Shown here: positions 1 to 64,000 of the stretch, piece by piece | Numbering within the stretch: the first letter of the stretch is position 1 | How the letters are laid out: each line of letters starts with the position of its first letter | Notes under the pieces: model-generated | Database searches by the model: none | What the model saw: only the letters and a program-made list of their open reading frames with translations | What the model was told of the DNA's origin: nothing | NCBI GenBank assembly: GCA_963725475.1 | Contig: CAVRYR010000006.1 | Coordinates: 329,450-393,449, forward strand | From: an uncultured Solirubrobacterales bacterium | Lineage (GTDB): Bacteria; Actinomycetota; Thermoleophilia; Solirubrobacterales; 70-9 | DNA length: 64,000 nt | Direction: 5' to 3' | Made by a program: the position numbers and the translations under genes

Positions 1-526
1 CCTGGGCGGTGTTCGGTGTGGTCTGGGTCACCTTGCCGGCCAGGCCGAGCGCCGCCACCACGGGATCGTCGACGTGGACGCCGTCGCCTGATCCCTTGTC
101 GATCGTGACCGTCGAGTACCAGACCGTCGGGGAGCGGGCGACCACCCGCGCGGTCACCGGATCGGTGCCGTCGGGCACGATCCCGCCGCTCAGCGTCTGG
201 TTGAGTGCAGCGAGCTCCTTCGCCTCTCCGTGGGTGGTCTGCGCGCGGGAGAGCTGATCCCGGAGCTGGGCGACCTGATCCTCGAGCTTGGCCTTGTCGC
301 CGCGCGCGTCGAACGTCTCGTGGAACCAGTTGACCAGGTCACGGACCGGCTTCAGCGCGCGATCGGTCACGCTCGAGATCGGCGAAAAGATGGTCGAGAC
401 GACGTTCTCCGCCCCGTGCAGGGGACCGGCGTTGCCCTCTCGGTAATAGAGGCTGAGCAGAGTCAGCGAAGCGGCGACGAGCAGCAACAGCACCGCCCGT
501 CGACGGCGCACCTGCTTGCGGTACAT
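1..526 (-). CDS. mreC: rod shape-determining protein MreC (C-terminal part lies beyond window start)
   Basis: Absent from the ORF track because it runs off the window. Reverse translation from ATG (cat at 524-526) gives MYRKQVRRRRAVLLLLVAASLTLLSLYYREGNAGPLHG...KLEDQVAQLRDQLSRAQ...ARVVARSPTVWYSTVTIDKGSGDGVHVDDPVV. This shows a TM anchor, a coiled coil and the start of the beta domain, as in MreC. Confidence 0.8.
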   Translation of the reverse strand, partial: MYRKQVRRRRAVLLLLVAASLTLLSLYYREGNAGPLHGAENVVSTIFSPISSVTDRALKPVRDLVNWFHETFDARGDKAKLEDQVAQLRDQLSRAQTTHGEAKELAALNQTLSGGIVPDGTDPVTARVVARSPTVWYSTVTIDKGSGDGVHVDDPVVAALGLAGKVTQTTPNTAQ

Positions 527-680
527 GTCTTCTCAGTCCTCACGGTGGCAGTTCCCGGCTGCGCCATCAAACGGGTTGCTCCTCGGAGCACCCTCGCGTC
601 ACGAATGTAGCGCCCAGGGCTCAACGACACTGAAAGAGTTCACTCCATGAAACGGGGACTCCTGACGGAGCCCCCTCGCA

Positions 681-1847
681 TCACCGGTCCCTGGATTGCG
701 CGTGGATGCTCTGCAGCAGCCCGAGCGCCAAGAAGGTGCCCAGCACTGACGATCCGCCGTAGCTCATCAGCGGCAGCGTGATCCCGGTGACGGGCATCAC
801 CCCCAGGTTCATCCCGATGTTCACCACCACCTGGAAGGCGAGCATCGCCAGCACGCCCGCGGCAATCAGCGAGCCGTAGAAGCTCGTGGAGATCCGCATC
901 ACCCGGATCGCACGCCAGAAGAGCATCGCGTAAAGGAGGACGACGAAGACGGCCCCGATGAAGCCGAAGCGCTCGCCGACCACCGCGTAGATGAAGTCGG
1001 TGTGCCGCTCCGGAACGAAGAGGAGCTCCGTCTGGGTCGAGTCGCTGCCACGGCCGACCTCCTTGCCCGAGCCGACCGCGATCACCGCCTGGTTGACCTG
1101 GTAGCTCGCGTCCTGCGGGTCGTTGCTCGGATGGAGGAAGGCGGTGAGCCGGTCCTGCTGGTAGCCCTGCAGCGGATGGACGCCTGCGGCCGAGCCGGCC
1201 GCGTAGACGCCTCCGGCGACGAGGGCGGCGGCGGCTCCGATCGCGGCGAAGTGCTGCCAGGGGATGCCGGAGACGAACAGGATGGTCAGCGCGATCACGA
1301 CCAGGACGATCCCGGTGCCGAGATCGGGCTGCAGGAAGACGAGCCCGGCGGGGACCAACCCGAGGGCGAGCAGGTTGAGCGTCTGGCGTAGGCCGAAGGG
1401 GCGGCGGACCGTCTCGTAGACGAGAGCCGCGAGCGAGACGCAGAGCAGGACCTTGGCGAGCTCCGACGGCTCGAACTGGAAGAGGGGCAGGTCGATCCAG
1501 CGGTGCGAGCCACGTACGGCCGCGCCACCCACCAGCACCAAGGCGATCGAGCCGACCATCGCGGCGTAGATCGTCATCCGCACGCCCCGCAGCCGGGTGT
1601 AGTCGATGCGGCTCACCGCCAGCATCAGCACGATCCCCGCGACGGCGTAGAGCGTCTGGCGCTCGACGAAGTAGAGCGGCCGCCCGGCGATCTCATCCCG
1701 GGTCGAAGTGGCCAGCACGAAGACGCTGAAGGCGATCAGCCCGATCGAGGCGCCCAGCATGAGCCCGTCCATCTGGCGAAGGGACAACCACTCGGCGATG
1801 CGCGAGCGGCGCGGGGCGATCGTGAGTGCGGGCTTTGCCGCTTCCAT
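681..1847 (-). CDS. rodA: SEDS-family peptidoglycan glycosyltransferase RodA
   Basis: 388 aa polytopic membrane ORF with a FtsW/RodA-type C-terminal region (NLGVMPVTGITLPLMSYGGSS). Its ATG overlaps the PBP2 stop (ATGA at 1845-1849). Confidence 0.9.
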   Translation of the reverse strand: MEAAKPALTIAPRRSRIAEWLSLRQMDGLMLGASIGLIAFSVFVLATSTRDEIAGRPLYFVERQTLYAVAGIVLMLAVSRIDYTRLRGVRMTIYAAMVGSIALVLVGGAAVRGSHRWIDLPLFQFEPSELAKVLLCVSLAALVYETVRRPFGLRQTLNLLALGLVPAGLVFLQPDLGTGIVLVVIALTILFVSGIPWQHFAAIGAAAALVAGGVYAAGSAAGVHPLQGYQQDRLTAFLHPSNDPQDASYQVNQAVIAVGSGKEVGRGSDSTQTELLFVPERHTDFIYAVVGERFGFIGAVFVVLLYAMLFWRAIRVMRISTSFYGSLIAAGVLAMLAFQVVVNIGMNLGVMPVTGITLPLMSYGGSSVLGTFLALGLLQSIHAQSRDR

Positions 1848-3745
1848 CAGCCCGGCCCCGCTGCCGCGGCGGCAGCTGTGTTGACGCTGCCGGCCGAGCC
1901 CCTGTTGAGGCTGAAGTAACGCTCCAGGATGGCGCGGGCGATCGGCGCGGCCGACTCGACACCGAACCCGCCCCGCTCGACGGTCACGGTGACGACGATC
2001 TGCGGGTTGTCGTAGGGCGCGATCACGCCATACCAGGACTGGTCCTGCTGCCCGTCGCGCTGCGCGGTACCGGTCTTGCCGGCGACCGGAATGGGGAAGC
2101 TGCCCATCACGGGATATGAGGTCCCTCCCGCTTCGTCAGCTGCGCGGTGCATGCCGCCGAAGATCACGTTCCGGAACTCCGGCGAGATGTTGAGATGGCG
2201 CTGCGGCGGCGGGTGGATCCTCTCGACGGTGCGGCCATGGACGTCCACGATCCGCCCACCGAGGTGCGGGGTCACCAGCGTTCCGCCGTTCGCCAGGGCC
2301 GCATAGGCCCGGGCGAGCTGGAGCGGGGTGACCTGGACGTCGCCCTGTCCGACCGCGAGGTTGACGTCGTCGCCCTGGGTCCAGGGGCGGTCAATGTACG
2401 GATTCGAATGGCTGCGGTAGACGCGGTTGCGCCAGGCCGGCGTCGGGATCAGGCCAGAGGTCGCGTCCGGGATGTCGATGTGCGGCTTCCGACCCAACCC
2501 GTACTTGAAGGCCCAGTCCTGGATCTGACCGCCGTTGCCGCTGGCCGTCGCGTGAAGGCCGAGGTTGTAGAAGTAGACGTCGGAGGAGACCTTCAGGGCG
2601 GTGCTCATGTCGACCGGCCCGTTGGCGGCTCCGCCGGCGTTGTGGAGGGTGATCCCGCCGATGTCGAGCGCGCCGGTGTCGTCGAAGATCGTGCTCGGCG
2701 TGATCAGGTGATCCTCGAGCGCGGCGGTCGCCGTGATGGGCTTGAACGCCGACCCTGTCGGGTAGCCGCCCTGGTCGGCGCGATCGACAAGAGGGTCGCC
2801 GGGCCGGTTGCCGAAAGCGTCGTACTCCGCCTTGGTGTGCGGCTGGGTGTAGAAGGACGGGTCGTAGGTCGGGTAAGACCCCATCGCGAGGATCGCGCCC
2901 GTGTGGACATTCATTGCGACGAACGCGCTCGGCAGCCCCTTGGCGCGGAGCGCGGCCTCACCGACTTCCTGAAGGCCCGAGTCGAGGGTGAGCCGCAGGT
3001 TGTCGCCGGCCTGGGCCGGGATGCTGCCGAGCGTCCCACGCGGCCTCCCGAGGGCGTCGACCTGGATCCGCTGGCTCCCCGCGGTGCCGCGCAGGAACTT
3101 GTCGTAGGTGTACTCGACGCCGGCCTGCCCGATGACGTCGCCCGGCATCAGGCCGCGGTAGGCGGGACGGGTGAGCTGATGCGGGCTGATCTGGCCGACC
3201 AGCCCGAGCACGTGGGCGGCCAGCGTGCCGTCCTTGTATTGACGCACGTATGTCCGCTCGACGCTCACGCCCGGAAAGCGCTCCTTGTTCTCCAGCAGGT
3301 AGAAGAGCAGCTGCCGGTCCAGCCCCTGCCGGAGTACGACCGGGTAGCCGGCGTACTGCGGCGTCTCGCGGACACGGTGGCGGATCGCGCTCTGGGAGAT
3401 CCCCAGCACACTGCCGAGCCGGCGCAGCTCCGTCCGGCGCGCGGCCCGGTCGGTGGGCAGGTTCGAGGGACGCAGGAGGAGGCTCATCACCGTCCGGTTG
3501 TCGACCAGGACCCCGCCGTTCCGGTCGAGGATCTCGCCGCGCGGCGGGTGTACCCGGACGTCGAGGTAGCCGTGGTCCTTCGCCAGGGCCCGGTAGTGGT
3601 CGCCCGAGAGGACCTGCAGCGACCAGAGGCGGAGCACGACCATCGCGACCGCCGCGACGACGACCGCCGTGAGCACAGCGATGCGAGCGTTCAGGCGATT
3701 GGTCAGCCGCGGCGGGATGTCCTCGGGGCGCTGCAGGAGGTACAT
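1847..3745 (-). CDS. mrdA: penicillin-binding protein 2 (elongation transpeptidase)
   Basis: Transpeptidase motifs STGSAFKP, SSD and KTGTA. I chose the internal ATG at 3745 (MYLLQRPEDIPPRL, followed by a TM helix) because the longer track ORF would overlap mreB. Confidence 0.9.
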   Translation of the reverse strand: MYLLQRPEDIPPRLTNRLNARIAVLTAVVVAAVAMVVLRLWSLQVLSGDHYRALAKDHGYLDVRVHPPRGEILDRNGGVLVDNRTVMSLLLRPSNLPTDRAARRTELRRLGSVLGISQSAIRHRVRETPQYAGYPVVLRQGLDRQLLFYLLENKERFPGVSVERTYVRQYKDGTLAAHVLGLVGQISPHQLTRPAYRGLMPGDVIGQAGVEYTYDKFLRGTAGSQRIQVDALGRPRGTLGSIPAQAGDNLRLTLDSGLQEVGEAALRAKGLPSAFVAMNVHTGAILAMGSYPTYDPSFYTQPHTKAEYDAFGNRPGDPLVDRADQGGYPTGSAFKPITATAALEDHLITPSTIFDDTGALDIGGITLHNAGGAANGPVDMSTALKVSSDVYFYNLGLHATASGNGGQIQDWAFKYGLGRKPHIDIPDATSGLIPTPAWRNRVYRSHSNPYIDRPWTQGDDVNLAVGQGDVQVTPLQLARAYAALANGGTLVTPHLGGRIVDVHGRTVERIHPPPQRHLNISPEFRNVIFGGMHRAADEAGGTSYPVMGSFPIPVAGKTGTAQRDGQQDQSWYGVIAPYDNPQIVVTVTVERGGFGVESAAPIARAILERYFSLNRGSAGSVNTAAAAAAGPG

Positions 3746-3771
3746 GGCTGCGTCTCCCCGTCGCCCGCTTC

Positions 3772-4812
3772 CTAGAACCGCCTCCGAACGCGGGAGTTCT
3801 TGAGGGCGCGCTTGATCGCCTCGAACTCCTCCAGCGCCTGGCCCGATCCCGTCGCGACGCAGGACAGGGGTGACTCCGCGAGTCGGGCGGGCACCTGGCA
3901 CTCCTCGCTCATCCGCTCCGCCATCCCGTGAAGCAGGGCGCCACCACCGGCCAGGGTCATGCCGCGTTCCATCAGGTCACCGGCCAGCTCGGGCGGCGTC
4001 CGGTCGAGGGTGTCGCGGACGGCAGCGATGATCTGGTTGATCGGCTCATCCAGCGCCTGGCGCACGTCCGCCGAGTTGAGCTTCACGGCCTTCGGCAGGC
4101 CGGAGGCGAGATCCCGGCCGCGGATCTCGATGTCCACTTCCTGGCTGAGCGGCGCGGCGGAGCCCGCCTCGTGCTTGACGTCCTCGGCCGTCTGATGGCC
4201 GATCAGCAGCTGGTGGTCGCGCTTGCAGGAGTTGACGATCGCCTCGTCCATCTCGTCGCCCCCGACGCGGATCGACTGCGAGACGACGATGTCGCCGAGC
4301 GAGATCACCGCGACCTCGGTCGTGCCGCCGCCGATGTCGACGATCAGGCTGCCGGTGGGCTCGCTCACCGGCAGGCCCGAGCCGATCGCTGCCGCCATCG
4401 GCTCCTCGATCAGGTAGGCCTCGCGCGCTCCGGCGCCGAGACACGCCTCCTCCACCGCGCGCTTCTCCACACCGGTCACCCCTGAAGGAACGCACACCAC
4501 GACCCGTGGGTGGGTGAAGCGGCTGTGATTGGCGCGCTTGATGAAGTAGCGCAGCATCGACTCGGTCACCTCGAAGTCGGCGATGACGCCATCCTTCAGA
4601 GGCCTCATCGCGTTGATGGTCGAGGGCGTGCGCCCCAGCATCTGCTTCGCCTCGGCGCCGACGGCGTGGACCTCGCCGGAGCCGACGTCGACCGCGACCA
4701 CCGACGGCTCGGAGAGGACGATGCCGCGGCCACGGACATAGACCAGCGTGTTGGCGGTGCCGAGGTCGACGGCCATGTCGCGCGCCGGTGATATCGAGGT
4801 GAGCAAATTCAT
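3772..4812 (-). CDS. mreB: rod shape-determining protein MreB
   Basis: 346 aa actin-like ATPase: DLGTANTLVYV, VVCVPSGVTGVEKRA, DIGGGTTEVAVISLG. Confidence 0.95.
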   Translation of the reverse strand: MNLLTSISPARDMAVDLGTANTLVYVRGRGIVLSEPSVVAVDVGSGEVHAVGAEAKQMLGRTPSTINAMRPLKDGVIADFEVTESMLRYFIKRANHSRFTHPRVVVCVPSGVTGVEKRAVEEACLGAGAREAYLIEEPMAAAIGSGLPVSEPTGSLIVDIGGGTTEVAVISLGDIVVSQSIRVGGDEMDEAIVNSCKRDHQLLIGHQTAEDVKHEAGSAAPLSQEVDIEIRGRDLASGLPKAVKLNSADVRQALDEPINQIIAAVRDTLDRTPPELAGDLMERGMTLAGGGALLHGMAERMSEECQVPARLAESPLSCVATGSGQALEEFEAIKRALKNSRVRRRF

Positions 4813-4858
4813 CTGGGGACGAAAATTCAGGAATTCGAGCGCAGCGTAGCGACTTGGC

Positions 4859-5416
4859 TTAAATGCCCAAAATCCGGAGATTTTCGAGGAGCAACGGCAC
4901 CGGCAGCCCGATCACATTGGAGACGTCACCGTCGACCCGTGCCACCAGCGCCGAGCCGAGTCCCTGGATGGCGTAAGAGCCGGCGCGGCCGCGCCATTCT
5001 CCCGACGCCAGGTAGGCGGCGACCAGGGCAGGTGAGAGCTCCCGGAAGCCGACGGTCGAGACCTCCACCCCGGTCCGGAGCTCCTCGCCGTCGGCGCCCG
5101 GAGCGAGCAGCGCGACGGCACCGAAGACCTGGTGGTCCCTGCCCGAGAGCCTCTCCAGATGCTCACGTGCCTCCCGCCCGCTCTCCGGCTGGCCGAGGAC
5201 CGCGCCATCGATCACCACCTCGGTGTCCCCGGCGATCACCAGAGCTTCGCCGGCCTCGGCCGCGACCGCCTCGGCCTTCCGGATCGCGTTGCGCTCGACC
5301 AGCTCGCGGGGCTCGCCCTCGGTCTCCTCCTCGACCTCGGGGACGCGCACCTCGAAGTCGAGGCCGAGCGCCGCCAGCAGCGCGCGCCGCTGGGGCGATC
5401 CGGACGCGAGGATCAG
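4859..5416 (-). CDS. maf: Maf-like nucleoside triphosphate pyrophosphatase, probable CTG start
   Basis: C-terminal AGSYAIQG...NVIGLP. The conserved N-terminal (L)[13 protein letters not shown] lies upstream of the track GTG (5350). There is no in-frame ATG/GTG/TTG there. CTG at 5416-5414 overlaps the ndk TGA. Confidence 0.8.
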
Positions 5417-5823
5417 AGTTCGGGGAACCAGATCCCGATCTCGCGCTCGGCGGACTCGGCGGAGTCGGAGCCGTGCACGAGGTTGAAGGTGACCTCGGTG
5501 CCGAACTCGCCGCGGATCGAGCCCGCGTCGGCCTCCACCGGATCGGTCGCCCCGATCACCTGCCGGGCGGCCTTCACCGCGTTCGGCCCCTCGAGCACCA
5601 TGGCGACCAGCTCGCTGCGCGTGATGAACTCGACGAGCTCGCCGAAGAAGGGCTTCTCCGTGTGCTCCTCGTAGTGGACGTTGGCGATCTCCTCGTCCGC
5701 CTGCATCAGCTTCAGGGCCGTGAGACGCAGGCCCTTGCGCTCGAAGCGGGCGATCACCTCGCCGGTCAGGCCGCGCTCGAAGGCGTCCGGCTTGACCAGG
5801 ATCAGTGTGCGTTCGGTCGCCAC
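5413..5823 (-). CDS. ndk: nucleoside-diphosphate kinase
   Basis: 136 aa. [32 protein letters not shown] and NLVHGSDS active-site His region. Confidence 0.95.
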
Positions 5824-5861
5824 GGGGCGGAGAACCTATAGGGAAGGCGCTGCCGAGGTCG

Positions 5862-6458
5862 TCAGCGAGAGCTGGGGCGCTGCGGGGGACGGGCCCCCAC
5901 CGCCGGGCGATCCTGGCGCCTCGGGCCGTCGCTGCGCGCCGCGGCCGGGCGCTGGCCCGCGGCGCGGCCCCCGCGAGCCGCGGCCGTACGGCGCGCGTCG
6001 CGCTCGGGGCGCTGCTTGCGGACCGCGGTCTCGCAGTAGGGGCAGATCCCCCAGCGCGGGTCGAGCGGCTTGTGGCACTTCCGGCAGGGATTGCGCAGGC
6101 GCCGCTCGCAGTTCGGGCAGCGCAGGTAGCTGCGCTCGATCGGATACTCGCAGTGCGGACAGGAGTTCTCGATGCGCTGACGCAGCTCCAGCTCGGCTGC
6201 CCGTAGCTCCAGCTCGCGTTCCTCGCGGTCCTCCAGGAACTCCGGGGGGCGCAGGATCGTGTAGACGATCGTGCCCAGATAGGGGAAGACCGAGGCGGCC
6301 GTCGCGCACGCGATCAGCACGGGATCCTCGATCCGGCGGCGGGCGTCGAGGTAGGTCCAGTAGATCAGCGCCAGATAGACGACGATCAGGAAGAGGACCA
6401 GCAGGTTGACGATGAGGCCGAGCGCCCCGCCGTCGATTCCGAAGAGTGCAAGAGGCAT
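5862..6458 (-). CDS. membrane protein with PLD-N-like TM region and C-terminal double zinc ribbon
   Basis: Start taken at the internal ATG (cat 6456-6458), MPLALFGIDGG. Two TM helices, a coiled-coil stretch, then CPHCEYPI..CPNCERRL..CRKCHKPL..CPYCE. The upstream part of the track ORF overlaps folC and looks like non-coding frame. Confidence 0.6.
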   Translation of the reverse strand: MPLALFGIDGGALGLIVNLLVLFLIVVYLALIYWTYLDARRRIEDPVLIACATAASVFPYLGTIVYTILRPPEFLEDREERELELRAAELELRQRIENSCPHCEYPIERSYLRCPNCERRLRNPCRKCHKPLDPRWGICPYCETAVRKQRPERDARRTAAARGGRAAGQRPAAARSDGPRRQDRPAVGARPPQRPSSR

Positions 6459-6544
6459 GGAGTTTGGGAGCCGCGAGTGTACGTACTTCCTTACGGGGGC
6501 GTGTAACCCTGCCTGGGATCGGGGATTTGCGGGGATTTCCGGAG

Positions 6545-6664
6545 TTAGAGGAAGAGCAGCCCGAAGACGTAGCCGAAGGCGAAGAACACCAGGATCACCA
6601 CCGCGACGACGATGGCGACCAGCCCCATCATCGTCAGGAGCTCTGAGCGGGCCTCTCTGTCCAT
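6545..6664 (-). CDS. candidate 39-aa single-TM peptide
   Basis: ATG at 6664: MDREARSELLTMMGLVAIVVAVVILVFFAFGYVFGLLFL. Sits between folC and the zinc-ribbon gene. No homology recognised. Confidence 0.3.
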   Translation of the reverse strand: MDREARSELLTMMGLVAIVVAVVILVFFAFGYVFGLLFL

Positions 6665-7810
6665 ATGCAGCTGAGAAGGTAGTGGCTGCCGGCGGCCAGC
6701 GCGACCCCGCCCCGCTCCCCGGCAAGCTCTCGTGCCCGGGCCCAGGCCTCCAGGGAATCGGGAACCGCCTCCGCCTCGACGCCCGCCTTCTGGCAGAGCG
6801 CGACGAGCTCGAGCGCCGGCCGAGCCCGGCCGCCGGGGCGGCCCGAGCCCTCGATCGCGTCGGGCGGAATCTCCGTGCAGACGAACCGCGAGACGGAAGG
6901 CGCGAGGGCGTTGACGATCCCGGCCGCGTCCTTGCCCTCCAGGACGGCCAGGCAGCAGACGATCTCGCGGTCGCCGACCAACTCGGGCAGAGTCTCGGCC
7001 AGCGCGGCGGCGCCGTCCGGGTTGTGGGCAGCGTCGTAGACGGTGGGGGGATCGCCCGGGCCAGACCTCCGCCCTGCCCGGGATCCGCACGTTCGAGTAG
7101 ACCCGTTCGGCGGCTTCAAGGTCAACCGCGTCGAGGCACAGCTGGGCCACACCCGCCGCCAGGGCCCAGTTGCGGAGGCTAAACGCGGCGGCTCCCGAGG
7201 GTCGCTCGACCTCAACGGGGATCTCCCTCGCATGCCGCCGAGCAACCTCCCTCTCGATCACCCGCTCTACCTCCGGTGGGACGTCGCCATGGAGCAGCGT
7301 GCTGTGATCCCGTAGGACCGCGACCTTCTCCGCCGCGATCTCCTCCAGCGTCTCCCCCAGCCACTCGGTGTGGTCGTAACCGACCGAGGTGAGCACGGTG
7401 AGCTTCGAGGGGACCACGTTGGTCGCGTCGAGGCGGCCACCCAGGCCGGCCTCAACCACGCCGTACTGCACCCGTGCGGCGGCGAAGGCGACGAAGGCTG
7501 CGGCTGTGAGCAGCTCGAACTGGGTGACCGGGCCCTCGTCGCCGGCGGAGCGGTCGGCCACCTCGGCGGCCTGCTCGGCCCGCTCGACGGCCTCGTCGAA
7601 ATCACGCTCTGAGATCGGCTCGCCCCTGAGCAGGATCCGCTCGCGCCAGGAGTGGATGTGCGGCGAGACGTAGGCACCGGTCGAGACGCCATGCGCCTCG
7701 AGCAGCGCCGCCGTCATCCGCGTCACCGAGGTCTTGCCGTTGGTCCCGACGACGTGGATCGAGGCGAAGCGGTTCTGCGGCATGCCGAGCAGCGTGCAGA
7801 GCCGCCGCAT
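6634..7810 (-). pseudogene. folC: folylpolyglutamate synthase/dihydrofolate synthase FolC, one apparent frameshift near 7045-7056
   Basis: N-terminal frame: HVVGTNGKTS...GLGGRLDATN...RIPGRAEVWPG. The C-terminal part continues in another frame (ORF 6634..7245): DPPTVYDAAHNPDGAAAL...LAAGSHYLL. The junction is in cccgggcgatcccccc. Confidence 0.85.
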
Positions 7811-7883
7811 CCGCTCCAGTCCCAGCTTCCAGCCCAGGACCTCGCGGCGCCGCAGGATCTCTTCGGCGCGGCTCGGGATCGGC

Positions 7884-10430
7884 CTAGCCGCCCAGCTCTT
7901 CCAGCTCCGCCTTGTAGGCGGCGAGCTTCTCGCGCTCGGCGTCGACGACGTCGGCGGGCGCCTTGGCGACGAAGCCCTCGTTCGAGAGCTTGCCCTCGCC
8001 GCGCTTCACCTCAGCGCGCAACTGCTCGCGCCGCTCCTCGATGCGATCCGCAACGGCCTTCGGGTCGACCCCCTCGGTCTCGAGGAGATCGACCCCGCCC
8101 ACGCTCGCCATCGGCTCGCCACCGTCGCCGGAGAACTCGACCTTGGCGAGCCTCGACACGAGCTCGTGCGGCTTCGTGTCATCGACTCGGGCGGTGAGAA
8201 CCTGCTTGACGGGAACCTCCGCGAGCTGCCGCCAGCGCCGCAGCGCGCGGGTCAGAGCGATCGCCTCTCCGATCTCGCGCTCGGCCTCCTCGTCGATCAG
8301 CGAGTCCTCGGCGACCGGGAAGGCATGGACGACGAGCGCCTCAGCCGGCCGCTTCGGCAGGTAGGAGTAGATCTCCTCGGTGACGAACGGCGTGATCGGA
8401 TGGGCGAGCGCGAGCACCTGCTCGAGCCCCCAGAGCAGGCTCGCGGACGCGTCCTCCTCCCCGTCATAGAGACGCGGCTTGACGATCTCGAGGTACCAGT
8501 CGCAGAGCTCGGACCAGAAGAAGTCGTAGAGGTCGAGCGCGGCGTGGGCGAAGTCATAGGCCTCGATCGATTCGGTCACCGCGCGTGTCGCCCGCTGAAG
8601 GCGCGAGGCGATCCAGCGGTCCTCCACCCGGTCATCGCGCGGCCCGGGCTCGACGTCGTCGCGCGCGTTGAGCAGGATCAGCCTGGAGGCGTTCCACATC
8701 TTGTTGGCGAGGTCGCGGCCCTGCTGGACCCGGGCCTGGGAGAAGCGCACGTCCTGGGTCGAGGTCATCGCCAGCAGGCCGAACCGCAGCGCATCCGCGC
8801 CGTGCTCCGAGATCTCGTCGAGGGGGTCGATGCCCGTACCGAGGCTCTTCGACATGCGGCGGCCATCGGCGGCCTGGATCACGGAGTGCACGTAGACGTC
8901 GGTGAAGGGGACCTGCTCGGTGAACTCGAGCGAGGTCATGATCATCCGCGCGACCCAGAGCGAGATGATGTCGCGCGCCGTGACCAGGACGTCGGTCGGG
9001 AAGAAGGCCTTGAACTCGGGCGTGTTCGTATCCGGCCAGCCGAGCGTCGCGAACGGCCAGAGCGCCGAGCTGAACCAGGTGTCGAGCACGTCGGGGTCCT
9101 GCTCCCAGCCGTCGCCCTCAGGCGGCTCCGCCCCGACGTGGGTCTCCTCCCCGCGGTACCAGACGGGCAGCCGGTGCCCCCACCAGAGCTGACGGGAGAT
9201 GCACCAGGGCGGGATGCTCTCCATCCCATGCAGGTACTGGCGCAGCGCGCCGTCGGGAGTGATCCGGACCCGGCCGTCCTCGACGGCCTCGACCGCCGGC
9301 TGCGCCAGCTCGTCCATCCGGCAGAACCACTGCAGGGAGATCAGCGGCTCGATCCGCTCGCCGGAGCGGTGCGAGAAGGGCACCGAGTGCGTGTAGGGCT
9401 CCTCGCCGCGCAGCAGCCCCTGATCGCGGAGCTCGCCGACCACAGCCTCCTGGGCCTCGGCCGCGGTCATGCCCACGAACCGCTCCGGCGCCGGCTCGAC
9501 CATCCGCCCGTCCTCGCCGATCACCCCGATCTCCTCGAGACCGTGCCTGCGCGCGATCTCGAAGTCGTTGGGGTCGTGGCCGGGCGTGATCTTGAGCGCC
9601 CCAGTGCCGAATTCCGGGTCGACGTGCTCGTCGGCGATCACCGGGATCGGGCGCTCGACGATCGGCAGGATCGCCCGCTTGCCGACCACCTCCTTGTAGC
9701 GCCCGTCGTCCGGGTTCACCGCGACGGCGGTGTCGGCCAGCATCGTCTCCGGCCGGGCGGTCGCCACCACGAGCTCACCGCCGCCCTCGAGCGGATAGGC
9801 GATCTCGTAGAGCGTGTCGGTGACCTCGCGGTTCTCCAGCTCGAGGTCGGAGATCGCGGAGCGCAGCCCCGGGTCCCAGTTGACCATGTAGTTGTCGCGG
9901 TAGATATAGCCCTTCTCGTAGAGGTCGACGAAGACCGTGTAGACCGCCTCCACATAGCGCTCGTCGAGGGTGAAGCGCTCGCGCTCGTAGTCGCAGGAGG
10001 CGCCGAGGCGCTTGTACTGCTCGACGATCGTCGAGCCGTACTGCTCCTTCCACTCCCAGACGCGCTCGGTGAATGCCTCCCTGCCGAGCTCCTCGCCCGA
10101 GCTGCCCTGCGAGGCAAGCTCCTTCTCGACCACCGCCTGGGTCGCGATCCCGGCGTGGTCGGTACCTAGCACCCAGAGGGTGTTGCGCCCCCGCATCCGG
10201 TTGAGCCGGATCAGCGTGTCCTGCACCGAGCCGTTGAGCGCGTGGCCCATGTGCAGTGCGCCGGTGACGTTCGGGGGCGGGATCGAGATGGAGTAGTTCT
10301 GCGCGGGGGTCCCCTCCGCCGGCGGGTGGAAGTAGCCGCCCTCGAGCCAGCCGCGGAAGACGCGCTCCTCGACCGCGCCGGGGTCCCAGCGCGTGGTCGC
10401 CTCCAGGTTCTTGCGGCGCTCCTCGTCCAC
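7884..10430 (-). CDS. valS: valine--tRNA ligase
   Basis: 848 aa class I aaRS. HIGH-type motif (PPNVTGALHMGHA), KMSKS motif (RMSKS), C-terminal coiled coil. Confidence 0.97.
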   Translation of the reverse strand: MDEERRKNLEATTRWDPGAVEERVFRGWLEGGYFHPPAEGTPAQNYSISIPPPNVTGALHMGHALNGSVQDTLIRLNRMRGRNTLWVLGTDHAGIATQAVVEKELASQGSSGEELGREAFTERVWEWKEQYGSTIVEQYKRLGASCDYERERFTLDERYVEAVYTVFVDLYEKGYIYRDNYMVNWDPGLRSAISDLELENREVTDTLYEIAYPLEGGGELVVATARPETMLADTAVAVNPDDGRYKEVVGKRAILPIVERPIPVIADEHVDPEFGTGALKITPGHDPNDFEIARRHGLEEIGVIGEDGRMVEPAPERFVGMTAAEAQEAVVGELRDQGLLRGEEPYTHSVPFSHRSGERIEPLISLQWFCRMDELAQPAVEAVEDGRVRITPDGALRQYLHGMESIPPWCISRQLWWGHRLPVWYRGEETHVGAEPPEGDGWEQDPDVLDTWFSSALWPFATLGWPDTNTPEFKAFFPTDVLVTARDIISLWVARMIMTSLEFTEQVPFTDVYVHSVIQAADGRRMSKSLGTGIDPLDEISEHGADALRFGLLAMTSTQDVRFSQARVQQGRDLANKMWNASRLILLNARDDVEPGPRDDRVEDRWIASRLQRATRAVTESIEAYDFAHAALDLYDFFWSELCDWYLEIVKPRLYDGEEDASASLLWGLEQVLALAHPITPFVTEEIYSYLPKRPAEALVVHAFPVAEDSLIDEEAEREIGEAIALTRALRRWRQLAEVPVKQVLTARVDDTKPHELVSRLAKVEFSGDGGEPMASVGGVDLLETEGVDPKAVADRIEERREQLRAEVKRGEGKLSNEGFVAKAPADVVDAEREKLAAYKAELEELGG

Positions 10431-10461
10431 GCGGCGATGTTAGTTCGCGCCGCGGGACCGG

Positions 10462-10821
10462 CTAGGTGTCGCTCGGCGGCGACTCCTGGGACTCGAGCAC
10501 GCCCAGGAGCTCGCCCACGCGGCAGACCAGCAGGCGCTCCTCGTCGATCTCGACCCAGACACCGGCCGCGGACGGGAAGACCACGTGGTCACCGGGCTGC
10601 ACCGGCATGTCGACGCCCGCGGTCTCCCACCAGTCGAGTCCGGGGCCGACCGCGAGCACGATTCCCTGCTGCGGCGGGGGCTCGTCGGTGCCCGCCGGCA
10701 CGACGAGGCCGGACCTGCGCATGCGGTCCTGGTCGAGCTCCTTGAGAACGACCTGGTCGAACAGCGGCCTGAGCTGGTGCCTGACCGTCTCGACCGGCCC
10801 GCGGGACGAACGCGTGCTCAT
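10462..10821 (-). CDS. GroES/Cpn10-family co-chaperonin-like protein (orphan, divergent)
   Basis: LRPLFDQVVLKE...RRSGLVVP...GIVLAVGPG...VQPGDHVVF aligns with the GroES pattern L.PL.DRV.V...SG...P..G.V.AVG.G...GD.V.F. Start taken at ATG 10821. Confidence 0.65.
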   Translation of the reverse strand: MSTRSSRGPVETVRHQLRPLFDQVVLKELDQDRMRRSGLVVPAGTDEPPPQQGIVLAVGPGLDWWETAGVDMPVQPGDHVVFPSAAGVWVEIDEERLLVCRVGELLGVLESQESPPSDT

Positions 10822-10884
10822 GGCCGGGAGGATACGCCGAGTGCCCCACACGGAGCCCGAAACGGGCAACAATCGGGTCTCCGA

Positions 10885-11640
10885 ATGAGAATGCAGGTAG
10901 GCCAGGCTTTACGAGCAGCCCGCCTCAACAGGGGCATTGACCTCTACGAGGTCCAGCGGGTCACCAAGATCCGCATCCAGGACCTGCGCGCGATGGAGGA
11001 GGACCGCTGGGAGGCGGTCCCCGAGTCGGATGCCGAGGAGGAGCTCTCGGCCTATGCCCGCTTCCTGGACCTCGACGACCGTGAGCTGCTGGAGCAATTC
11101 CGGCACCCCGGCGAGCGGGAGAAGCGTGCGGAGCCGGTCTCGCCGGGAGCGATCAAGCGTGGTGACCGCGAGCCCCACGGCGACTGGCGGCCGCGCGGCC
11201 TGCTGCTCGTCCTCGGCGTCGCGGCCCTGGTCGGGGTGATCATCGGCCTGGCGGTCGTCGGCCCTCTCGGCGGTTCGAGCGACGGCGGTGGCGGCCAGGG
11301 CGGCACCGAGGCGACGAACGCAAGCTCCGGCGCTCGGACCACCACCACGACCGCGAGCTCCCCGGTCTCGGTCCAGTTCCACCCGACCGCCGTCGTCTGG
11401 GTCTGCCTCATCGATCACCGAGAGCGCCCGGTGATCAACGGTGAGAACCTCGCCGCTGACCAGACCGTCGGTCCCTATGACGGCAAGTCCTTCGACGTGA
11501 CCTTCGGCAACGGCTCGGTCCAGCTGACCGTGAACGGAGAGCCGGTGAAGGTGCCGCCGATCGCGGCCCCGCTCGGCTATCGGATCACGCCGGACGGCGC
11601 GACCAGACTCGCCCCCTCGGACGAGCCCACCTGTACCTGA
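10885..11640 (+). CDS. RodZ-like cytoskeleton protein (HTH + TM + DUF4115-like C-terminal domain)
   Basis: MRMQVGQALRAARLNRGIDLYEVQRVTKIRIQDLRAMEEDRW (XRE-type HTH), TM helix LLLVLGVAALVGVIIGLAVV, low-complexity linker, C-terminal beta domain (VWVCLIDHRERPVINGENL...VQLTVNGEPV). Confidence 0.7.
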   Translation: MRMQVGQALRAARLNRGIDLYEVQRVTKIRIQDLRAMEEDRWEAVPESDAEEELSAYARFLDLDDRELLEQFRHPGEREKRAEPVSPGAIKRGDREPHGDWRPRGLLLVLGVAALVGVIIGLAVVGPLGGSSDGGGGQGGTEATNASSGARTTTTTASSPVSVQFHPTAVVWVCLIDHRERPVINGENLAADQTVGPYDGKSFDVTFGNGSVQLTVNGEPVKVPPIAAPLGYRITPDGATRLAPSDEPTCT

Positions 11641-11646
11641 GCCGAG

Positions 11647-12939
<1,293 letters not shown>

Positions 12940-13178
12940 CGGATTACTCCCTCGGTCTCGCTTCGCCCGGCCGGCTCCTTCCTCGCTGGAAGCTTAGACG
13001 CCCGCCGGCCTCGGCCTGACGGATTCTCGTTACGCCGCGAGCGGCCGGTTTCCTTCCGCGTATACATCGGCCTGGGCGCCCGCGTTCTCGCCCTCGCTTC
13101 TCGGTAGGCGCACGCGACCTGTCACTGTGGGTGGAGCTGCCCCGTCTCCCTTGGTGAAAGCGACTGAGGAGGCGGATC

Positions 13179-14122
13179 ATGAGGATCTTCGTAGCGGGCG
13201 CTGCCGGAGCGCTCGGAAAGCAGCTCATCCCCCGCCTGGTCGGCGCCGGCCACGAGGTGACCGGCATGACCCGGAGCGAATCCAAGGCCGATGTGGTCAG
13301 GCAGCTGGGCGCGACCCCCGTGGTCGCCGACGGCCTCGACCCGGAGCAGGTGGCGAGCGCGGTGGCGGAGGCGAACCCCGAGGCGATCGTCCACGAGCTC
13401 ACGGCCCTCTCGGGCAACCCCGACATGCGCCGCTGGGACCGCTACTTCGCGCTCACCAACCGGCTGCGGACGGAGGCGCACCGACCACCTGCTGGCAGCC
13501 GGCCGCGCCGTGGGCGTCAAGCGCTTCGTCGCCCAGAGCTACGCCGGCTGGCCCTTCGCGCGGAGCGGCGGACCGGTGAAGGCCGAGGACGACGCGCTCG
13601 ACCCGGATCCGGTCTCCGCGATGCGGCAGACGCATGACGCGATCCGCTACCTCGAGGAGACGGTCACCGGCGCGGACTGGACCGAGGGCATCGTGCTCCG
13701 CTACGGCGGCTTCTACGGCCCCGGCACCTCGATGTGGAACGGCGGCGAGAGTCATCGACCTGCTCCGGAAGCGGCGGTTCCCGGTCATCGGCGACGGAAA
13801 CGGCGTCTGGTCGTTCGTCCGGATCGACGACGCCGCCGAGGCCACGGTCGCCGCGATCGAGCACGGCAAGCGCGGCGTCTACAACATCGTCGACGACAGC
13901 CCGGAGCCGGTCAGAGAGTGGCTCCCCGGCATCGCGGAGGCGGTCGGCGCCAAGCCGCCCCGCCATGTCCCTCGCTGGCTCGGGCGCCTGCTCGGCGGCG
14001 AGGCCGCGGTGGTCATGATGACGGAGGTGCGCGGAGCGTCGAACGAGAAGGCGAAGCGAGAACTCGGCTGGAGGCCGCGCTACCCGAGCTGGCGCGAGGG
14101 ACTGGCGGAGGTGAGCGCATGA
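13179..14122 (+). pseudogene. NAD(P)-dependent epimerase/dehydratase-family protein, two apparent frameshifts (about 13477 and 13749)
   Basis: MRIFVAGAAGALGKQLIPRLV...NRLRTE (frame 0), then DHLLAAGRAVGVKRFVAQSYAGW...YGPGTSMWNGGE (frame 1), then VIDLLRKRRFPVIGDGNGVWSFVRIDDAA...ELGWRPRYPSW (frame 2). Confidence 0.75.
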
Positions 14123-15072
14123 CCGAGTCGCACGAAGAGCTGCTGGAGGAGCTGCGTCCGCGCGCCTTCGCGATCGCCTACCGGATGCTCGGCAGCGTCG
14201 CGGAGGCAGAGGACGTGGTGCAGGAGGCGCTGCTGCGGGTCAACAGCGCCCTCGAGGCGGGCGAACAGCTCGAATCCCCGCGCGCCTACGTCGCCACGGT
14301 CACCACACGGCTCGCGATCGACGAGCTCCGCTCGGCCCGCGCCCGCCGCGAGACCTACGTCGGCGAGTGGCTGCCCGAGCCGGTCGTGGTCGACACGCGG
14401 GAGGACCCGGCGCGCCAGGCCGAGATGGCCGACTCCCTCTCCCTCGCCTTCCTGGTCCTCCTCGAGAACCTCTCACCCGAGCAGCGCGCGGCCCTGCTGC
14501 TCCACGACGTCTTCGACTACGACTACTCCGAGATCGCCGGGATCATCGGCAAGAGCGAGGAGAACGCGCGGCAGCTCGCCGTCCGGGCCCGCCGCCACGT
14601 CGAGGACGGCAAGCCCCGCTTCGAGTCCTCGCGGGAGAAGCGCGAGGAGCTCGCCGGCCGCTTCTTCGCCGCCGCCCAGGAGGGCGACGTGAAGGCGCTC
14701 GAAGCCCTACTCGCGGAGGACGTGGTCCTGAAAGGCGACGGCGGCGGCAAGGCCCCGGCGATCGCGCGGGCACTGCACGGGCGCAAGCGGGTCGCGCGCA
14801 CGGTCGGGGCATGGGCGCGGACGGGCTGGCGGATCCCAGGCCTTCAGCTCCGCTCCGCCGAGATCAACGCCCAGCCCGGAGCACTCTTCCTCGACAGCGA
14901 GGGCGCCCTGATCGGCGCGATGGTCCTCGACATCGCCGAGGGACAGATCCAGGGCGTCAACTCGATCGTCAACCCGGACAAGCTCCAGCACCTCGGCGAG
15001 GTGGCCGATGCCTGGGCTCTGCTCCGCTCCGCGAGAAGCGCTAGAGGCCGCGGTCGAGCACGGCCTGGGTGA
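14119..15072 (+). CDS. ECF sigma factor, SigJ/ECF41-like, with SnoaL-like C-terminal extension
   Basis: ATGA overlap with the upstream gene. Region 2 (AFAIAYRMLGSVAEAEDVVQEALLR), region 4 (LSPEQRAALLLHDVFDYDYSEIAGIIGKSEENARQLAVRARRHV), long C-terminal domain ending NPDKLQHLG. Confidence 0.85.
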   Translation: MTESHEELLEELRPRAFAIAYRMLGSVAEAEDVVQEALLRVNSALEAGEQLESPRAYVATVTTRLAIDELRSARARRETYVGEWLPEPVVVDTREDPARQAEMADSLSLAFLVLLENLSPEQRAALLLHDVFDYDYSEIAGIIGKSEENARQLAVRARRHVEDGKPRFESSREKREELAGRFFAAAQEGDVKALEALLAEDVVLKGDGGGKAPAIARALHGRKRVARTVGAWARTGWRIPGLQLRSAEINAQPGALFLDSEGALIGAMVLDIAEGQIQGVNSIVNPDKLQHLGEVADAWALLRSARSARGRGRARPG

Positions 15073-15300
15073 CCCTGTCGTCGATCGAGCTGACCGGCGT
15101 CTCGGTCGCGACCCAGGGCTCGCCGTCGAAGTACTTCTGCACGACCTTCTCGGCCGTGCGAGTCGCCAGCGCCTGAGTGGTGAGCGTCGGGTTGGGACCG
15201 CCGAGCCCGTTCGCGAGCGGCGAGTTCGAGGCGATGAACAGGCGCTCGACGAACCGGGCCTCGGCGTTGGCGTCCAGCTCACGATCGCCCGCCTGGCCGA
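15041..15300 (-). pseudogene. C-terminal remnant of a GMC-family oxidoreductase
   Basis: LDANAEARFVERLFIASNSPLANGLGGPNPTLTTQALATRTAEKV matches the GMC_oxred_C end pattern (vD...nL.v.D.S..P...g.NPtlTi.AlA.R.A). The N-terminal roughly 450 aa are absent. Confidence 0.5.
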
Positions 15301-15331
15301 GCCGACCGCCGGGCGAGATACTGCGGGGGCG

Positions 15332-15732
15332 ATGTCGGAGGAGAACGTCGAAGTGGTACGCGCGGTGCTCGAGGCGCAGCGACGGCGGGACTGGCAGGCC
15401 TTTCCTGCCCTGTATGACCCCGAGATTGAATGGGAGGACGTTTCGGGCCCGTGGGGAGACTGGGGCAAGCGACGCGGGTTCGAGGATGTCCAAGACGCGT
15501 TCATCTCGTGGTTCGAGGCGTTCGAACACGCCGACTTCGCCATCGACGACATCGTCGATGCCGCTGACGACTGGTGACCTCCATCCGAATGCGGGGACGC
15601 GGTCGGGAGAGCGGCCTTAGCGTCGACCAGCTGATCTGGGTGGTGTGGACGGTGCGCAGCGGCAGGGTCCAACGCGTGAGGGCCTATCGAGACGAGGCCC
15701 CCGCCTTCGAAGCCGCCGGGCTGTCGGGGTAA
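15332..15732 (+). pseudogene. SnoaL/NTF2-like protein (MS-E/Q-ENVE family), frameshift near 15570
   Basis: MSEENVEVVRAVLEAQRRRDWQAF...DIVDAADDW stops. It continues at +1 as VTSIRMRGRGRESGLSVDQLIWVVWTVRSGRVQRVRAYRDEAPAFEAAGLSG*. It is a paralogue of 30761..31156. Confidence 0.65.
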
Positions 15733-15782
15733 ATGGTTTGGATGAAAGCGACGCTTTTCGGTTGATCGCCGTATGAGTCGCG

Positions 15783-16753
15783 GTGCTCCCGGGGAGGGCT
15801 TACGAATCGGCATCCGGGAAGAATGCTGGTACGCCCGGGACGCAGGTCAAATTCGCGGTCCTCGAAGCCCCCTCGGCGCTGGGCCACATCCCAGAGCATC
15901 GAGACGTTGAACGCACCCCTGGCATCTTGCTCGAGGAGGGCTTGGCGGATGGGTTTGCCGCACGCCGGGCAGGCCGGGTCGAGGCGGCCGGCTACGGTCC
16001 TGACCGAGATCCCGAGACCCAGATCATGAATCCGCAGGCGCTCGCCGAGTACTCCCCTTTGCTCGCCGAGGCCGTGGAGGCGGTACTAGAGCGCGGCGAG
16101 TTCCCGATCGTGCTCGGCGGTGACTGCTCGATCTTGCTCGGCACAATGCTGGCGCTGCGCCGCCGAGGGCGCTTTGGCGTGCTGTACATCGACGGTGACG
16201 CCGACTTCTATCAGCCGGAGGCAAACCCGATCCGGGGAGCGGCGTCGGCGAGTGACCTCGCTTTTGCGACCGGATAGGGCCCCCCATCGTCGCCGACATC
16301 GACGGCGCTGGCCCGCTCGTTCGCGCCGAGGACGTGGTCGTCTTTGCCAACCGTGACGGCGGCGACCGCAGGCGGTTGGGTTGTCAGCCGCTGCCAGAGG
16401 AGATGCTGGTCGTGGACCGTAACCGGGTTCGCGCGAGCGGCGTCGACCGGACGGTCGGCGAGGCCGTCACCCACCTCAATCGGGAGGGCGGCCCGTCCGA
16501 CGGGTTCTGGATCCACCTCGACGCCGACGCTTTGGACGAGTCGATCATGCAGGCCGTCGACGACCCGCGGCCCAACGGCCTCAGCTGGGAGGAGGTGGCC
16601 GTCGCGCTTCACACGGCGATGGACTCCGGACGTGCGGTGGGACTCCAAATCACGATCTACAACCCCGACTTCGACGGCGATCGGTCGAATGGCCGTGGAC
16701 TGGCCGCAACCATCAATGGGGCATTGGTTGACTTCGTGTCGGCACGAGACTGA
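15783..16753 (+). pseudogene. arginase/agmatinase/formiminoglutamase-family protein, frameshift at about 16275 (next to a C6 run)
   Basis: GGDCSILLG and YIDGDADF in the first frame end at TAG 16275-16277. The next frame continues GPPIVADIDG...FWIHLDADALDESIM...LQITIYNPDFD. Confidence 0.7.
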
Positions 16754-16847
16754 ACGCCTAAGGAGCGAACGCCAGGTCGATGGGCGCCGCTTTCCATGCA
16801 AAGCGGCGGTTCTCTAATCACGCCTCTAGGCGAGGAAGGGGCTGCCG

Positions 16848-17628
16848 CTAGCTGTAGCCGTCCCAGGCCCGCAGGTGGGGCTCCGGGTCGATGGGCCGCC
16901 CGTTCAGGTGGAGCTCGAAGTGCAGGTGGCAGCCGACGGTCCGGGCGTTCCCGGTCTGGCCGACGTAACCGACGATCTGGCCGACGTGGACCAGGTCGCC
17001 CTTCTGGAACGAAGACGGATGGATCATGTGCGCGTACCAGTACTTGCGCCGCTCGCCCAGCCCCCTGATCACGATGAAGTTGCCGTCGAGCTTCGGGTCG
17101 TAGGCGCGCTTCGTGATCGTCCCGGTGGTGACCGCCGCCAGCGGGGTGCCGCAGTGCGCGGTGATGTCGAAGCCCTTGTGGACCCGCCCGCCGTCTCGGG
17201 ACGCTCCGAAGTCGCCCACGGGGCCGCGCGTGCCGTGCGGCCCGCGGACCGGGAAGAGGTGGCGGTGGAGCTCGACGATGCCGGCGTCCTTCTCGTTGCC
17301 GCCGGCGACGGCAACCGTGACCTTGTAGGTCCCGTCCGCGACCGGGCGGCCCCCGTCGGTGAGCCCGTCCCACTTCTCGGTCTGGTCGTCGCCGGGCTGG
17401 ACGCCGGGGACGTCGATTGTCCGGACCATCTCTCCAGAGCCCGAGATCGAGATCGTGACGTCGGCCGGCGCCGAGCCCGAGATCCGGAACTCGACCCGGA
17501 CGCCGTCGACCGAGTCCGTGTAGCCCGCGTCCGGCGAGACGGAGGCCTTCTGGACGACGGCGTCGTCGGCAACTGCCGGGGCGACGAGCAGGACCGCGCC
17601 GAGCGCGATCAGGAGTGGAAGGGCGCGC

Positions 17629-17636
<8 letters not shown>
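16848..17636 (-). CDS. secreted M23-family metallopeptidase with FlgD-Ig-like N-terminal domain, start codon unclear (ATA?)
   Basis: HKGFDI...GNFIVIRG...HLHFELH (M23 motifs). Coding clearly continues upstream of the track ATG (17429): (I)[42 protein letters not shown]. No in-frame ATG/GTG/TTG up to the upstream stop. Confidence 0.8.
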
Positions 17637-18213
<577 letters not shown>

Positions 18214-18277
18214 GGGGGCGTGAGCATAGCGACCGGGGTCGGCGGGCAATCGGGCCCGCGGAGTAGGGTCGGCCCGG

Positions 18278-18640
18278 ATGGAGATCGTCCGTGGCGAGCA
18301 GCGCAAGCCCTTCGTGACCCGGGATGGGTCGACGGTGCGGGAGCTGGCCGGTCCCGCGCCCGGCAACGCCGCCAACCAGTCGCTCGCGGAGGCGACGGTC
18401 CCGGCGAGCAGCGAGACGGCCGAGCATTACCACCGTCTCTCGGAAGAGATCTACGCATTCATCTCCGGCACCGGCCGGATGCGCCTCGGGGACGAGGAGA
18501 CCGAGGTGCACCCCGGCGACACCGTCGTGATCCCGCCGGGGACACGGCACAAGCTCTGGGCAGGACAGGGTGCGCCGCTCGTCCTGCTCTGCTCCTCCGC
18601 CCCTCCCTACTCCCACGAGGACACGGTGGTCTGCGAATGA
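18278..18640 (+). CDS. cupin domain protein
   Basis: 120 aa. [42 protein letters not shown] (cupin motifs 1 and 2). Confidence 0.7.
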
Positions 18641-19176
18641 GCGAGATCCTCACCGTCGGGCACTCGAACCACGAGGAGGCGGAGTTCGTCGAGCTGCTGC
18701 GCGGCGCGGGCGTCGAGCTGATCGCGGACGTCCGCCGCTATCCCGGCTCGCGGCGCCAGCCGCACTTCGAGCGGACGGCGCTCGCCGCGGTCCTGCTCGA
18801 AGCCGGCATCGAATACCGCTGGCTCGGTGAGTCGCTCGGCGGCCGGCGCAAGCCGGCACCCGACTCCCCGAACGGCGCCTGGGAGAGCGAGCAGTTCCGT
18901 GGGTACGCCGACCACATGGCGAGCGCGGAGTTCGCGGAGGGGCTCGCGACGCTGGAGGAGCTGGGTCGAGGCCAGCGGACCGCGGTGATGTGCGCGGAGG
19001 CCTTCTGGGTGCGCTGCCACCGCCGGCTGATCGCCGACGCGCTGCTCGCCCGGGGCTGGCGCGTCCTCCACCTCGGCTCTAACGGCCGCCTCGAGGAGCA
19101 CCTGCTCACCGAGTTCGCCGTGGTCGAGAACGGCCGGGTCACCTACCCGGCCAAGCAAACGTCCCTCGGGATCTAG
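18637..19176 (+). CDS. DUF488-family protein
   Basis: ATGA overlap with the cupin gene. [44 protein letters not shown]...CAEAFWVRCHRRLIAD. Confidence 0.75.
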   Translation: MSEILTVGHSNHEEAEFVELLRGAGVELIADVRRYPGSRRQPHFERTALAAVLLEAGIEYRWLGESLGGRRKPAPDSPNGAWESEQFRGYADHMASAEFAEGLATLEELGRGQRTAVMCAEAFWVRCHRRLIADALLARGWRVLHLGSNGRLEEHLLTEFAVVENGRVTYPAKQTSLGI

Positions 19177-20561
19177 TCCGAGCCGGGCGTCCAGAGGCCG
19201 CCCTTCTCCTCGCGCTCCTTCTCCGGGGTCCAGATCTCCTCGCGGGCCTGCGCCTGGTCGATCGGGATCGGCTTGGCCCCCTCGGCTATGAGTTCAAGGG
19301 CGCGGCGCATCCGCAGGTCCTCCTTGAGCAGCTCCTCGCGGCCGGACTCGCGGATCTTCTGGAGCGCGACCTCCGGCTCGTCGTGGCCGTGGTCCTCGTG
19401 CCCGGGTGGGATCTCTAGCGCCTCGAGCATGTCCTCGTCGCTGATCTCGATGCCCTCCGCCTCGGCCACGGCCTCCAGGACGGCCTCGCGCCTCAGCGCC
19501 TGCTCGGCATCCGGGCGGGCCTGCTCGATCATCTCGTCACGCGTTTTCCGCTGCATTTGCAGGTAATTCTCGGGGTCCATCCCCTGCCGCTGCAGCTGGC
19601 GCTCGACGCGCCGCCACATCTCGGCTGCGCGAGCATCGACCACTGGGACGGGCAGTTCCACCTGCGCCTTCGATACAGCGGCGTCGAGCGCCGCCTCGCG
19701 GAAGCGCTCGGCGATCTGCCGGTCGAGGATCTCCTTGATCTTCTCGGAGATGTCCTCGCGGAGCTCCGCGAGCGTGTCGTACTCGGAGGCCTCGGCGGCG
19801 AAGTCATCGTCCAACTCGGGCAGCTCCTTCTCGCGGACCTCCTTCACCTTCACGTCGAACTCCGCGGTCTTGCCGGCGACCTCCTCGGCCGGGTAGTCGT
19901 CCGGGAAGGGAACGGTTGCCTGCCGCTCCTCACCGGGCTTGGCACCCTCCAGCGCCCGCTCCAGCTCGGGCAGGACGCGGCCCTCCCCCAGCTCCAGCAG
20001 ATAGTCGTTGGCGGACCCGCCCTCGAAGGGCTCGCCGTCGATCTTGCCCTCGTAGTCGATCAGGACGACGTCGCCCTGCTTTGCCTCCCGCTCGACCGGG
20101 TTGAGCCGGGCGAAGCCCTCCCGCAGCCGGTTGATCTCGGTGTCGACCGCCTCCTCGGGGACCTCGGGCTCTTCGCGCCCGACCTCCAGGCCCTTGTACT
20201 CGCCCAGCTTGGCCTTGGGCCGGACCGCAACCTCGATCGAGAACCGTAAAGGCTGCCCCTCCTCCGGCAAATCGGAGAGGTCGAGCTTGGGGTCGCCGAC
20301 GGGGTTGACCCCGGACTCGAGCATGGCGCGCTCGTACCAGTCGCCGAGCGAGGACTCGAGCGCCTGTGTGAGCACCGTCTGGCGGCCGAGGCGCTGAACC
20401 ACCATCTCCGGCGGCACCTTGCCCTTGCGGAAGCCGGGCAGCTTCATGTCCTGGCCGAGCTGCTGGGCGGTCCGGTTGATGCTGCCCTCCACGTCCTTCG
20501 CATCGACGTCGACGTCGACGCGGACACGCGAGTCCGGCAGCTCCTTTACGGTCGTCTCCAT
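19173..20561 (-). CDS. tig: trigger factor
   Basis: Start taken at METTVKELPDSRVRVDV. GFRKGKVP ribosome-binding motif, FKBP-like middle domain, acidic C-terminus. Confidence 0.9.
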   Translation of the reverse strand: METTVKELPDSRVRVDVDVDAKDVEGSINRTAQQLGQDMKLPGFRKGKVPPEMVVQRLGRQTVLTQALESSLGDWYERAMLESGVNPVGDPKLDLSDLPEEGQPLRFSIEVAVRPKAKLGEYKGLEVGREEPEVPEEAVDTEINRLREGFARLNPVEREAKQGDVVLIDYEGKIDGEPFEGGSANDYLLELGEGRVLPELERALEGAKPGEERQATVPFPDDYPAEEVAGKTAEFDVKVKEVREKELPELDDDFAAEASEYDTLAELREDISEKIKEILDRQIAERFREAALDAAVSKAQVELPVPVVDARAAEMWRRVERQLQRQGMDPENYLQMQRKTRDEMIEQARPDAEQALRREAVLEAVAEAEGIEISDEDMLEALEIPPGHEDHGHDEPEVALQKIRESGREELLKEDLRMRRALELIAEGAKPIPIDQAQAREEIWTPEKEREEKGGLWTPGSD

Positions 20562-20713
20562 GGGACGGACCACGATAGAGACCACCAGGGGCGAGCGGCT
20601 CGGCGCCTGGCTCTACACGGGCGCGCCGGGGCGCCTCGCGTCCTTCTCGATCGACCTCGGCCTCTCGCTTGCCGCGCTCGGGATCTACGGCGCCCGCCGA
20701 ACCTGGCAGCGGC

Positions 20714-21610
20714 TCAGCTCGATCCCTCGGCCTTGATCCGCTCCTCGAGGCGGCCGGCCTGCCCGGCGGCAGCCGCGCGGGCGGCTCGGGCGTCGCTGAG
20801 CGGCACGCCGCGCTGTTCGGCAAGGTCGAGCAGGCGCTGGCGCTCGGTGTCCTGCTGAGCCCACTGCAGGAAGAGCCAAGCGAGCACCCCGAGGGTGACG
20901 AAGCCCCCCTCCACCATCATGATCACGCCCGCGATGCTCTGGTCGGTGACCGCGGAGACGTGCCACTTGGCCTCGCCCGCGGCGTAGTGCGGATAGAAGA
21001 CCGAGTTCGACCACATGAAGACGTTGCCGAGGACGATGCCGGTGAAGCGGACGCCGATCAGGTAGCCGATCTTTGCGGGGATGCCGAACCATTTCGGCTG
21101 CGGCAGCGGCCCCACCAGCGGCATCCACATCAGCACGCCGAAGCCGATGAAGCAGGTGTGCTGGAGCGCGTGGATCGCGCTGTGCTCGGTGGCCGCCTGG
21201 TAGAGGACCGGGATGTGCCAGACGTATAGGTCCACGGCCCAGAGTGGCAGCGCCACCAGCGGGTGGGCCAGGTGACGCATCCAGGCCAGCGAGCGGTTGG
21301 AGAGCAGTGGCTGCAGCAGGGGCCCGGTCAGCCCGAGCACCACCAGCAGGGCGCCCAGGTCGCCCATCAGCAGGTGCTGGCCCATATGGGCGAAGACCAG
21401 CTCGTCGTCGAGCCGGCCGAGCGGCGAGGCGAAGGCGATCCCGATCAAGGCCAGCCCCGAGGCGAAGCAGACCACCCGCCAGGTCGGCACCGGACGGCGC
21501 TCGCGCGCCAGCGTCATCGCCCGGACTGCATAGGCCGTCGCGACCAGGGTCAGCCCGGCGATCTGCAACGGCTCGAAGACCGGCCCGCCAACGTGGGCGA
21601 TCGGGATCAC
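20714..21610 (-). CDS. cytochrome c oxidase assembly protein (Caa3_CtaG-type membrane protein)
   Basis: Polytopic membrane protein with FAHMGQHLLMGDLGALLVVLGLTGPLLQPL. Start set at GTG 21610 to avoid overlap with corA. Confidence 0.7.
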   Translation of the reverse strand: MIPIAHVGGPVFEPLQIAGLTLVATAYAVRAMTLARERRPVPTWRVVCFASGLALIGIAFASPLGRLDDELVFAHMGQHLLMGDLGALLVVLGLTGPLLQPLLSNRSLAWMRHLAHPLVALPLWAVDLYVWHIPVLYQAATEHSAIHALQHTCFIGFGVLMWMPLVGPLPQPKWFGIPAKIGYLIGVRFTGIVLGNVFMWSNSVFYPHYAAGEAKWHVSAVTDQSIAGVIMMVEGGFVTLGVLAWLFLQWAQQDTERQRLLDLAEQRGVPLSDARAARAAAAGQAGRLEERIKAEGSS

Positions 21611-21629
21611 GCCCCCATCGTAGGCCTGC

Positions 21630-22610
21630 CTACAACCAGTCGATGCGCTTGAAGAAGCGAACCAGCACGATGACGGCGAGCGCCATGACCGCAAGGGAGA
21701 GCGGGTACCCGATGCGCCAGTGGAGCTCCGGCATGTGGTCGAAGTTCATGCCGTAGACCGAGGCGATGAAGGTGGGCACCGCCACCAGGGCCGCCCACGC
21801 CGAGATCCTCTTGACGACGACGTTCTGGTTGACGCTGACCAGCGCCAGGTTGGCCTGCAGGACGCTGGTCAGGAGCTCACGCTGGGCGGAGACCTGCTCG
21901 TCCACCCGCTTCGCGTGGTCTGCCACGTCGCGGAAGTAGTCGCGCAGTTCCTCGCGGATCCGCTCGTAGGCGCCCTGCTCCAGGGCGTCCAGCGGGCTGA
22001 GCAGCGGCCCGACCGCTCGGTGGAACTCGATCACCTCCCTCTTCAGGTTGTAGATGCGGGCCGTGGGCGCCGGGATGTCGTCGTCGAAGACGTCCTTCTC
22101 CACCTCCTCGATGTCGTCCTCGATCGCGTCGACGACGGGCATGTAGTCGTCGACGACCTTGTCGAGCACGGCCCAGATCGCCGAGGCGGCCCCGAGGTCG
22201 AGCAGGTCGGAGCGCGTCTCCAGCCTCCGTCGGGCAGAGGCGAGCTCGCTGCCCGGCCCATGGCGCACGGTGATCACATAGCCGGGGCCGGCGAAGAGGT
22301 GGATCTCGCCGAAGTGGACCTCCTCGCGGTCCTCGTGGTAGTGGGCGGTCTTGAGGACGATGAACACGTCCTCGCCGTAGTCCTCGATCTTCGGACGCTG
22401 ATGGGCGCGCTCGGCGTCCTCCACGGCGAGCTCGTGCAGGCGGAACAACTCCTGCAGCCTCTCGAGGTCGCCCGGTTCCGGCTCGTGAATGCCGATCCAG
22501 ACGAACTCGCCCTCGGTGACGGCCTTCCGGAGGTCCGCGGCACGCTCGAGCGTCAGCGCATCCTCATGCTGGCGCGCGCCGTCCTTGTAGTGGGCGCTGT
22601 CGACGATCAT
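21630..22610 (-). CDS. corA: magnesium/cobalt transporter CorA
   Basis: Start at ATG 22610 (MIVDSAHYKDG). YGMNF signature followed by two C-terminal TM helices. Confidence 0.9.
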   Translation of the reverse strand: MIVDSAHYKDGARQHEDALTLERAADLRKAVTEGEFVWIGIHEPEPGDLERLQELFRLHELAVEDAERAHQRPKIEDYGEDVFIVLKTAHYHEDREEVHFGEIHLFAGPGYVITVRHGPGSELASARRRLETRSDLLDLGAASAIWAVLDKVVDDYMPVVDAIEDDIEEVEKDVFDDDIPAPTARIYNLKREVIEFHRAVGPLLSPLDALEQGAYERIREELRDYFRDVADHAKRVDEQVSAQRELLTSVLQANLALVSVNQNVVVKRISAWAALVAVPTFIASVYGMNFDHMPELHWRIGYPLSLAVMALAVIVLVRFFKRIDWL

Positions 22611-22672
22611 CGTGCGGCTCCGCGTCCCTCTTCCGGATGCGGCGCCCCCCTCCTGCCCCTGGGCGCGAGCGC

Positions 22673-22960
22673 TCAGTCCGCGGCGGGGACCCAGGCGGCG
22701 TCCATGTCCACGCGGGAGCCGCGGAAGGGCACGCCCTCGGCCTCGAGCAGTGCCCGCTGGCGCTTCCCCTTGGCGAGCGAGCCATCGGCGCGGACGATCC
22801 GCTGCCAGGGCACCGTCGGGTCGTGGCACTCCGAGAGGACCTGTCCGGCGAACCTCGGTGCCTCCGGGCAGAGGTCGCCGTAGGTGGTGACGCAGCCCTC
22901 GGGCACCCGGCGGATCCGCTCGAGGATCTGCTCGGCGCGGTCGGTCAGCTCAACCGCCAC
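22673..22960 (-). CDS. alkyltransferase-like (ATL) protein, MGMT DNA-binding domain without the acceptor Cys
   Basis: 95 aa. VPEGCVTTYGDL...VPWQRIVRADGSL, with Trp where MGMT has the PCHR cysteine. Confidence 0.7.
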   Translation of the reverse strand: MAVELTDRAEQILERIRRVPEGCVTTYGDLCPEAPRFAGQVLSECHDPTVPWQRIVRADGSLAKGKRQRALLEAEGVPFRGSRVDMDAAWVPAAD

Positions 22961-23304
22961 GCCACCCAGATGCCGACCGCGGTGGCCGGCAGCGCAGCGG
23001 CAAGGCCCCGCCAGCCAGCGTCCCGCTCGCCGGATCGCAGCGCGAGCGCGAATGCGGCCGCATCGCCGGCGTCCGCGGTCGCGTTGGCGACGGTCGCTCC
23101 CGACAGGCGCTCCCGGTCTCCGATTGCTCCCAGGGTCACGCCGCCGAGGACGAAGTCCCGGACGCCGGCGATTCGGGCAACCGTTGTGGTCGCGGGGCTC
23201 ACCTCCGAGAAGCCGAGGACGCGCAGGGAGAGCTCCGGGGCGACGAGCATCGCCGTCCCGATCGCCATCCGTCCCGCCGCCGAGAGGAGCGAGAACGCGC
23301 GCAC
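22945..23304 (-). CDS. hypothetical small membrane protein
   Basis: 119 aa with about 4 hydrophobic segments. No motif recognised. Codon usage looks coding. Confidence 0.4.
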   Translation of the reverse strand: MRAFSLLSAAGRMAIGTAMLVAPELSLRVLGFSEVSPATTTVARIAGVRDFVLGGVTLGAIGDRERLSGATVANATADAGDAAAFALALRSGERDAGWRGLAAALPATAVGIWVAWRLS

Positions 23305-23330
23305 GTCCGGAGCCTGCGTCCGCTCGGCGC

Positions 23331-23846
23331 TCAGGACCGCTCCAGCGAGACGGACAGTGCCGGTGACGACGCCAGCGTCTGGAAGACGACGCAGTAGCGC
23401 TCGGTCAGGCGCTGCAGGTTCGCGAGCTCCTCGTCACTCGCGTCGCTCTGGAGCGCGAAGTGCAGCCGGATCTCCTTGAAGCCGACCGGCGCCTCCCTGT
23501 CTACGGACAGCGTGCCGCGCCAATCGAGGTCGCCCTCTGCGTGCACAGTGCCGGACACCGACAGGCCCATCGAGGTGGCCACCGAGCGCATCGTCACGCC
23601 GGCGCACGCCACCAGCGCCTGGAGCAGCATGTCGCCCGAGCAGGCCAGGCTGCCGTCGCCGCCGGTCCCGGGATGGAGCCCCGCCTTGACCAGGGCCCGG
23701 CCGGTCTGCACCGAGCAGGCGATCTCCTCGTCCAGCGTGCCGTCCGCCTCCAGGGTGATGTCAGCGGCGCCGGGATCCTCCCGATAGCGGTCCTTGATCG
23801 GACCCTGCAACGCCTTGAGGTCCTCGCCCGTCATTTGGCCGCCCAT
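23331..23846 (-). CDS. OsmC-family protein
   Basis: 171 aa. SLACSGDMLLQALVACAGVT...LTERYCVVFQTL (OsmC-type paired Cys regions). Confidence 0.7.
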   Translation of the reverse strand: MGGQMTGEDLKALQGPIKDRYREDPGAADITLEADGTLDEEIACSVQTGRALVKAGLHPGTGGDGSLACSGDMLLQALVACAGVTMRSVATSMGLSVSGTVHAEGDLDWRGTLSVDREAPVGFKEIRLHFALQSDASDEELANLQRLTERYCVVFQTLASSPALSVSLERS

Positions 23847-23885
23847 TCAGCCGAGCCTAGCCCACCAGGGGCGATACTGGACCCG

Positions 23886-25184
23886 GTGTCTGTCGAAGGA
23901 ACGATCAGAGACGGCGGACCGGGGAGCCTCGCCCCGGGTTCCAGGTTCGGGGCCTACCGGATCGAGCGAACGCTCGGCCAGGGCGGAATGGGGATTGTGT
24001 ACCTCGCCACGGAGCTCGCGCTCGACCGACAGATCGCGCTCAAGGTGATCCGGGCGGAGCTCGCGGGCGATGAGGCTTTCCGCGCGCGGTTCCGCTCCGA
24101 GTCCCGCACGGCAGCGTCCGTCGAGCATCCTCGCGTCCTCACCGTCTTCCGCGCCGGAGAGCTCGACGGCCTGCTCTACGTGGCGATGCGATACGTGCCG
24201 GGACGCGACCTCGGCAGGCTGATCTCCAGCCGGGGTCCGCTCCCGGCGGCGGAAGCCGCGGACCTGATCGCCCAGGTCGGCGACGGTCTCGACGCCGTGC
24301 ACGCCGCAGGGCTGGTCCACCGGGACGTCAAGCCGGCGAACGTGATCGTCGGCGATCAGCGGGACGCATACCTGACTGACTTCGGCTTGGCCAAGGCCGT
24401 CGCTTCGACCACCGGGCTCACCGACACGGGCCAGGTGATCGGCACCGTGGACTACATGGCGCCCGAGCAGATCGACGGCCGCCGGGTCGACGCCCGCGCG
24501 GACGTATACGCGCTCGGGGGGGTGCTCTTCTGGGCGGTCGCGGGCCGCGTCCCCTACCCCGAGCGCGAGAGCTCGGCGAAGATGTGGGCGCACGTGAACG
24601 AGCCGCCGCCGCCGGCCGGCGACGGCGGGCTCGATCGGGTGATCCGGCGAGCGATGGCCAAGGATCCGGCCGATCGATTCCCGTCCGCGGGTGACGTGGG
24701 GAGAGCGGCGATTGCGGCGACCCGCGGCGAGCAGGTCACCGAGCCCGAGCACGTCGTCGCCAGCGGCGAGGCCGCCCCCCTCCCGGAGACCGTTCGCCTC
24801 CCCCGCGAACCAGCGCTGCCTCCCACCGATCGACTGCCGCGCCGCCGCCGCCGCCGGGGCCGGCTGATCGCAGTCTCTCTGGTCATGCTCTGCCTGGCCG
24901 CGCTGGGCGCGGCGGCGGTGGTCGAGGTGCCGAGGCTCTCGGACAGCGGCAAGTCCGCGTCGCCCGGCGGCATCCGGGTCCCCTCCCTGGCCGGAGCTCC
25001 CCTGGATCAGGCCGAGACTAGGCTGAAAGACCTCGGGCTTCGCTACAGCGAGCAGGGTGGCGGTCTTTTCGGCGTAGTCGTGCCCTCGGACTGGAACGTG
25101 TGCACTACCTCGCCCCCGGCCGGGACAACGGTCCGGCGTGGAGCAAGAATCGGCTTGCTGATCGATCGCCCCGGCGTCTGCTGA
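23886..25184 (+). CDS. Ser/Thr protein kinase with C-terminal TM helix and one PASTA domain
   Basis: GQGGMGIVYLA, ALKVI, HRDVKPANV, DFGLAK, DYMAPEQ. TM LIAVSLVMLCLAALGAAAVV. PASTA-like VPSLAGAPLDQAETRLKDLGL. GTG start at 23886 chosen. Confidence 0.85.
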   Translation: MSVEGTIRDGGPGSLAPGSRFGAYRIERTLGQGGMGIVYLATELALDRQIALKVIRAELAGDEAFRARFRSESRTAASVEHPRVLTVFRAGELDGLLYVAMRYVPGRDLGRLISSRGPLPAAEAADLIAQVGDGLDAVHAAGLVHRDVKPANVIVGDQRDAYLTDFGLAKAVASTTGLTDTGQVIGTVDYMAPEQIDGRRVDARADVYALGGVLFWAVAGRVPYPERESSAKMWAHVNEPPPPAGDGGLDRVIRRAMAKDPADRFPSAGDVGRAAIAATRGEQVTEPEHVVASGEAAPLPETVRLPREPALPPTDRLPRRRRRRGRLIAVSLVMLCLAALGAAAVVEVPRLSDSGKSASPGGIRVPSLAGAPLDQAETRLKDLGLRYSEQGGGLFGVVVPSDWNVCTTSPPAGTTVRRGARIGLLIDRPGVC

Positions 25185-25496
25185 GCCGATTAGATAGGTT
25201 CCCGCCAAGGGCGGCGGCTGGCGTTGCCCTCTCGTCCGAGAGAGGTGAGTGGGGAAGCTCGTGATAGCCCGACGCCATTGCTTTTCGTCCAAAGCGGCTA
25301 TTTCGGGCGCCTGCGGTTGTCGCGTTCACCGTTCTGCATTCACGCGAAGAGAGCAGCGCCACCTGTTAACCCTGTCTAGCTGGCGTTCGCCGGCACTGGG
25401 AACTAGGGTCCGGCCGACGTAGAAGCGAGTCGACGAGATGGGCCAGGCGCAGCAGCAGGGCGACGAGGTCGATCACAGGGTCGGTGGCTCAACGAG

Positions 25497-27200
25497 CTAC
25501 TCCGTGACCGTGAACGGCCTCATCATGTCGTTGTCTTCGTGCTCGACGATGTGGCAGTGGTAGACGTAGGTCTGCGGCGCCGTCACGCCGGTCGGCAGGT
25601 CGAACCTGGCCCGGATTCTGGTCAGGTAGCCGGGGTTCGCCTTGACCGTGTCCTTGAAGCCGCGCTCGCTCGGGATCGGGCGGCTCCATCCGGCCCGGTC
25701 ACGAAATCGCTCGGGTCGATCCCACCGGGAACGCCGCCCTCGTGGGCCTTCGTACTTTTCCTCGTAGGCCTGTGCGTCGAACGGTGTCCGCCCGACCACC
25801 TGGAAGGTGACCAGGTGGGTGTGCATCGGATGGGTGTCACCGGTCAGGTTGACGTAGACCCAGTCCTCGACCGCCCCGACCGTGGGGGTCTCGGTCGCCG
25901 GAGTGCCCTCGAAGTGGACGCCATTCAGGTTCAAGAACCACGTGGGCTCGTCGACGTCGATCTCGTTCAGGGAGATGAACCGGGTCACGTCCGGCTCGGG
26001 CAGGTCGGCGGCCCGTCCGGGCAGGCTGGCCGGGATCGTGCTCGGCCCCGGCTGGCTGACCGTCGTCCCGACCCGGATCTGCATCACCTGCTCCAGTGAG
26101 GGGGCGGGAGTCACGACCGGCTTCGACGGGTTGTGGTTCTTCATCACCAGTCGTGCGCCCGGGAACTTGCTGAAGTCGACGAGGATGTCCGCCCGCTCGG
26201 CCGGCGCCAGCACCAGCTCCTTCACCGGCACGGGCTTGTCCCACATGCCGCCCTCGGCGCCGATCTGCCAGAAGCGCGGACCGCCGATGTCGAGATCGAG
26301 GATCCTCGCGTTGCAGCCGTTCAGGATCCGGAACCGATACATGCGCGGCTCGACCTCGAGGAACGGCCAGACCTTGCCGTTGACGAGCATCACGTCGCCG
26401 AAGTACTCGCCGATCCAGGTCGCCCCAGGGATGTCGCTGGTCGGGTAGAGGAAGGTCCCGTCCGGGTTGAACTGCCGGTCCTGGATCACGAGCGGGATCT
26501 CGTAGTTACCGCCGGGGATCCCGCACGGATTCGGCTCGTCGCCGGTGTCGAACTGGTCGCGGAGGATATAGGCGGCGGCCAGCCCGGCGAACACGTTCAG
26601 GCGCGTGGCGCCAAGGCCGTGGTCATGGAACCAGAGCAGCGAGGCGGGCATCTGTGGCAACTGGTTGGTGTAGTCGACGGTCTGCGTCTGGCCCGGGCCG
26701 AACCCGTTCGGTGTCACCGCCGGGTTCCCGTCGCTGTCGGCGGCGACGAAGCCGCCGTGCAGGTGGGTCATCAGTCGCACCTGGTTGCCGAGCGGAGTCA
26801 ACCGTGTGTCGACCGGGATCCAATCCGGATAGGTCTCCGGAAGCTGATGTGTGTAGTTCACTTGCAGCGGCGTGCCGCTCTGTGCGACCACCGCCATCCC
26901 GAAGGAGCCCGCCTGGCCGCCCAGGCCGAAACCGTCGTCGTAGGCCCAGAGCGGCGTTTCCGGCAGGTCAGGGTGCAGCTGCCGGGCGATCTCCGTTTGC
27001 GTGAACGAATACTGGTTGGCTCCGCTCGGAGTCGCGACCACGATCCCCTCGCCGGGAAGCGGCACCGGCTGGACGTACTTCGCCAGCTTGCCGCCCTTCG
27101 CGGCCGTCGCCAGCGGTATGCGCGCCGCCCAGGGCAGCGCCAGCGCCGCACCTGCTCCCACGCCGTGCTGCAGGAAGCGCCGACGGGTCATATCCATCAT
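25497..27200 (-). CDS. Tat-secreted multicopper oxidase (CotA/bilirubin oxidase-like), probable compensating double frameshift at about 25685-25745
   Basis: MMDMTRRRFLQHGVGAGAALAL (twin-Arg) after an AAGGGAGG RBS. Copper motifs HLHG, WFHDHG, HPMHTHL, HCHIVEHEDNDMM. See finding on the scrambled 30-aa stretch. Confidence 0.85.
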   Translation of the reverse strand: MMDMTRRRFLQHGVGAGAALALPWAARIPLATAAKGGKLAKYVQPVPLPGEGIVVATPSGANQYSFTQTEIARQLHPDLPETPLWAYDDGFGLGGQAGSFGMAVVAQSGTPLQVNYTHQLPETYPDWIPVDTRLTPLGNQVRLMTHLHGGFVAADSDGNPAVTPNGFGPGQTQTVDYTNQLPQMPASLLWFHDHGLGATRLNVFAGLAAAYILRDQFDTGDEPNPCGIPGGNYEIPLVIQDRQFNPDGTFLYPTSDIPGATWIGEYFGDVMLVNGKVWPFLEVEPRMYRFRILNGCNARILDLDIGGPRFWQIGAEGGMWDKPVPVKELVLAPAERADILVDFSKFPGARLVMKNHNPSKPVVTPAPSLEQVMQIRVGTTVSQPGPSTIPASLPGRAADLPEPDVTRFISLNEIDVDEPTWFLNLNGVHFEGTPATETPTVGAVEDWVYVNLTGDTHPMHTHLVTFQVVGRTPFDAQAYEEKYEGPRGRRSRWDRPERFRDRAGWSRPIPSERGFKDTVKANPGYLTRIRARFDLPTGVTAPQTYVYHCHIVEHEDNDMMRPFTVTE

Positions 27201-27315
27201 CTCGCCCTCCCTTATTAGGCGCCGGACGTCGTGAAGGCGAGTATATGGTCGGTTCTCCTTTCCATGCAATGTCACGTAGATGTCACGGCCTCTCGGCCGC
27301 AGACGGGCTTAAAGC

Positions 27316-27339
27316 GAAAGCCCCGCCTAAGCGGGGCTT
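27316..27339. terminator. perfect 10-bp stem hairpin (aaagccccgc-ctaa-gcggggcttt) flanked by T/A runs
   Basis: Read directly. It lies immediately 3' (on the minus strand) of the tRNA-His 3' fragment, as expected for the original tRNA terminator. Confidence 0.6.
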
Positions 27340-27346
27340 TCTTCTA

Positions 27347-27370
27347 GGTGAGCGACCGGACTCGAACCGG
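27347..27370 (-). repeat. 24-nt copy of the tRNA-His 3' end (T-arm and acceptor): ggtgagcgaccggactcgaaccgg
   Basis: Identical to 33213-33236 inside the intact tRNA-His, same orientation. Flanks show weaker similarity for about 25 nt more. Confidence 0.85.
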
Positions 27371-27416
27371 TGCGGCGGTTTAGTCTCCGGACCTGCCCGA
27401 CGCCGGATAGCTCCCT

Positions 27417-28646
27417 ATGGCCGCACACGCCATTCAGGCTCGCCGAGGTGCGCGATCGCGCACCGCCCTTCTGATTGCGCTGCCCGCCGCATTGATCCTC
27501 CTCGGGGCACTGATGCGGGCGCCGGTCCTGCTCGCCTACCAGGGACCGTTGACCGCCCACGCCCTCAACGTGGACCTGATGGCACATGTGGGCGCCTATT
27601 CGGACATCTCGCATCTCTTCCTGCGTGACCACCTCGGGCAGCATCCGATGCCGTACTTCGACTTCCGTTTCGAGTACCCGGTCCTAACCGGCCTGTTCGT
27701 CTGGGTGGCGAGCTTTGCCCACACCAGCGTCGCCGCGTACTTCCTGAGCTCCACCGGCCTCCTCCTCTGTCTGGCCCTGGTGACGGTCTGGGCGATCAGC
27801 CGGATCGACGGGGCCAACCCGTGGCTGTTCGCAGCCGCGCCGGCGCTCGCCCTCTACGGGACACTGAACTGGGACCTGCTGGGGATCTGCCTGCTCGCCA
27901 TCGCGCTGCTTCTCTTCGAGCGGGGCAGGGACGGATTCGCCGCGGCGGGCCTCGCTCTCGCTACGTGGGCCAAGCTCTTCCCGATCGTGGTTCTCCCGGT
28001 CGTCGTCGCCCTCCGCTTGGCCGAGCGGCGACGGCGTTCGGCCGCCCTGGTCGTGGGCGTCTTCACAGCGACCACGTTGGCCGTCAACCTCCCGTTCGCG
28101 CTCACCGGGGCAGGATCGATCCGCGCCAACTGGTCCTACTTCTTCACCTACACGGACCAACGGCCCCCGCGCGGGACGATCTGGCACCCCCTGCTCGGCC
28201 ATGCAGCGGACTTGGTGGCGGTGCCGCTGTTCGCCGCCGGCCTGGCCCTGATCGTGATCCTGGCGGTCGGCGCCCGGAATCGACCGGGTGGCGCTCTGAT
28301 CCCCGCATCCTCTGCCGGGCTGTTGTGGGTGTTCGCGACGGCCAAGGTCTACAGCGTCCAGTACTCGCTCTGGATATTCGCCGCACTTGCGATCGACGGG
28401 GCGCCCGTGGGCCTAGCGGTGGCCTTTGCCCTGCTGGACATGCTGATCTTCGCCTCCACCTTCGGACCGCTTTATCCGGCCGGCCCGATCGCCTCCGACT
28501 TCCCGCTCGCCATCCAATGGGGTGCCTACGGACTGCGCCAGCTGTTCACCGCCTGGCTCGCGATCTGGATGATTCGGCGGGAGCTCAACCCGAATGCAGC
28601 GGGACTTGTGCTGCCGCGGTTGAGGTCGCCGACGCCTGCCAGATGA
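27417..28646 (+). CDS. polytopic membrane protein, DUF2029/GT87-like glycosyltransferase
   Basis: 409 aa, more than 9 TM segments. YSDISHLFLRDHLGQHPMPYFDFRFEYPVLTGLF resembles the GT87/DUF2029 N-terminal loop. Confidence 0.55.
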   Translation: MAAHAIQARRGARSRTALLIALPAALILLGALMRAPVLLAYQGPLTAHALNVDLMAHVGAYSDISHLFLRDHLGQHPMPYFDFRFEYPVLTGLFVWVASFAHTSVAAYFLSSTGLLLCLALVTVWAISRIDGANPWLFAAAPALALYGTLNWDLLGICLLAIALLLFERGRDGFAAAGLALATWAKLFPIVVLPVVVALRLAERRRRSAALVVGVFTATTLAVNLPFALTGAGSIRANWSYFFTYTDQRPPRGTIWHPLLGHAADLVAVPLFAAGLALIVILAVGARNRPGGALIPASSAGLLWVFATAKVYSVQYSLWIFAALAIDGAPVGLAVAFALLDMLIFASTFGPLYPAGPIASDFPLAIQWGAYGLRQLFTAWLAIWMIRRELNPNAAGLVLPRLRSPTPAR

Positions 28647-30093
28647 CGTCCGCCCGGAACCTCCCGACTGCGGGTCCCAGCGCCGCCGGTGAGAGTCGGA
28701 GCGGCCCAGTCGACCGGTAGCGCCAGACGACGAAGCGCCCGTCGAAATCGCGCGCGACAAGGCGCAGGCTGGGCATCGAGAGGCGCGGGGCTCCGGTGGG
28801 CTCGGTGCTGCCCTGCCGGGGCAGGGCCAGGACATCGACCTCTCCCACGGGTTCGCCGGTGCTCGACAGCGCACGGCTCCCAGGCAGGTAGAACTCGAGC
28901 GGCTTGCGAGCGAAGCTCCCGGGCATCGCGATCACGACGCGATCTACGCGCGGCGGCCCCAAATCGCTCGCCGCAGCCCGCCAGTCCTCGCTGTGGTACT
29001 TCGGCTCCCAGGCTGTCAGCACGACCACCGCCAGCGAAGCCAGACAGAGCCCGACGGCCGCAATAGTGCCGTGGCGCGGACGCCTCGGAGCGGCAAACCC
29101 CATCGAGAGGAGCACGAGCGCGGGCACCAGCGCGACGATCAGGTTACGGGGATCCAGATAGTCGAGCCCCACAAAGGCGAGCACAAGCGGCAGGGCGAAG
29201 CTGGCTCCGACGAGGGCGGCCAACAGACGCGGACCGGGACCGTCCCGAAGGCGTGATGCGGCGAGGCGCGCCAGACCGACCACCGCCACCACCTCCGCGA
29301 CCACGGCCACGGGCACCGCCGCCGCGGTGAGATCGAAGCCGACGAGGAAATCGAGCGGAGTGATCGCGAGCCGGCTGAGAATCGGTGCGCTCCTGATCCA
29401 GTCGGCGTGACCGAGGGACTGCTGCTGCAGCGCCAGCGGAAGAAGAAGCGCGCCGACGGCGCCGACGGCTCCGACCGCTGCGGCTGCCGTTCGGCGCCTC
29501 GGCGCCAGCCGCAGGAGCACCAGCGCCTCGGGGACGATCAGGAACACCGCGAAGTAGTGCGTGGTCAAGGCGAGGGCCGATGCCAGCGCCCAGCCGGCAT
29601 AGAGGCGGCCGGCGGGCCGCTTGACCGCACGGATCGCGAGCAACATGCCGATCCCGCTGAGCAGGGTGAGCAGCGAGTAGGCCCGTGCCTCCTGCGAGTA
29701 CCAGACCAGGAACGGGTTGCACGCCACCAGCGCGGCGGCGATCATGGCGGCACGAGCGGAAGCGACCTCGCGGCCGATCGAATAGGCGACCGGCACTACC
29801 GCCACCCCGCAGAGCGCCGGCAGGAACCGCATCCCGATTTCAGTGCTGGGGACGACCTGGACCCAGAGCCAGGAGATCATGTAGTACAGGGGCGGCGTCG
29901 ATTCCAAGTTCCCGATCCCGGTGAGCATGTGGCTCAGCGAGCGGTGGACCAGGTCGACGGTGCTGAGCTCATCTCCCCAGAAGCTCTTGGCGCCGAGGGT
30001 TGCGAAGCGGAGCAGCGCCGAGAGCAGAACCAGCAAGATCAGGATGCGTGATCCCGAGGGTTGGGATTGAGTCGACGCATCGGTTTCGTTCAT
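28585..30093 (-). CDS. GT39/ArnT-like (PMT_2) membrane glycosyltransferase
   Basis: 502 aa. N-terminal RFATLGAKSFWGDELSTV loop with the acidic DE motif, about 10 TM helices, soluble C-terminal domain. Converges on and overlaps the previous gene by 62 nt. Confidence 0.7.
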   Translation of the reverse strand: MNETDASTQSQPSGSRILILLVLLSALLRFATLGAKSFWGDELSTVDLVHRSLSHMLTGIGNLESTPPLYYMISWLWVQVVPSTEIGMRFLPALCGVAVVPVAYSIGREVASARAAMIAAALVACNPFLVWYSQEARAYSLLTLLSGIGMLLAIRAVKRPAGRLYAGWALASALALTTHYFAVFLIVPEALVLLRLAPRRRTAAAAVGAVGAVGALLLPLALQQQSLGHADWIRSAPILSRLAITPLDFLVGFDLTAAAVPVAVVAEVVAVVGLARLAASRLRDGPGPRLLAALVGASFALPLVLAFVGLDYLDPRNLIVALVPALVLLSMGFAAPRRPRHGTIAAVGLCLASLAVVVLTAWEPKYHSEDWRAAASDLGPPRVDRVVIAMPGSFARKPLEFYLPGSRALSSTGEPVGEVDVLALPRQGSTEPTGAPRLSMPSLRLVARDFDGRFVVWRYRSTGPLRLSPAALGPAVGRFRADVIWQASATSTAAAQVPLHSG

Positions 30094-30327
30094 CGCGCTG
30101 CCATCCCGGGCCGTTTACCTATGGCGCATGACACCTTCACGGCTCTTCCTCAGCGCATCCCTAATGACGGCCTCGGCCCTGATCGCGCGGGCTGCGGGTC
30201 GAGCGGAAACGGCTCCGGGACGGCGATCACCTCCGGTGCGGGCACCAACGGGCCCATCCCGGATCGACGCACGCCGGTTCAGCGCTACCGTCGACAACCC
30301 GTACTAGCCGCTGAAGCCGGGAACGAC

Positions 30328-30489
30328 CTACCAGGCGGTGGCGTCGATCCCTCGGTAAGTTCTCGGATCCGGGATGCCGGTGTGAACGAATTCGACGTTC
30401 TCGTTGAACCGATCAGCTCCCTGTAAGAAGTCTCCGCTCTGCCAGCCTTCGAACAGCCGCCGGGCGATCTCGACGTTCTCCTGCGACAT
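30328..30489 (-). pseudogene. N-terminal fragment of a SnoaL/NTF2-like paralogue
   Basis: MSQENVEIARRLFEGWQSGDFLQGADRFNENVEFVH... stops after 53 codons. No recognisable continuation in any frame. Confidence 0.5.
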
Positions 30490-30562
30490 CGCTTCGCAGT
30501 ATCTCGCCCGGAACTGCCGCTTTCCATGGCACAAAAGCCAGCGATAGCAGGGCTTCCTCGGA

Positions 30563-30610
30563 TGCCGGAGGAGGGACTCGAACCCCCGACACGCGGATTA
30601 TGATCCTGCG
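30563..30610 (-). other. tRNA-Met-like (CAT) 3' half without D-arm: tRNA remnant or att scar
   Basis: Minus strand reads cgcaggatCATaatccgcg-gtgtc-gggggttcgagtccctc-ctccggca (anticodon arm, variable loop, T-arm, acceptor 3' strand). The 5' side has only gccggac plus 5 nt, so it cannot fold as a complete tRNA. Confidence 0.5.
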
Positions 30611-30760
30611 CCGCACGTCCGGCAGGATCCGCTCAGGTCGGTTCCCGGCCCCCTCAGGCAGGGACCGGCATCGCCGAGTCGGCCCACGTGCGGCTGCTTC
30701 CGGTGTGGTCCGTTCTCAATTCGTTGTCACCCCGTGGTAGTCGCTTTTCGTCCAAAGCGC

Positions 30761-31156
30761 CTACTCCGACAGCCCGACGGCTTCGAGAGCTTGAGCCCAT
30801 TCGCCGTAGTCCTTGACGTGGGTGCACAGGCCGTCCCGGTAGGTCACCAGGAACGCCACGGGAATCTCCTGCTCGATCCCGCTTCCTCTTCCGATCATGC
30901 GGAGCGTCCCCAGCGCCAGCACCCGGTCTCCGAGGTCGCGGACATCGGGGAAGTGAAACTCAAACACCTCCCAGGAGTCCGCAATGTCAGCGAACAACCG
31001 CCTCAGGTCATCGAGCCCTGAGTAGTCGCCCTCCAGCGGAGCGATCTGAGGTTCGACGACCGCATCCGGGTGGAAGTCCTCCAACCAGCGCTCGAGATCA
31101 CCCCGGTTGTAGGCCTCAATGCCCGCCCGAAACCGATCGACGTTCTCCTGCGACAT
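30761..31156 (-). CDS. SnoaL/NTF2-like protein (intact paralogue)
   Basis: 131 aa. MSQENVDRFRAGIEAYNRGDLERWLEDFHPDAVV...GDRVLALGTLRMIGRGSGIEQEIPVAFLVTYRDGLCTHVKDYGEWAQALEAVGLSE. Confidence 0.7.
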   Translation of the reverse strand: MSQENVDRFRAGIEAYNRGDLERWLEDFHPDAVVEPQIAPLEGDYSGLDDLRRLFADIADSWEVFEFHFPDVRDLGDRVLALGTLRMIGRGSGIEQEIPVAFLVTYRDGLCTHVKDYGEWAQALEAVGLSE

Positions 31157-31159
31157 CGC

Positions 31160-31290
31160 CTACTCCCGCAGCCCAGCGGCTTCGAGGGCGTTGGCCTCGC
31201 TCAAGAAAGCACGCAAGCGGATGACCTTCCCCTGCCGCCACTCCGCAACCTGCCAATGCTTCTGCTCCCAGGGCGCGTCGCGAGCGAGCC
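31160..31290 (-). pseudogene. C-terminal fragment of another SnoaL/NTF2-like paralogue
   Basis: ...WQVAEWRQGKVIRLRAFLSEANALEAAGLRE* ends 3 nt before the ATG of the intact copy (TAGGCGATG). Its 5' part is replaced by the 3' end of the hydrolase gene. Confidence 0.45.
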
Positions 31291-31292
31291 GG

Positions 31293-32714
31293 TCAAGGCT
31301 TCGCGATCTTGTCCAGGAACGGGATCAGGTGGTCGAGGAACTCGTTGTGGGGACTGGCGCCGGCGGGGTCATTGTGCGCGTAGGTGTCCGAACGGTCGAT
31401 CAGCGTCAGCTCGCTGTCCGGGATCCCCGATTGCCTGGCCAGGGCGCGGGCCGCGTCCAGAACCCTCTGGCCACCGAGCGCGGCGCCGAATGCGTAGATC
31501 GGCGTGTGCTTCTTCAGGTCGTCGCCGCGAGTCGCGTGAACGTCGAGGACGGCCTGCGCCGGGTTCGGGTTGCCGTCCGCCACCGCGCCGGCGTCGATGC
31601 TCAGCCGCGCGGGGTGGTACCAGGCGCTTCCGTCAGCACCGGTCACCCCTGTTCCGGAGAGCATGTCCGCGTAGCGCTGGATCGGCGTGATCTCTCCGGC
31701 TCCGACCCATCCACGCGGGGCGCCGCTGGCCGCGAGGTGGCCCACGTGAGCCTGCGCTGCGGCAAGCGCAGGCGGCGACGTCTCCGTGTCGACGGCGTAG
31801 CCGAACTCCGCCTCGTTGGTCGGCTGGACCGGCGGTTTGAGGTTCGCCGGGAGCAGGGGGAAGGTCCAGGCGAGCGACGCCTCGTTCGGCGCGATGGCCG
31901 CCGCCGTCGAGCCGGTCGCGGAGAAGATGCCGAGGAAGGGCGCCGGGATGCCGCCGAAGGCCAGCCACGGCGAGCCGTTCTGGAGGTCCTGAAGAGACTG
32001 GGTCGCCTGATCCGGCGAGATCGGCGTGGGGCTGCTGCCGCCGTCGATGTAAACGAGGCCGGAGAGCTGCGTCCTCGCGGGTCCCCCGTGGAAGTCCCAG
32101 GTCGAGTAGGCCGTGGTGATCGACCCGCCGAGCGAATGCCCTCCGAGCACGACCTTTCGGCCACCACGCGTTGCGGCGTCGACGACGCGGCGCAGGTCCT
32201 GGATCTCCACGTTCATGCCCCAGCCGCGCGCGAATGGCACGGAGGAGTCCTGGATCAGCTGGAAGTGATCGGTGATGCTCGGGTTCACGAGCCAGCCGAG
32301 GTAGTAGTCGAAGAGCTGTTGCGGGGTCGCCTCGCCCGCCTTCGCCTTGTCGAGCATCGATTGATCCTCGAGCAGGTTCTCGCGGCGCTCTACCGACCAG
32401 ACCTGCCAGGCGCCGTTCGTGTCCCGGACGATCTCGTCGGCGAGCGGCTTGAAGTACGCCGCACCGGCGGAGGTCCCGGGGTTCAGGACGAGCACGTTCC
32501 TGGCGCTCGCCGGCCCGATCTCGAGCACGCCCACCCTGTCGAGGTAGTTCGGGGTCGCCGGGTCGTCGTATCCCTTCATCCAGGTGATCTGAGCCGCCGA
32601 CGCCGGCGAGGCGGACGCCGCCGCAGCCAGGCCGAAGACCATCAAGACGACGAGCCGCCGAAGTATCCTGCTCCTCCGATTCACGACCCCTCCTTCCTGG
32701 AGATCGAGAGCCAT
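31293..32714 (-). CDS. secreted alpha/beta hydrolase (lipase/esterase-like)
   Basis: Signal peptide RRLVVLMVFGLAAAASASPASAAQ. Nucleophile elbow GGHSLGGS. 473 aa. Confidence 0.7.
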   Translation of the reverse strand: MALDLQEGGVVNRRSRILRRLVVLMVFGLAAAASASPASAAQITWMKGYDDPATPNYLDRVGVLEIGPASARNVLVLNPGTSAGAAYFKPLADEIVRDTNGAWQVWSVERRENLLEDQSMLDKAKAGEATPQQLFDYYLGWLVNPSITDHFQLIQDSSVPFARGWGMNVEIQDLRRVVDAATRGGRKVVLGGHSLGGSITTAYSTWDFHGGPARTQLSGLVYIDGGSSPTPISPDQATQSLQDLQNGSPWLAFGGIPAPFLGIFSATGSTAAAIAPNEASLAWTFPLLPANLKPPVQPTNEAEFGYAVDTETSPPALAAAQAHVGHLAASGAPRGWVGAGEITPIQRYADMLSGTGVTGADGSAWYHPARLSIDAGAVADGNPNPAQAVLDVHATRGDDLKKHTPIYAFGAALGGQRVLDAARALARQSGIPDSELTLIDRSDTYAHNDPAGASPHNEFLDHLIPFLDKIAKP

Positions 32715-32920
32715 CGCCAGCTTACGCCCGCGCCCGCTTCGGTGTACGGCTAGCCCTCAGTAGGGCTCGAGGTGACCGGAACGTCTGTGCCGATGTAAAC
32801 GACCGGTCGGTTCTTTACGGCTAGGCGCGGAACCGCTGCTTTGCATGGAACGCGGGTATCCGGTTAGCTGCTCCTGATCACGCGGAATGGCACCCCCAGG
32901 CCGCGAGACTGAAGAAGGAG

Positions 32921-33141
32921 ATGAGCTTCGAGCAGACCATGGATGACATAGCCAGGGGCGTGGAGATCCTCGGCGTCGCGACTGTCCTCGTGGGCCTAGC
33001 GGCATCCCTAGTGAGCGGCGCACTCGGCCTGCTCGGAGGCGAGGGTGCGGGAGCGTCTGCCGGACCATCCGAGCCGTCTTCGCACGCAGCATCCTGCTCG
33101 GGTTGGAGTTCCTGGTGGCCGCGCAATTGATGCCCGCTTGA
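32921..33141 (+). pseudogene. DUF1622-like membrane protein remnant (frameshifted and 3'-truncated)
   Basis: RBS gaaggag then MSFEQTMDDIARGVEILGVATVLVGLAASLV. A second frame gives RTIRAVFARSILLGLEFLVAAQLMPA*, i.e. the family LGLEFLVAADII motif cut short. Confidence 0.45.
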
Positions 33142-33212
33142 TGCCCGCCATGATCTTGAGGATCAAGCCCTGATAGCACGAAAACTGCCGCGCTAGCAGG
33201 GGCTTCGTGAGG

Positions 33213-33286
33213 GGTGAGCGACCGGACTCGAACCGGCGACCGCCTGGACCACAACCAGGAGCTCTACCAACTGAGCTACGCCCACC
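33213..33286 (-). tRNA. tRNA-His (GTG)
   Basis: Minus strand: G(-1)-gtgggcg-ta-gctcagttggtagagc-t-cctgg-ttGTGgt-ccagg-cggtc-gccggttcgagtccggt-cgctcac-c. Cloverleaf drawn by hand. Confidence 0.9.
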
Positions 33287-33349
33287 GCGCTCCCCCCAAT
33301 CTAGCGTGAGCCGAGGCCCCTAGCGGGACCCGGCCCCGCAGGTCAGCGG

Positions 33350-33560
33350 TCAGCTTCGCGGTAGGAGCATCTGCAGGAAGAAGGCGAGCGCGTCCGGCTC
33401 GCCGGTCGTGACCACTCCGCCATGGGTCACGCCGGGATAGGTCTCTTAGGTGTCCGATTCCCCCTGCAGTGGCAGGAGGGGCGCGTTCAGCTTCACGGCC
33501 GGGTTCGTCGCGGCCAGGACCGGGTTGAGCGCGCTCAGGTCGGCGCCACCGGCACGGTAG
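33350..33560 (-). pseudogene. C-terminal remnant of an alpha/beta hydrolase (secretory-lipase-like) with in-frame TAA
   Basis: FYRAGGADLSALNPVLAATNPAVKLNAPLLPLQGESDT*ETYPGVTHGGVVTTGEPDALAFFLQML. The stop lies at 33446-33448. The 5' part is cut off by tRNA-Arg. Confidence 0.4.
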
Positions 33561-33567
33561 AACGAGG

Positions 33568-33641
33568 TGCCCCCGGCAGGACTCGAACCTGCGGCATTCG
33601 GCTTAGAAGGCCGACGCTCTATCCAGCTGAGCTACGGGGGC
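33568..33641 (-). tRNA. tRNA-Arg (TCT)
   Basis: Minus strand: gcccccg-ta-gctcagctggatagagc-g-tcggc-ctTCTaa-gccga-atgcc-gcaggttcgagtcctgc-cgggggc-a. Confidence 0.9.
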
Positions 33642-34006
33642 CTGCCGAGGGAGCGTACCGCCGGCCTCGGCACCCACCAGAACTAGCTTCGAGTCGTACT
33701 CAGGGGTACACCGCGGGACATGGGAAGGGGACGGCGGGACGCTCGTCAGGCCGCAATGGGTGATGGGGTCGCTCTGCTTGCCCGTTGGGCCGACGTTGTC
33801 GCCCCAGCAGTTCCGGTATTGCCGACGAACTACGTATGAGGTCGACGGCGGCACCTTGGTCGGGTCACAGCCGGCCAGCTGGCTCGGGTCGACACTGCCG
33901 ACCCCGGGACGGCAGGCGAGCTGGTCGGGCACGGCGTAGAGCATCGTCGGGTGTCGCAGTTCCGTAGGCTGAGACGAGATGCGCTCGGGAGAGGTGAAGA
34001 CGCTCG

Positions 34007-34654
34007 GTGGGGCTAGGCGCGAGTTCCTGCGGCAAGGAGTCACCCTGGGTGCTCGGGGCCGGCATCGTGGCGCTGGTCGTGATCCGTGCCCTGATCGGCG
34101 ACGTCACCTGGCGCGACGGGGTGGCGGTCGCGCTGATGCTTGCGATCTACCCCTTCGGCGAGTGGGCGATCCACGTCTACCTCCTCCACGCCAAGCCGAT
34201 GAGAATCCGCGGGCGCAAGTTCGAGACCGTGGCTGCCCGAGCCCACCGCGCCCATCACGGTGACCCGAACGACCTCGACATGGTCCTGCTCTATTGGTGG
34301 CAGGCGGCGTTCCTGATGCTGGTCGCTGTGCCGTTCACCGTCACGATCGGCGCGCTGATTGCGACCCTGCTCGCCGGACCTGTGCCGCTGGGCGCGTTGG
34401 TCACCGCGGCGATCGCCGGCTACTGCATGGTCTGCGTCTACGAGTGGACCCACTTCCTGATCCACACCGCCTACCGCCCGCGCTCGGCGGCATACAAGAC
34501 CATCTGGCGCAACCACCGCCTCCACCACTTCAAGAACGAGCACTTCTGGCACGGGATCACCAACAACGTCAGCGACCGGGTACTCGGCACGAATCCCGAG
34601 GTTCGCGAGGTGCCGAAGTCGAGGACCGCGCGGACGCTCGACCCGGCGCGCTGA
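34007..34654 (+). CDS. fatty acid hydroxylase/sterol desaturase-family membrane protein
   Basis: His-box motifs HRAHHGD, HFLIH, HRLHHFKNEHFWHG. About 4 TM segments. Confidence 0.7.
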   Translation: MGLGASSCGKESPWVLGAGIVALVVIRALIGDVTWRDGVAVALMLAIYPFGEWAIHVYLLHAKPMRIRGRKFETVAARAHRAHHGDPNDLDMVLLYWWQAAFLMLVAVPFTVTIGALIATLLAGPVPLGALVTAAIAGYCMVCVYEWTHFLIHTAYRPRSAAYKTIWRNHRLHHFKNEHFWHGITNNVSDRVLGTNPEVREVPKSRTARTLDPAR

Positions 34655-34679
34655 TCCGGCGGCGCCGCCGGACGGTTCC

Positions 34680-35466
34680 ATGAGCCTCGACGAGCGCTGG
34701 ATTCGCTCGCTGCACGTGGAGGCGATGCGACACGCCGACCTGCACGCGGAGCATGACCCGCACGTGCTCTTCCAGGCCTCGACCATCGGGGCACTGATCG
34801 AGGGGGCCTTCGAGGGCGACGTCAGCTTCGCCGAGCTCGCCGAGCACGGCGACCTCGGGCTCGGCACCCTCAATCACCTGGACGGTGAGATGATCGCGCT
34901 CGACGGTCGCTTCTACCGCGCGAATGTGGATGGGCAGGTCGGCGAGGTCTCGGCGCAGGAGCGGACCCCGTTCGCCGTCATGGTTCCGTTCGAGGCGGCG
35001 ATCTCGTTCGACGTCGAGGGCTCGGTCGATCATGCCGCGCTGCTCGAGCTGATCGACTCCCGGATCCCGGCGGACGCGGCCTCCTGCGCCCTGCGTATCG
35101 ACGGCCGCTTCGAGCGGGTGCGGGCCAGATCGGTCCCGCGCCAGGAGCCGCCCTATCGCCCGCTCGACCGAGGTAGTGGCGGACCAGCGGGTGTTCGAGC
35201 TCGCCGGCGTTGACGGAACGATGCTCGGCTTTCGCTTTCCCGAGTACGCCGAGGGGATCGAGGTGAGCGGCTGGCACCTGCACTTCATCTCGCAGGACCG
35301 GGCGCGAGGGGGCCACGTGCTCGACTCCCGGATCGAGACCGCCCACGTCGGGCTCGATCCCTCCGGGAGGCTGCACGTCGAGCTGCCGCCCGGGATCGAG
35401 CTCGCCGATGCCGACGCCGCCCGCAGCACCCATGCCGCGATCGACCGGGTGGAACACGATGGCTGA
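34680..35466 (+). pseudogene. budA: alpha-acetolactate decarboxylase, frameshift near 35168
   Basis: LFQASTIGALIEGAFEGDVSFAELAEHGDLGLGTLNHLDGEMIALDG...VPRQEPPYRPL, then at +1 EVVADQRVFELAGVDGTMLGFRFPEYAEGIEVSGWHLHFISQDRARGGHVLD. Confidence 0.8.
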
Positions 35467-36433
35467 CGCGCCCGAGCGGGTCTTCATCACGGGCGCCGCC
35501 GGCTTCATCGGCCGGGCGCTGGTCGAGCGGTTCCGCGAGCTTGGGAGTGAGGTGCGAGGGGTCGACCTGGTCGAGGCCGACGAAGAGTTGCACCGGGCGG
35601 CAGACCTGACGGAGCCCGGCGATTGGCAAGACCACGCGTCTGGGTGCGATCTCGTCATCCACACAGCAGCCGTGGTCGGCTTCTACAGCTCCCCCGAGGG
35701 TTATTGGGAGACCAACGTGACTGCCGCGCGCCACGCGCTCGACGCCGCAGTCGCGGGCGGCGCGAAGCGCTTCTTGCACCTCTCCTCGATAGTCGTCTTC
35801 GGCTTCGACTTCGAGGGCGAGGTCGACGAGCGCAGCCCGGTCCGCCCCAACGGCGTTCACTACGTGGACACCAAGATCGCCAGCGAGCAGGTCGTGCTGC
35901 AGGCGCACGCCGAGGCCGAGATCCCCTGCACGATCGTCCGGCCGGGCGACGTCTACGGGCCGAGATCGAGGCCGTGGACGATCGAGCCAGTCCGCCTGTT
36001 GCGCTCCAAGCAGCTGATCCTTCCCGACGGTGGCCGAGGCCTGCACAGCCCGGTCTACGTCGACGACCTGGTCGACGGGATCGTCCTCGCGGCGACCAGG
36101 CCCGAGGCGGAGGGACGGGTCTTCATCCTGACCGGCGCCGAGGCTCCGACGATCGGCGAGTTCGTCGCCTACTACTGCCGCATGCTCGGGATCGACCGGC
36201 CGCGCACCGCCCCAACTCGCGTCGTCCGCGAGGTGGCGAGAGCGATGGACCTGGCGGCGCGCGTCCGCGGGCGCAAGAGCGAGGCGACCCCCGCCGCGAT
36301 CGACTACTTCACGAGGCGCGGGAGCTACTCGATCCGGCGCGCCCGCGACGAGCTCGGCTACGCGCCGGGGCACGACCTGGAGGCCGGGATGAGGAAGACG
36401 GAGGAGTGGCTGCGCGCGGAGGGGCTGCTCTAG
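35459..36433 (+). CDS. NAD-dependent epimerase/dehydratase
   Basis: MADAPERVFITGAAGFIGRALVERF, YVDTKIASE (YxxxK), 324 aa. Overlaps the alsD end by 8 nt. Confidence 0.85.
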   Translation: MADAPERVFITGAAGFIGRALVERFRELGSEVRGVDLVEADEELHRAADLTEPGDWQDHASGCDLVIHTAAVVGFYSSPEGYWETNVTAARHALDAAVAGGAKRFLHLSSIVVFGFDFEGEVDERSPVRPNGVHYVDTKIASEQVVLQAHAEAEIPCTIVRPGDVYGPRSRPWTIEPVRLLRSKQLILPDGGRGLHSPVYVDDLVDGIVLAATRPEAEGRVFILTGAEAPTIGEFVAYYCRMLGIDRPRTAPTRVVREVARAMDLAARVRGRKSEATPAAIDYFTRRGSYSIRRARDELGYAPGHDLEAGMRKTEEWLRAEGLL

Positions 36434-36507
36434 TCGGGGCGCCCGGATTTGAACCGGGGACCTCTGCCACCCAAAGGCAGCGCGCTACCAGGCTGCGCCA
36501 CGCCCCG
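36434..36507 (-). tRNA. tRNA-Pro (TGG)
   Basis: Minus strand: cggggcg-tg-gcgcagcctggtagcgc-g-ctgcc-ttTGGgt-ggcag-aggtc-cccggttcaaatccggg-cgccccg-a. Confidence 0.9.
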
Positions 36508-36535
36508 AACGCAGCGAGTCTAGGGTGTCGCGCCC

Positions 36536-37790
36536 GTGGCAGAGGTACGTCCGCTCCAGGCGCTGCACTACGACCTTGAGAAGGCCGGATCGCTGGCCGA
36601 CGTCGTCGCTCCCCCCTACGACGTGATCGACGACGAGCAGCGGGCCGAGCTGGTCGCCCGCTCGCCCCACAACGTCGTCGAGCTCGACCTGCCGCGCGAC
36701 CCGGAGGGCGGCGACCCCTACGAGCACGCCGCCCGGCTGCTCGAGCAGTGGCGGGACGAGGGCGTGCTGGTCAATGACCCGGGGCCCGCGATCTGGGCAC
36801 TGGAGCAGGACTACACGGCGCCGAAGGGGTCGCGGCTCACCCGCCGCGGCTTCCTCGCTCGGGTGAGGCTCGCCCCCTACGGCGAGGGGATCCGTCCCCA
36901 CGAGCGCACCCAGCCTGGCCCGAAGGAGGATCGGCTGCGGCTCACCCGCGCGACGCGCCACAACCTCTCGCCGATCTTCGCCCTGCACCCCGGCGACGCC
37001 TGGAGCCAGATCGAGCCGGCCCTCGGCGATCCCTGGGGCGAGGTCACCGACGGCGACGGCACCACCCATCGCGTCTGGCGCGTTGGCGACGCCGCCGTGC
37101 ACGAGGCGATCGCCGCCGAGCTCAGGCCGGGTCGAGCTTCTGATCGCCGACGGCCACCACCGCTACGAGACCTCGCTCGCCTACCAGCGCGAGGTCGGTG
37201 AGGGGGGCGGCGCCGACTACGTCCTGATGGCGCTGGTCTCGCTCGAGGATCCGGGACTCACCGTCTTTCCCACGCACCGTCTGCTCTCGGGCCTCGCCGA
37301 TGATCCGGCGAAGCAGGAGGCGCTCGGGACAGGGCTCCGGGAGCTCTTCGACGCCGAGGAGGTCTCCCTCGATCAACTCGACCCGGGCGAGGACGACGGC
37401 GTCGGCGTCTTCGGCTACATCGACTCCCATTTCAAGCGGCCATTCCGGCTCCGGCTCAGGGACAAGGCCGCGGTCGACGCTGCGCTGGGCGACCGCTCGC
37501 TCGCCTACCGGGAGCTCGATGCCGCGATCCTCGAGGAGCTCGTCCTGAAGGGCATCCTGGGGATGAGCACCGACGACATCGCCGCCAAGCGCGGCATCGG
37601 CTACACGCCGAGCATCGACGAGGCGCGCGCCAAGCTCAACGCCGGCGACTACCAGGCCGCCTTCCTGCTGCGCCCCACCCCCGTCGACCAGGTCCGCGCG
37701 GTCGCCGCGGAGGGCGAGACGATGCCGCCGAAGTCGACCTACTTCTTCCCGAAGCTGCTCACCGGGATCGTCTTCAACCCGCTCGGCTAA
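36536..37790 (+). pseudogene. DUF1015-family protein, frameshift near 37126
   Basis: MAEVRPLQALHYD...VVAPPYDVIDDEQRAEL...PHERT...KEDRLRLTRATRHNLSPIF, then the next frame has LLIADGHHRYETSLAY...FPTHRLL...MPPKSTYFFPKLLTG. Confidence 0.8.
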
Positions 37791-37870
37791 CCGGCGGCTG
37801 CCCGATGGTGATGCGGTTGCCGTCGGGATCGACGACCACCGTCTTCACTCCCGCCCCGACCTCTCGACCC
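37774..37870 (-). pseudogene. about 30-codon C-terminal stub of a glyoxalase/VOC-family protein
   Basis: EVGAGVKTVVVDPDGNRITIGQPPVSRAG*, a typical VOC end (..DPDGN.I.l.Q). Upstream it runs into the G-rich tract. Confidence 0.35.
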
Positions 37871-37904
37871 CCTTCTCCCCCTCCCCCCCTTGCCAATCCC
37901 CACT

Positions 37905-37922
37905 CCCCCCCCCCCCCCCCCC
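37905..37922. repeat. C18 homopolymer inside a C-rich (G-rich on minus strand) tract, 37866-37930
   Basis: Read directly: ...cccccttctccccctcccccccttgccaatccccact-c(18)-ggcaatccc. It lies 67 nt upstream of the pduO-type gene start. Confidence 0.9.
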
Positions 37923-37988
37923 GGCAATCCCGCGAACAGCACCTTACCGCTTCAATCGAGCCTCCTCGTCTCTGGATATCGTCGTCCC

Positions 37989-38561
37989 ATGGTGAAGATC
38001 TACACGCGCAAGGGCGACGACGGCACGACCAGCCTCTGGTACGGCGGCCGCGTGGCCAAGACCGACGCCCGCACCGAGGCCTACGGCTCGATCGATGAGG
38101 CCAACTCCGCCCTCGGCGCCGCCCGGGCCCTCAGCAAGGCCGACGCCAGCACCGAGCTGCACGCGTCCATCCTCGCGCTGCAGCGCGATCTGTTCGTGGC
38201 GGGCGCCGAACTGGCCACGGCGCCGGATGCGGCGGACCGGCTGGAGGACGGGGTCAGCCGCATCACCAGCGAGATGGTGGACCGGCTGGAGGGCGAGATC
38301 GACCGCTACATGGGCCAGGTCGACCTGCCGCCCCACTTCGTCATCCCGGGGGGCACCCAGGTCTCCGCCGCGCTGGATCTGGCGCGGGCCATGATCCGCC
38401 GCGCCGAGCGCCGCGTCGTCGAGCTGCGCGACTCGGAGGGCCTCGCATCCGACACGGTCCTCCGCTACCTGAACCGGGCCTCCGACCTCGCCTTCGCGCT
38501 GGCCCGCTTCGCAGACGAGGACAAGCCAGAGATGTTCGAGGGAAGGGAGGGAAGCCGATGA
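37989..38561 (+). CDS. PduO-type ATP:cob(I)alamin adenosyltransferase
   Basis: MVKIYTRKGDDGTTSLWYGGRVAKTDARTEAYGSIDEANSALG...FVIPGG, 190 aa. Confidence 0.85.
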   Translation: MVKIYTRKGDDGTTSLWYGGRVAKTDARTEAYGSIDEANSALGAARALSKADASTELHASILALQRDLFVAGAELATAPDAADRLEDGVSRITSEMVDRLEGEIDRYMGQVDLPPHFVIPGGTQVSAALDLARAMIRRAERRVVELRDSEGLASDTVLRYLNRASDLAFALARFADEDKPEMFEGREGSR

Positions 38562-38962
38562 AGCACGCGGTCGCGCGTCGCAGGAAGGGTTACGAGCACG
38601 AGGTCGAGATCCGCGAGCATCGACTGATCACCGACGAGGCCGAGGACAAGGGAGGCGGCGACCAGGGCCCGACGCCAACCGAGCTGCTGGCGGCATCACT
38701 TGCGAGCTGCACCGCGATCACGATCGAGATGTACGCGGACCGCAAGGGCTGGGAGCTCGGCGAGGTCGCGGTCACGGTCGACTTCACCGAGGCCACCGCA
38801 GACACCCCGGCGAAGTTCAAGGTGGACATCCAGTCCCCCGCCCAGCTCACCGACGAGCAGCGGGAGCGGATCCTGACGATCGCCCACAAGTGCCCGGTCC
38901 ACAGAGCCCTGATGGGCGCCGACGTCGCAATCGACGACTCGCTCGAGCTGATCGAGGCCTAA
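38558..38962 (+). CDS. OsmC/Ohr-family protein
   Basis: ATGA overlap. GPTPTELLAASLASCTAIT...IAHKCPVHRAL. Confidence 0.8.
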   Translation: MKHAVARRRKGYEHEVEIREHRLITDEAEDKGGGDQGPTPTELLAASLASCTAITIEMYADRKGWELGEVAVTVDFTEATADTPAKFKVDIQSPAQLTDEQRERILTIAHKCPVHRALMGADVAIDDSLELIEA

Positions 38963-38965
38963 CCC

Positions 38966-39779
38966 GTGGACCTTGGCTTGAGCGGCCGCGCCTGCGTGGT
39001 GACCGGGGCAAGCCGCGGCCTCGGCCGCGCCGCCGCGCGGATGCTGTGCGCCGAGGGCGCCGACGTGCTGTTGGTGGCCCGCTCCGAGGACCGTCTGATC
39101 GAGGCCGCCGACGAATGCGCGTCCGCCGGCGAGGCCGCGGGCGGTCGGGCTGAGTCGATGGCGATCGACATCACCGCAACCAGAAGCAGCCGACCGGATC
39201 GTGCGCGAGGCGGACGAGCGTCTCGGCCAGCTCGACGTCCTGGTCAACAACGCCGGGACCGCGCGCCGGCGCGACCTCGACGAGGTCCCAGACGAGGACT
39301 GGTATGCCGCGTGGGAGCTGAACGTGATGTCACCCATGCGGCTGATGCGGGCGGCGGCTCCGTCGATGGGCGAACGCGGCTGGGGCCGGATCGTCAACGT
39401 CTCCAGCTCGTCGGGCAAGCGGCCGTCCGCAGCGACGCCCGAGTACTCGGTGGCCAAGGCCGCCGAGCTCTCCCTGTCGCGCCTCTACGCGGACCGATAC
39501 GCCGGACGGGGGGTGCTGATCAACGCGATCTGCCCCGGCGCGGCCAAGACCGAGCTCTGGACCGAGGAGGGCGGCCTGCTCGATCAGGTGATGGAGATGG
39601 AGGGGCTGTCGAGCAGGGAAGAGGCCCTCGAGGCTGCTGCGGCCGGCCGCCCGATCGGCCGGATCGCCGAGACCGAGGAGATCGCCGGGGCGATCGTATT
39701 CCTCTGCTCCGAGCAGGCGTCATACACATCCGGGGCCGCGTGGAGCGTCGATGGCGGAGTCGTCCAGATCATCATCTGA
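38966..39779 (+). pseudogene. SDR-family oxidoreductase (FabG-like), frameshift near 39177
   Basis: CVVTGASRGLGRAAA...AIDIT, then the next frame has PEAADRIVREADERLGQLDVLVNNAG...NVSSSSG...YSVAKAAEL...PGAAKT. Confidence 0.8.
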
Positions 39780-40320
39780 GCTGCGGGAGCTGCTGCTCGA
39801 CCCGGAGGAGGCGGAGAGCCTCGATGCCCACGGTCGCACCGAGGCCGCCGTCCTGGTCCCAATGCACGGCTGGCCGGACAACCCGGGCCTGGTCTTCACC
39901 GAGCGGCGCTCGGACCTGCGCCGGCACGCCGGGGAGATCTCGTTCCCCGGCGGGCGGCGGGACGAGGGTGAGGATCTGCTCGAGACCGCCCTGCGCGAGG
40001 CCGAGGAGGAGATCGGCCTCTCCCGGGACAACGTCGAGATGGTCGGCGCGCTTCCGCCGATCGGCACCTTCGTCACCAACTACAAGGTCCACCCCTTCGT
40101 CGGCCTGATCGAGCATGGGCTCCGGTTCGAGCCGAATCCCTCCGAGGTGGAGAGCGTGCTTGTCGCCTCGCTCGACGACCTGGTCGCCGGCTACGACCGG
40201 CGCCGCCTGGTGCGCCGAGGGGTCCCGATCAAGACGGACACTTACCTGATCTCGGACAAGCTGATCTGGGGCGCCACGGCGCGGATCCTCGGGCTGCTGC
40301 TCGAGCGGCTCGACGCATGA
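39751..40320 (+). CDS. Nudix hydrolase, CoA pyrophosphatase-like
   Basis: Nudix box GGRRDEGEDLLETALREAEEEIGL preceded by RHAGEISFPGG. Confidence 0.75.
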   Translation: MAESSRSSSELRELLLDPEEAESLDAHGRTEAAVLVPMHGWPDNPGLVFTERRSDLRRHAGEISFPGGRRDEGEDLLETALREAEEEIGLSRDNVEMVGALPPIGTFVTNYKVHPFVGLIEHGLRFEPNPSEVESVLVASLDDLVAGYDRRRLVRRGVPIKTDTYLISDKLIWGATARILGLLLERLDA

Positions 40321-40375
40321 CCGCCTGACTCGGCGCGACCGATTAGTTTCCGGGCCCGGAGGCGTCTATACCGAC

Positions 40376-41018
40376 ATGAGCAAGGTGAGAGTCCACATCT
40401 CGGTCTCGCTGGACGGCTACGTGGCCGGCCCCAACCAGAGCGAGGAGAACCCGCTCGGCGAGGGCGGCGAGCAGCTCCACGACTGGGTGGTCGAGCTGCG
40501 GGCGTGGCGCGAGCCGCACGGCAGGGAGGGCGGCGAGGAGAACGCCAGCACCGCCGTCGTCGCGGAGGCGAACGCCAACGTCGGCGCGGAGATCATGGGG
40601 CGCGGCAAGTTCGGGCCTCCCGGGGGTGGCCCCTGGGGCGACGATCCCTGGCCGGGTTGGTGGGGCGAGGAACCTCCCTTCCACAAGCCGGTCTTCGTGG
40701 TCACCCACCACGAGCGCGAGCCGCTGACCCTCTCCGATACGACCTTCACCTTCGTCACCGACGGGATCGAGTCGGCCCTCGACCAGGCGAGGGATGCCGC
40801 CGACGGCAAGGACGTCTTCATCGGGGGCGGCGCTCGAGATCATCAACGAGTACCTCGCGGCGGGCGTGGTCGACGAGGTCGAGCTGCACGTCGTCCCGCT
40901 CCTGCTCGGCTCCGGATCACGCCTGTTCGAGGGCGTCGGACCCGACCTGAGGCTTGAACAGCTCCGCGCGGTCGAGGCACCCGGGGTAGCGCACCTCAAG
41001 TACCGCGTCGTGAAGTGA
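40376..41018 (+). pseudogene. dihydrofolate reductase-family (RibD C-terminal domain) protein, frameshift near 40832
   Basis: MSKVRVHISVSLDGYVAGPN...GRGKFG...VFVVTHH...DVFIGGGA, then the next frame has EIINEYLAAGVVDEVELHVVPLLLGSGSRLFEG. Confidence 0.75.
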
Positions 41019-41119
41019 GGGACGGCCGGCCGCCTGTGCCCGGCCGGCCGTCCCGTCACTGGTCGTATACGGCTATCGGCGCGTCCCTCCAGGAGCGGCG
41101 GTATGGTGGCCCACTGGGT

Positions 41120-41611
41120 ATGGCGCAGCGGCGCAAAGCGGGGGCTTCGGGCTCGAAGAGGCGCATCCGCGGGACGGCGCCGAGCGCGGCTGAGATCACG
41201 AAGCTCGAGCTGATGGAGCCCTCAGAGGAGGCGAAATCCCATCGGCCCTCCACCGTCGACGCGATGGGGCAGGACAAGCGCCGCCAGGTGGTCGGCCACT
41301 CCTATGGGCCGTCGAAGCGCAGCCAGCTCATGTTCTTCGTCGCCGTCGGCGTCGTCGTGGTCGTGGTCGTCGGCGGCTGGCTCACCCTGGTCGGCCTCTT
41401 CGACAAGCCCCCGACCCACTTCACGGACAAGGCGCCGTGGTCGACCAGGCCGGCGAGCGCTCAGGTCGCTCTCGAGCAGGCCGCCAAGCCGGTGTCGCCC
41501 GCGACCCCATGCGGGGAGCCCGGCAACGAGTACCCGACCCCGCCCAACAGCCCCTGCGCGCCGCCCAACAAGGCGAACGCCTTCCAGGGCACCTCAGCCG
41601 GCGGCAAGTAG
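41120..41611 (+). CDS. hypothetical membrane-anchored protein
   Basis: Basic N-terminus, one TM helix (LMFFVAVGVVVVVVVGGWLTLVGLF), Pro-rich tail with 2 Cys. No motif recognised. Confidence 0.4.
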   Translation: MAQRRKAGASGSKRRIRGTAPSAAEITKLELMEPSEEAKSHRPSTVDAMGQDKRRQVVGHSYGPSKRSQLMFFVAVGVVVVVVVGGWLTLVGLFDKPPTHFTDKAPWSTRPASAQVALEQAAKPVSPATPCGEPGNEYPTPPNSPCAPPNKANAFQGTSAGGK

Positions 41612-42085
41612 GTCCCCGACCAGATCGGCGGCGTCCGCGGCCCACCGGGGCGCGGACCGGTCCTTCGTGAGCAGCGCGACCGGTATCCGCCACCTCTCCC
41701 CCGCCCGCTCGACGATCTCGCGCCCGGCATCGAGTGGCGCGCGCCCCGCCGGGCCGACCGCCTCGTAGGCGAACCCGCGGACCGGGGTGTCCACCAGCTT
41801 CTCGAGCAGGCGCTCCAGCCGCGGCCCATGGATCGCCTCGAGGGCCTCCGGATCGCCGGCCGCCGACCCGAGCAGCCAGACGACGATGCCCAGGTCCGCG
41901 CAGAGCTCCAGCACCGTCCCGGGCCGGTCGGGATCGGCGAGCGCGGCATCAAAGCCGTCCGCCTCGATCGCCGCGAGCCCGGCCGGCTCCCGCCTGGTCC
42001 CGCGCACATGCCAACCCCGGGCCGCCAGCTCGCCGCCGAGCTCTCGGCCGCGGCAGCCGCAGCCCACGATCAGAGCTCGGGCCAC
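41594..42085 (-). CDS. hypothetical Rossmann-like protein
   Basis: MARALIVGCGCRGRELGGELAARGWHVRGT (GxGxxG-like). 163 aa. Confidence 0.4.
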   Translation of the reverse strand: MARALIVGCGCRGRELGGELAARGWHVRGTRREPAGLAAIEADGFDAALADPDRPGTVLELCADLGIVVWLLGSAAGDPEALEAIHGPRLERLLEKLVDTPVRGFAYEAVGPAGRAPLDAGREIVERAGERWRIPVALLTKDRSAPRWAADAADLVGDLLAAG

Positions 42086-42088
42086 CGG

Positions 42089-42406
42089 CTATTCGTCGTC
42101 GTCTAGGCCCCCGCCCTGCGCGAAGGGGCCCCGTCCCCGGGCGCGGGCGGCCTGGTCCTCGATCGCCTGCCGCTGGACGTCCACCTCGGTGATCTCCTTC
42201 GCTCCGCGCTTCCGCCGCAGCGCGTTCTGGGCCTCGATCATCTGCCTGACGTCGTCGACCTCGTTCTGGGCCTCGACCTCGGGCGATCGGGTTGGCTTCC
42301 AATCGATGATGTCCGCGACGCTGTTGCGCTCGAAGGCGCGCGCGAGCGCGACCATGATCAGGAAGAGCAGGACGAGAAGCCCGAGAGTTAGGGCGATGAA
42401 GGCCAT
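42089..42406 (-). CDS. hypothetical N-terminally anchored protein
   Basis: TM helix [22 protein letters not shown] followed by a charged helical region. 105 aa. Confidence 0.4.
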
Positions 42407-42436
42407 CTCCCAGGACTGAGGCTACAGTGCTCGGCC

Positions 42437-43642
42437 GTGGCAGAGGCATTGATCATCGACGCGCTGCGGACCCCGATGGGCGGCTACCGCGGCTCGCTGT
42501 CCGGGATCAGGCCCGATGACCTCGCGGCGCACGTAGTCGGTGCCGCCGTCGAGCGGACCGGCGTCGATCCCGCCAGGATCGATGACGTCTACATGGGGGC
42601 CGCCAACCAGGCCGGCGAGGACAATCGCGACGTCGCCCGGATGGCGGCGCTGCTCGCCGGACTGCCCGTCGACGTGCCCGGCGTCACCGTCAACCGGCTC
42701 TGCGCCTCGGGGCTCGAGGCGGTTAACCAGGCCTCCCGCGCCCTGCGGCTGGGCGAGGGAGAGCTCTACCTCGCGGGAGGCGTAGAGTCGATGAGCCGGG
42801 CGCCCTGGGTGCTGCCGAAGCCGGAGTCCGGCCTGCCCCGCGGCGAGCAGACGATGTACGACACCACCCTTGGCTGGCGGATGATCAACCCGCGCATGGC
42901 CGAGCGCTACTCGACCGAATCCATGGGCGAGACCGGCGAGAACGTTGCCGAGCGCTACGAGATCTCGCGGGAGGAGCAGGACCGCTTCGCCCTGCAGAGC
43001 CACCAGCGCGCGGTCGCGGCCCAGAAGGAGGGTCGCTTCGACGAGCAGATCGTGCCGATCGAGATCCCGCCGAAGAGCAAGCGCGATGAGCCACGGACGA
43101 TGACGGTCGACGAGGGCCCGCGCGGGGACACCTCGATGGAGAAGCTCGCCAAACTCAAGCCCGCCTTTCGCGAGGGCGGGACGGTGACGGCCGGCAACTC
43201 CTCCACGCTGAACGATGGCGCCGCCTGCCTGGTGCTCGGCACCGAGGAGGCTGCCAAGCAGCTCGGCCGGGACCCCCTTGCCCGCGTGGTGGCGATCGGG
43301 GTCGCCGGCGTCGACCCTGCCTATATGGGGATTGGGCCGATGGTCGCGATCCCGAAGGCACTCGAGCGGGCCGAGCTCGAGCTCGACAAGATCGACCTGA
43401 TCGAGCTCAACGAGGCCTTCGCCTCGCAGGTGCTCGCCTGCGCCGAGGGCCTGGGCATCGACGAGGAGCGCCTCAACGTGAACGGCGGCGCAATTGCCCT
43501 CGGCCACCCGCTCGGCTGCTCCGGCGCCCGCCTGATGACCAGCCTGGTTTGGGAGCTGCGCCGGCGGGGCGCCCGCTACGGCATCGCGACGCTCTGCGTC
43601 GGCGTCGGCCAGGGGGTGGCCACGGTGGTCGAAACCCTCTAG
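42437..43642 (+). CDS. acetyl-CoA C-acyltransferase (thiolase)
   Basis: [11 protein letters not shown] (active Cys), [35 protein letters not shown]. Confidence 0.95.
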
Positions 43643-43793
43643 ACGCAGCCGCTAGTCGGTGTACTCGACCGAGCTGAGGACCAGGTTGCCGAGGTTGAGG
43701 TCCGTCTGACAGGCCGGATTGCCGACTACCACCTCGGCCCGTCGGATGCGCCGCCGACCTTGCGCCTCGGCGCTCCGATAGCCTCGCTGCCTG

Positions 43794-44601
43794 ATGCCCG
43801 CACCCGAGCTGACCAGCGTCGACGGCCGGATCGTGCCCAGGGCCGAGGCGCTGGTGCCCGCAGCCGACGACGGCCTGCTGCGCGGAGACGGGGTCTTCGA
43901 GGTGATCCGCCTCTATAAGGGAAGGCCCTTCGCGCTGGCCGAGCACCTGGACCGCCTCGAGCGCTCCGCGGCGGCGATCGATCTGCCGCTCGACCGCGCT
44001 TCGTTCGAGGCCGAGATCGAGGCGCTGCTGGACGAAGTTCGGGGACGAGGACGGCCAGCTCAGGCTGGTCGCGACGCGTGGCGGCCGGCGCCTCGCGTTC
44101 ACGGAGATCCTCCCCCCGTACGCCGCCAGGGAGACGGTCAGTCTGATCACCGTGACCTACGCGCCCAGCGTGATCCTGAACGGCGTGAAGTCACTGTCCT
44201 ATGCGGCGAACATGAAGGCGATTCGGCTCGCGGAGTCGCGGGGCGCCGATGACACGGTCATGGTCCGGCCCGACGGCATCGTGCTCGAGGCGCCGACCTC
44301 GACCGTCTTCTGGGCCAGGGACGGCGTCCTCCGCACGCCCGCCCTCGACGTCGGCATCCTCGCCTCGATCACGCGCGATCGGATCGTTCGCGAGCTCGAC
44401 GTCGAGCAGGGCGAGTACCCGCTCGACGACCTGCTCTCGGCGGACGAGGCCTTCCTTGCCTCGACCGTGCGCGAGGTCCAGGCGGTCGCCGCGGTCAATG
44501 AGACAGAGATGCCAGACTGTCCCGGCGGGCGGACCCGCGAGGCGGACGAGGCATTCGCCGCGATCCTCGACCGCGAGCTCGCCGCCTCACCCTCGAGTTG
44601 A
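43794..44601 (+). pseudogene. class IV aminotransferase (BCAT/ADC-lyase fold), frameshift near 44040
   Basis: DDGLLRGDGVFEVIRLYKGRPFALAEHLDRLERSA...LLDEV, then the next frame has DGQLRLVATRGGRR...VKSLSYAANMKAIRLAESRGADD...EAPTSTVFW...GILASITR. Confidence 0.8.
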
Positions 44602-44616
44602 ACCTGAGCAAGGCCC

Positions 44617-45792
44617 TTGGACTTCCAGCTGACCGACGAACAGCGCCTGATCTCCGAGAGCGCGCGTGAGTTCTGCGACAAGGAGATCGCGCCGCGGGTC
44701 CGCGAGAACGACAGGGCGGGGCGCTTCGATCGCGAGCTCGCCTCGATGCTCGGCGAGATCGGGTACCTCGGCGCCCCGGTGTCCGAGGAGTACGGCGGCC
44801 GCAGCCTCGACTATCTGAGCTACGCCCTGATCGTCGAGCAGGTCGGCCGGGTGGACTCGTCCGCCCGAACCGTCGTCTCGGTGCAGACCTCACTGGTCGC
44901 CGGCTCAATCGAGAAGTGGGGAAGCGAGGAGCAGAAGCGCGAGTGGCTCCCCCGCCTCTGCTCCGGGGAAGCGCTCGGCTGCTTCGGCCTGACGGAGCCG
45001 GACGCCGGCTCGGACCCGGCCAGCATGCGCACCCGCGCCACCAAGACCGATTCCGGCTGGAAGATCTCCGGCAACAAGATGTGGATCTCGATGGGGAGCG
45101 TCGCCGAGCTCGCCCTGATCTTCGCCCAGACCGATCCGGAGAAGAAGCATCACGGCCTGGCGTGCTTCCTGGTTCCCACCTCCACCGACGGATACAGCGC
45201 CCAGGAGATTCACGGCAAGCTCGGGCTGCGCTCCTCCGACACAGCGGAGATCTCGCTCGACGACGTCGAAGTCCCGGACGACGCTCTGCTCGGCGAGGTC
45301 GGCGACGGCTTCAAGATCGCGATGAGCTCGCTCGACAACGGCCGCTACAGCGTGGCCGCCGGCTGCGTCGGGATCTGCGACGGCTGCGTCGATGCGTCCG
45401 TCGCCTACGCCAAGGAGCGCCGGCAGTTCGGGGTGCCGATCGCAAGCTTCCAGCTCGTGCAGGAGCTGATCGCGGACATGATCGTGAAGCGGGACGCGGC
45501 CCGGATGCTCGTCTACCGCGCCGGCGATCTCAAGGACCGGGGCGTGCGCAACACCGTCGAGACCTCAATCGCCAAGTACTACGCGACCGAGGCGGCGGTC
45601 GAGTGCGCAAACGCCGCCATCCAGGTGCACGGCGGCTCGGGCTACGTCGACGACTACCCGGTGGAGCGCTACCTGCGGGACGCCCGGGTCACCACCCTGT
45701 ACGAGGGCACGTCCCAGATCCACAAGCTGATCATCGGCCGGGACGCCACGGGAATCAACGCGATGGTGCCTTCGACGAGCGACGGCTCCTGA
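44617..45792 (+). CDS. acyl-CoA dehydrogenase
   Basis: 391 aa, TTG start. GCFGLTEPDAGSD, WISMGS, QFGVPIASFQLVQ, YEGTSQIHKLIIGR. Confidence 0.95.
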   Translation: MDFQLTDEQRLISESAREFCDKEIAPRVRENDRAGRFDRELASMLGEIGYLGAPVSEEYGGRSLDYLSYALIVEQVGRVDSSARTVVSVQTSLVAGSIEKWGSEEQKREWLPRLCSGEALGCFGLTEPDAGSDPASMRTRATKTDSGWKISGNKMWISMGSVAELALIFAQTDPEKKHHGLACFLVPTSTDGYSAQEIHGKLGLRSSDTAEISLDDVEVPDDALLGEVGDGFKIAMSSLDNGRYSVAAGCVGICDGCVDASVAYAKERRQFGVPIASFQLVQELIADMIVKRDAARMLVYRAGDLKDRGVRNTVETSIAKYYATEAAVECANAAIQVHGGSGYVDDYPVERYLRDARVTTLYEGTSQIHKLIIGRDATGINAMVPSTSDGS

Positions 45793-45812
45793 GGCCGAGC
45801 GGGGGGCCGGCC

Positions 45813-46235
45813 TTGGCGAACGTCTTCGAGCCCGACTTCGAGCCGGCCGACGCGAATGACGTGCCCGGGTTCGTCAACCGGCGCGCCAGGGTCGGCAGGC
45901 AGGCCGGCACCCAGGCGATCATCGTGCTCAGCGGCCGGCCGAGCATCCGCACGCCCGAGGGCTGGCGCGAGCTGGAGCCCGGCGAGCTGGCCCCATTTCC
46001 GCGAGGACCGGAGGGCGCGCACCAGGTCGCCAACCGCGGGGACGAGCGGTCGCGCGTCCTGATGCTGAGCGAGCTCAACGGCCCCGAGGTGGTCGTCTAC
46101 CCGGACTCGGGGAAGACCGGCGTCCTCACCCACCCGCCAGGGGTCGCAGCGACTGAGGATGATGTCGACGGCGTGTTCAAGGTCAACAACGACGTCGACT
46201 CCTGGCTGGACGAGCGGCCGCCCGAGGACGGATGA
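45813..46235 (+). CDS. cupin-family protein with apparent internal deletion of metal motif 1
   Basis: TTG start, (M)ANVFEPDFE...RRARVGRQAGTQ directly joined to AIIVLSGRPSIRTPEG...FPRGPEGAHQVANRGDERSRVLMLS. The expected G.s.yel.PG...yH.H...EE segment is missing. Confidence 0.55.
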   Translation: MANVFEPDFEPADANDVPGFVNRRARVGRQAGTQAIIVLSGRPSIRTPEGWRELEPGELAPFPRGPEGAHQVANRGDERSRVLMLSELNGPEVVVYPDSGKTGVLTHPPGVAATEDDVDGVFKVNNDVDSWLDERPPEDG

Positions 46236-47425
46236 CGGTCGAGCGGGTGGGGGTCGTCGGCGCCGGGACGATGGGCGCCGGGATCGCGCAGATCGCAGCC
46301 CTCGGCGGCTACCGCACGGCGGTCTACGAGCTTGACTCGAGGGCGCTCGAGCGTGGGATGGAGCAGCTTCGCGGCGCGCTGCGGCGCGGCGCCGAGCGGG
46401 GCCGCTGGAGCGAGCAGGATGCGATCGACGCCCTGGGGCGGATCGAGACCGACACGATCATCGAGGCGCTGCGCGACTGCGAGCTGGTGATCGAGGCCGC
46501 GCCCGAGGATCTGGACCTGAAGCGCAACCTGTTCGAGCGGCTCGCCTCGGTCTGCGGCCCCGAGGCGGTGCTCGCCACCAACACGTCCTCACTCTCGGTG
46601 ACCGCGATCGCCACCGCCATCCCCGGACCCGGGCGAATCGTCGGCATGCACTTCTTCAACCCGCCTGCGCTGATGCAGCTGGTCGAGGTCGTCGCGGGCG
46701 ACGAGAGCGACGACCCGGCTCTGGAGCTGACCGCCGAGGTCGCGCGCGGCATGGGCCGCACGCCCATCCGCGCCCGGGACTCGGTCGGCTTCGTCGCCAA
46801 CCGCTGTGTCAGGCCCTTCTTCCTCGAGTCGCTCCGGATGCTGGCGGAGGGAATCGCCCCGCACGACGAGATCGACCGGATCGTCCGCCTCGGCGCCGGC
46901 CTGCGGATGGGTCCGTTCGAGCTCATGGACCTGATCGGCATCGACGTCAACTTCGCGGTGGCGAAGTCGTTCTGGGAGCAGTCCTTCGGCGAGCCGCGCT
47001 GGCGGCCGAGCCCGGTTCACGAGCGGATGGTCGCCTCGGGCCGCCTCGGGCGAAAGGCCGGCCGAGGCTTCTACCTCTACGAGAAGGACACCCCCTACCG
47101 GCCGCGCGACCCCGACGTACTGGGCGAGCGCCCCATATTCGACGAGGAGAGACTGGAGGAGCTCGCCGGGCAGAGCGCGCCCCTCGTCCTCACCCGGCTC
47201 GGCGCGACGATCGCGAACGAGGCCTGCTTCGCCCTCGGCGAGCGGGTCGCCTCGGCCGATGACATCAACACGGCGATGCGCCTTGGCTACAACTGGCCGA
47301 TCGGCCCGCTCGAGTGGGGCGAACGGCTGGGCTGGAGCCGAGCCCTCGGGGTGCTGGAGGAGCTGCGCGAGCTGCAGGGCGAGGCCTACCGGCCGGCGCC
47401 CGCCCTGCGCGGGTTCGCGTCCTGA
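46232..47425 (+). CDS. 3-hydroxyacyl-CoA dehydrogenase
   Basis: VGVVGAGTMGAGIAQ, NTSSLSV, HFFNPP. Duplicated C-terminal dimerisation domain. ATGA overlap with the cupin gene. Confidence 0.9.
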   Translation: MTVERVGVVGAGTMGAGIAQIAALGGYRTAVYELDSRALERGMEQLRGALRRGAERGRWSEQDAIDALGRIETDTIIEALRDCELVIEAAPEDLDLKRNLFERLASVCGPEAVLATNTSSLSVTAIATAIPGPGRIVGMHFFNPPALMQLVEVVAGDESDDPALELTAEVARGMGRTPIRARDSVGFVANRCVRPFFLESLRMLAEGIAPHDEIDRIVRLGAGLRMGPFELMDLIGIDVNFAVAKSFWEQSFGEPRWRPSPVHERMVASGRLGRKAGRGFYLYEKDTPYRPRDPDVLGERPIFDEERLEELAGQSAPLVLTRLGATIANEACFALGERVASADDINTAMRLGYNWPIGPLEWGERLGWSRALGVLEELRELQGEAYRPAPALRGFAS

Positions 47426-47438
47426 CGAGGCGCCACCA

Positions 47439-47585
47439 TCACCTCCGCCCCCCGCTCGGGACGTTGGTGATCGTGCTTCTCACCGAGTGTTCGGCCTCAT
47501 CGCCGACCGGCTGGATCCGGCGCCGTGCGACCAGCTCCCTGAGCACAACGGCCATCTCGAACTCGGCGAAGGACGCCCCAGACAG
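47439..47585 (-). pseudogene. possible C-terminal stub of a cytochrome P450
   Basis: GASFAEFEMAVVLRELVARRRIQPVGDEAEHSVRSTITNVPSGG resembles the P450 segment after the heme Cys loop (C.G..fA..E....L..L........). The Cys loop itself is absent. Confidence 0.3.
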
Positions 47586-47589
47586 CGTG

Positions 47590-48608
47590 CTACGAAGCCT
47601 CGACCGCCTGGACGATCTTGCCGGTGTTCTTTCCCCAGTGCTCCTCGGGGTCCGGCGGCATGTCGCGGAGGTACCACTCCGCGTCCAGGGCGCCCTTGGT
47701 ACCGCTGCCCGCGGCGGTGACGGCCTGGCGGTAGGTGTGGTCGACCAGGTCGCCGACAGCGAACACGCCGGCCAGCTTGGTCTTGGTCGACGGCTCATCG
47801 ACGACGACGTAGCCCTCGCCGTCGAGCTCAACCTGGCCCTCTACCAGCTCGGAGCGCGGGCGATGCCCGATCGCGACGAAGGCGCCGCCGACCTCGATCT
47901 CCTTCTCCTCCCGGTCTCGGCGTGCTGCAGCCGGACCTTGGCGATCTTGCCGTCGTCGCCGGCGACGAACTCCACCGGGACGTACGGCGTGAGGAACTCG
48001 ATGTTCTCCTTGCCGCGGGCGCGCTCCTGCATGATCTTCGAGGCGCGGAACTCGTCGCGGCGGTGCACGACCTTGAGCCTCTTCGCGAACTTGGAGACGA
48101 AGATCGAGTCCTCCATCGCCGAGTCGCCGCCGCCGATCACGGCGACGTCCTCGCCCTTGAAGAAGGCGCCGTCGCAGACGCCGCAGGTGGAGACGCCGCG
48201 GCCGCCCAGCTCGATCTCGCCCGGGATGCCGAGCCGCTTCGGCTCGGCGCCCATCGAGAGGATCACGGCCCTCGCCCGGTAGGTGTCCTTGCCGACGCGG
48301 ACGGTCTGGATGCCGCCGTCGGTGAGCTCCAGCTCGGTGGCGTCGTCGGTGATGAAGCGGGTGCCGAAGCGCTCCGCCTGGGCGCGGAACTGGTTCATCA
48401 TCTCCGGCCCCATCACGCCCTCGACGTAGCCCGGATAGTTCTCGACGTCGGTCGTGTTCTGAAGCTGGCCGCCCCACTGGAAGCCCTCGATCACCAGCGG
48501 CTCGAGCTCCGCGCGGGCGGCGTAGAGCGCCGCGGTGTAGCCGGCGGGGCCGCCGCCGACGATGATCAGGTTCTCGATGCGCTCGCTGTCCGTGGACTTG
48601 TCGTTCAA
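47590..48608 (-). pseudogene. trxB: thioredoxin-disulfide reductase, single-base frameshift near 47915 (G3 versus expected G4)
   Basis: IIVGGGPAGYTAA, redox CGVCDG, VIGGGDSAMED...VRLQHAETG, then the next frame has EEKEIEVGGAFVAIGHRP...VFAVGDLVDHTYRQAVTAAGSG. Confidence 0.9.
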
Positions 48609-48692
48609 GGTCTCCCTTTCGGAGCCTAGAGGCCCTGGCGGTTGTCGCCGCGGCTTACTTCACTTTTTATAGTACCGCGCCGCCGTCGCTTG

Positions 48693-49729
48693 TTACGACC
48701 CGGCGGCGGCCGTCTCCGGCTCGCCCACGCCGACCCGCTCCGGTCGCTCCCGGCCCTCCTTCTCCCAGCGGTTGACCGTGTTGCGGAGCTGGAAGAAGGC
48801 GATGATCCCGGGCGGAATCGGCAGCCAGAAGGCGATCACGCGGTAGGTGAGCACGGCCGCGAAGACCTCGGCGCTGGGCAGCCCGAAGAGGACGAAGGCG
48901 CCGATCATCCCGGCGTCGACCGCCCCCACCCCGCCCGGCGCGAACGGGAAGAGGTTGGCGAGCATGCCCAGGAAGAAGCCCTGGATCACGACCCCGAGCG
49001 GGACGGAGACGTCGAAAGCGTGGAAGCTCGCCCAGAGGATCGCGATGTTGGCGCCCCAGAAGCCGATCGCGCCGCCGAAGGCCATCGCGCCGGAGCTCGG
49101 ATGTCGGACGAAGGCGATCGCCGTTCGGGTCCCCTGGGCCAGCGTCGCCGGCGCCGTCGCGAGCCGCTGCGCGAGCTTCCCGAAGCGGCCCGAGCTGTGG
49201 CGCTCGATCCGCCGCTCGATGTCATCCGGGAGGAGCGTCATCAGCAACCCGATGACGATGGCGAGTGCCGGCGAGGGCCGCGGGGATGATCGTCCCCGAC
49301 AGCGGCGCCTCACCGGACAGCACATGGGTGCTCAGCAGGATCCCGAAGATCACCAGGGCGGCCAGGTAGACCGAGTAGAGGACCACCAGGAATGCCACCA
49401 TGCGGCAGACCGACTGGCGCCGCTCCATGCCGGCCTTGCGCAGGGCCCAGTAGGTGAGCAGGATGCCGCCGGCGCCTCCGGCCGAGAAGAGGCGCGTCGC
49501 GGCCAGCCCCGCCATGGTGATCTGGTAGCTCTCCCCCCACTCGAGATGGATCACCTTCTCCCCGACGACCCCGCGGAAGAGGGCGACGTAGGCCGCGAAC
49601 ATGGCGATGCAGACAGACGACCCCGATCGCGATCCAGACCGGGTCACCGTCGCCGATCTTGGCGATCGCGTCCTGGAGGTCGAACAGCCTCGGGATCAGG
49701 ACGTAGATCGCGACGACCAGCAGGATCAC
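48693..49729 (-). pseudogene. UPF0104/lysyl-PG-synthase-TM-like membrane protein, two apparent frameshifts (about 49270 and 49615); true start uncertain
   Basis: Three consecutive frames read (A)VILLVVAIYVLIPRLFDLQDAIAKIGDGDPVWIAIGVV / VCIAMFAAYVALFRGVV...ITMAGLAATRLFSAGGAGG...SGTIIPAAL / AIVIGLLM...LANLFPFAPGGVGAVDAGMIGAF. The coding signal (FFADPKRLIQTF) extends upstream of GTG 49729 without a canonical start. Confidence 0.65.
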
Positions 49730-49873
49730 CGCGACGAAGGTCTGGATCAGGCGCTTCGGGTCCGCGAAGAAGCTGGGCTCAGCCTCCGCGATGATCTCGC
49801 GGGCGGTCTCGTCTTGATCCGAAGCGCTCTGCGTGGCGCTCCTCCCTCACCCCCCAGATGTTGGCAAAGAGCG

Positions 49874-50796
49874 CTAGTCGTTCGCGATGCGCTCCAGATG
49901 CTGCAACGCCCGACTCATCGCCCTGGCCACCGGCTCGACGTAACGCTCGCCCCGGCGCACGGCCAGCACGAGCGCGGCGCCGGCGAGCAGATCGACCACA
50001 TAGTGCTCCCCCAGGTAGACCAGGGCGAAGCCAAGCGGCGCCCGCGTAGGCCCCGCCGATGGCGCCGGCCCGCGGCCCCATCTCGGCCAGCAGGAGCGCG
50101 GCCATCAGCGAAGTGGCGAAGTGGAGAGAGGGCATCGCGGCCCACGGATTTCCTCCGAGCGTGTCGTAGAGGGCCGGCCAGGCCCTGCCCCACTCCTCCT
50201 CTCCGACCTCGACCATGATCCTCCGGACCTTGGCGTCGGTGTAGCCCTCCTCCGACGCCCACCAGGGCGGCGCCGTCGGGACCAGCGCGTACGACGACCA
50301 GGCCAAGGTCGTAGACAGCGGACATCTGCCGTGCGGAGCGCGCGAAGTGCTCTCGGTCGCGGGCGAGGATCCAGGTGAGCGAAGCGTGCGGCTCGAAGAA
50401 CCAGACCCAGTGGACCCAGGAGAGGAAACGGTCGACGACGTTTCGGCGGCCGAGCCCGGCCAGGGCCTTCTGCAGGCGAACGTTGGGCAGCTCGCCGCCG
50501 CCCAGGACGCGGTCGGCCCGGATCGGATAGCCGACCCGCAGCCGGCTGCGGAGCGCCTCGGGGTCGTCATACGGGAGCTCATGGCCCATCACGAACATCC
50601 ACATCTGAAGGGCGTACATGCCCGCGTCGCGAAGGCGCGTGCGGGGCCGGATCACGGCCAGGGCAGGCGGGCCCGCGGCGAGCGCGGCAGCAGTCACGGC
50701 CGCCGGGATCTTTGCTTCTTGCGCAGCAGCGGGACGGCGACCGCAGCGGCCAGCGCCGCCGCGGCGGCGCCCTTCACGAGGGGACGCCAGAGAGAG
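49874..50796 (-). pseudogene. PAP2-superfamily (PAP2_C/IPC-synthase-like) membrane protein, at least 2 apparent frameshifts (about 50040, 50290, possibly 50700)
   Basis: Frames read MYALQMWMFVMGHELPYDDPE...FLSWVHWVWFFEPH / YALVPTAPPWWASEEGY...GNPWAAMPSLHFATSLMAAL / GFALVYLGEHYVVDLLAGAALVLAV...LERIAND*. Confidence 0.55.
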
Positions 50797-51030
50797 GATC
50801 TTCTCAAGGGGGCGCGAGTCTAAAGCGGGACAAGGCGAGGTGCCGATACTCAGATGTGAGCTCTGAAGGGCTGGCCACTGCGCCCGCAGTGGTCCAGGTC
50901 TGCACGGGGATCGGCGTGAAGACGGTCGCCGAGTTCGTCGAGGACCAGCGACGATGGACATCCTCCACGAGCTGGGCGTTGACTTTGTTCCGGGGCTACC
51001 AGCTCGGCCGCCCGGCTCCGGTCTCGGAGC

Positions 51031-53937
51031 TCAGGGCCGGCTGACCAGCTCGAGCGGGATCACGAAGGACTCGTAGGCCGCGCCGGTCCCCTGCTGGAGG
51101 CCGATCTCGCAGGTCCGGTTGCTGCAGAGGTAGGCGTCGTGCTCTGAGCCCGCCAGCTCGGCGGCCTCCTCCGCCGTCGCCGGAGCGGGTCAGCTCGGGA
51201 TGGAGCATTCCGCGGTCGCCGGCCATCCCGCAGCAGGTGGCGCGGATCGGCTGGACGACCTCGTCGGCGATCACTCCGGCGATCTCGCGGAGCTGGCGCT
51301 CGAGGCCCAGGTGGCGGGTGGAGCAGGTCGGATGGACGGCGACCGAACCGAGCTTGCGGCGGATCTCGAGCTTCGGCAGCAGGCGCTTCGCCCAGGCGAC
51401 CGAGTCGAGGATCTCGAGCTTCGCATGGCGCTCGCGGTTCTCCTCGGTGAGGCTCGCAGCCGCCTCGCTGGCCAGGCCGAGCGAGCAGGAGCTCGCGTCG
51501 ATCACGACCGGCAGCTCACCCTCCGCGCTCCAGCGCCAGAGCGCCTCGACCGTGTGGTTCGCCATCGCCGCGGCGCCCTCGGTATAGCCCTTCGACGCCC
51601 ATGGCACCGAGCAGCAGTGTCCGGCCGCGTCCTCCGGGATCCAGACCGGCATCCCGGCCCGCGCCGAGACCGCGACCAGGGCCTCCGGCAGCGGCAGGCC
51701 AGACCCGTTGCGCGGGGCGGCCGAAGATCCGGTTGACGCAGGCGGGCATGTAGACGGCGGCCGCGCCGTCGCGCGTGGTCGCGGGCAGCTTCGCCGGCGC
51801 CGGCGGCGGCATGTTCGGCGGCCAGGAGGGGACGAGCTCGTCGCTGAAGAGGGAGCGGACGGCTCCCGCCCCGGCGCGCAGCAGCGGCCCGGCGAGGCTG
51901 CCGGCGCGCAGGCCCGCCCGGGCCGTGCGCTCCACCGCCGCCCAGCGCTCGGCCACTTGCACGGCGCGCCGCTGTGCCCTTTCCGTGTGCTCCTGCGCCC
52001 GGAACCCCTTGACCAGCTTGCCCGTGTCGATCCCCAGGGGACAGGCGATCTGGCAGGTGCCGTCGGCGGCGCAGGTCTGGATGCCGTCGTACTCGTACTG
52101 CTCGAGCAGCGCGCGTTGGACCGGCGAGCCGTCCGGCTGGCGGGCCATCTCGCGGCGAATCACGATCCGCTGCCGCGGCGTCGTCGTCAGGTGCCGGCTC
52201 GGGCAGACCGGCTCGCAGAAGCCGCACTCGACGCAGGTGGTCGCGACCTCCTCGATCTCCGGCGTCGTCTTCAGGTTGCGGAGGTGGGCGCCCTCGTCCC
52301 GGTTGAGCAGGACGCCGGGGGCGAGCACGCCATCCGGGTCGGCGAGCGCCTTGACCCGCCACATCAGCTCGGTCGCCTTCGCCCCCCACTCCCGCTCGAC
52401 GTAGGGAGCCATGTTGACCCCGGTGCCGTGCTCGGCCTTCAGCGAGCCGTCGTACTTGTCGAGGATCAGCTCGACCAGCTTCTCCATGAAGGCCTCGTAG
52501 CGCTCGAGGTCCTCCTGCTTCGCGAAGTCCGGGGTCAGCATGAAGTGGAGGTTGCCCGCCGAGGTGTGGCCCGCCACGCCGGGCAGGAAGCCGTGCTCCG
52601 TGAGCAGCGCCTGGATGTCGCGGGCCGACTCCGCGATCCGCTCCGGCGGCACGCAGACGTCCTCGATGATCAGCGAGGTCCCGGGGGCGCGGAAGCGGCC
52701 GATCAGCCCATGGAGTCCCTCGCGGACGGTCCAGGAGACCTCGATGCGCTCGGGGTCGCGGGTGAAGTCGGGCTCGCGGATCAGCTCGTGCTCGCGCAGG
52801 ATCTCCTCGGCACCGGCGACCAGCCGGTCGAGCTCGCCGTCGGTCTCGGCGCCGAACTCCACCAGCAGCGCGGCCGAGGTCGGCGGCAGCTCGAGCCAGT
52901 CCTGCGGGGCGCCCGCGATGTTCTGCGCGGCCACCATCAGCGCCGGCGCGACCATCAGCTCGACCGCGGTGGCGCCGGACGAGACCAGCGCCGGGACCGG
53001 CTCCGTCGCCGACTCGATGCCGTCGAAGTGGAGCCACGAGACCGTCGTCCTTGACGGCTTCGAGACCGTCTCGAATACGGCCTCAGAGATGAAGCCGAGC
53101 GTGCCTTCCGAGCCGATCAGCAGGCGGCGGAAGATCTCGACCGGCTCGTCGGCGTCGAGGAAGGCGCAGAGCCGGTAGCCGGTCGTGTTCTTGATCCGGA
53201 ACTTCCTGCGGATCCGCTCGCTGAGCTCGGCATCGGCCCGGATCTCGTCGCGGATCTCGGCCAGGCCGCGGGCAAGCTCCGGCTCGGCCGAGGCGAAGCG
53301 CTCCGCAGCATCGGGGGCGGCGGTGTCGATCACGGTCCCCGACGGCAGGACGAAGGTGAGCGAGCGGACCGTGCTGTAGGAGTCGGCGACGATCCCGCAG
53401 CGCATGCCCGCCGGAGTTGTTGGCGAGCACCCCGCCCACGCAGGCGATGTCGGTGCTCGCCGGATCCGGGCCGAGCTTCCGCCCGTACGGCGCCAGGATG
53501 CGGTTCGCGTGTCCCAGGACAGTTCCCGTCCGGACGCGCGCCCGCGCGCCCTCGTCGAGCACCTCGACGCCGCTCCAGTGCCGGCGAACGTCGACCAGGA
53601 TGCCGTCGCTCTGGGACTGGCCGTTGAGGCTGGTGCCGCCGGCGCGGAAGGTGAGCGGCAGCTTGGCTGAACGGGCGTAGGCGAAGACCTTGGAGACGTC
53701 GGAGACGTCGCGGGCCATCACCACCGCCTCCGGCAACAGGCGATACGGGCTCGCGTCCGAGGCGTATCGGACCAGGTCGATGACGCGGGTGAGGACGCGA
53801 TCCTCGCCGAGCAGGCCGATCAGCTCGCTGCGCAGCGGCTCCGGCGTCCCCGCCGCGAGCTCGTCCGGCGCCCGGTCCTTCGAGGGCTCGCTCGCCTCCG
53901 GGGCGATCCGGGTGACGTCCGGCGCCAGCAGGTCCAT
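51031..53937 (-). pseudogene. YdiJ-like FAD-linked oxidase fused to 4Fe-4S and CCG domains, at least 3 apparent frameshifts (about 53407, 51705, 51195)
   Basis: FAD-binding N-terminus (FRAGGTSLNGQS...CVGGVLANNSGG), then MRCGIVADSY...SEGTLGFISEAVF...SLKAEHGTG...CVECGFCEPVCPS...CAADGTCQIACP...ACVNRIFG, then PVWIPEDAAGHCC...HPTCS...CCGMAGDRG, then ATAEEAAEL...CSNRTCEIGL. Confidence 0.8.
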
Positions 53938-53965
53938 GGCCTCAGCCTAGTCGCCACCGCCCGGC

Positions 53966-55562
53966 TCAGAACAAGGCCATGCCCGGCGTGACCGGGACCT
54001 CGACCAGCTCGGGCTTCGCGGAGGCGATCGCGCCCTTCAGCGCCTCGCTGCAACTCCTCCCGGCCGGAGACACGCTTGGAGGAGACGCCGTAGGCGGTCG
54101 CCACCTCGGCCACCTCGAGCGCCGGCAGGTCGAGGCCGGGGGCGCCCTTGACCTCCTCGATGTCGGCGAACCACTTGAGGATCGCGTACTCCTCGTTGCG
54201 CAGGACCAGGAAGGTGACCGGGACCTCGTAGGCCGCCGCGGTCCAGAAGCCCGTGATCGCGTACTGGGCCGAGCCTTCGCCGAGCACGCAGACCACGGGC
54301 CGGTCGGGCTGGGCGAGCTGCACCCCGATCGCGGCAGCGAGGCCGAAGCCGAGGCCGCCGCCCGCGCCGAAGTAGTAGCTGCCGGGACGGGAGAGTCGCA
54401 GCTGGTTGCGGAGCGAGAGCGTGCTGGAGGGGGACTCGAGAACGACGATGCCGTCCTCGGGGAAGACGCCGGCGAGCGTGTTGTGGACCATCGTCGGCGT
54501 CAGCGGGTCGGACTCGTCGCCGGCGCTCGGCTCCGGCAGCGGGTCGGGCTCGGACCGGTTCGCCTCGCCGACCTCGGCGAGCAGCGCCCGCAGGGCGAGC
54601 CGGGAGTCGGCAAGGATCACGTCCCCCATCGGCGCGCGCGCCGCCTCGTCCGGGTCGCTGGTGATCGCGACCAGCGAGGCGCCCTCCGGCAGCAGCGGCC
54701 CCGGGATGTAGGGGTAGTACGGGAAGACCGAGGAGCCGATCACCAGGATCAGGTCGCGGCCCTTGAGCGTCTCCGCCACCGGCCCGATCGCCGGAGGCAG
54801 CACGCCCTGGAAGAGCGGATGGCCCTCGGGGAAGCCGAGCCGGCCGCCGCCCGGCGCGGGAGAGGCGAACACGGGCAGCTTCTGCCGCTCGGCCAGCTGT
54901 ACCGCCTCGTCCCAGGCGCCGCTGGCGTCGATGTCCGGGCCCGCCACGAGCACCGGGCTGCTCGCCTCCTCGAGCCGCTTCGCGAGGGCTTTGATCGCCT
55001 CGGGCTCCGGACCCGAGCGCGGCTCGGAGGCGCGCTCGACGACCCGGCCGGATTCCGGGTCCGCCTCCTCGTTCCAGTCGTCCATCGGCAGTGAGACGAA
55101 GGCTGGGCCCCGGGGGGCGAGCGACGCCGTGTGGATGGCACGTGCGAGAGCGTGGGGCACGTCCTGGGCGCGCGGCGGCTCGAAGCTCCACTTGACGAAG
55201 GGATGGACGACGCGGGTCGCGTCCCGGTTGGTCAGGTTCGCCTGCATGGTGATGTGGGCCCGGACCTGCTGGCCGGCCGTGACCACCAGCGGCGAGTGGT
55301 TGGCCTGGGCGTTGAAGATCGCCCCCATGCCGTTCCCTACCCCGGGCGCGGTGTGGAGGTTGACGTGGGCCGGCGTCCCGGACGCCTGCGCGTAGCCGTC
55401 CGCCATCCCCACCGCGACGGCCTCCTGCAACCCGAGCACGTAGCGGAAGTCGTCGGGGAACTCGGCGAGCATCGGCAGCTCGGTCGATCCCGGGTTGCCG
55501 AAGATCGTGGTCATCCCGTGCTTCCGGAAGAGCTCGAAGGTGACCTCGCGGACGGTCGCCAT
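53966..55562 (-). pseudogene. benzoylformate decarboxylase-like ThDP enzyme, frameshift near 54047
   Basis: MATVREVTFELFRKHGMTTIFGNPGSTELPML...GMADGYAQASG...TAGQQ; ThDP motif GEGSAQY...NEEY. The C-terminus continues in another frame: EALKGAIASAKPELVEVPVTPGMALF*. Confidence 0.85.
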
Positions 55563-55598
55563 GGCCGGGGAGCCTAACCGCCGGCCGCCTACGGGCGC

Positions 55599-56778
55599 TC
55601 AGACCTGCGAGACATGTCGCGGCGTCGATGGCAGCGTCGAGCCGCGCCTGATCACCTCGTTGCCGAAGCGCTTGCGGATCTCGTCGATCGCGAGGTCGAG
55701 CGCCGGATCGAGCGCGGGGCTCAAGAGGGAGCTCCAGCTGGGCCTGGTCGCTGAGGTTGGCGACGGTGATCCCGAGCAGGGTGATCCCGCGGCGCTCGAT
55801 CAGGGGCCCGGCGGCGGTGAGCAGGGCCCTCGCCGCCGCCAGGATCGTGCCCGTGCCGGCGCTCGGGTGGGCGAGGGTGCGGGAGCGGGTCGCCCGGGAG
55901 AAGTCGCCGAAGCGCAACCGCAGCGTCACCGTGCGGCCCGCCCGGTTCGCCGCCCGCGCCCGCCGCGTCACCCGGTCCACCAGGGTCACCAGGAGCGCGT
56001 CGAGGCTCGATCCCGATCTCCCGCCGCCGGCGAACGCCGACTGCGTGCCGATCGACCGCCGCCGCCGGCCGCGACGGACGCGCCGTGGATCGCGGTTGTG
56101 CGCGACCGCGTGGAGATGCCGCGCGGCGTGGCCTCCCAGGAACATGGCGAGCTCCCCCTCGTCGCGACGCCCGAGCTGCCCGATCGTGGCGATCCCGTGG
56201 GCGCGGAGCCGCTCCGCGGTCACCGCGCCGACACCCCAGAGGGCCTCGACAGGCAGCGGCTCGAGAAAGTCCCGCTCCCGCTCGGGTTCGATCACCAACA
56301 GGCCATCGGGCTTGGCTGCCCGGCTCGCCATCTTGGCGAGCACCTTCGTCCGGGCGACGCCGACGGTGACCGCCAGCCCGACCCGCTCCCGCGCCTGGCA
56401 CCGCAGCCGCGCGGCGATCTCGCGCGGGGTCCCGGAGATCCTCTCGAGCCCGCGGACGTCGAGAAACGCCTCCTCCAGCGACATGCCCTCGACCAGCGGC
56501 GCGGTCTGATCGAACAGGTCGAAGAGCGCCTTGCTCGCCTCCGTGTAGGCGGAGAAGCGCGGCGGCACGAACACCGCGTGGGGACAGAGGCGCCTGGCCC
56601 GTCCGCCGCCCATCCCGCCATGGATCCCGAAGGCGCGCGCCTCGTAGCTCGCCGCCATGACAACGCCGACGCCGACGATGGTCGGCTTTCCCCGGAGCCT
56701 CGGATCGTCCCGCTGCTCGACCGAGGCGAAGAACGCGTCGGCGTCGGCGTGCAGGATCGATGCCGCTGCAGCTGACAC
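55599..56778 (-). pseudogene. dinB: DNA polymerase IV, frameshift near 55722
   Basis: ILHADADAFFASVEQRDDPRLRGKP..., SLEEAFLDV, GVARTKVLAKMAS..KP.G, LWGVG. The C-terminal PALDPALDLAIDEIRKRFG is in a shifted frame. GTG start at 56778. Confidence 0.85.
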
Positions 56779-56903
56779 GAACGTATGTTCGCATCGCGCC
56801 GGGCCCCGTTCAAGCCACCTCAGGGCAGGGACGGCGATCACGGGCGGGCCTGGGGGCGGGAACGGCGGCGACAAGGAACGCCGCCCCGGCAAGCAGCGCA
56901 ACG

Positions 56904-58682
56904 CTAAGTCGCGACGGCCTCTTCGGCAAGGACGCGTCTCTCCGCGAGCCCCCCGAAGTCGACCGGGCCGGGCATGAGCCGCTCGGGCGGCGGGATCTCG
57001 ATCCCGATCGCGGCCATCCGGCGCTTCAGCGCCTGGTAGGCGAAGCCGTAGACCTGCGAGGAATGGTGCCCGTAGGAGAAGAAGTCGGAGGGATCGTCTG
57101 CCTCCGGCGGGCAGAAGACCTCGGCGGCCTGCGGCAGCAATTCCTCCAGCCGACGCAGGATCACGCCCTTCATGCTGGGGCGTTCGTCGCAGACGTCCTT
57201 GAGGAAGCGGACGCCGAAGGCGATGTGCCGGTGCTCGTCCTGCTCGACCAGGCTGAAGCCCTTGTTGAAGCCGGGATAGAGGTCGTGATCCTCCGTGTAC
57301 TGGATCATGATCCGCTGGCCGGGCATCGCCAGGACCCCCTCGGTGACCATGTGGTACGTGACGATGCCCTCGACGAAGAGCTTGAGGTCGTCGGGGCGGT
57401 CCTTGATCCGGTTGGCGATCTCGCGCAGTGAGTCGTCGAAGAGGAAGTGCCAGGGGCCGAGCATGCGGTCCTCGATCTCCTGCAGGCGGCCGCGGAAGCT
57501 GCCGGACTCGAGACCCATCACCTCGCTCGCCCAGCGATCGAAGAAGACGGCGTGGCGCATCTCGTCGACCAGCTGCGTCGCCAGAAAGGCCTCAACCTCG
57601 CCGCTCGGTGCGGCGAGCAGGAAGGGCGCGAGGTCGGAGGTGACCCGCTCCTCGCCGACGTAGAAGCTGCCGATGCTGAACGCCGTGTGCTGCTGCGCCT
57701 CGGCGGGCGTGACCAGCCAGTGCTCGCGGTCCTTCGAGAAATCGAGCTCATGGGCGCGCCAGTTCTGTCGCTCCCAGAGGGCGTAGAGCTGCTCGTAGCT
57801 CAGCAGCCCACCCTTCGGGCGGGACTCGGCGGGATCGCCGGACGTGCCGTTGGACGGCGCCTTGCTCCCCCAGCTGCCGGCGTTGCGGGCCTGCTGGACG
57901 CGCTGGCGCTCCTCCCGCTCGAGCTCGGGGCCGTCGACACCCTCGGCCCGGTCGATCCAGCGGCCCAGCTGGGTGACCGGCGGCATGCTCCCCTCGACCT
58001 CGGTCAGCCCGAGGCGCATCGCGTCGGAGGGCGTCACCTCGCCGGCGAGCAGCCGAAGCCAGTCCGAGTAACGGATGCGGACGATCGCGTCCGGGCTCTC
58101 GCCGCTACCGCGCTCGACGCCGACGGTCCCATCGTCGACCTCGACCCTCCAGGCACCGCCGCCCTCTCCCACCAGCTCGTAGGCGACCGTGAAGCGGTGG
58201 CCCCGCGTCCATTCCGGCTCGATCGCGTAGGCGAGCGAGCGGTAGACCAGGTCGGCGTCGACCCGCACACCGAGGCGGGCGAGATCGCGCGGGCCGGCCT
58301 CTGTCTCGAGCCGGCGCAGCGCCAGCGCCTTGCGTCGCCGGCCGCGGAGCTTCACCCGCCGACGGGCCAGGGCCCCCAGCGGGCTGCGCCCGGAGGCGAT
58401 GCGGGCGAGCGTGGCGGGATCGGTCGAGATCGCGAAGGCCTCGCCGTTCAGGTCGGCGCCGTCGGGGGCCTCGGCGACCTCGGCGCGCTCGCCGTTCGGC
58501 CGGACGGTCCAGGCGCCGAGCCCTTCGAGCTCGAGGCGATAGCTCAGTCCCTCGGGAAGCGAGGCGGCAGCGGCGGGCAGCGCGTGCACGATCAGCCGAG
58601 CGGCAAGCTCGGGGTCCGACTCCGCCATCCGGCGGAGCGCGTGCGCGGCGGTTCCTCTCTGCGCGTCTCCGTTACGCGCCAT
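56904..58682 (-). CDS. fusion protein: two SCP2 sterol-carrier-like domains + R2-like (ribonucleotide reductase small subunit/ferritin-like) di-metal carboxylate domain
   Basis: One uninterrupted frame from ATG 58682. Two repeats of the SCP2_2 pattern (...ATLARIASGRSPLGALARRRVKLRG / ...SDWLRLLAGEVTPSDAMRLGLTEVEG). Then an R2-like domain with ligand motifs GEE, VDEMRH, VTEG, EQDEHRH. Confidence 0.75.
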   Translation of the reverse strand: MARNGDAQRGTAAHALRRMAESDPELAARLIVHALPAAAASLPEGLSYRLELEGLGAWTVRPNGERAEVAEAPDGADLNGEAFAISTDPATLARIASGRSPLGALARRRVKLRGRRRKALALRRLETEAGPRDLARLGVRVDADLVYRSLAYAIEPEWTRGHRFTVAYELVGEGGGAWRVEVDDGTVGVERGSGESPDAIVRIRYSDWLRLLAGEVTPSDAMRLGLTEVEGSMPPVTQLGRWIDRAEGVDGPELEREERQRVQQARNAGSWGSKAPSNGTSGDPAESRPKGGLLSYEQLYALWERQNWRAHELDFSKDREHWLVTPAEAQQHTAFSIGSFYVGEERVTSDLAPFLLAAPSGEVEAFLATQLVDEMRHAVFFDRWASEVMGLESGSFRGRLQEIEDRMLGPWHFLFDDSLREIANRIKDRPDDLKLFVEGIVTYHMVTEGVLAMPGQRIMIQYTEDHDLYPGFNKGFSLVEQDEHRHIAFGVRFLKDVCDERPSMKGVILRRLEELLPQAAEVFCPPEADDPSDFFSYGHHSSQVYGFAYQALKRRMAAIGIEIPPPERLMPGPVDFGGLAERRVLAEEAVAT

Positions 58683-58769
58683 CTCGGCGGCGATTCTGCC
58701 AGAAGCCGCAGGCGATTTGGCCAGCCAGCCAATCGTCGCCGCGGAGCGAATTAATAGACTCACGCCGCC

Positions 58770-59519
58770 TTGCTCGGCCCGCACACCGCTCACTCGCCGA
58801 ACGCCGACGACCTCAACACCCTCTACTGGGTGATGCTGGCGATCGGCCTGGTCCTGCTGGTTGCGATCAACCTCGCGCTGGTCGGGCTGGTGATGCGTTT
58901 CCGCTCCGCCCGCGGGCGGCAGCCGCGGCGGCTGATGGTGCGCCGCCCGGCGCAGCTCGGGACGGCGGGGATCTTCGCCGCGATCGTGGTGGTGACGTTC
59001 ATCCTGGGGGTGATCGAGACGCATAACGCGAAGCAGGTGGAGGCTTCCGGGCCCAACGGCCTGCAGGCGACCTCGAGCCTGCTCGCCCAGCGCTCCCTGG
59101 AGCTGCCCGCGACGTCCGCTTCCTCCGCGCCGCTCGAGATCAAGGCCTGCGGCCAGCAGTGGCTGTGGCGCTACGAGTACCCGGACGGCACCTACTCCTA
59201 CTACGAGCTGGTCGTCCCGGTCGACACGGCGGTGATCCTCCACCTCTGCTCGACCGACGTCGTCCATCGCTGGTGGGTGCCGGGCCTCTCCGGCAAGTTC
59301 GACGCGACTCCGGGCGCAAGCAACTCGGCCTGGTTCAAGGCCGACCAGACCGGGATCTACGACGGCGCGAGCTACGCCTTCTCCGGCGCCTCGTACGCGG
59401 CGATGCGGACACGGGTCCGGGTGGTCGACGTGCCCGCCTACCAGGCCTGGCTCCAGCAGCAGGCCGCCGGCATCCAGGCGGCGCAGAGCTTCGTCCAGCA
59501 GGCGAACGGGGAGGGCTGA
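58770..59519 (+). CDS. cytochrome oxidase subunit II homologue lacking the CuA site
   Basis: TTG start. Two N-terminal TM helices, cupredoxin domain QQWLWRYEYP...STDVVHRWWVPGLSGKFDATPG. The CuA motif position reads GASYAFSGASYAAM instead of C.E.CG..H..M. Confidence 0.8.
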   Translation: MLGPHTAHSPNADDLNTLYWVMLAIGLVLLVAINLALVGLVMRFRSARGRQPRRLMVRRPAQLGTAGIFAAIVVVTFILGVIETHNAKQVEASGPNGLQATSSLLAQRSLELPATSASSAPLEIKACGQQWLWRYEYPDGTYSYYELVVPVDTAVILHLCSTDVVHRWWVPGLSGKFDATPGASNSAWFKADQTGIYDGASYAFSGASYAAMRTRVRVVDVPAYQAWLQQQAAGIQAAQSFVQQANGEG

Positions 59520-61231
59520 TGAGCGACGGACGCACCCTCGCCCCGCAGCGCCCCGAGCTCGTCAGCGACGCGCCCGCGCCGTCGCGGCCGCGCTGGCTCG
59601 AGATGGTGATGAGCACCGACCACAAGGACGTCGGGCGAATCCAGATCGGAGCGGCGCTCAGCTTCCTGGTGCTCGGGATCGTCGGCTTCCTGCTGATCCG
59701 GCTGCAGCTCGGCGTCCCCGAGAACAACCTGATCGAGCCGGTCACCTTCAACCGCATCCTCTCCGTCGACAGCGCCACCCTGATCGTCCTCTTCGCGGTG
59801 CCCTTCGTCTTCGGCCTCTACACCTACGTGGTCCCGCTCCAGATCGGGGCGCGGGCGATGGCCTTTCCCCGGTTGGCGTCGCTCTCCCTGTGGCTATTCG
59901 TGTTCGGCGGAGCCCTGCTCTACATCAGCTTCGCGTACACGCCGCCCGAGACCGGGTTCAACGCCTGGCCGCCGCTCTCCGACCTCACCTTCACGTCCAA
60001 CAACGGCCCCGACGTCTGGATCACAGCGGTCGGCCTCGCCACGCTGGGGATGGTCCTGCAGTCGATCAACCTGGCGGTGACGATCGCGAAGCTGCGCGCG
60101 CCCGGCCTGGCCTGGCGGCGCCTGCCCACGTTTGCCTTCTCGGGCGCCGTCTCCAGCTGGACGATGATCGTCGCGGGTTCGGCGATGCTCGCCGCTCTGG
60201 TGATGCTGGAGGTCGACCGCCACTTCGGCGGTGTCTTCTTCGACGCGGGCGAGGGCGGGGCGCCGATCTTCTACCAGCATCTGAGCTGGATCTTCTTCAC
60301 CGGCTGCTACCTGGTCTTCCTGCTGCCGGCGATCGGCACGATCTCCGAGATCCTGCCCGTTTTCTGCGGCAAGCCGCTGCTCTCGCGAAGCGCGCTGATG
60401 GCGTCGATGGCGGCGATCATGCCGCTCGGCCTGCTGGCCTGGATGCAGAACATGATGACCGCGTCGATCCCGATCGGCTGGCTCTACGGGGCGATGCTGA
60501 TGGCGCTGCTGCTTGCGATCCCGCTCGGGATCGTGTTCGTCAACTGGCTCGGCACGCTCGCGGGCGGCGTGCTGCGCATGCGGGCGCCGCTGGTCTTCGC
60601 CGTCGCGTCGATCTCCACGCTCGCCTTCGGCCTGGTCGGCGAGCTGATCCAGAGCGTCATCCCGGTGAACTGGCTGCTCGCCGACACCACGGCCTCCACT
60701 GCCGCCACCGGCTATGTCCTGGTGGGTGGACCGGTCCTCGGCGGCTTCGCCGCCCTCTACTACTGGTTCCCGAAGATCACCGGCCGCACGATGGGCGAGG
60801 ACCTGGCCAAGGCCTCCGCGGCCCTGATCGTGCTGGGCGCCCAGGCGACCTTCATCCCGCTCTTCCTCGCCGGGCTCGAGGGTCAGCAGGTGGACATCTT
60901 CAAGTTCTTCGAAGCCAGCGACGCGATCAACGCCGAGCACCTCAACGCCCTCAACCTGATCGCGACGATCGGCGCCTTCATCCTCGCGCTCGGCATCGTG
61001 CTCTCGATCGTCAACGCGTACCTGGGCATCACGAAGGGGACCCCCGCCGGCCACGATCCATGGGGCGGCGAGACGCTCGAGTGGTTCGCCACCTCCCCGC
61101 CCCCGCCGCACAACTTCGACGTCGTCCCGGACGTGCGGAGCGACGAGCCGTTGCGCGACATTCGCGAGGCAATCCGCCGCCGGGACGCCTCCCGCAGCGA
61201 ACCGGCGGAGACGACCGAGCCGGTAGCCTGA
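59519..61231 (+). CDS. heme-copper oxidase subunit I homologue lacking all six canonical His ligands
   Basis: TGATG overlap with subunit II. 570 aa, 12-TM scaffold motifs kept (STDHKDVG, MAFPRL, VDRHFGG, YQHLSW, PVFCGKP, YYWFPKITGR, DPWGGETLEWFATSPPPPHNF). Ligand positions read S, T, Q, N, A, G (details in finding). Confidence 0.85.
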   Translation: MSDGRTLAPQRPELVSDAPAPSRPRWLEMVMSTDHKDVGRIQIGAALSFLVLGIVGFLLIRLQLGVPENNLIEPVTFNRILSVDSATLIVLFAVPFVFGLYTYVVPLQIGARAMAFPRLASLSLWLFVFGGALLYISFAYTPPETGFNAWPPLSDLTFTSNNGPDVWITAVGLATLGMVLQSINLAVTIAKLRAPGLAWRRLPTFAFSGAVSSWTMIVAGSAMLAALVMLEVDRHFGGVFFDAGEGGAPIFYQHLSWIFFTGCYLVFLLPAIGTISEILPVFCGKPLLSRSALMASMAAIMPLGLLAWMQNMMTASIPIGWLYGAMLMALLLAIPLGIVFVNWLGTLAGGVLRMRAPLVFAVASISTLAFGLVGELIQSVIPVNWLLADTTASTAATGYVLVGGPVLGGFAALYYWFPKITGRTMGEDLAKASAALIVLGAQATFIPLFLAGLEGQQVDIFKFFEASDAINAEHLNALNLIATIGAFILALGIVLSIVNAYLGITKGTPAGHDPWGGETLEWFATSPPPPHNFDVVPDVRSDEPLRDIREAIRRRDASRSEPAETTEPVA

Positions 61232-61235
61232 CGCC

Positions 61236-62279
61236 ATGGCCGGACCCGTTGCCGGCGGCGGCGGGGAGCAGCTCCGTCGGTTTCGCCGCTTGGCAGACCT
61301 CACCGCTGTTGTCACCTTCCTGCTGATCGTCGTCGGCGGCGTCGTCCGCGTGAGCGAGTCCGGCCTGGGCTGCGGCCCGGGCGGCAGCGGGACGAAGGGC
61401 TGGCCGCTCTGCGGCGGCCAGGTGATCCCGCTGGTCGGCAACGAGAACCGGATCATCGAGTTCTCCCACCGGCTGCTCGCCACCGTGGTCGTGCTCCTGA
61501 TCGCGGCTCCTCTGCTACCGCGCGTATCGCGATCTGCGCGAGCGGAGCGGCTGGGCCTTCCGCGGCAGCCTGATCGCCGGCGTCGCTGGTGCTGGCGCAG
61601 GCGGCCCTCGGCGGGCTCACCGTCGAGCACAGCCTTGCCGAAGAGCTGGTCGCCGCCCATCTCGGCACCGCGATGCTGCTGCTCGGCCTGCTGCTCTGGC
61701 TCGGCGCGAAGGCGCGCTCCGAGGCCGCGGCCGACGCGGGAGCGCGAGCACCGGTCGGTCCGGGGGCTGAAGCCCTACGCGGCGACCGCCGCCGTCCTGC
61801 TCTTCTGCGCGATCGTCGCCGGCGGCTACATGGCCGGCACCGAGGAGAGGGGCGTCGGCGAGGTTGGCCCCAACGTCGCCGGGGCGCACATGGCGTGCGG
61901 CAAGATGTTCCCCGAGTGCGGGTCGGGCAGGTTCCTGCCGTTCGGAAACAACCGGCTCACCGACATCCATCTCACCCACCGCGCCTTCGTCTACCTGGCG
62001 ACGATCGCGATCATCGTGCTGCTCCTGGTCGCCTTCGCGCGCGGGTCGCGCGACCGGCTGCTCGCCCTGGCCGCACTGCTGCTCTTCTGCCAGGTGCTGC
62101 TCGGCGCCCTCAACGTCTGGCTCGGCGAGCACGGCCCGCTGATCGTCGCCCACCTGGCGACCGCGACGCTGCTCTGGGCGACGGTGGTGTCGATCGGCTA
62201 CCGGCTCGCCTGGATCCCGGCTGCGTCCGGTACCAGTCAGCGGGCGCCGCGCGCCGAGGCATCGGCGGCGGCCGCATGA
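61236..62279 (+). pseudogene. ctaA: heme A synthase (COX15/CtaA), three apparent +1 shifts within about 250 nt (about 61508, 61588, 61738)
   Basis: VRVSESGLGCGPGGSGTKGWPLCGG...EFSHRLLA (frame 0); LLCYRAYRDLRERSGWAFRGSLIAGV (frame 1); VLAQAALGGLTVEHSLAEELVAAHLGTAMLLLG (frame 2); then back to frame 0: KPYAATAAVLLFCAIVAGGY...HMACGKMFPECG...LTHRAFVY...IVAHLATATLLW. Confidence 0.85.
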
Positions 62280-62378
62280 GCGTCCACCTCGGCACAGGGA
62301 CCGAGCGGGTCGGGAACGCGCGCGCGCCCCGGCGGCGATCAGGTCTCGGTCACCCCGAGCGACGCGCGCGCCCGGACG

Positions 62379-63249
62379 ATGCGCCACGCGATCGCGGTCG
62401 CGAACGACTACGTCACCCTCACCAAGCCGCGGATCATCTCCCTGCTGCTGCTCACCTGCGTGGCGACGATGTTCGTCGCCGACCCCTCGGGCCCCGCCCT
62501 CTCGACCATCCTCTGGACCTGCCTCGGCGGCTACCTGGCCGCCGGCGGCGCCGGGGCGATCAACCACTACATCGAGCGCGAACCGGACGCCCGTATGGCC
62601 CGGACGCCGCGGCCGCCCCCTGGCCAGCGGGCGGATCGAGCCGCGGCGCGGGCTGCTCTTCGGCTCCGCGCTCGGGCTCGTCGCCGTCGTCCAGCTGGCG
62701 ATCACCGTCAATGCCCTGACCGCGGCGCTGGCGGCAGCCGGACTGCTCGGCTACGTCTTCGTCTACACGCTCTGGCTGAAGCCGCGGACGCCGCAGAACA
62801 TCGTCCTCGGGGGCGCCGCCGGCGCGATGCCGCCGCTGGTCGGCTGGGCGGCCGCCACCGGGGAGCTCTCGGCGCAGGCGCTGTGGATGTTCGCGATCGT
62901 CTTCTTCTGGACGCCGCCGCACTTCTGGGCGCTCTCGCTGCTGATCTCCGACGACTACGCCCGCACCGGCGTGCCGATGCTGCCCGTCGTCCGCGGGGAG
63001 ACCACCACGCGCCACCAGATCGTCGGCTACGCGCTGCTCCTGGTCGCGATCACGATCGGGCCGGTGATCACGGGCCTGTTCGGGACCGCCTACCTGATCG
63101 CCGCCCTCGCCCTCGGCGCCGGCTTCGTCGGCCTCGCTCTGGTGCTGCTCGTCAACCCCTCCCGGCCCGCCGCCCGGCGGCTCTACCTGAGCTCGCTCGC
63201 CTACCTGGCGCTGCTCTTCATCGCGATGGCCCTCGACCGGGCGTTATAG
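62379..63249 (+). pseudogene. ctaB: protoheme IX farnesyltransferase (heme O synthase), frameshift near 62612 in a C5 run
   Basis: DYVTLTKPRIISLLLLT...GAGAINHYIEREPDARMARTP, then the next frame has LASGRIEP...YTLWLKPRTPQNIVLGGAAGAMPPLVGWAA...FFWTPPHFWALSL...DYARTGVPMLPVV. Confidence 0.85.
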
Positions 63250-63302
63250 GGTTCCGCGCGCATGGATCGCGAGACGCGCCAGGGCCACGATCCGCGTCGG
63301 GC

Positions 63303-63377
63303 ATGCTGTCGGCCGGCAGCCTCGCGCTGCTGGTCTTCGCGCTGGCCTTCTACATCTCGATCCTCTACCTGCGATGA
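63303..63377 (+). CDS. candidate 24-aa hydrophobic peptide
   Basis: MLSAGSLALLVFALAFYISILYLR. Its stop overlaps the ATG of the next small ORF (ATGA). Purely positional and hydrophobicity evidence. Confidence 0.25.
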   Translation: MLSAGSLALLVFALAFYISILYLR

Positions 63378-63636
63378 GCCAGCCCGCGAAGCCGACCGAG
63401 TCGATCTACCTGCCTCGGCCGACCGTCTGGCCCGCGCTGCTCGCCTTCGGGCTGATCACGCTCGTGGTCGGCCTGTTCGCCTGGTGGCCCTACTCCGTGA
63501 TCGGCGGGGCGATCGCGCTCTTCTCCTGATCGCCTGGCTGCGCGTCAACAGCGGCGAGATCGCCCGCATGCCGCGGCGCCAGCAGACGGACACCGCGCCG
63601 ATCCCGCTGTCGCTCTGGGAGCCCGGCGACGAGTAG
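63374..63636 (+). pseudogene. small 2-TM protein, possibly oxidase-associated, frameshift near 63522
   Basis: MSQPAKPTESIYLPRPTVWPALLAFGLITLVVGLFAWWPYSVIGGAIALF, then the next frame has LLIAWLRVNSGEIARMPRRQQTDTAPIPL... No family recognised with confidence. Confidence 0.4.
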
Positions 63637-63655
63637 CCCGGCGGCCTGACGCGCC

Positions 63656-64000
63656 CTACGGGGGCGTCATCGACGAGGTCGCCCCGAACCTCGTCCAGCA
63701 GCGCACGATGTCGCGCATCGAGAGGACGCCGACCAGCTCGCCCCGGTCGACGACCACCAGGTGGCGGATGCCGCGCTGCACCATCTCCTCGGCCGCCTGC
63801 TCGAGGCTCCAGTCGGGCGCCGCCGAGATGACGCTCTCGGACATGTGATCGGCGACCTTCTCGGCGTCCGGGTCCTTGCCGGTGCCGACCGCCTTGAGGA
63901 TGTCGCGCTCGGTGATGATCCGCGGCCCCGGCGACTCGTCGTCGAAGACCAGGGCGGCGCCGGTGCCCTTCTCGGTCATCTTGGTCGCCGTCTCGCGCAG
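63656..64000 (-). CDS. CBS domain protein (N-terminus beyond window end)
   Basis: ...GAALVFDDESPGPRIITERDILKAV...VISAAPDWSLEQAAEEMVQRGIRHLVVVDRGELVGVLSMRDIV. The reading frame stays open upstream of the track ATG to the window edge. Confidence 0.75.
   Translation of the reverse strand: MRETATKMTEKGTGAALVFDDESPGPRIITERDILKAVGTGKDPDAEKVADHMSESVISAAPDWSLEQAAEEMVQRGIRHLVVVDRGELVGVLSMRDIVRCWTRFGATSSMTPP

Follow-up and report, generated by a model that had tools for sequence, protein, structure and literature searches.

Two adjacent genes in the 64,000-nucleotide stretch of Solirubrobacterales DNA analysed here (the window) encode recognizable subunits II and I of a haem-copper oxidase (HCO) in which almost all metal ligands and the proton-channel residues are replaced. 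To our knowledge, the six histidines of subunit I are regarded as invariant across the haem-copper superfamily. The question is therefore whether such a pair is a decaying oxidase, an artefact, a redox enzyme with unconventional ligands, or a membrane protein that has been kept for some other purpose.

A gene pair that keeps the oxidase scaffold

The subunit II homologue (cox2L; 58770–59519, + strand) encodes 249 amino acids, with two N-terminal transmembrane (TM) helices and a cupredoxin domain, and the subunit I homologue (cox1L; 59519–61231, + strand) encodes 570 amino acids with 12 predicted TM helices. The coordinates confirm the TGATG junction reported earlier, the TGA of cox2L lying at 59517–59519 and the ATG of cox1L at 59519–59521. 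Homology to the superfamily is evident for both: cox2L matches Pfam COX2 (PF00116; E = 4.5e-17), and cox1L matches Pfam COX1 (PF00115; E = 1.2e-87) over profile positions 2–436 of 436. The solved structures closest to cox1L are actinobacterial CtaD proteins (6hwh, 8hcr and 6adq; E about 1e-88), and cox2L aligns with subunit II of R. sphaeroides in three segments, the TM hairpin among them. However, both proteins score below the NCBIfam equivalog cutoffs, with 405.3 bits for cox1L (TIGR02891, CtaD_CoxA; cutoff 670.75) and 133.8 bits for cox2L (TIGR02866, CoxB; cutoff 147.7); the CtaD of a syntenic canonical locus (L070) reaches 740 bits against TIGR02891.

An AF2 model of cox1L has 12 long helices (pLDDT 75.8, pTM 0.79), although, being built from only 12 sequences, it says nothing on whether cavities are open or filled. 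In a Foldseek search the model matched CtaD (7qhm_D and 6hwh) with a TM-score of 0.82, a probability of 1.00 and 31–33% identity. The first-pass annotation had described a subunit II/I pair with its scaffold kept, and the Pfam matches, the alignment to CtaD and the predicted fold all agree with that description.

Loss of ligand and channel residues

Replacements in cox1L were read from an HMMER residue alignment to CtaD together with the codons, and HMMER and MAFFT agree on the ligand columns. None of the six histidine ligands is left: the helix II histidine is D84 (codon GAC), the CuB histidine is T261, the HH pair is Q310 (CAG) and N311 (AAC), the haem a3 histidine is A396, and the haem a histidine is G398. 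In addition, the glutamate is C263, the cross-link tyrosine L265, the D-channel aspartate A113 and the K-channel lysine V339, and the haem-propionate arginine pair in GMPRR reads GQQVD (V458 and D459). An alignment by eye had already pointed to loss of the CuB, haem a3 and haem a histidines, the cross-link tyrosine and the D- and K-channel residues, all of which is upheld here; only its change of the helix II histidine to serine was wrong, since the histidine aligns with Asp84, and Ser85 is its neighbour.

In cox2L, aligned to R. sphaeroides subunit II, the CuA ligands are H164-S199-A201-S203-Y207-M210 against the canonical H-C-E-C-H-M. Both cysteines have thus become serine and one histidine tyrosine, as had been noted before, and the glutamate is Ala201. 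The first histidine (H164, in DVVHRWW) and the methionine (M210) are the two of six ligands that survive, so that the claim that every metal ligand was lost stands for subunit I (none of six histidines) but not for subunit II. From established knowledge it follows that a pair with this sequence would be unable to reduce O2 or NO, or to pump protons by the known HCO pathways.

Relatives, synteny and origin

The search with cox1L gave 3017 database matches at E <= 1e-10. The best 120 clusters show 81–100% identity and 102 of them are exactly 570 amino acids long; T261, Q310, N311, A396 and G398 are invariant in all 120, and position 84 of helix II is G in 82, D in 31, E in six and S in one. A genome scan yielded at least 597 matches, of which the best 80 are all from Thermoleophilia. 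Among these 80 loci, 67 carry the replaced residues (dead loci); in the other 13 the gene in that syntenic position has the canonical set (H D H E Y H H K H H). The dead pair is present in 67 species-level Thermoleophilia genomes, with identity down to 46%, and its reading frames are intact in all of them and in the window. Carriers are seen mostly in soil metagenomes and metagenome-assembled genomes (MAGs).

The search for orthologues suggested earlier thus found the same substitutions kept in the 120 clusters and the 67 genome loci. Across the dead loci, T/S261, Q310 and N311 are essentially invariant, the exception being L010 with histidine at 310, and D459 in place of arginine is conserved at 97%; A396 and G398, unlike in the 120 close relatives, vary. 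The wider clade has L, M or V at the tyrosine position, A, T or C for the glutamate, G or S for the D-channel aspartate and V, I or L for the K-channel lysine. The H-S/A-x-S-Y-M pattern of subunit II occurs in nearly all dead loci, and both CuA cysteines are gone in every one, whereas the canonical syntenic loci have H-C-E-C-H-M.

In most dead loci the helix II ligand is replaced by tyrosine, and the second histidine of helix X is still there (pattern Y..A H). This raises the possibility that haem or copper is still held by unconventional ligands, for example in a Tyr/His low-spin site in this large subclade, or in a Met-rich Cu(I) site, as Met309, Met312 and, in the Y..AH subclade, Met265 cluster at the former CuB site and subunit II keeps one histidine and a methionine. 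However, the subclade of the window, with G/D84 and G398, has no candidate axial ligand, V/Q and Asp stand in place of the propionate arginine pair in 97% of sequences, neither CuA cysteine survives in any dead locus, and the residues at the ligand sites differ among subclades, which is unexpected for a conserved cofactor site. A surviving redox function is thus very improbable.

The canonical A1 oxidase occupies the syntenic slot in 13 related genomes, and the order II-I-(ctaA)-ctaB-s36-s79-CBS, with an A2 oxidase operon nearby, is common to dead and canonical loci. By this conserved synteny the pair are orthologues of CtaC and CtaD of an A1-type haem-copper oxidase and, since fully canonical syntenic orthologues exist in sister lineages, derive from a real A1-type oxidase. 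A neighbour-joining (NJ) tree groups the dead genes in a single clade on a long stem, with the syntenic canonical genes as its sister clade. The same syntenic locus holds the canonical enzyme in some genomes, an intermediate (Y..AH) in others and the fully stripped form in others again. The data point to a single ancient event in which all four redox centres went together, after which the genes were retained. It took place in the ancestor of a large Thermoleophilia clade, made up mostly of Solirubrobacterales and Conexibacter relatives, and both subunits were affected: CuA, haem a and haem a3-CuB were lost along with the proton channels and the arginines for the haem propionates. The full-length membrane-protein ORFs were then kept under purifying selection, with about two dozen positions re-fixed to new conserved residues.

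Selection and the pseudogene question

Estimates of dN/dS (NG86), a check suggested earlier, are 0.10–0.22 for cox1L and 0.13–0.31 for cox2L, well below 1. They are inside, or only modestly above, the range of the two haem synthase genes downstream (ctaA, 0.01–0.22; ctaB, 0.06–0.19) and of the active COX1 (0.06–0.14). A recent pseudogene, or an artefact of sequencing or of alignment by eye, might be suspected from the many indels of the window relative to its relatives, and from the codons of Q310 and N311, each one step from a histidine codon. The ligand columns are nevertheless identical in HMMER and MAFFT, hundreds of independent JGI, ENA and NCBI assemblies show the same substitutions, and dN/dS is far below 1; this explanation is refuted by the orthologue data, and we regard its probability as negligible.

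The first-pass annotation had thought a random pseudogene improbable partly because the frame is open amid frameshifts. That judgement holds in view of the orthologues of both genes, conserved in more than 120 clusters with mostly identical lengths, and of the low dN/dS, but the argument is weak: with about 13–14 indels in the last 14 kb of the window, 2.46 kb would stay intact by chance with a probability of roughly 0.1. What decides the matter is the orthologues, not this window. With the fold kept, catalytic and cofactor residues absent, and purifying selection, the pair has the properties of a pseudoenzyme; judged from its sequences, it is very probably a conserved, selected, cofactor-less pseudo-oxidase. 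Because the attachment points were lost and the genes have yet been faithfully kept for a very long time, the pair must have some other job.

A remodelled core

The dead clade shares 94 conserved positions with A1, while at 24 others a new conserved residue has taken over, including Q310, N311, Y264 and E375. At a mean pairwise identity of 0.62 in the clade, the changes G to E375 (96%), V to Y264 (96%) and A to M309 (97%) are highly conserved; a new six-residue insert ('DAINA') is conserved too, and Ser, Thr and Ala have come to dominate helix X. Glycines or other small residues were exchanged for bulky or polar ones (G to L372 and G to A53, together with E375, Y264 and M309), which suggests that the former cofactor pockets are now filled and re-packed and no longer open. 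Such bulky pocket residues, the lack of an axial ligand, and Asp in place of a propionate-binding arginine argue against haem A in the old sites.

The same changes could mean that the region of the binuclear centre was rebuilt as a polar site (T/S261, Y264, Q310, N311 and E375, with Met309 and Met312 near) for the binding of a small molecule or non-redox cation, or for ion conduction. Among the dead loci only L010 departs from the Q310–N311 pair, and the constraint on these residues and on E375, Y264 and M309, beside the altered helix X, exceeds that predicted by mere loss of function. However, these residues could simply hydrogen-bond helices VI, VII, IX and X in place of the metals, transport-related neighbours are absent, and the superfamily offers no precedent. 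Because the D- and K-channel residues and the entrance aspartate are gone, a transporter would have no known access path. We consider this kind of neofunctionalization unlikely.

Operon neighbours

Downstream of the pair on the + strand, ctaA (haem A synthase, COX15 family; 61236–62279) begins 5 nt after cox1L, and ctaB (haem O synthase, UbiA family; 62276–63249) overlaps the ctaA stop with its start (ATGA). Two small ORFs follow: s36 (63262–63377, +), with one TM helix (MDRxxARxx..G...L..F.L.F..A..Y), conserved after ctaB, and s79 (63374–63636, +), with two TM helices (..E.IYLP.PS..P...WW....W.R....P), conserved after s36. ctaB lies directly downstream of the dead pair in 66 of the 67 dead loci; the remaining one (L032) ends about 160 nt past cox1L. 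Pfam searches gave no significant family for s36 (best E = 0.022, below threshold) and no family for s79; s36 occurs in the dead loci and in the canonical A1 loci L069, L073, L074, L076 and L079, and s79 is likewise common to dead and canonical A1 loci.

In the window all four of these genes show indels. Compared with four relatives (L002–L005), ctaA has +1, +1 and -2 changes at 61505, 61585 and about 61749 (tblastn frames 3, 1, 2 and 3 in succession), which put about 80 codons out of frame and nonetheless leave the ORF open. By tblastn frames and alignment, ctaB is frameshifted at about 62314 and at 62607; s36 is frameshifted at 63274 and about 63301, and s79 at about 63526. The orthologues are intact, being 347 amino acids for ctaA in L002 (Pfam COX15-CtaA) and 322 amino acids for ctaB (Pfam UbiA).

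The start and stop codons that overlap throughout the operon (cox2L/cox1L and ctaA/ctaB, with only the 5-nt gap between cox1L and ctaA), in a structure inherited from the active ancestor, would suit a pair with no function at the protein level, whose ORFs serve as the translated 5' part of the operon that couples ctaA and ctaB expression and are selected only for a foldable, harmless membrane protein. Dead subunit I also diverges several-fold faster than the active COX1 of the same genomes (for example, 55% against 83% identity to L002). Against this, the dN/dS of cox1L equals that of ctaA and approaches that of ctaB, the length is exact in most of the closest clusters, and the 24 newly fixed residues and the new insert are hard to explain by foldability alone. 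After the concerted loss of CuA and haem sites, moreover, the two subunits and the two small ORFs stayed conserved together, and the Y..AH subclade retains the pair although ctaA has moved elsewhere. A purely translational role therefore seems quite improbable.

At every locus with a sufficiently long flank, an active A2 COX2-COX1-COX3 operon is found 2–8 kb away; a dihaem cytochrome c likewise lies within 2–8 kb in almost all loci. The dead pair could accordingly belong structurally to the respiratory chain and not to haem A synthesis: it would be a subunit without catalysis, or a pseudo-dimer partner, in the caa3 oxidase or in a supercomplex, and would provide only contacts or membrane organization. 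Its nearest solved relatives are CtaD proteins of obligate bcc-aa3 supercomplexes, many of the 94 retained positions lie outside the active site, and the whole module is kept, small ORFs included. However, the active operon is on the opposite strand as a separate transcription unit, the predicted co-transcription of the dead genes is with ctaA and ctaB, not with the active oxidase, and any interaction is putative. We rate such a partner as a minor possibility.

Proposed role

The best overall explanation, to which we give a probability of about one half, is that the pair is derived from an A1 oxidase, stripped of its redox centres, and selected as a non-redox scaffold connected with haem O/A synthesis or with the biogenesis of an oxidase. 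Most likely, a four-protein module (subunits II and I, s36 and s79) would persist as a membrane scaffold that is translated together with the synthases of haem O and haem A. It may organize or stabilize CtaB and CtaA, or offer a docking platform in the biogenesis of the neighbouring active A2 (caa3-type) oxidase; a specific role of this kind is put forward tentatively. A scaffold or a factor in haem O/A handling is favoured over a transporter because of the operon context. However, canonical A1 loci share the ctaA/ctaB linkage, which is therefore ancestral and not independent evidence for haem handling, and the indels in ctaA, ctaB, s36 and s79, if real, would leave the pair of this organism uncoupled from haem A synthesis.

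A recent review states that the route of haem A from CtaA to subunit I is unknown (PMC9145763). A more speculative and rather doubtful extension of the scaffold reading is that a fossil apo-oxidase module, with its two small partners, docks CtaB and CtaA and helps or regulates the hand-over of haem A to the caa3 oxidase, and that similar COX1-like proteins beside ctaB in other Actinomycetota do the same.

Implications

The superfamily rule of six invariant histidines is broken by a widespread, selected lineage that has none. These proteins are annotated by public pipelines as 'cytochrome c oxidase subunit I' or as 'cbb3-type cytochrome c oxidase subunit I', so that genome inventories over-count aerobic respiratory capacity in Solirubrobacterales and other Thermoleophilia; a check of the ligand columns, or the NCBIfam equivalog cutoff, would correct this. 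The lineage is also a natural experiment on the requirements for folding of a 12-helix HCO scaffold in the absence of haems and copper and, through the canonical, Y..AH and stripped forms at one locus, on the order of ligand loss. Lying in the ctaA/ctaB operon beside an active oxidase, the pair is a testable candidate for the haem A delivery step. If the hand-over reading is true, it would be the first pseudoenzyme derived from an HCO, and would fill a gap in the picture of haem A trafficking in bacteria.

Comparison with known systems

The best match in sequence and fold is the A1-type aa3 CtaD/CtaC of Actinomycetota (M. smegmatis, 6hwh/6adq; M. tuberculosis, 8hcr; C. glutamicum, 7qhm), which has the same 12-TM subunit I, the same subunit II of two TM helices and a cupredoxin domain, and many of the same non-ligand signature blocks, whereas the six histidines, the tyrosine, the glutamate, the channel residues, the arginine pair, and two cysteines and one histidine of CuA are replaced here. 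Quinol oxidases (bo3 CyoAB and aa3-600 QoxAB) are A-family relatives (cox1L matches 6kob and 1fft at E = 1e-76 to 1e-71) and also have a cupredoxin subunit II without CuA. However, they retain all six histidines in subunit I as well as CuB, the two haems and the proton channels, of which the dead pair keeps none; because its subunit I has no haem ligand at all, the pair is not a quinol oxidase, as had been concluded earlier.

The gNOR and NO-dismutase-like variants keep both haems, whereas every cofactor site is gone in the dead pair. In a 2024 survey, gNOR was the only HCO family with an active-site histidine replaced, one CuB/FeB histidine being aspartate, and NO reduction was still proposed for it (PMC11214002); it resembles the pair in the replaced active-site ligand and in a cupredoxin subunit without CuA (PMC11214002). 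No pseudo-oxidase family such as the present one was found described in the literature searched, in agreement with the first-pass annotation. The likeness to Surf1/Shy1, CtaM and Cox11/CtaG is a functional analogy only, these being membrane proteins encoded near oxidase or haem A genes and concerned with oxidase biogenesis, with folds unrelated to the pair. Surf1 binds haem A via a conserved histidine, whereas the dead pair has no evident haem ligand.

Parallels in ligand loss are other COX1-family proteins in which several or most of the ligand histidines are replaced, namely P0145, P0182 and P0230 (on Acidimicrobiales-type contigs), P0130 and P0152. They differ from cox1L in that both histidines of the low-spin haem are kept in P0145 and P0230, which have a COX3-like gene after them, while P0130 retains two of the six ligands. 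Any placement of them relative to the Solirubrobacterales clade is tentative, since the NJ tree is prone to long-branch attraction. Like the dead pair, P0145, P0230, P0130 and P0152 have their genes right next to ctaB/ctaA, with a canonical oxidase operon in the vicinity.

The dead subunit II/I gene pair

Two adjacent genes on the plus strand encode homologues of haem-copper oxidase (HCO) subunits II and I, namely cox2L (58770-59519; 249 aa; Pfam COX2, E = 4.5e-17) and cox1L (59519-61231; 570 aa; Pfam COX1, E = 1.2e-87), so that the pair recognized by eye in the first-pass annotation is borne out by profile alignment. The stop codon of cox2L and the start codon of cox1L have one base in common (TGATG), and cox1L covers positions 2-436 of the 436-position COX1 profile. 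Among solved structures, cox1L comes closest to CtaD from the bcc-aa3 supercomplexes of mycobacteria and corynebacteria (6hwh, 8hcr, 6adq and 7q21; E about 1e-88 to 1e-83). As had been proposed, the scaffold seems to be kept: an AF2 model of cox1L (mean pLDDT 75.8, pTM 0.79) predicts retention of the 12-helix fold and superposes on actinobacterial CtaD with a TM-score of 0.82. A consensus scan found no promoter-like sites, and the terminator-like sites that it found inside cox1L were barely above the level of shuffled sequence. No canonical COX1 or COX3 gene was found within the 64 kb window.

Residue-by-residue HMMER alignment to CtaD, with codon read-out, showed that all of the catalytic positions of cox1L are replaced, with high posterior support at the relevant ligand columns. 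The helix II His corresponds to D84, the D-channel Asp to A113, the first CuB His to T261, the Glu to C263, the cross-link Tyr to L265, the His pair to Q310 and N311, the K-channel Lys to V339, the haem a3 His to A396 and the haem a His to G398. The by-eye alignment was thus upheld except in helix II, where His had been read as changed to Ser; the Ser lies adjacent to the aligned Asp84. Also lost is the haem-propionate Arg pair, absent from the earlier list (GMPRR to GQQVD). In cox2L, alignment to Rhodobacter sphaeroides subunit II gave C to S199, E to A201, C to S203 and H to Y207 at the CuA site, which agrees with the reported changes of both Cys to Ser and of His to Tyr; the statement that every metal ligand had been lost goes too far, as cox2L retains H164, the first CuA His, and M210, the Met ligand. 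Judging from its sequence, cox2L retains the cupredoxin fold.

Conservation and selection

A search of 5.8 billion proteins yielded 3017 matches to cox1L at E <= 1e-10. The best 120 clusters, mostly from soil metagenomes and MAGs labelled Solirubrobacterales, are 81-100% identical to it and are exactly 570 aa long in 102 cases; T261, Q310, N311, A396 and G398 are invariant among them, and position 84 is variable (G/D/E/S). A genome scan, with one genome per GTDB species, gave at least 597 matching stretches, the best 80 of which, all from Thermoleophilia, were sorted locus by locus by tblastn and alignment. Subunit I is ligand-less in 67 of the 80 loci and is 46-89% identical to that of the reference locus L002. 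In these dead loci, N311 is found without exception, Q310 with one exception and T or S at position 261 with three, and the remaining former ligand positions vary by subclade. The expectation that orthologues would share the substituted residues therefore holds across the dead loci for positions 261, 310 and 311, with rare exceptions. One large subclade reads Y-G-T/S-A-M-Q-N-V/I-A-H and retains one helix X His; all six His are lost in the window's own subclade, which offers no candidate ligands, so that retention of the pair for an unconventional cofactor site is disfavoured and very improbable.

Pairwise dN/dS between species-level relatives (NG86, which probably overestimates omega in this 70% GC genome) was 0.10-0.22 for the dead subunit I and 0.13-0.31 for the dead subunit II, in comparison with 0.01-0.22 for the haem A synthase gene ctaA, 0.06-0.19 for the haem O synthase gene ctaB, 0.06-0.14 for the active COX1 of the same loci and 0.12-0.14 for an upstream ribonucleotide-reductase-R2-like gene. 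YN00 gave 0.03-0.05 for subunit I where the estimator converged, and nan for many pairs. Both genes are therefore under purifying selection, with values that fall inside the range seen for the functional neighbouring genes or exceed it only modestly. Taken with the 120 clusters at 81-100% identity and the 67 dead loci, these ratios, far below 1, refute the possibility of a pseudogene or artefact, which the first-pass annotation had already doubted.

Frameshifts in the window

The earlier doubt had leaned partly on the presence of an open frame among frameshifts, and this argument is weakened because an intact stretch of this kind has a chance probability of about 0.1 at the local indel rate. 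Compared with four or five relatives, the 14 kb between 49900 and 64000 contain about 13-14 frameshifting events, either insertions of one base or small indels: in ctaA (61505, 61585 and about 61749), in ctaB (about 62314 and 62607), in small ORFs 3' of ctaB (63274, about 63301 and about 63526), and in the upstream FAD-oxidase/Fe-S gene, a dinB-like gene and a gene at 49.9-50.8 kb, with further listed positions at 51160, 51715, 53420 and 55715. They are clustered in some genes and absent from the dead pair, the R2-like gene and a TPP enzyme gene, and no homopolymer runs were found at the indel sites. The three indels in ctaA sum to zero and leave a 347-aa ORF open, with about 80 codons out of frame. 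Because many contigs of the relatives come from long-read soil MAGs, the indels are most likely errors of assembly rather than real decay. The conclusions are unaffected by the indels because they are based on orthologues.

Gene neighbourhood and origin

The gene order is kept across the dead loci: dead subunit II, dead subunit I, ctaA (in some subclades only), ctaB and two small membrane ORFs. Then follow a CBS-domain gene on the opposite strand, inside which the window ends, and a dihaem cytochrome c gene, and 2-8 kb further along lies a canonical operon (COX2, COX1, a 332-aa ORF and COX3). In its COX1 the six His, the Tyr and the Lys are all present, as is the YSHPAVY motif of the A2 type. 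The 332-aa ORF has no significant Pfam match; a soluble ORF of about 330 aa is conserved between the active A2-type COX1 and COX3 in most of these Thermoleophilia loci (e.g., L002:18820-19815, minus strand). The first small ORF has about 36 aa and one transmembrane segment and the second about 75-95 aa, roughly 80-90 in the dead loci, and two (window 63262-63636; L002:13785-14131; L074:13684-14026; L069:11709-12040). They have no significant Pfam family and are common to the dead loci and to the canonical A1-type loci described below; their products are probably small subunits, or assembly factors, that belonged to the ancestral oxidase, have gone unannotated and were kept with the dead pair.

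Some features differ among the loci. The largest dead subclade (L009-L045 and similar), the same one that has Tyr in helix II and His in helix X at the former low-spin haem site, has no ctaA between subunit I and ctaB; its ctaA is found 3' of the cytochrome c gene instead and is more divergent, at about 30-37% identity to the L002 protein. Upstream of the pair in the window, a divergently transcribed gene (56904-58682, minus strand) encodes a 592-aa protein with SCP2 lipid-binding domains and the R2-like (ferritin-like di-metal) domain, and keeps this position in closer relatives only (L001-L004, L006-L008 and L013). The dihaem cytochrome c of L002 (16445-17200) terminates in about 27 glycines in a long-read assembly, and the otherwise identical L001 has a different C-terminus; the glycine run may be an artefact of assembly across a tract of low complexity.

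Thirteen of the 80 genomes (Thermoleophilaceae and some Solirubrobacterales MAGs) have a fully canonical A1-type pair at exactly the position of the dead pair. Their subunit I reads H-D-H-E-Y-H-H-K-H-H and their subunit II H-C-E-C-H-M (H-C-Q-C-H-M in one). One canonical syntenic CtaD scores 740 bits, above the curated CtaD equivalog cutoff of 670.75, and cox1L, at 405 bits, falls below it. The losses of CuA and of haem/CuB ligands go together, locus by locus. A distance tree unites the dead genes in one clade that sits on a long stem as the sister of the syntenic canonical clade, and their divergence reaches about 43% identity. The simplest reading is that a second oxidase, of A1 type, was inactivated once, long ago, in a lineage that had an A2-type enzyme too, and that the whole gene module was then kept for long enough to reach this divergence. 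The contig of locus L072 (CAMCVN010000003.1) is probably mislabelled or a contaminant: its title names a Bifidobacterium breve MAG, yet its synteny is of the Thermoleophilia type, and its CtaD shares 94.5% identity with the CtaD of L069, an 'Actinomycetes bacterium' MAG.

Remodelling of subunit I

When 69 dead sequences were compared with 13 syntenic canonical ones, the same residue was conserved in both at 94 positions, including DHK, PLQIGAR..A.PR, RAPG, DR, H254, W308, WFPK..GR and LEW..SPP..NFD, whereas 26 positions conserved in A1 were free to vary in the dead clade and 24 had switched to a new conserved residue. The switches include M to Q108, P to G262, V to Y264, A to M309, H to Q310, H to N311, G to L372, G to E375, R to D459 and R to D538. 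A new six-residue insert (DAINA, 466-471) occupies the periplasmic XI-XII loop at the site of the former Arg pair, helix X, the former carrier of two haem ligands, is now rich in Thr, Ser and Ala, and several glycines or small residues near the former binuclear site have become bulky or polar. These changes suggest that the cofactor pockets have been re-packed and not left as empty haem sites, and that a new polar cluster (T261, Y264, Q310, N311 and E375) may itself be under selection. A rebuilt ion- or ligand-binding site would be one use for such residues, and we regard it as quite unlikely.

Possible function

Established knowledge of the HCO family implies that the dead pair, which is without axial ligands, CuB, CuA, proton-channel residues and propionate anchors, cannot reduce oxygen or NO or pump protons through any of the known HCO mechanisms. 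We consider it, with a probability of about 0.9, to be a conserved, selected, cofactor-less pseudo-oxidase. Several features point to a stable membrane complex that is produced alongside the haem O and haem A synthases: the pair is conserved, subunit II and both small ORFs were kept as well, and translation is tightly coupled to that of ctaA and ctaB, with overlapping stop and start codons and one gap of only 5 nt. If the coupling were the sole reason for its retention, the pair would serve only as a translated leader of the ctaAB operon; the dN/dS values and the newly fixed residues speak against this improbable, disfavoured explanation.

Our preferred reading, a tentative one at less than even odds, is that the pair would act as a non-redox scaffold or docking module, either in organizing the haem O and haem A synthases or in the biogenesis of the neighbouring caa3-type (A2) oxidase. 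It is supported by other degenerate COX1-like lineages that likewise adjoin ctaB/ctaA and a canonical oxidase operon, and by the acknowledged gap in what is known of how haem A passes from CtaA to subunit I (PMC9145763). The main caveat is that the linkage to ctaA and ctaB was inherited from the active ancestor, and therefore provides context rather than proof of a role. A purely structural role in the respiratory chain appears unlikely. Separately, haem A is unlikely to be held in the old haem pockets, which have no axial ligand, Asp in place of the propionate Arg, and bulky residues in place of glycines.

Comparison with known families

By sequence homology, the dead proteins belong to the HCO superfamily as orthologues of A1-type CtaD and CtaC, but they fail to show any of the functional hallmarks of the oxidase and NO reductase families, and both subunits miss the curated NCBIfam equivalog cutoffs. 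Quinol oxidases lack CuA and keep all of the subunit I ligands, whereas the dead pair has lost those of subunit I as well and cox1L has none, which confirms the earlier view that it is not a quinol oxidase. According to a 2024 survey of the superfamily (PMC11214002), gNOR is the sole HCO family in which an active-site His is replaced; a single CuB His is affected there, in contrast to all six His in the window's subunit I. Full-text literature searches for a ligand-less HCO family turned up no account of one, in line with the first-pass annotation, and the relevant mention in one Thermoleophilia paper is a COX3 indel marker only. The named database entries for the dead subunit I are all 'cytochrome c oxidase subunit I' or 'cbb3-type' subunit I.

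Partial ligand loss occurs in many of the 150 nearest 50%-identity cluster representatives. Degenerate COX1-like proteins are encoded immediately adjacent to ctaB/ctaA, with a canonical oxidase operon as a further neighbour, at L083:8001-9677 (P0145), L085:4742-6406 (P0230), L086:4303-6027 (P0130) and L087:6001-7641 (P0152); in these and in P0268, several or most of the ligand His are replaced, and in P0145 and P0230 the two that serve the low-spin haem are the only ones left. A COX3-like gene, a gene for a possible cupredoxin protein of 330-350 aa and a thioredoxin-like gene lie 3' of the P0145/P0230-type gene. An NJ tree of these lineages and the dead clade grouped all of the fast-evolving sequences, possibly by long-branch attraction. 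On the evidence of these partial losses, degenerate HCO homologues may be commoner than recognized; what is new here is the conserved pseudo-oxidase, and what is known is the HCO superfamily from which it derives.
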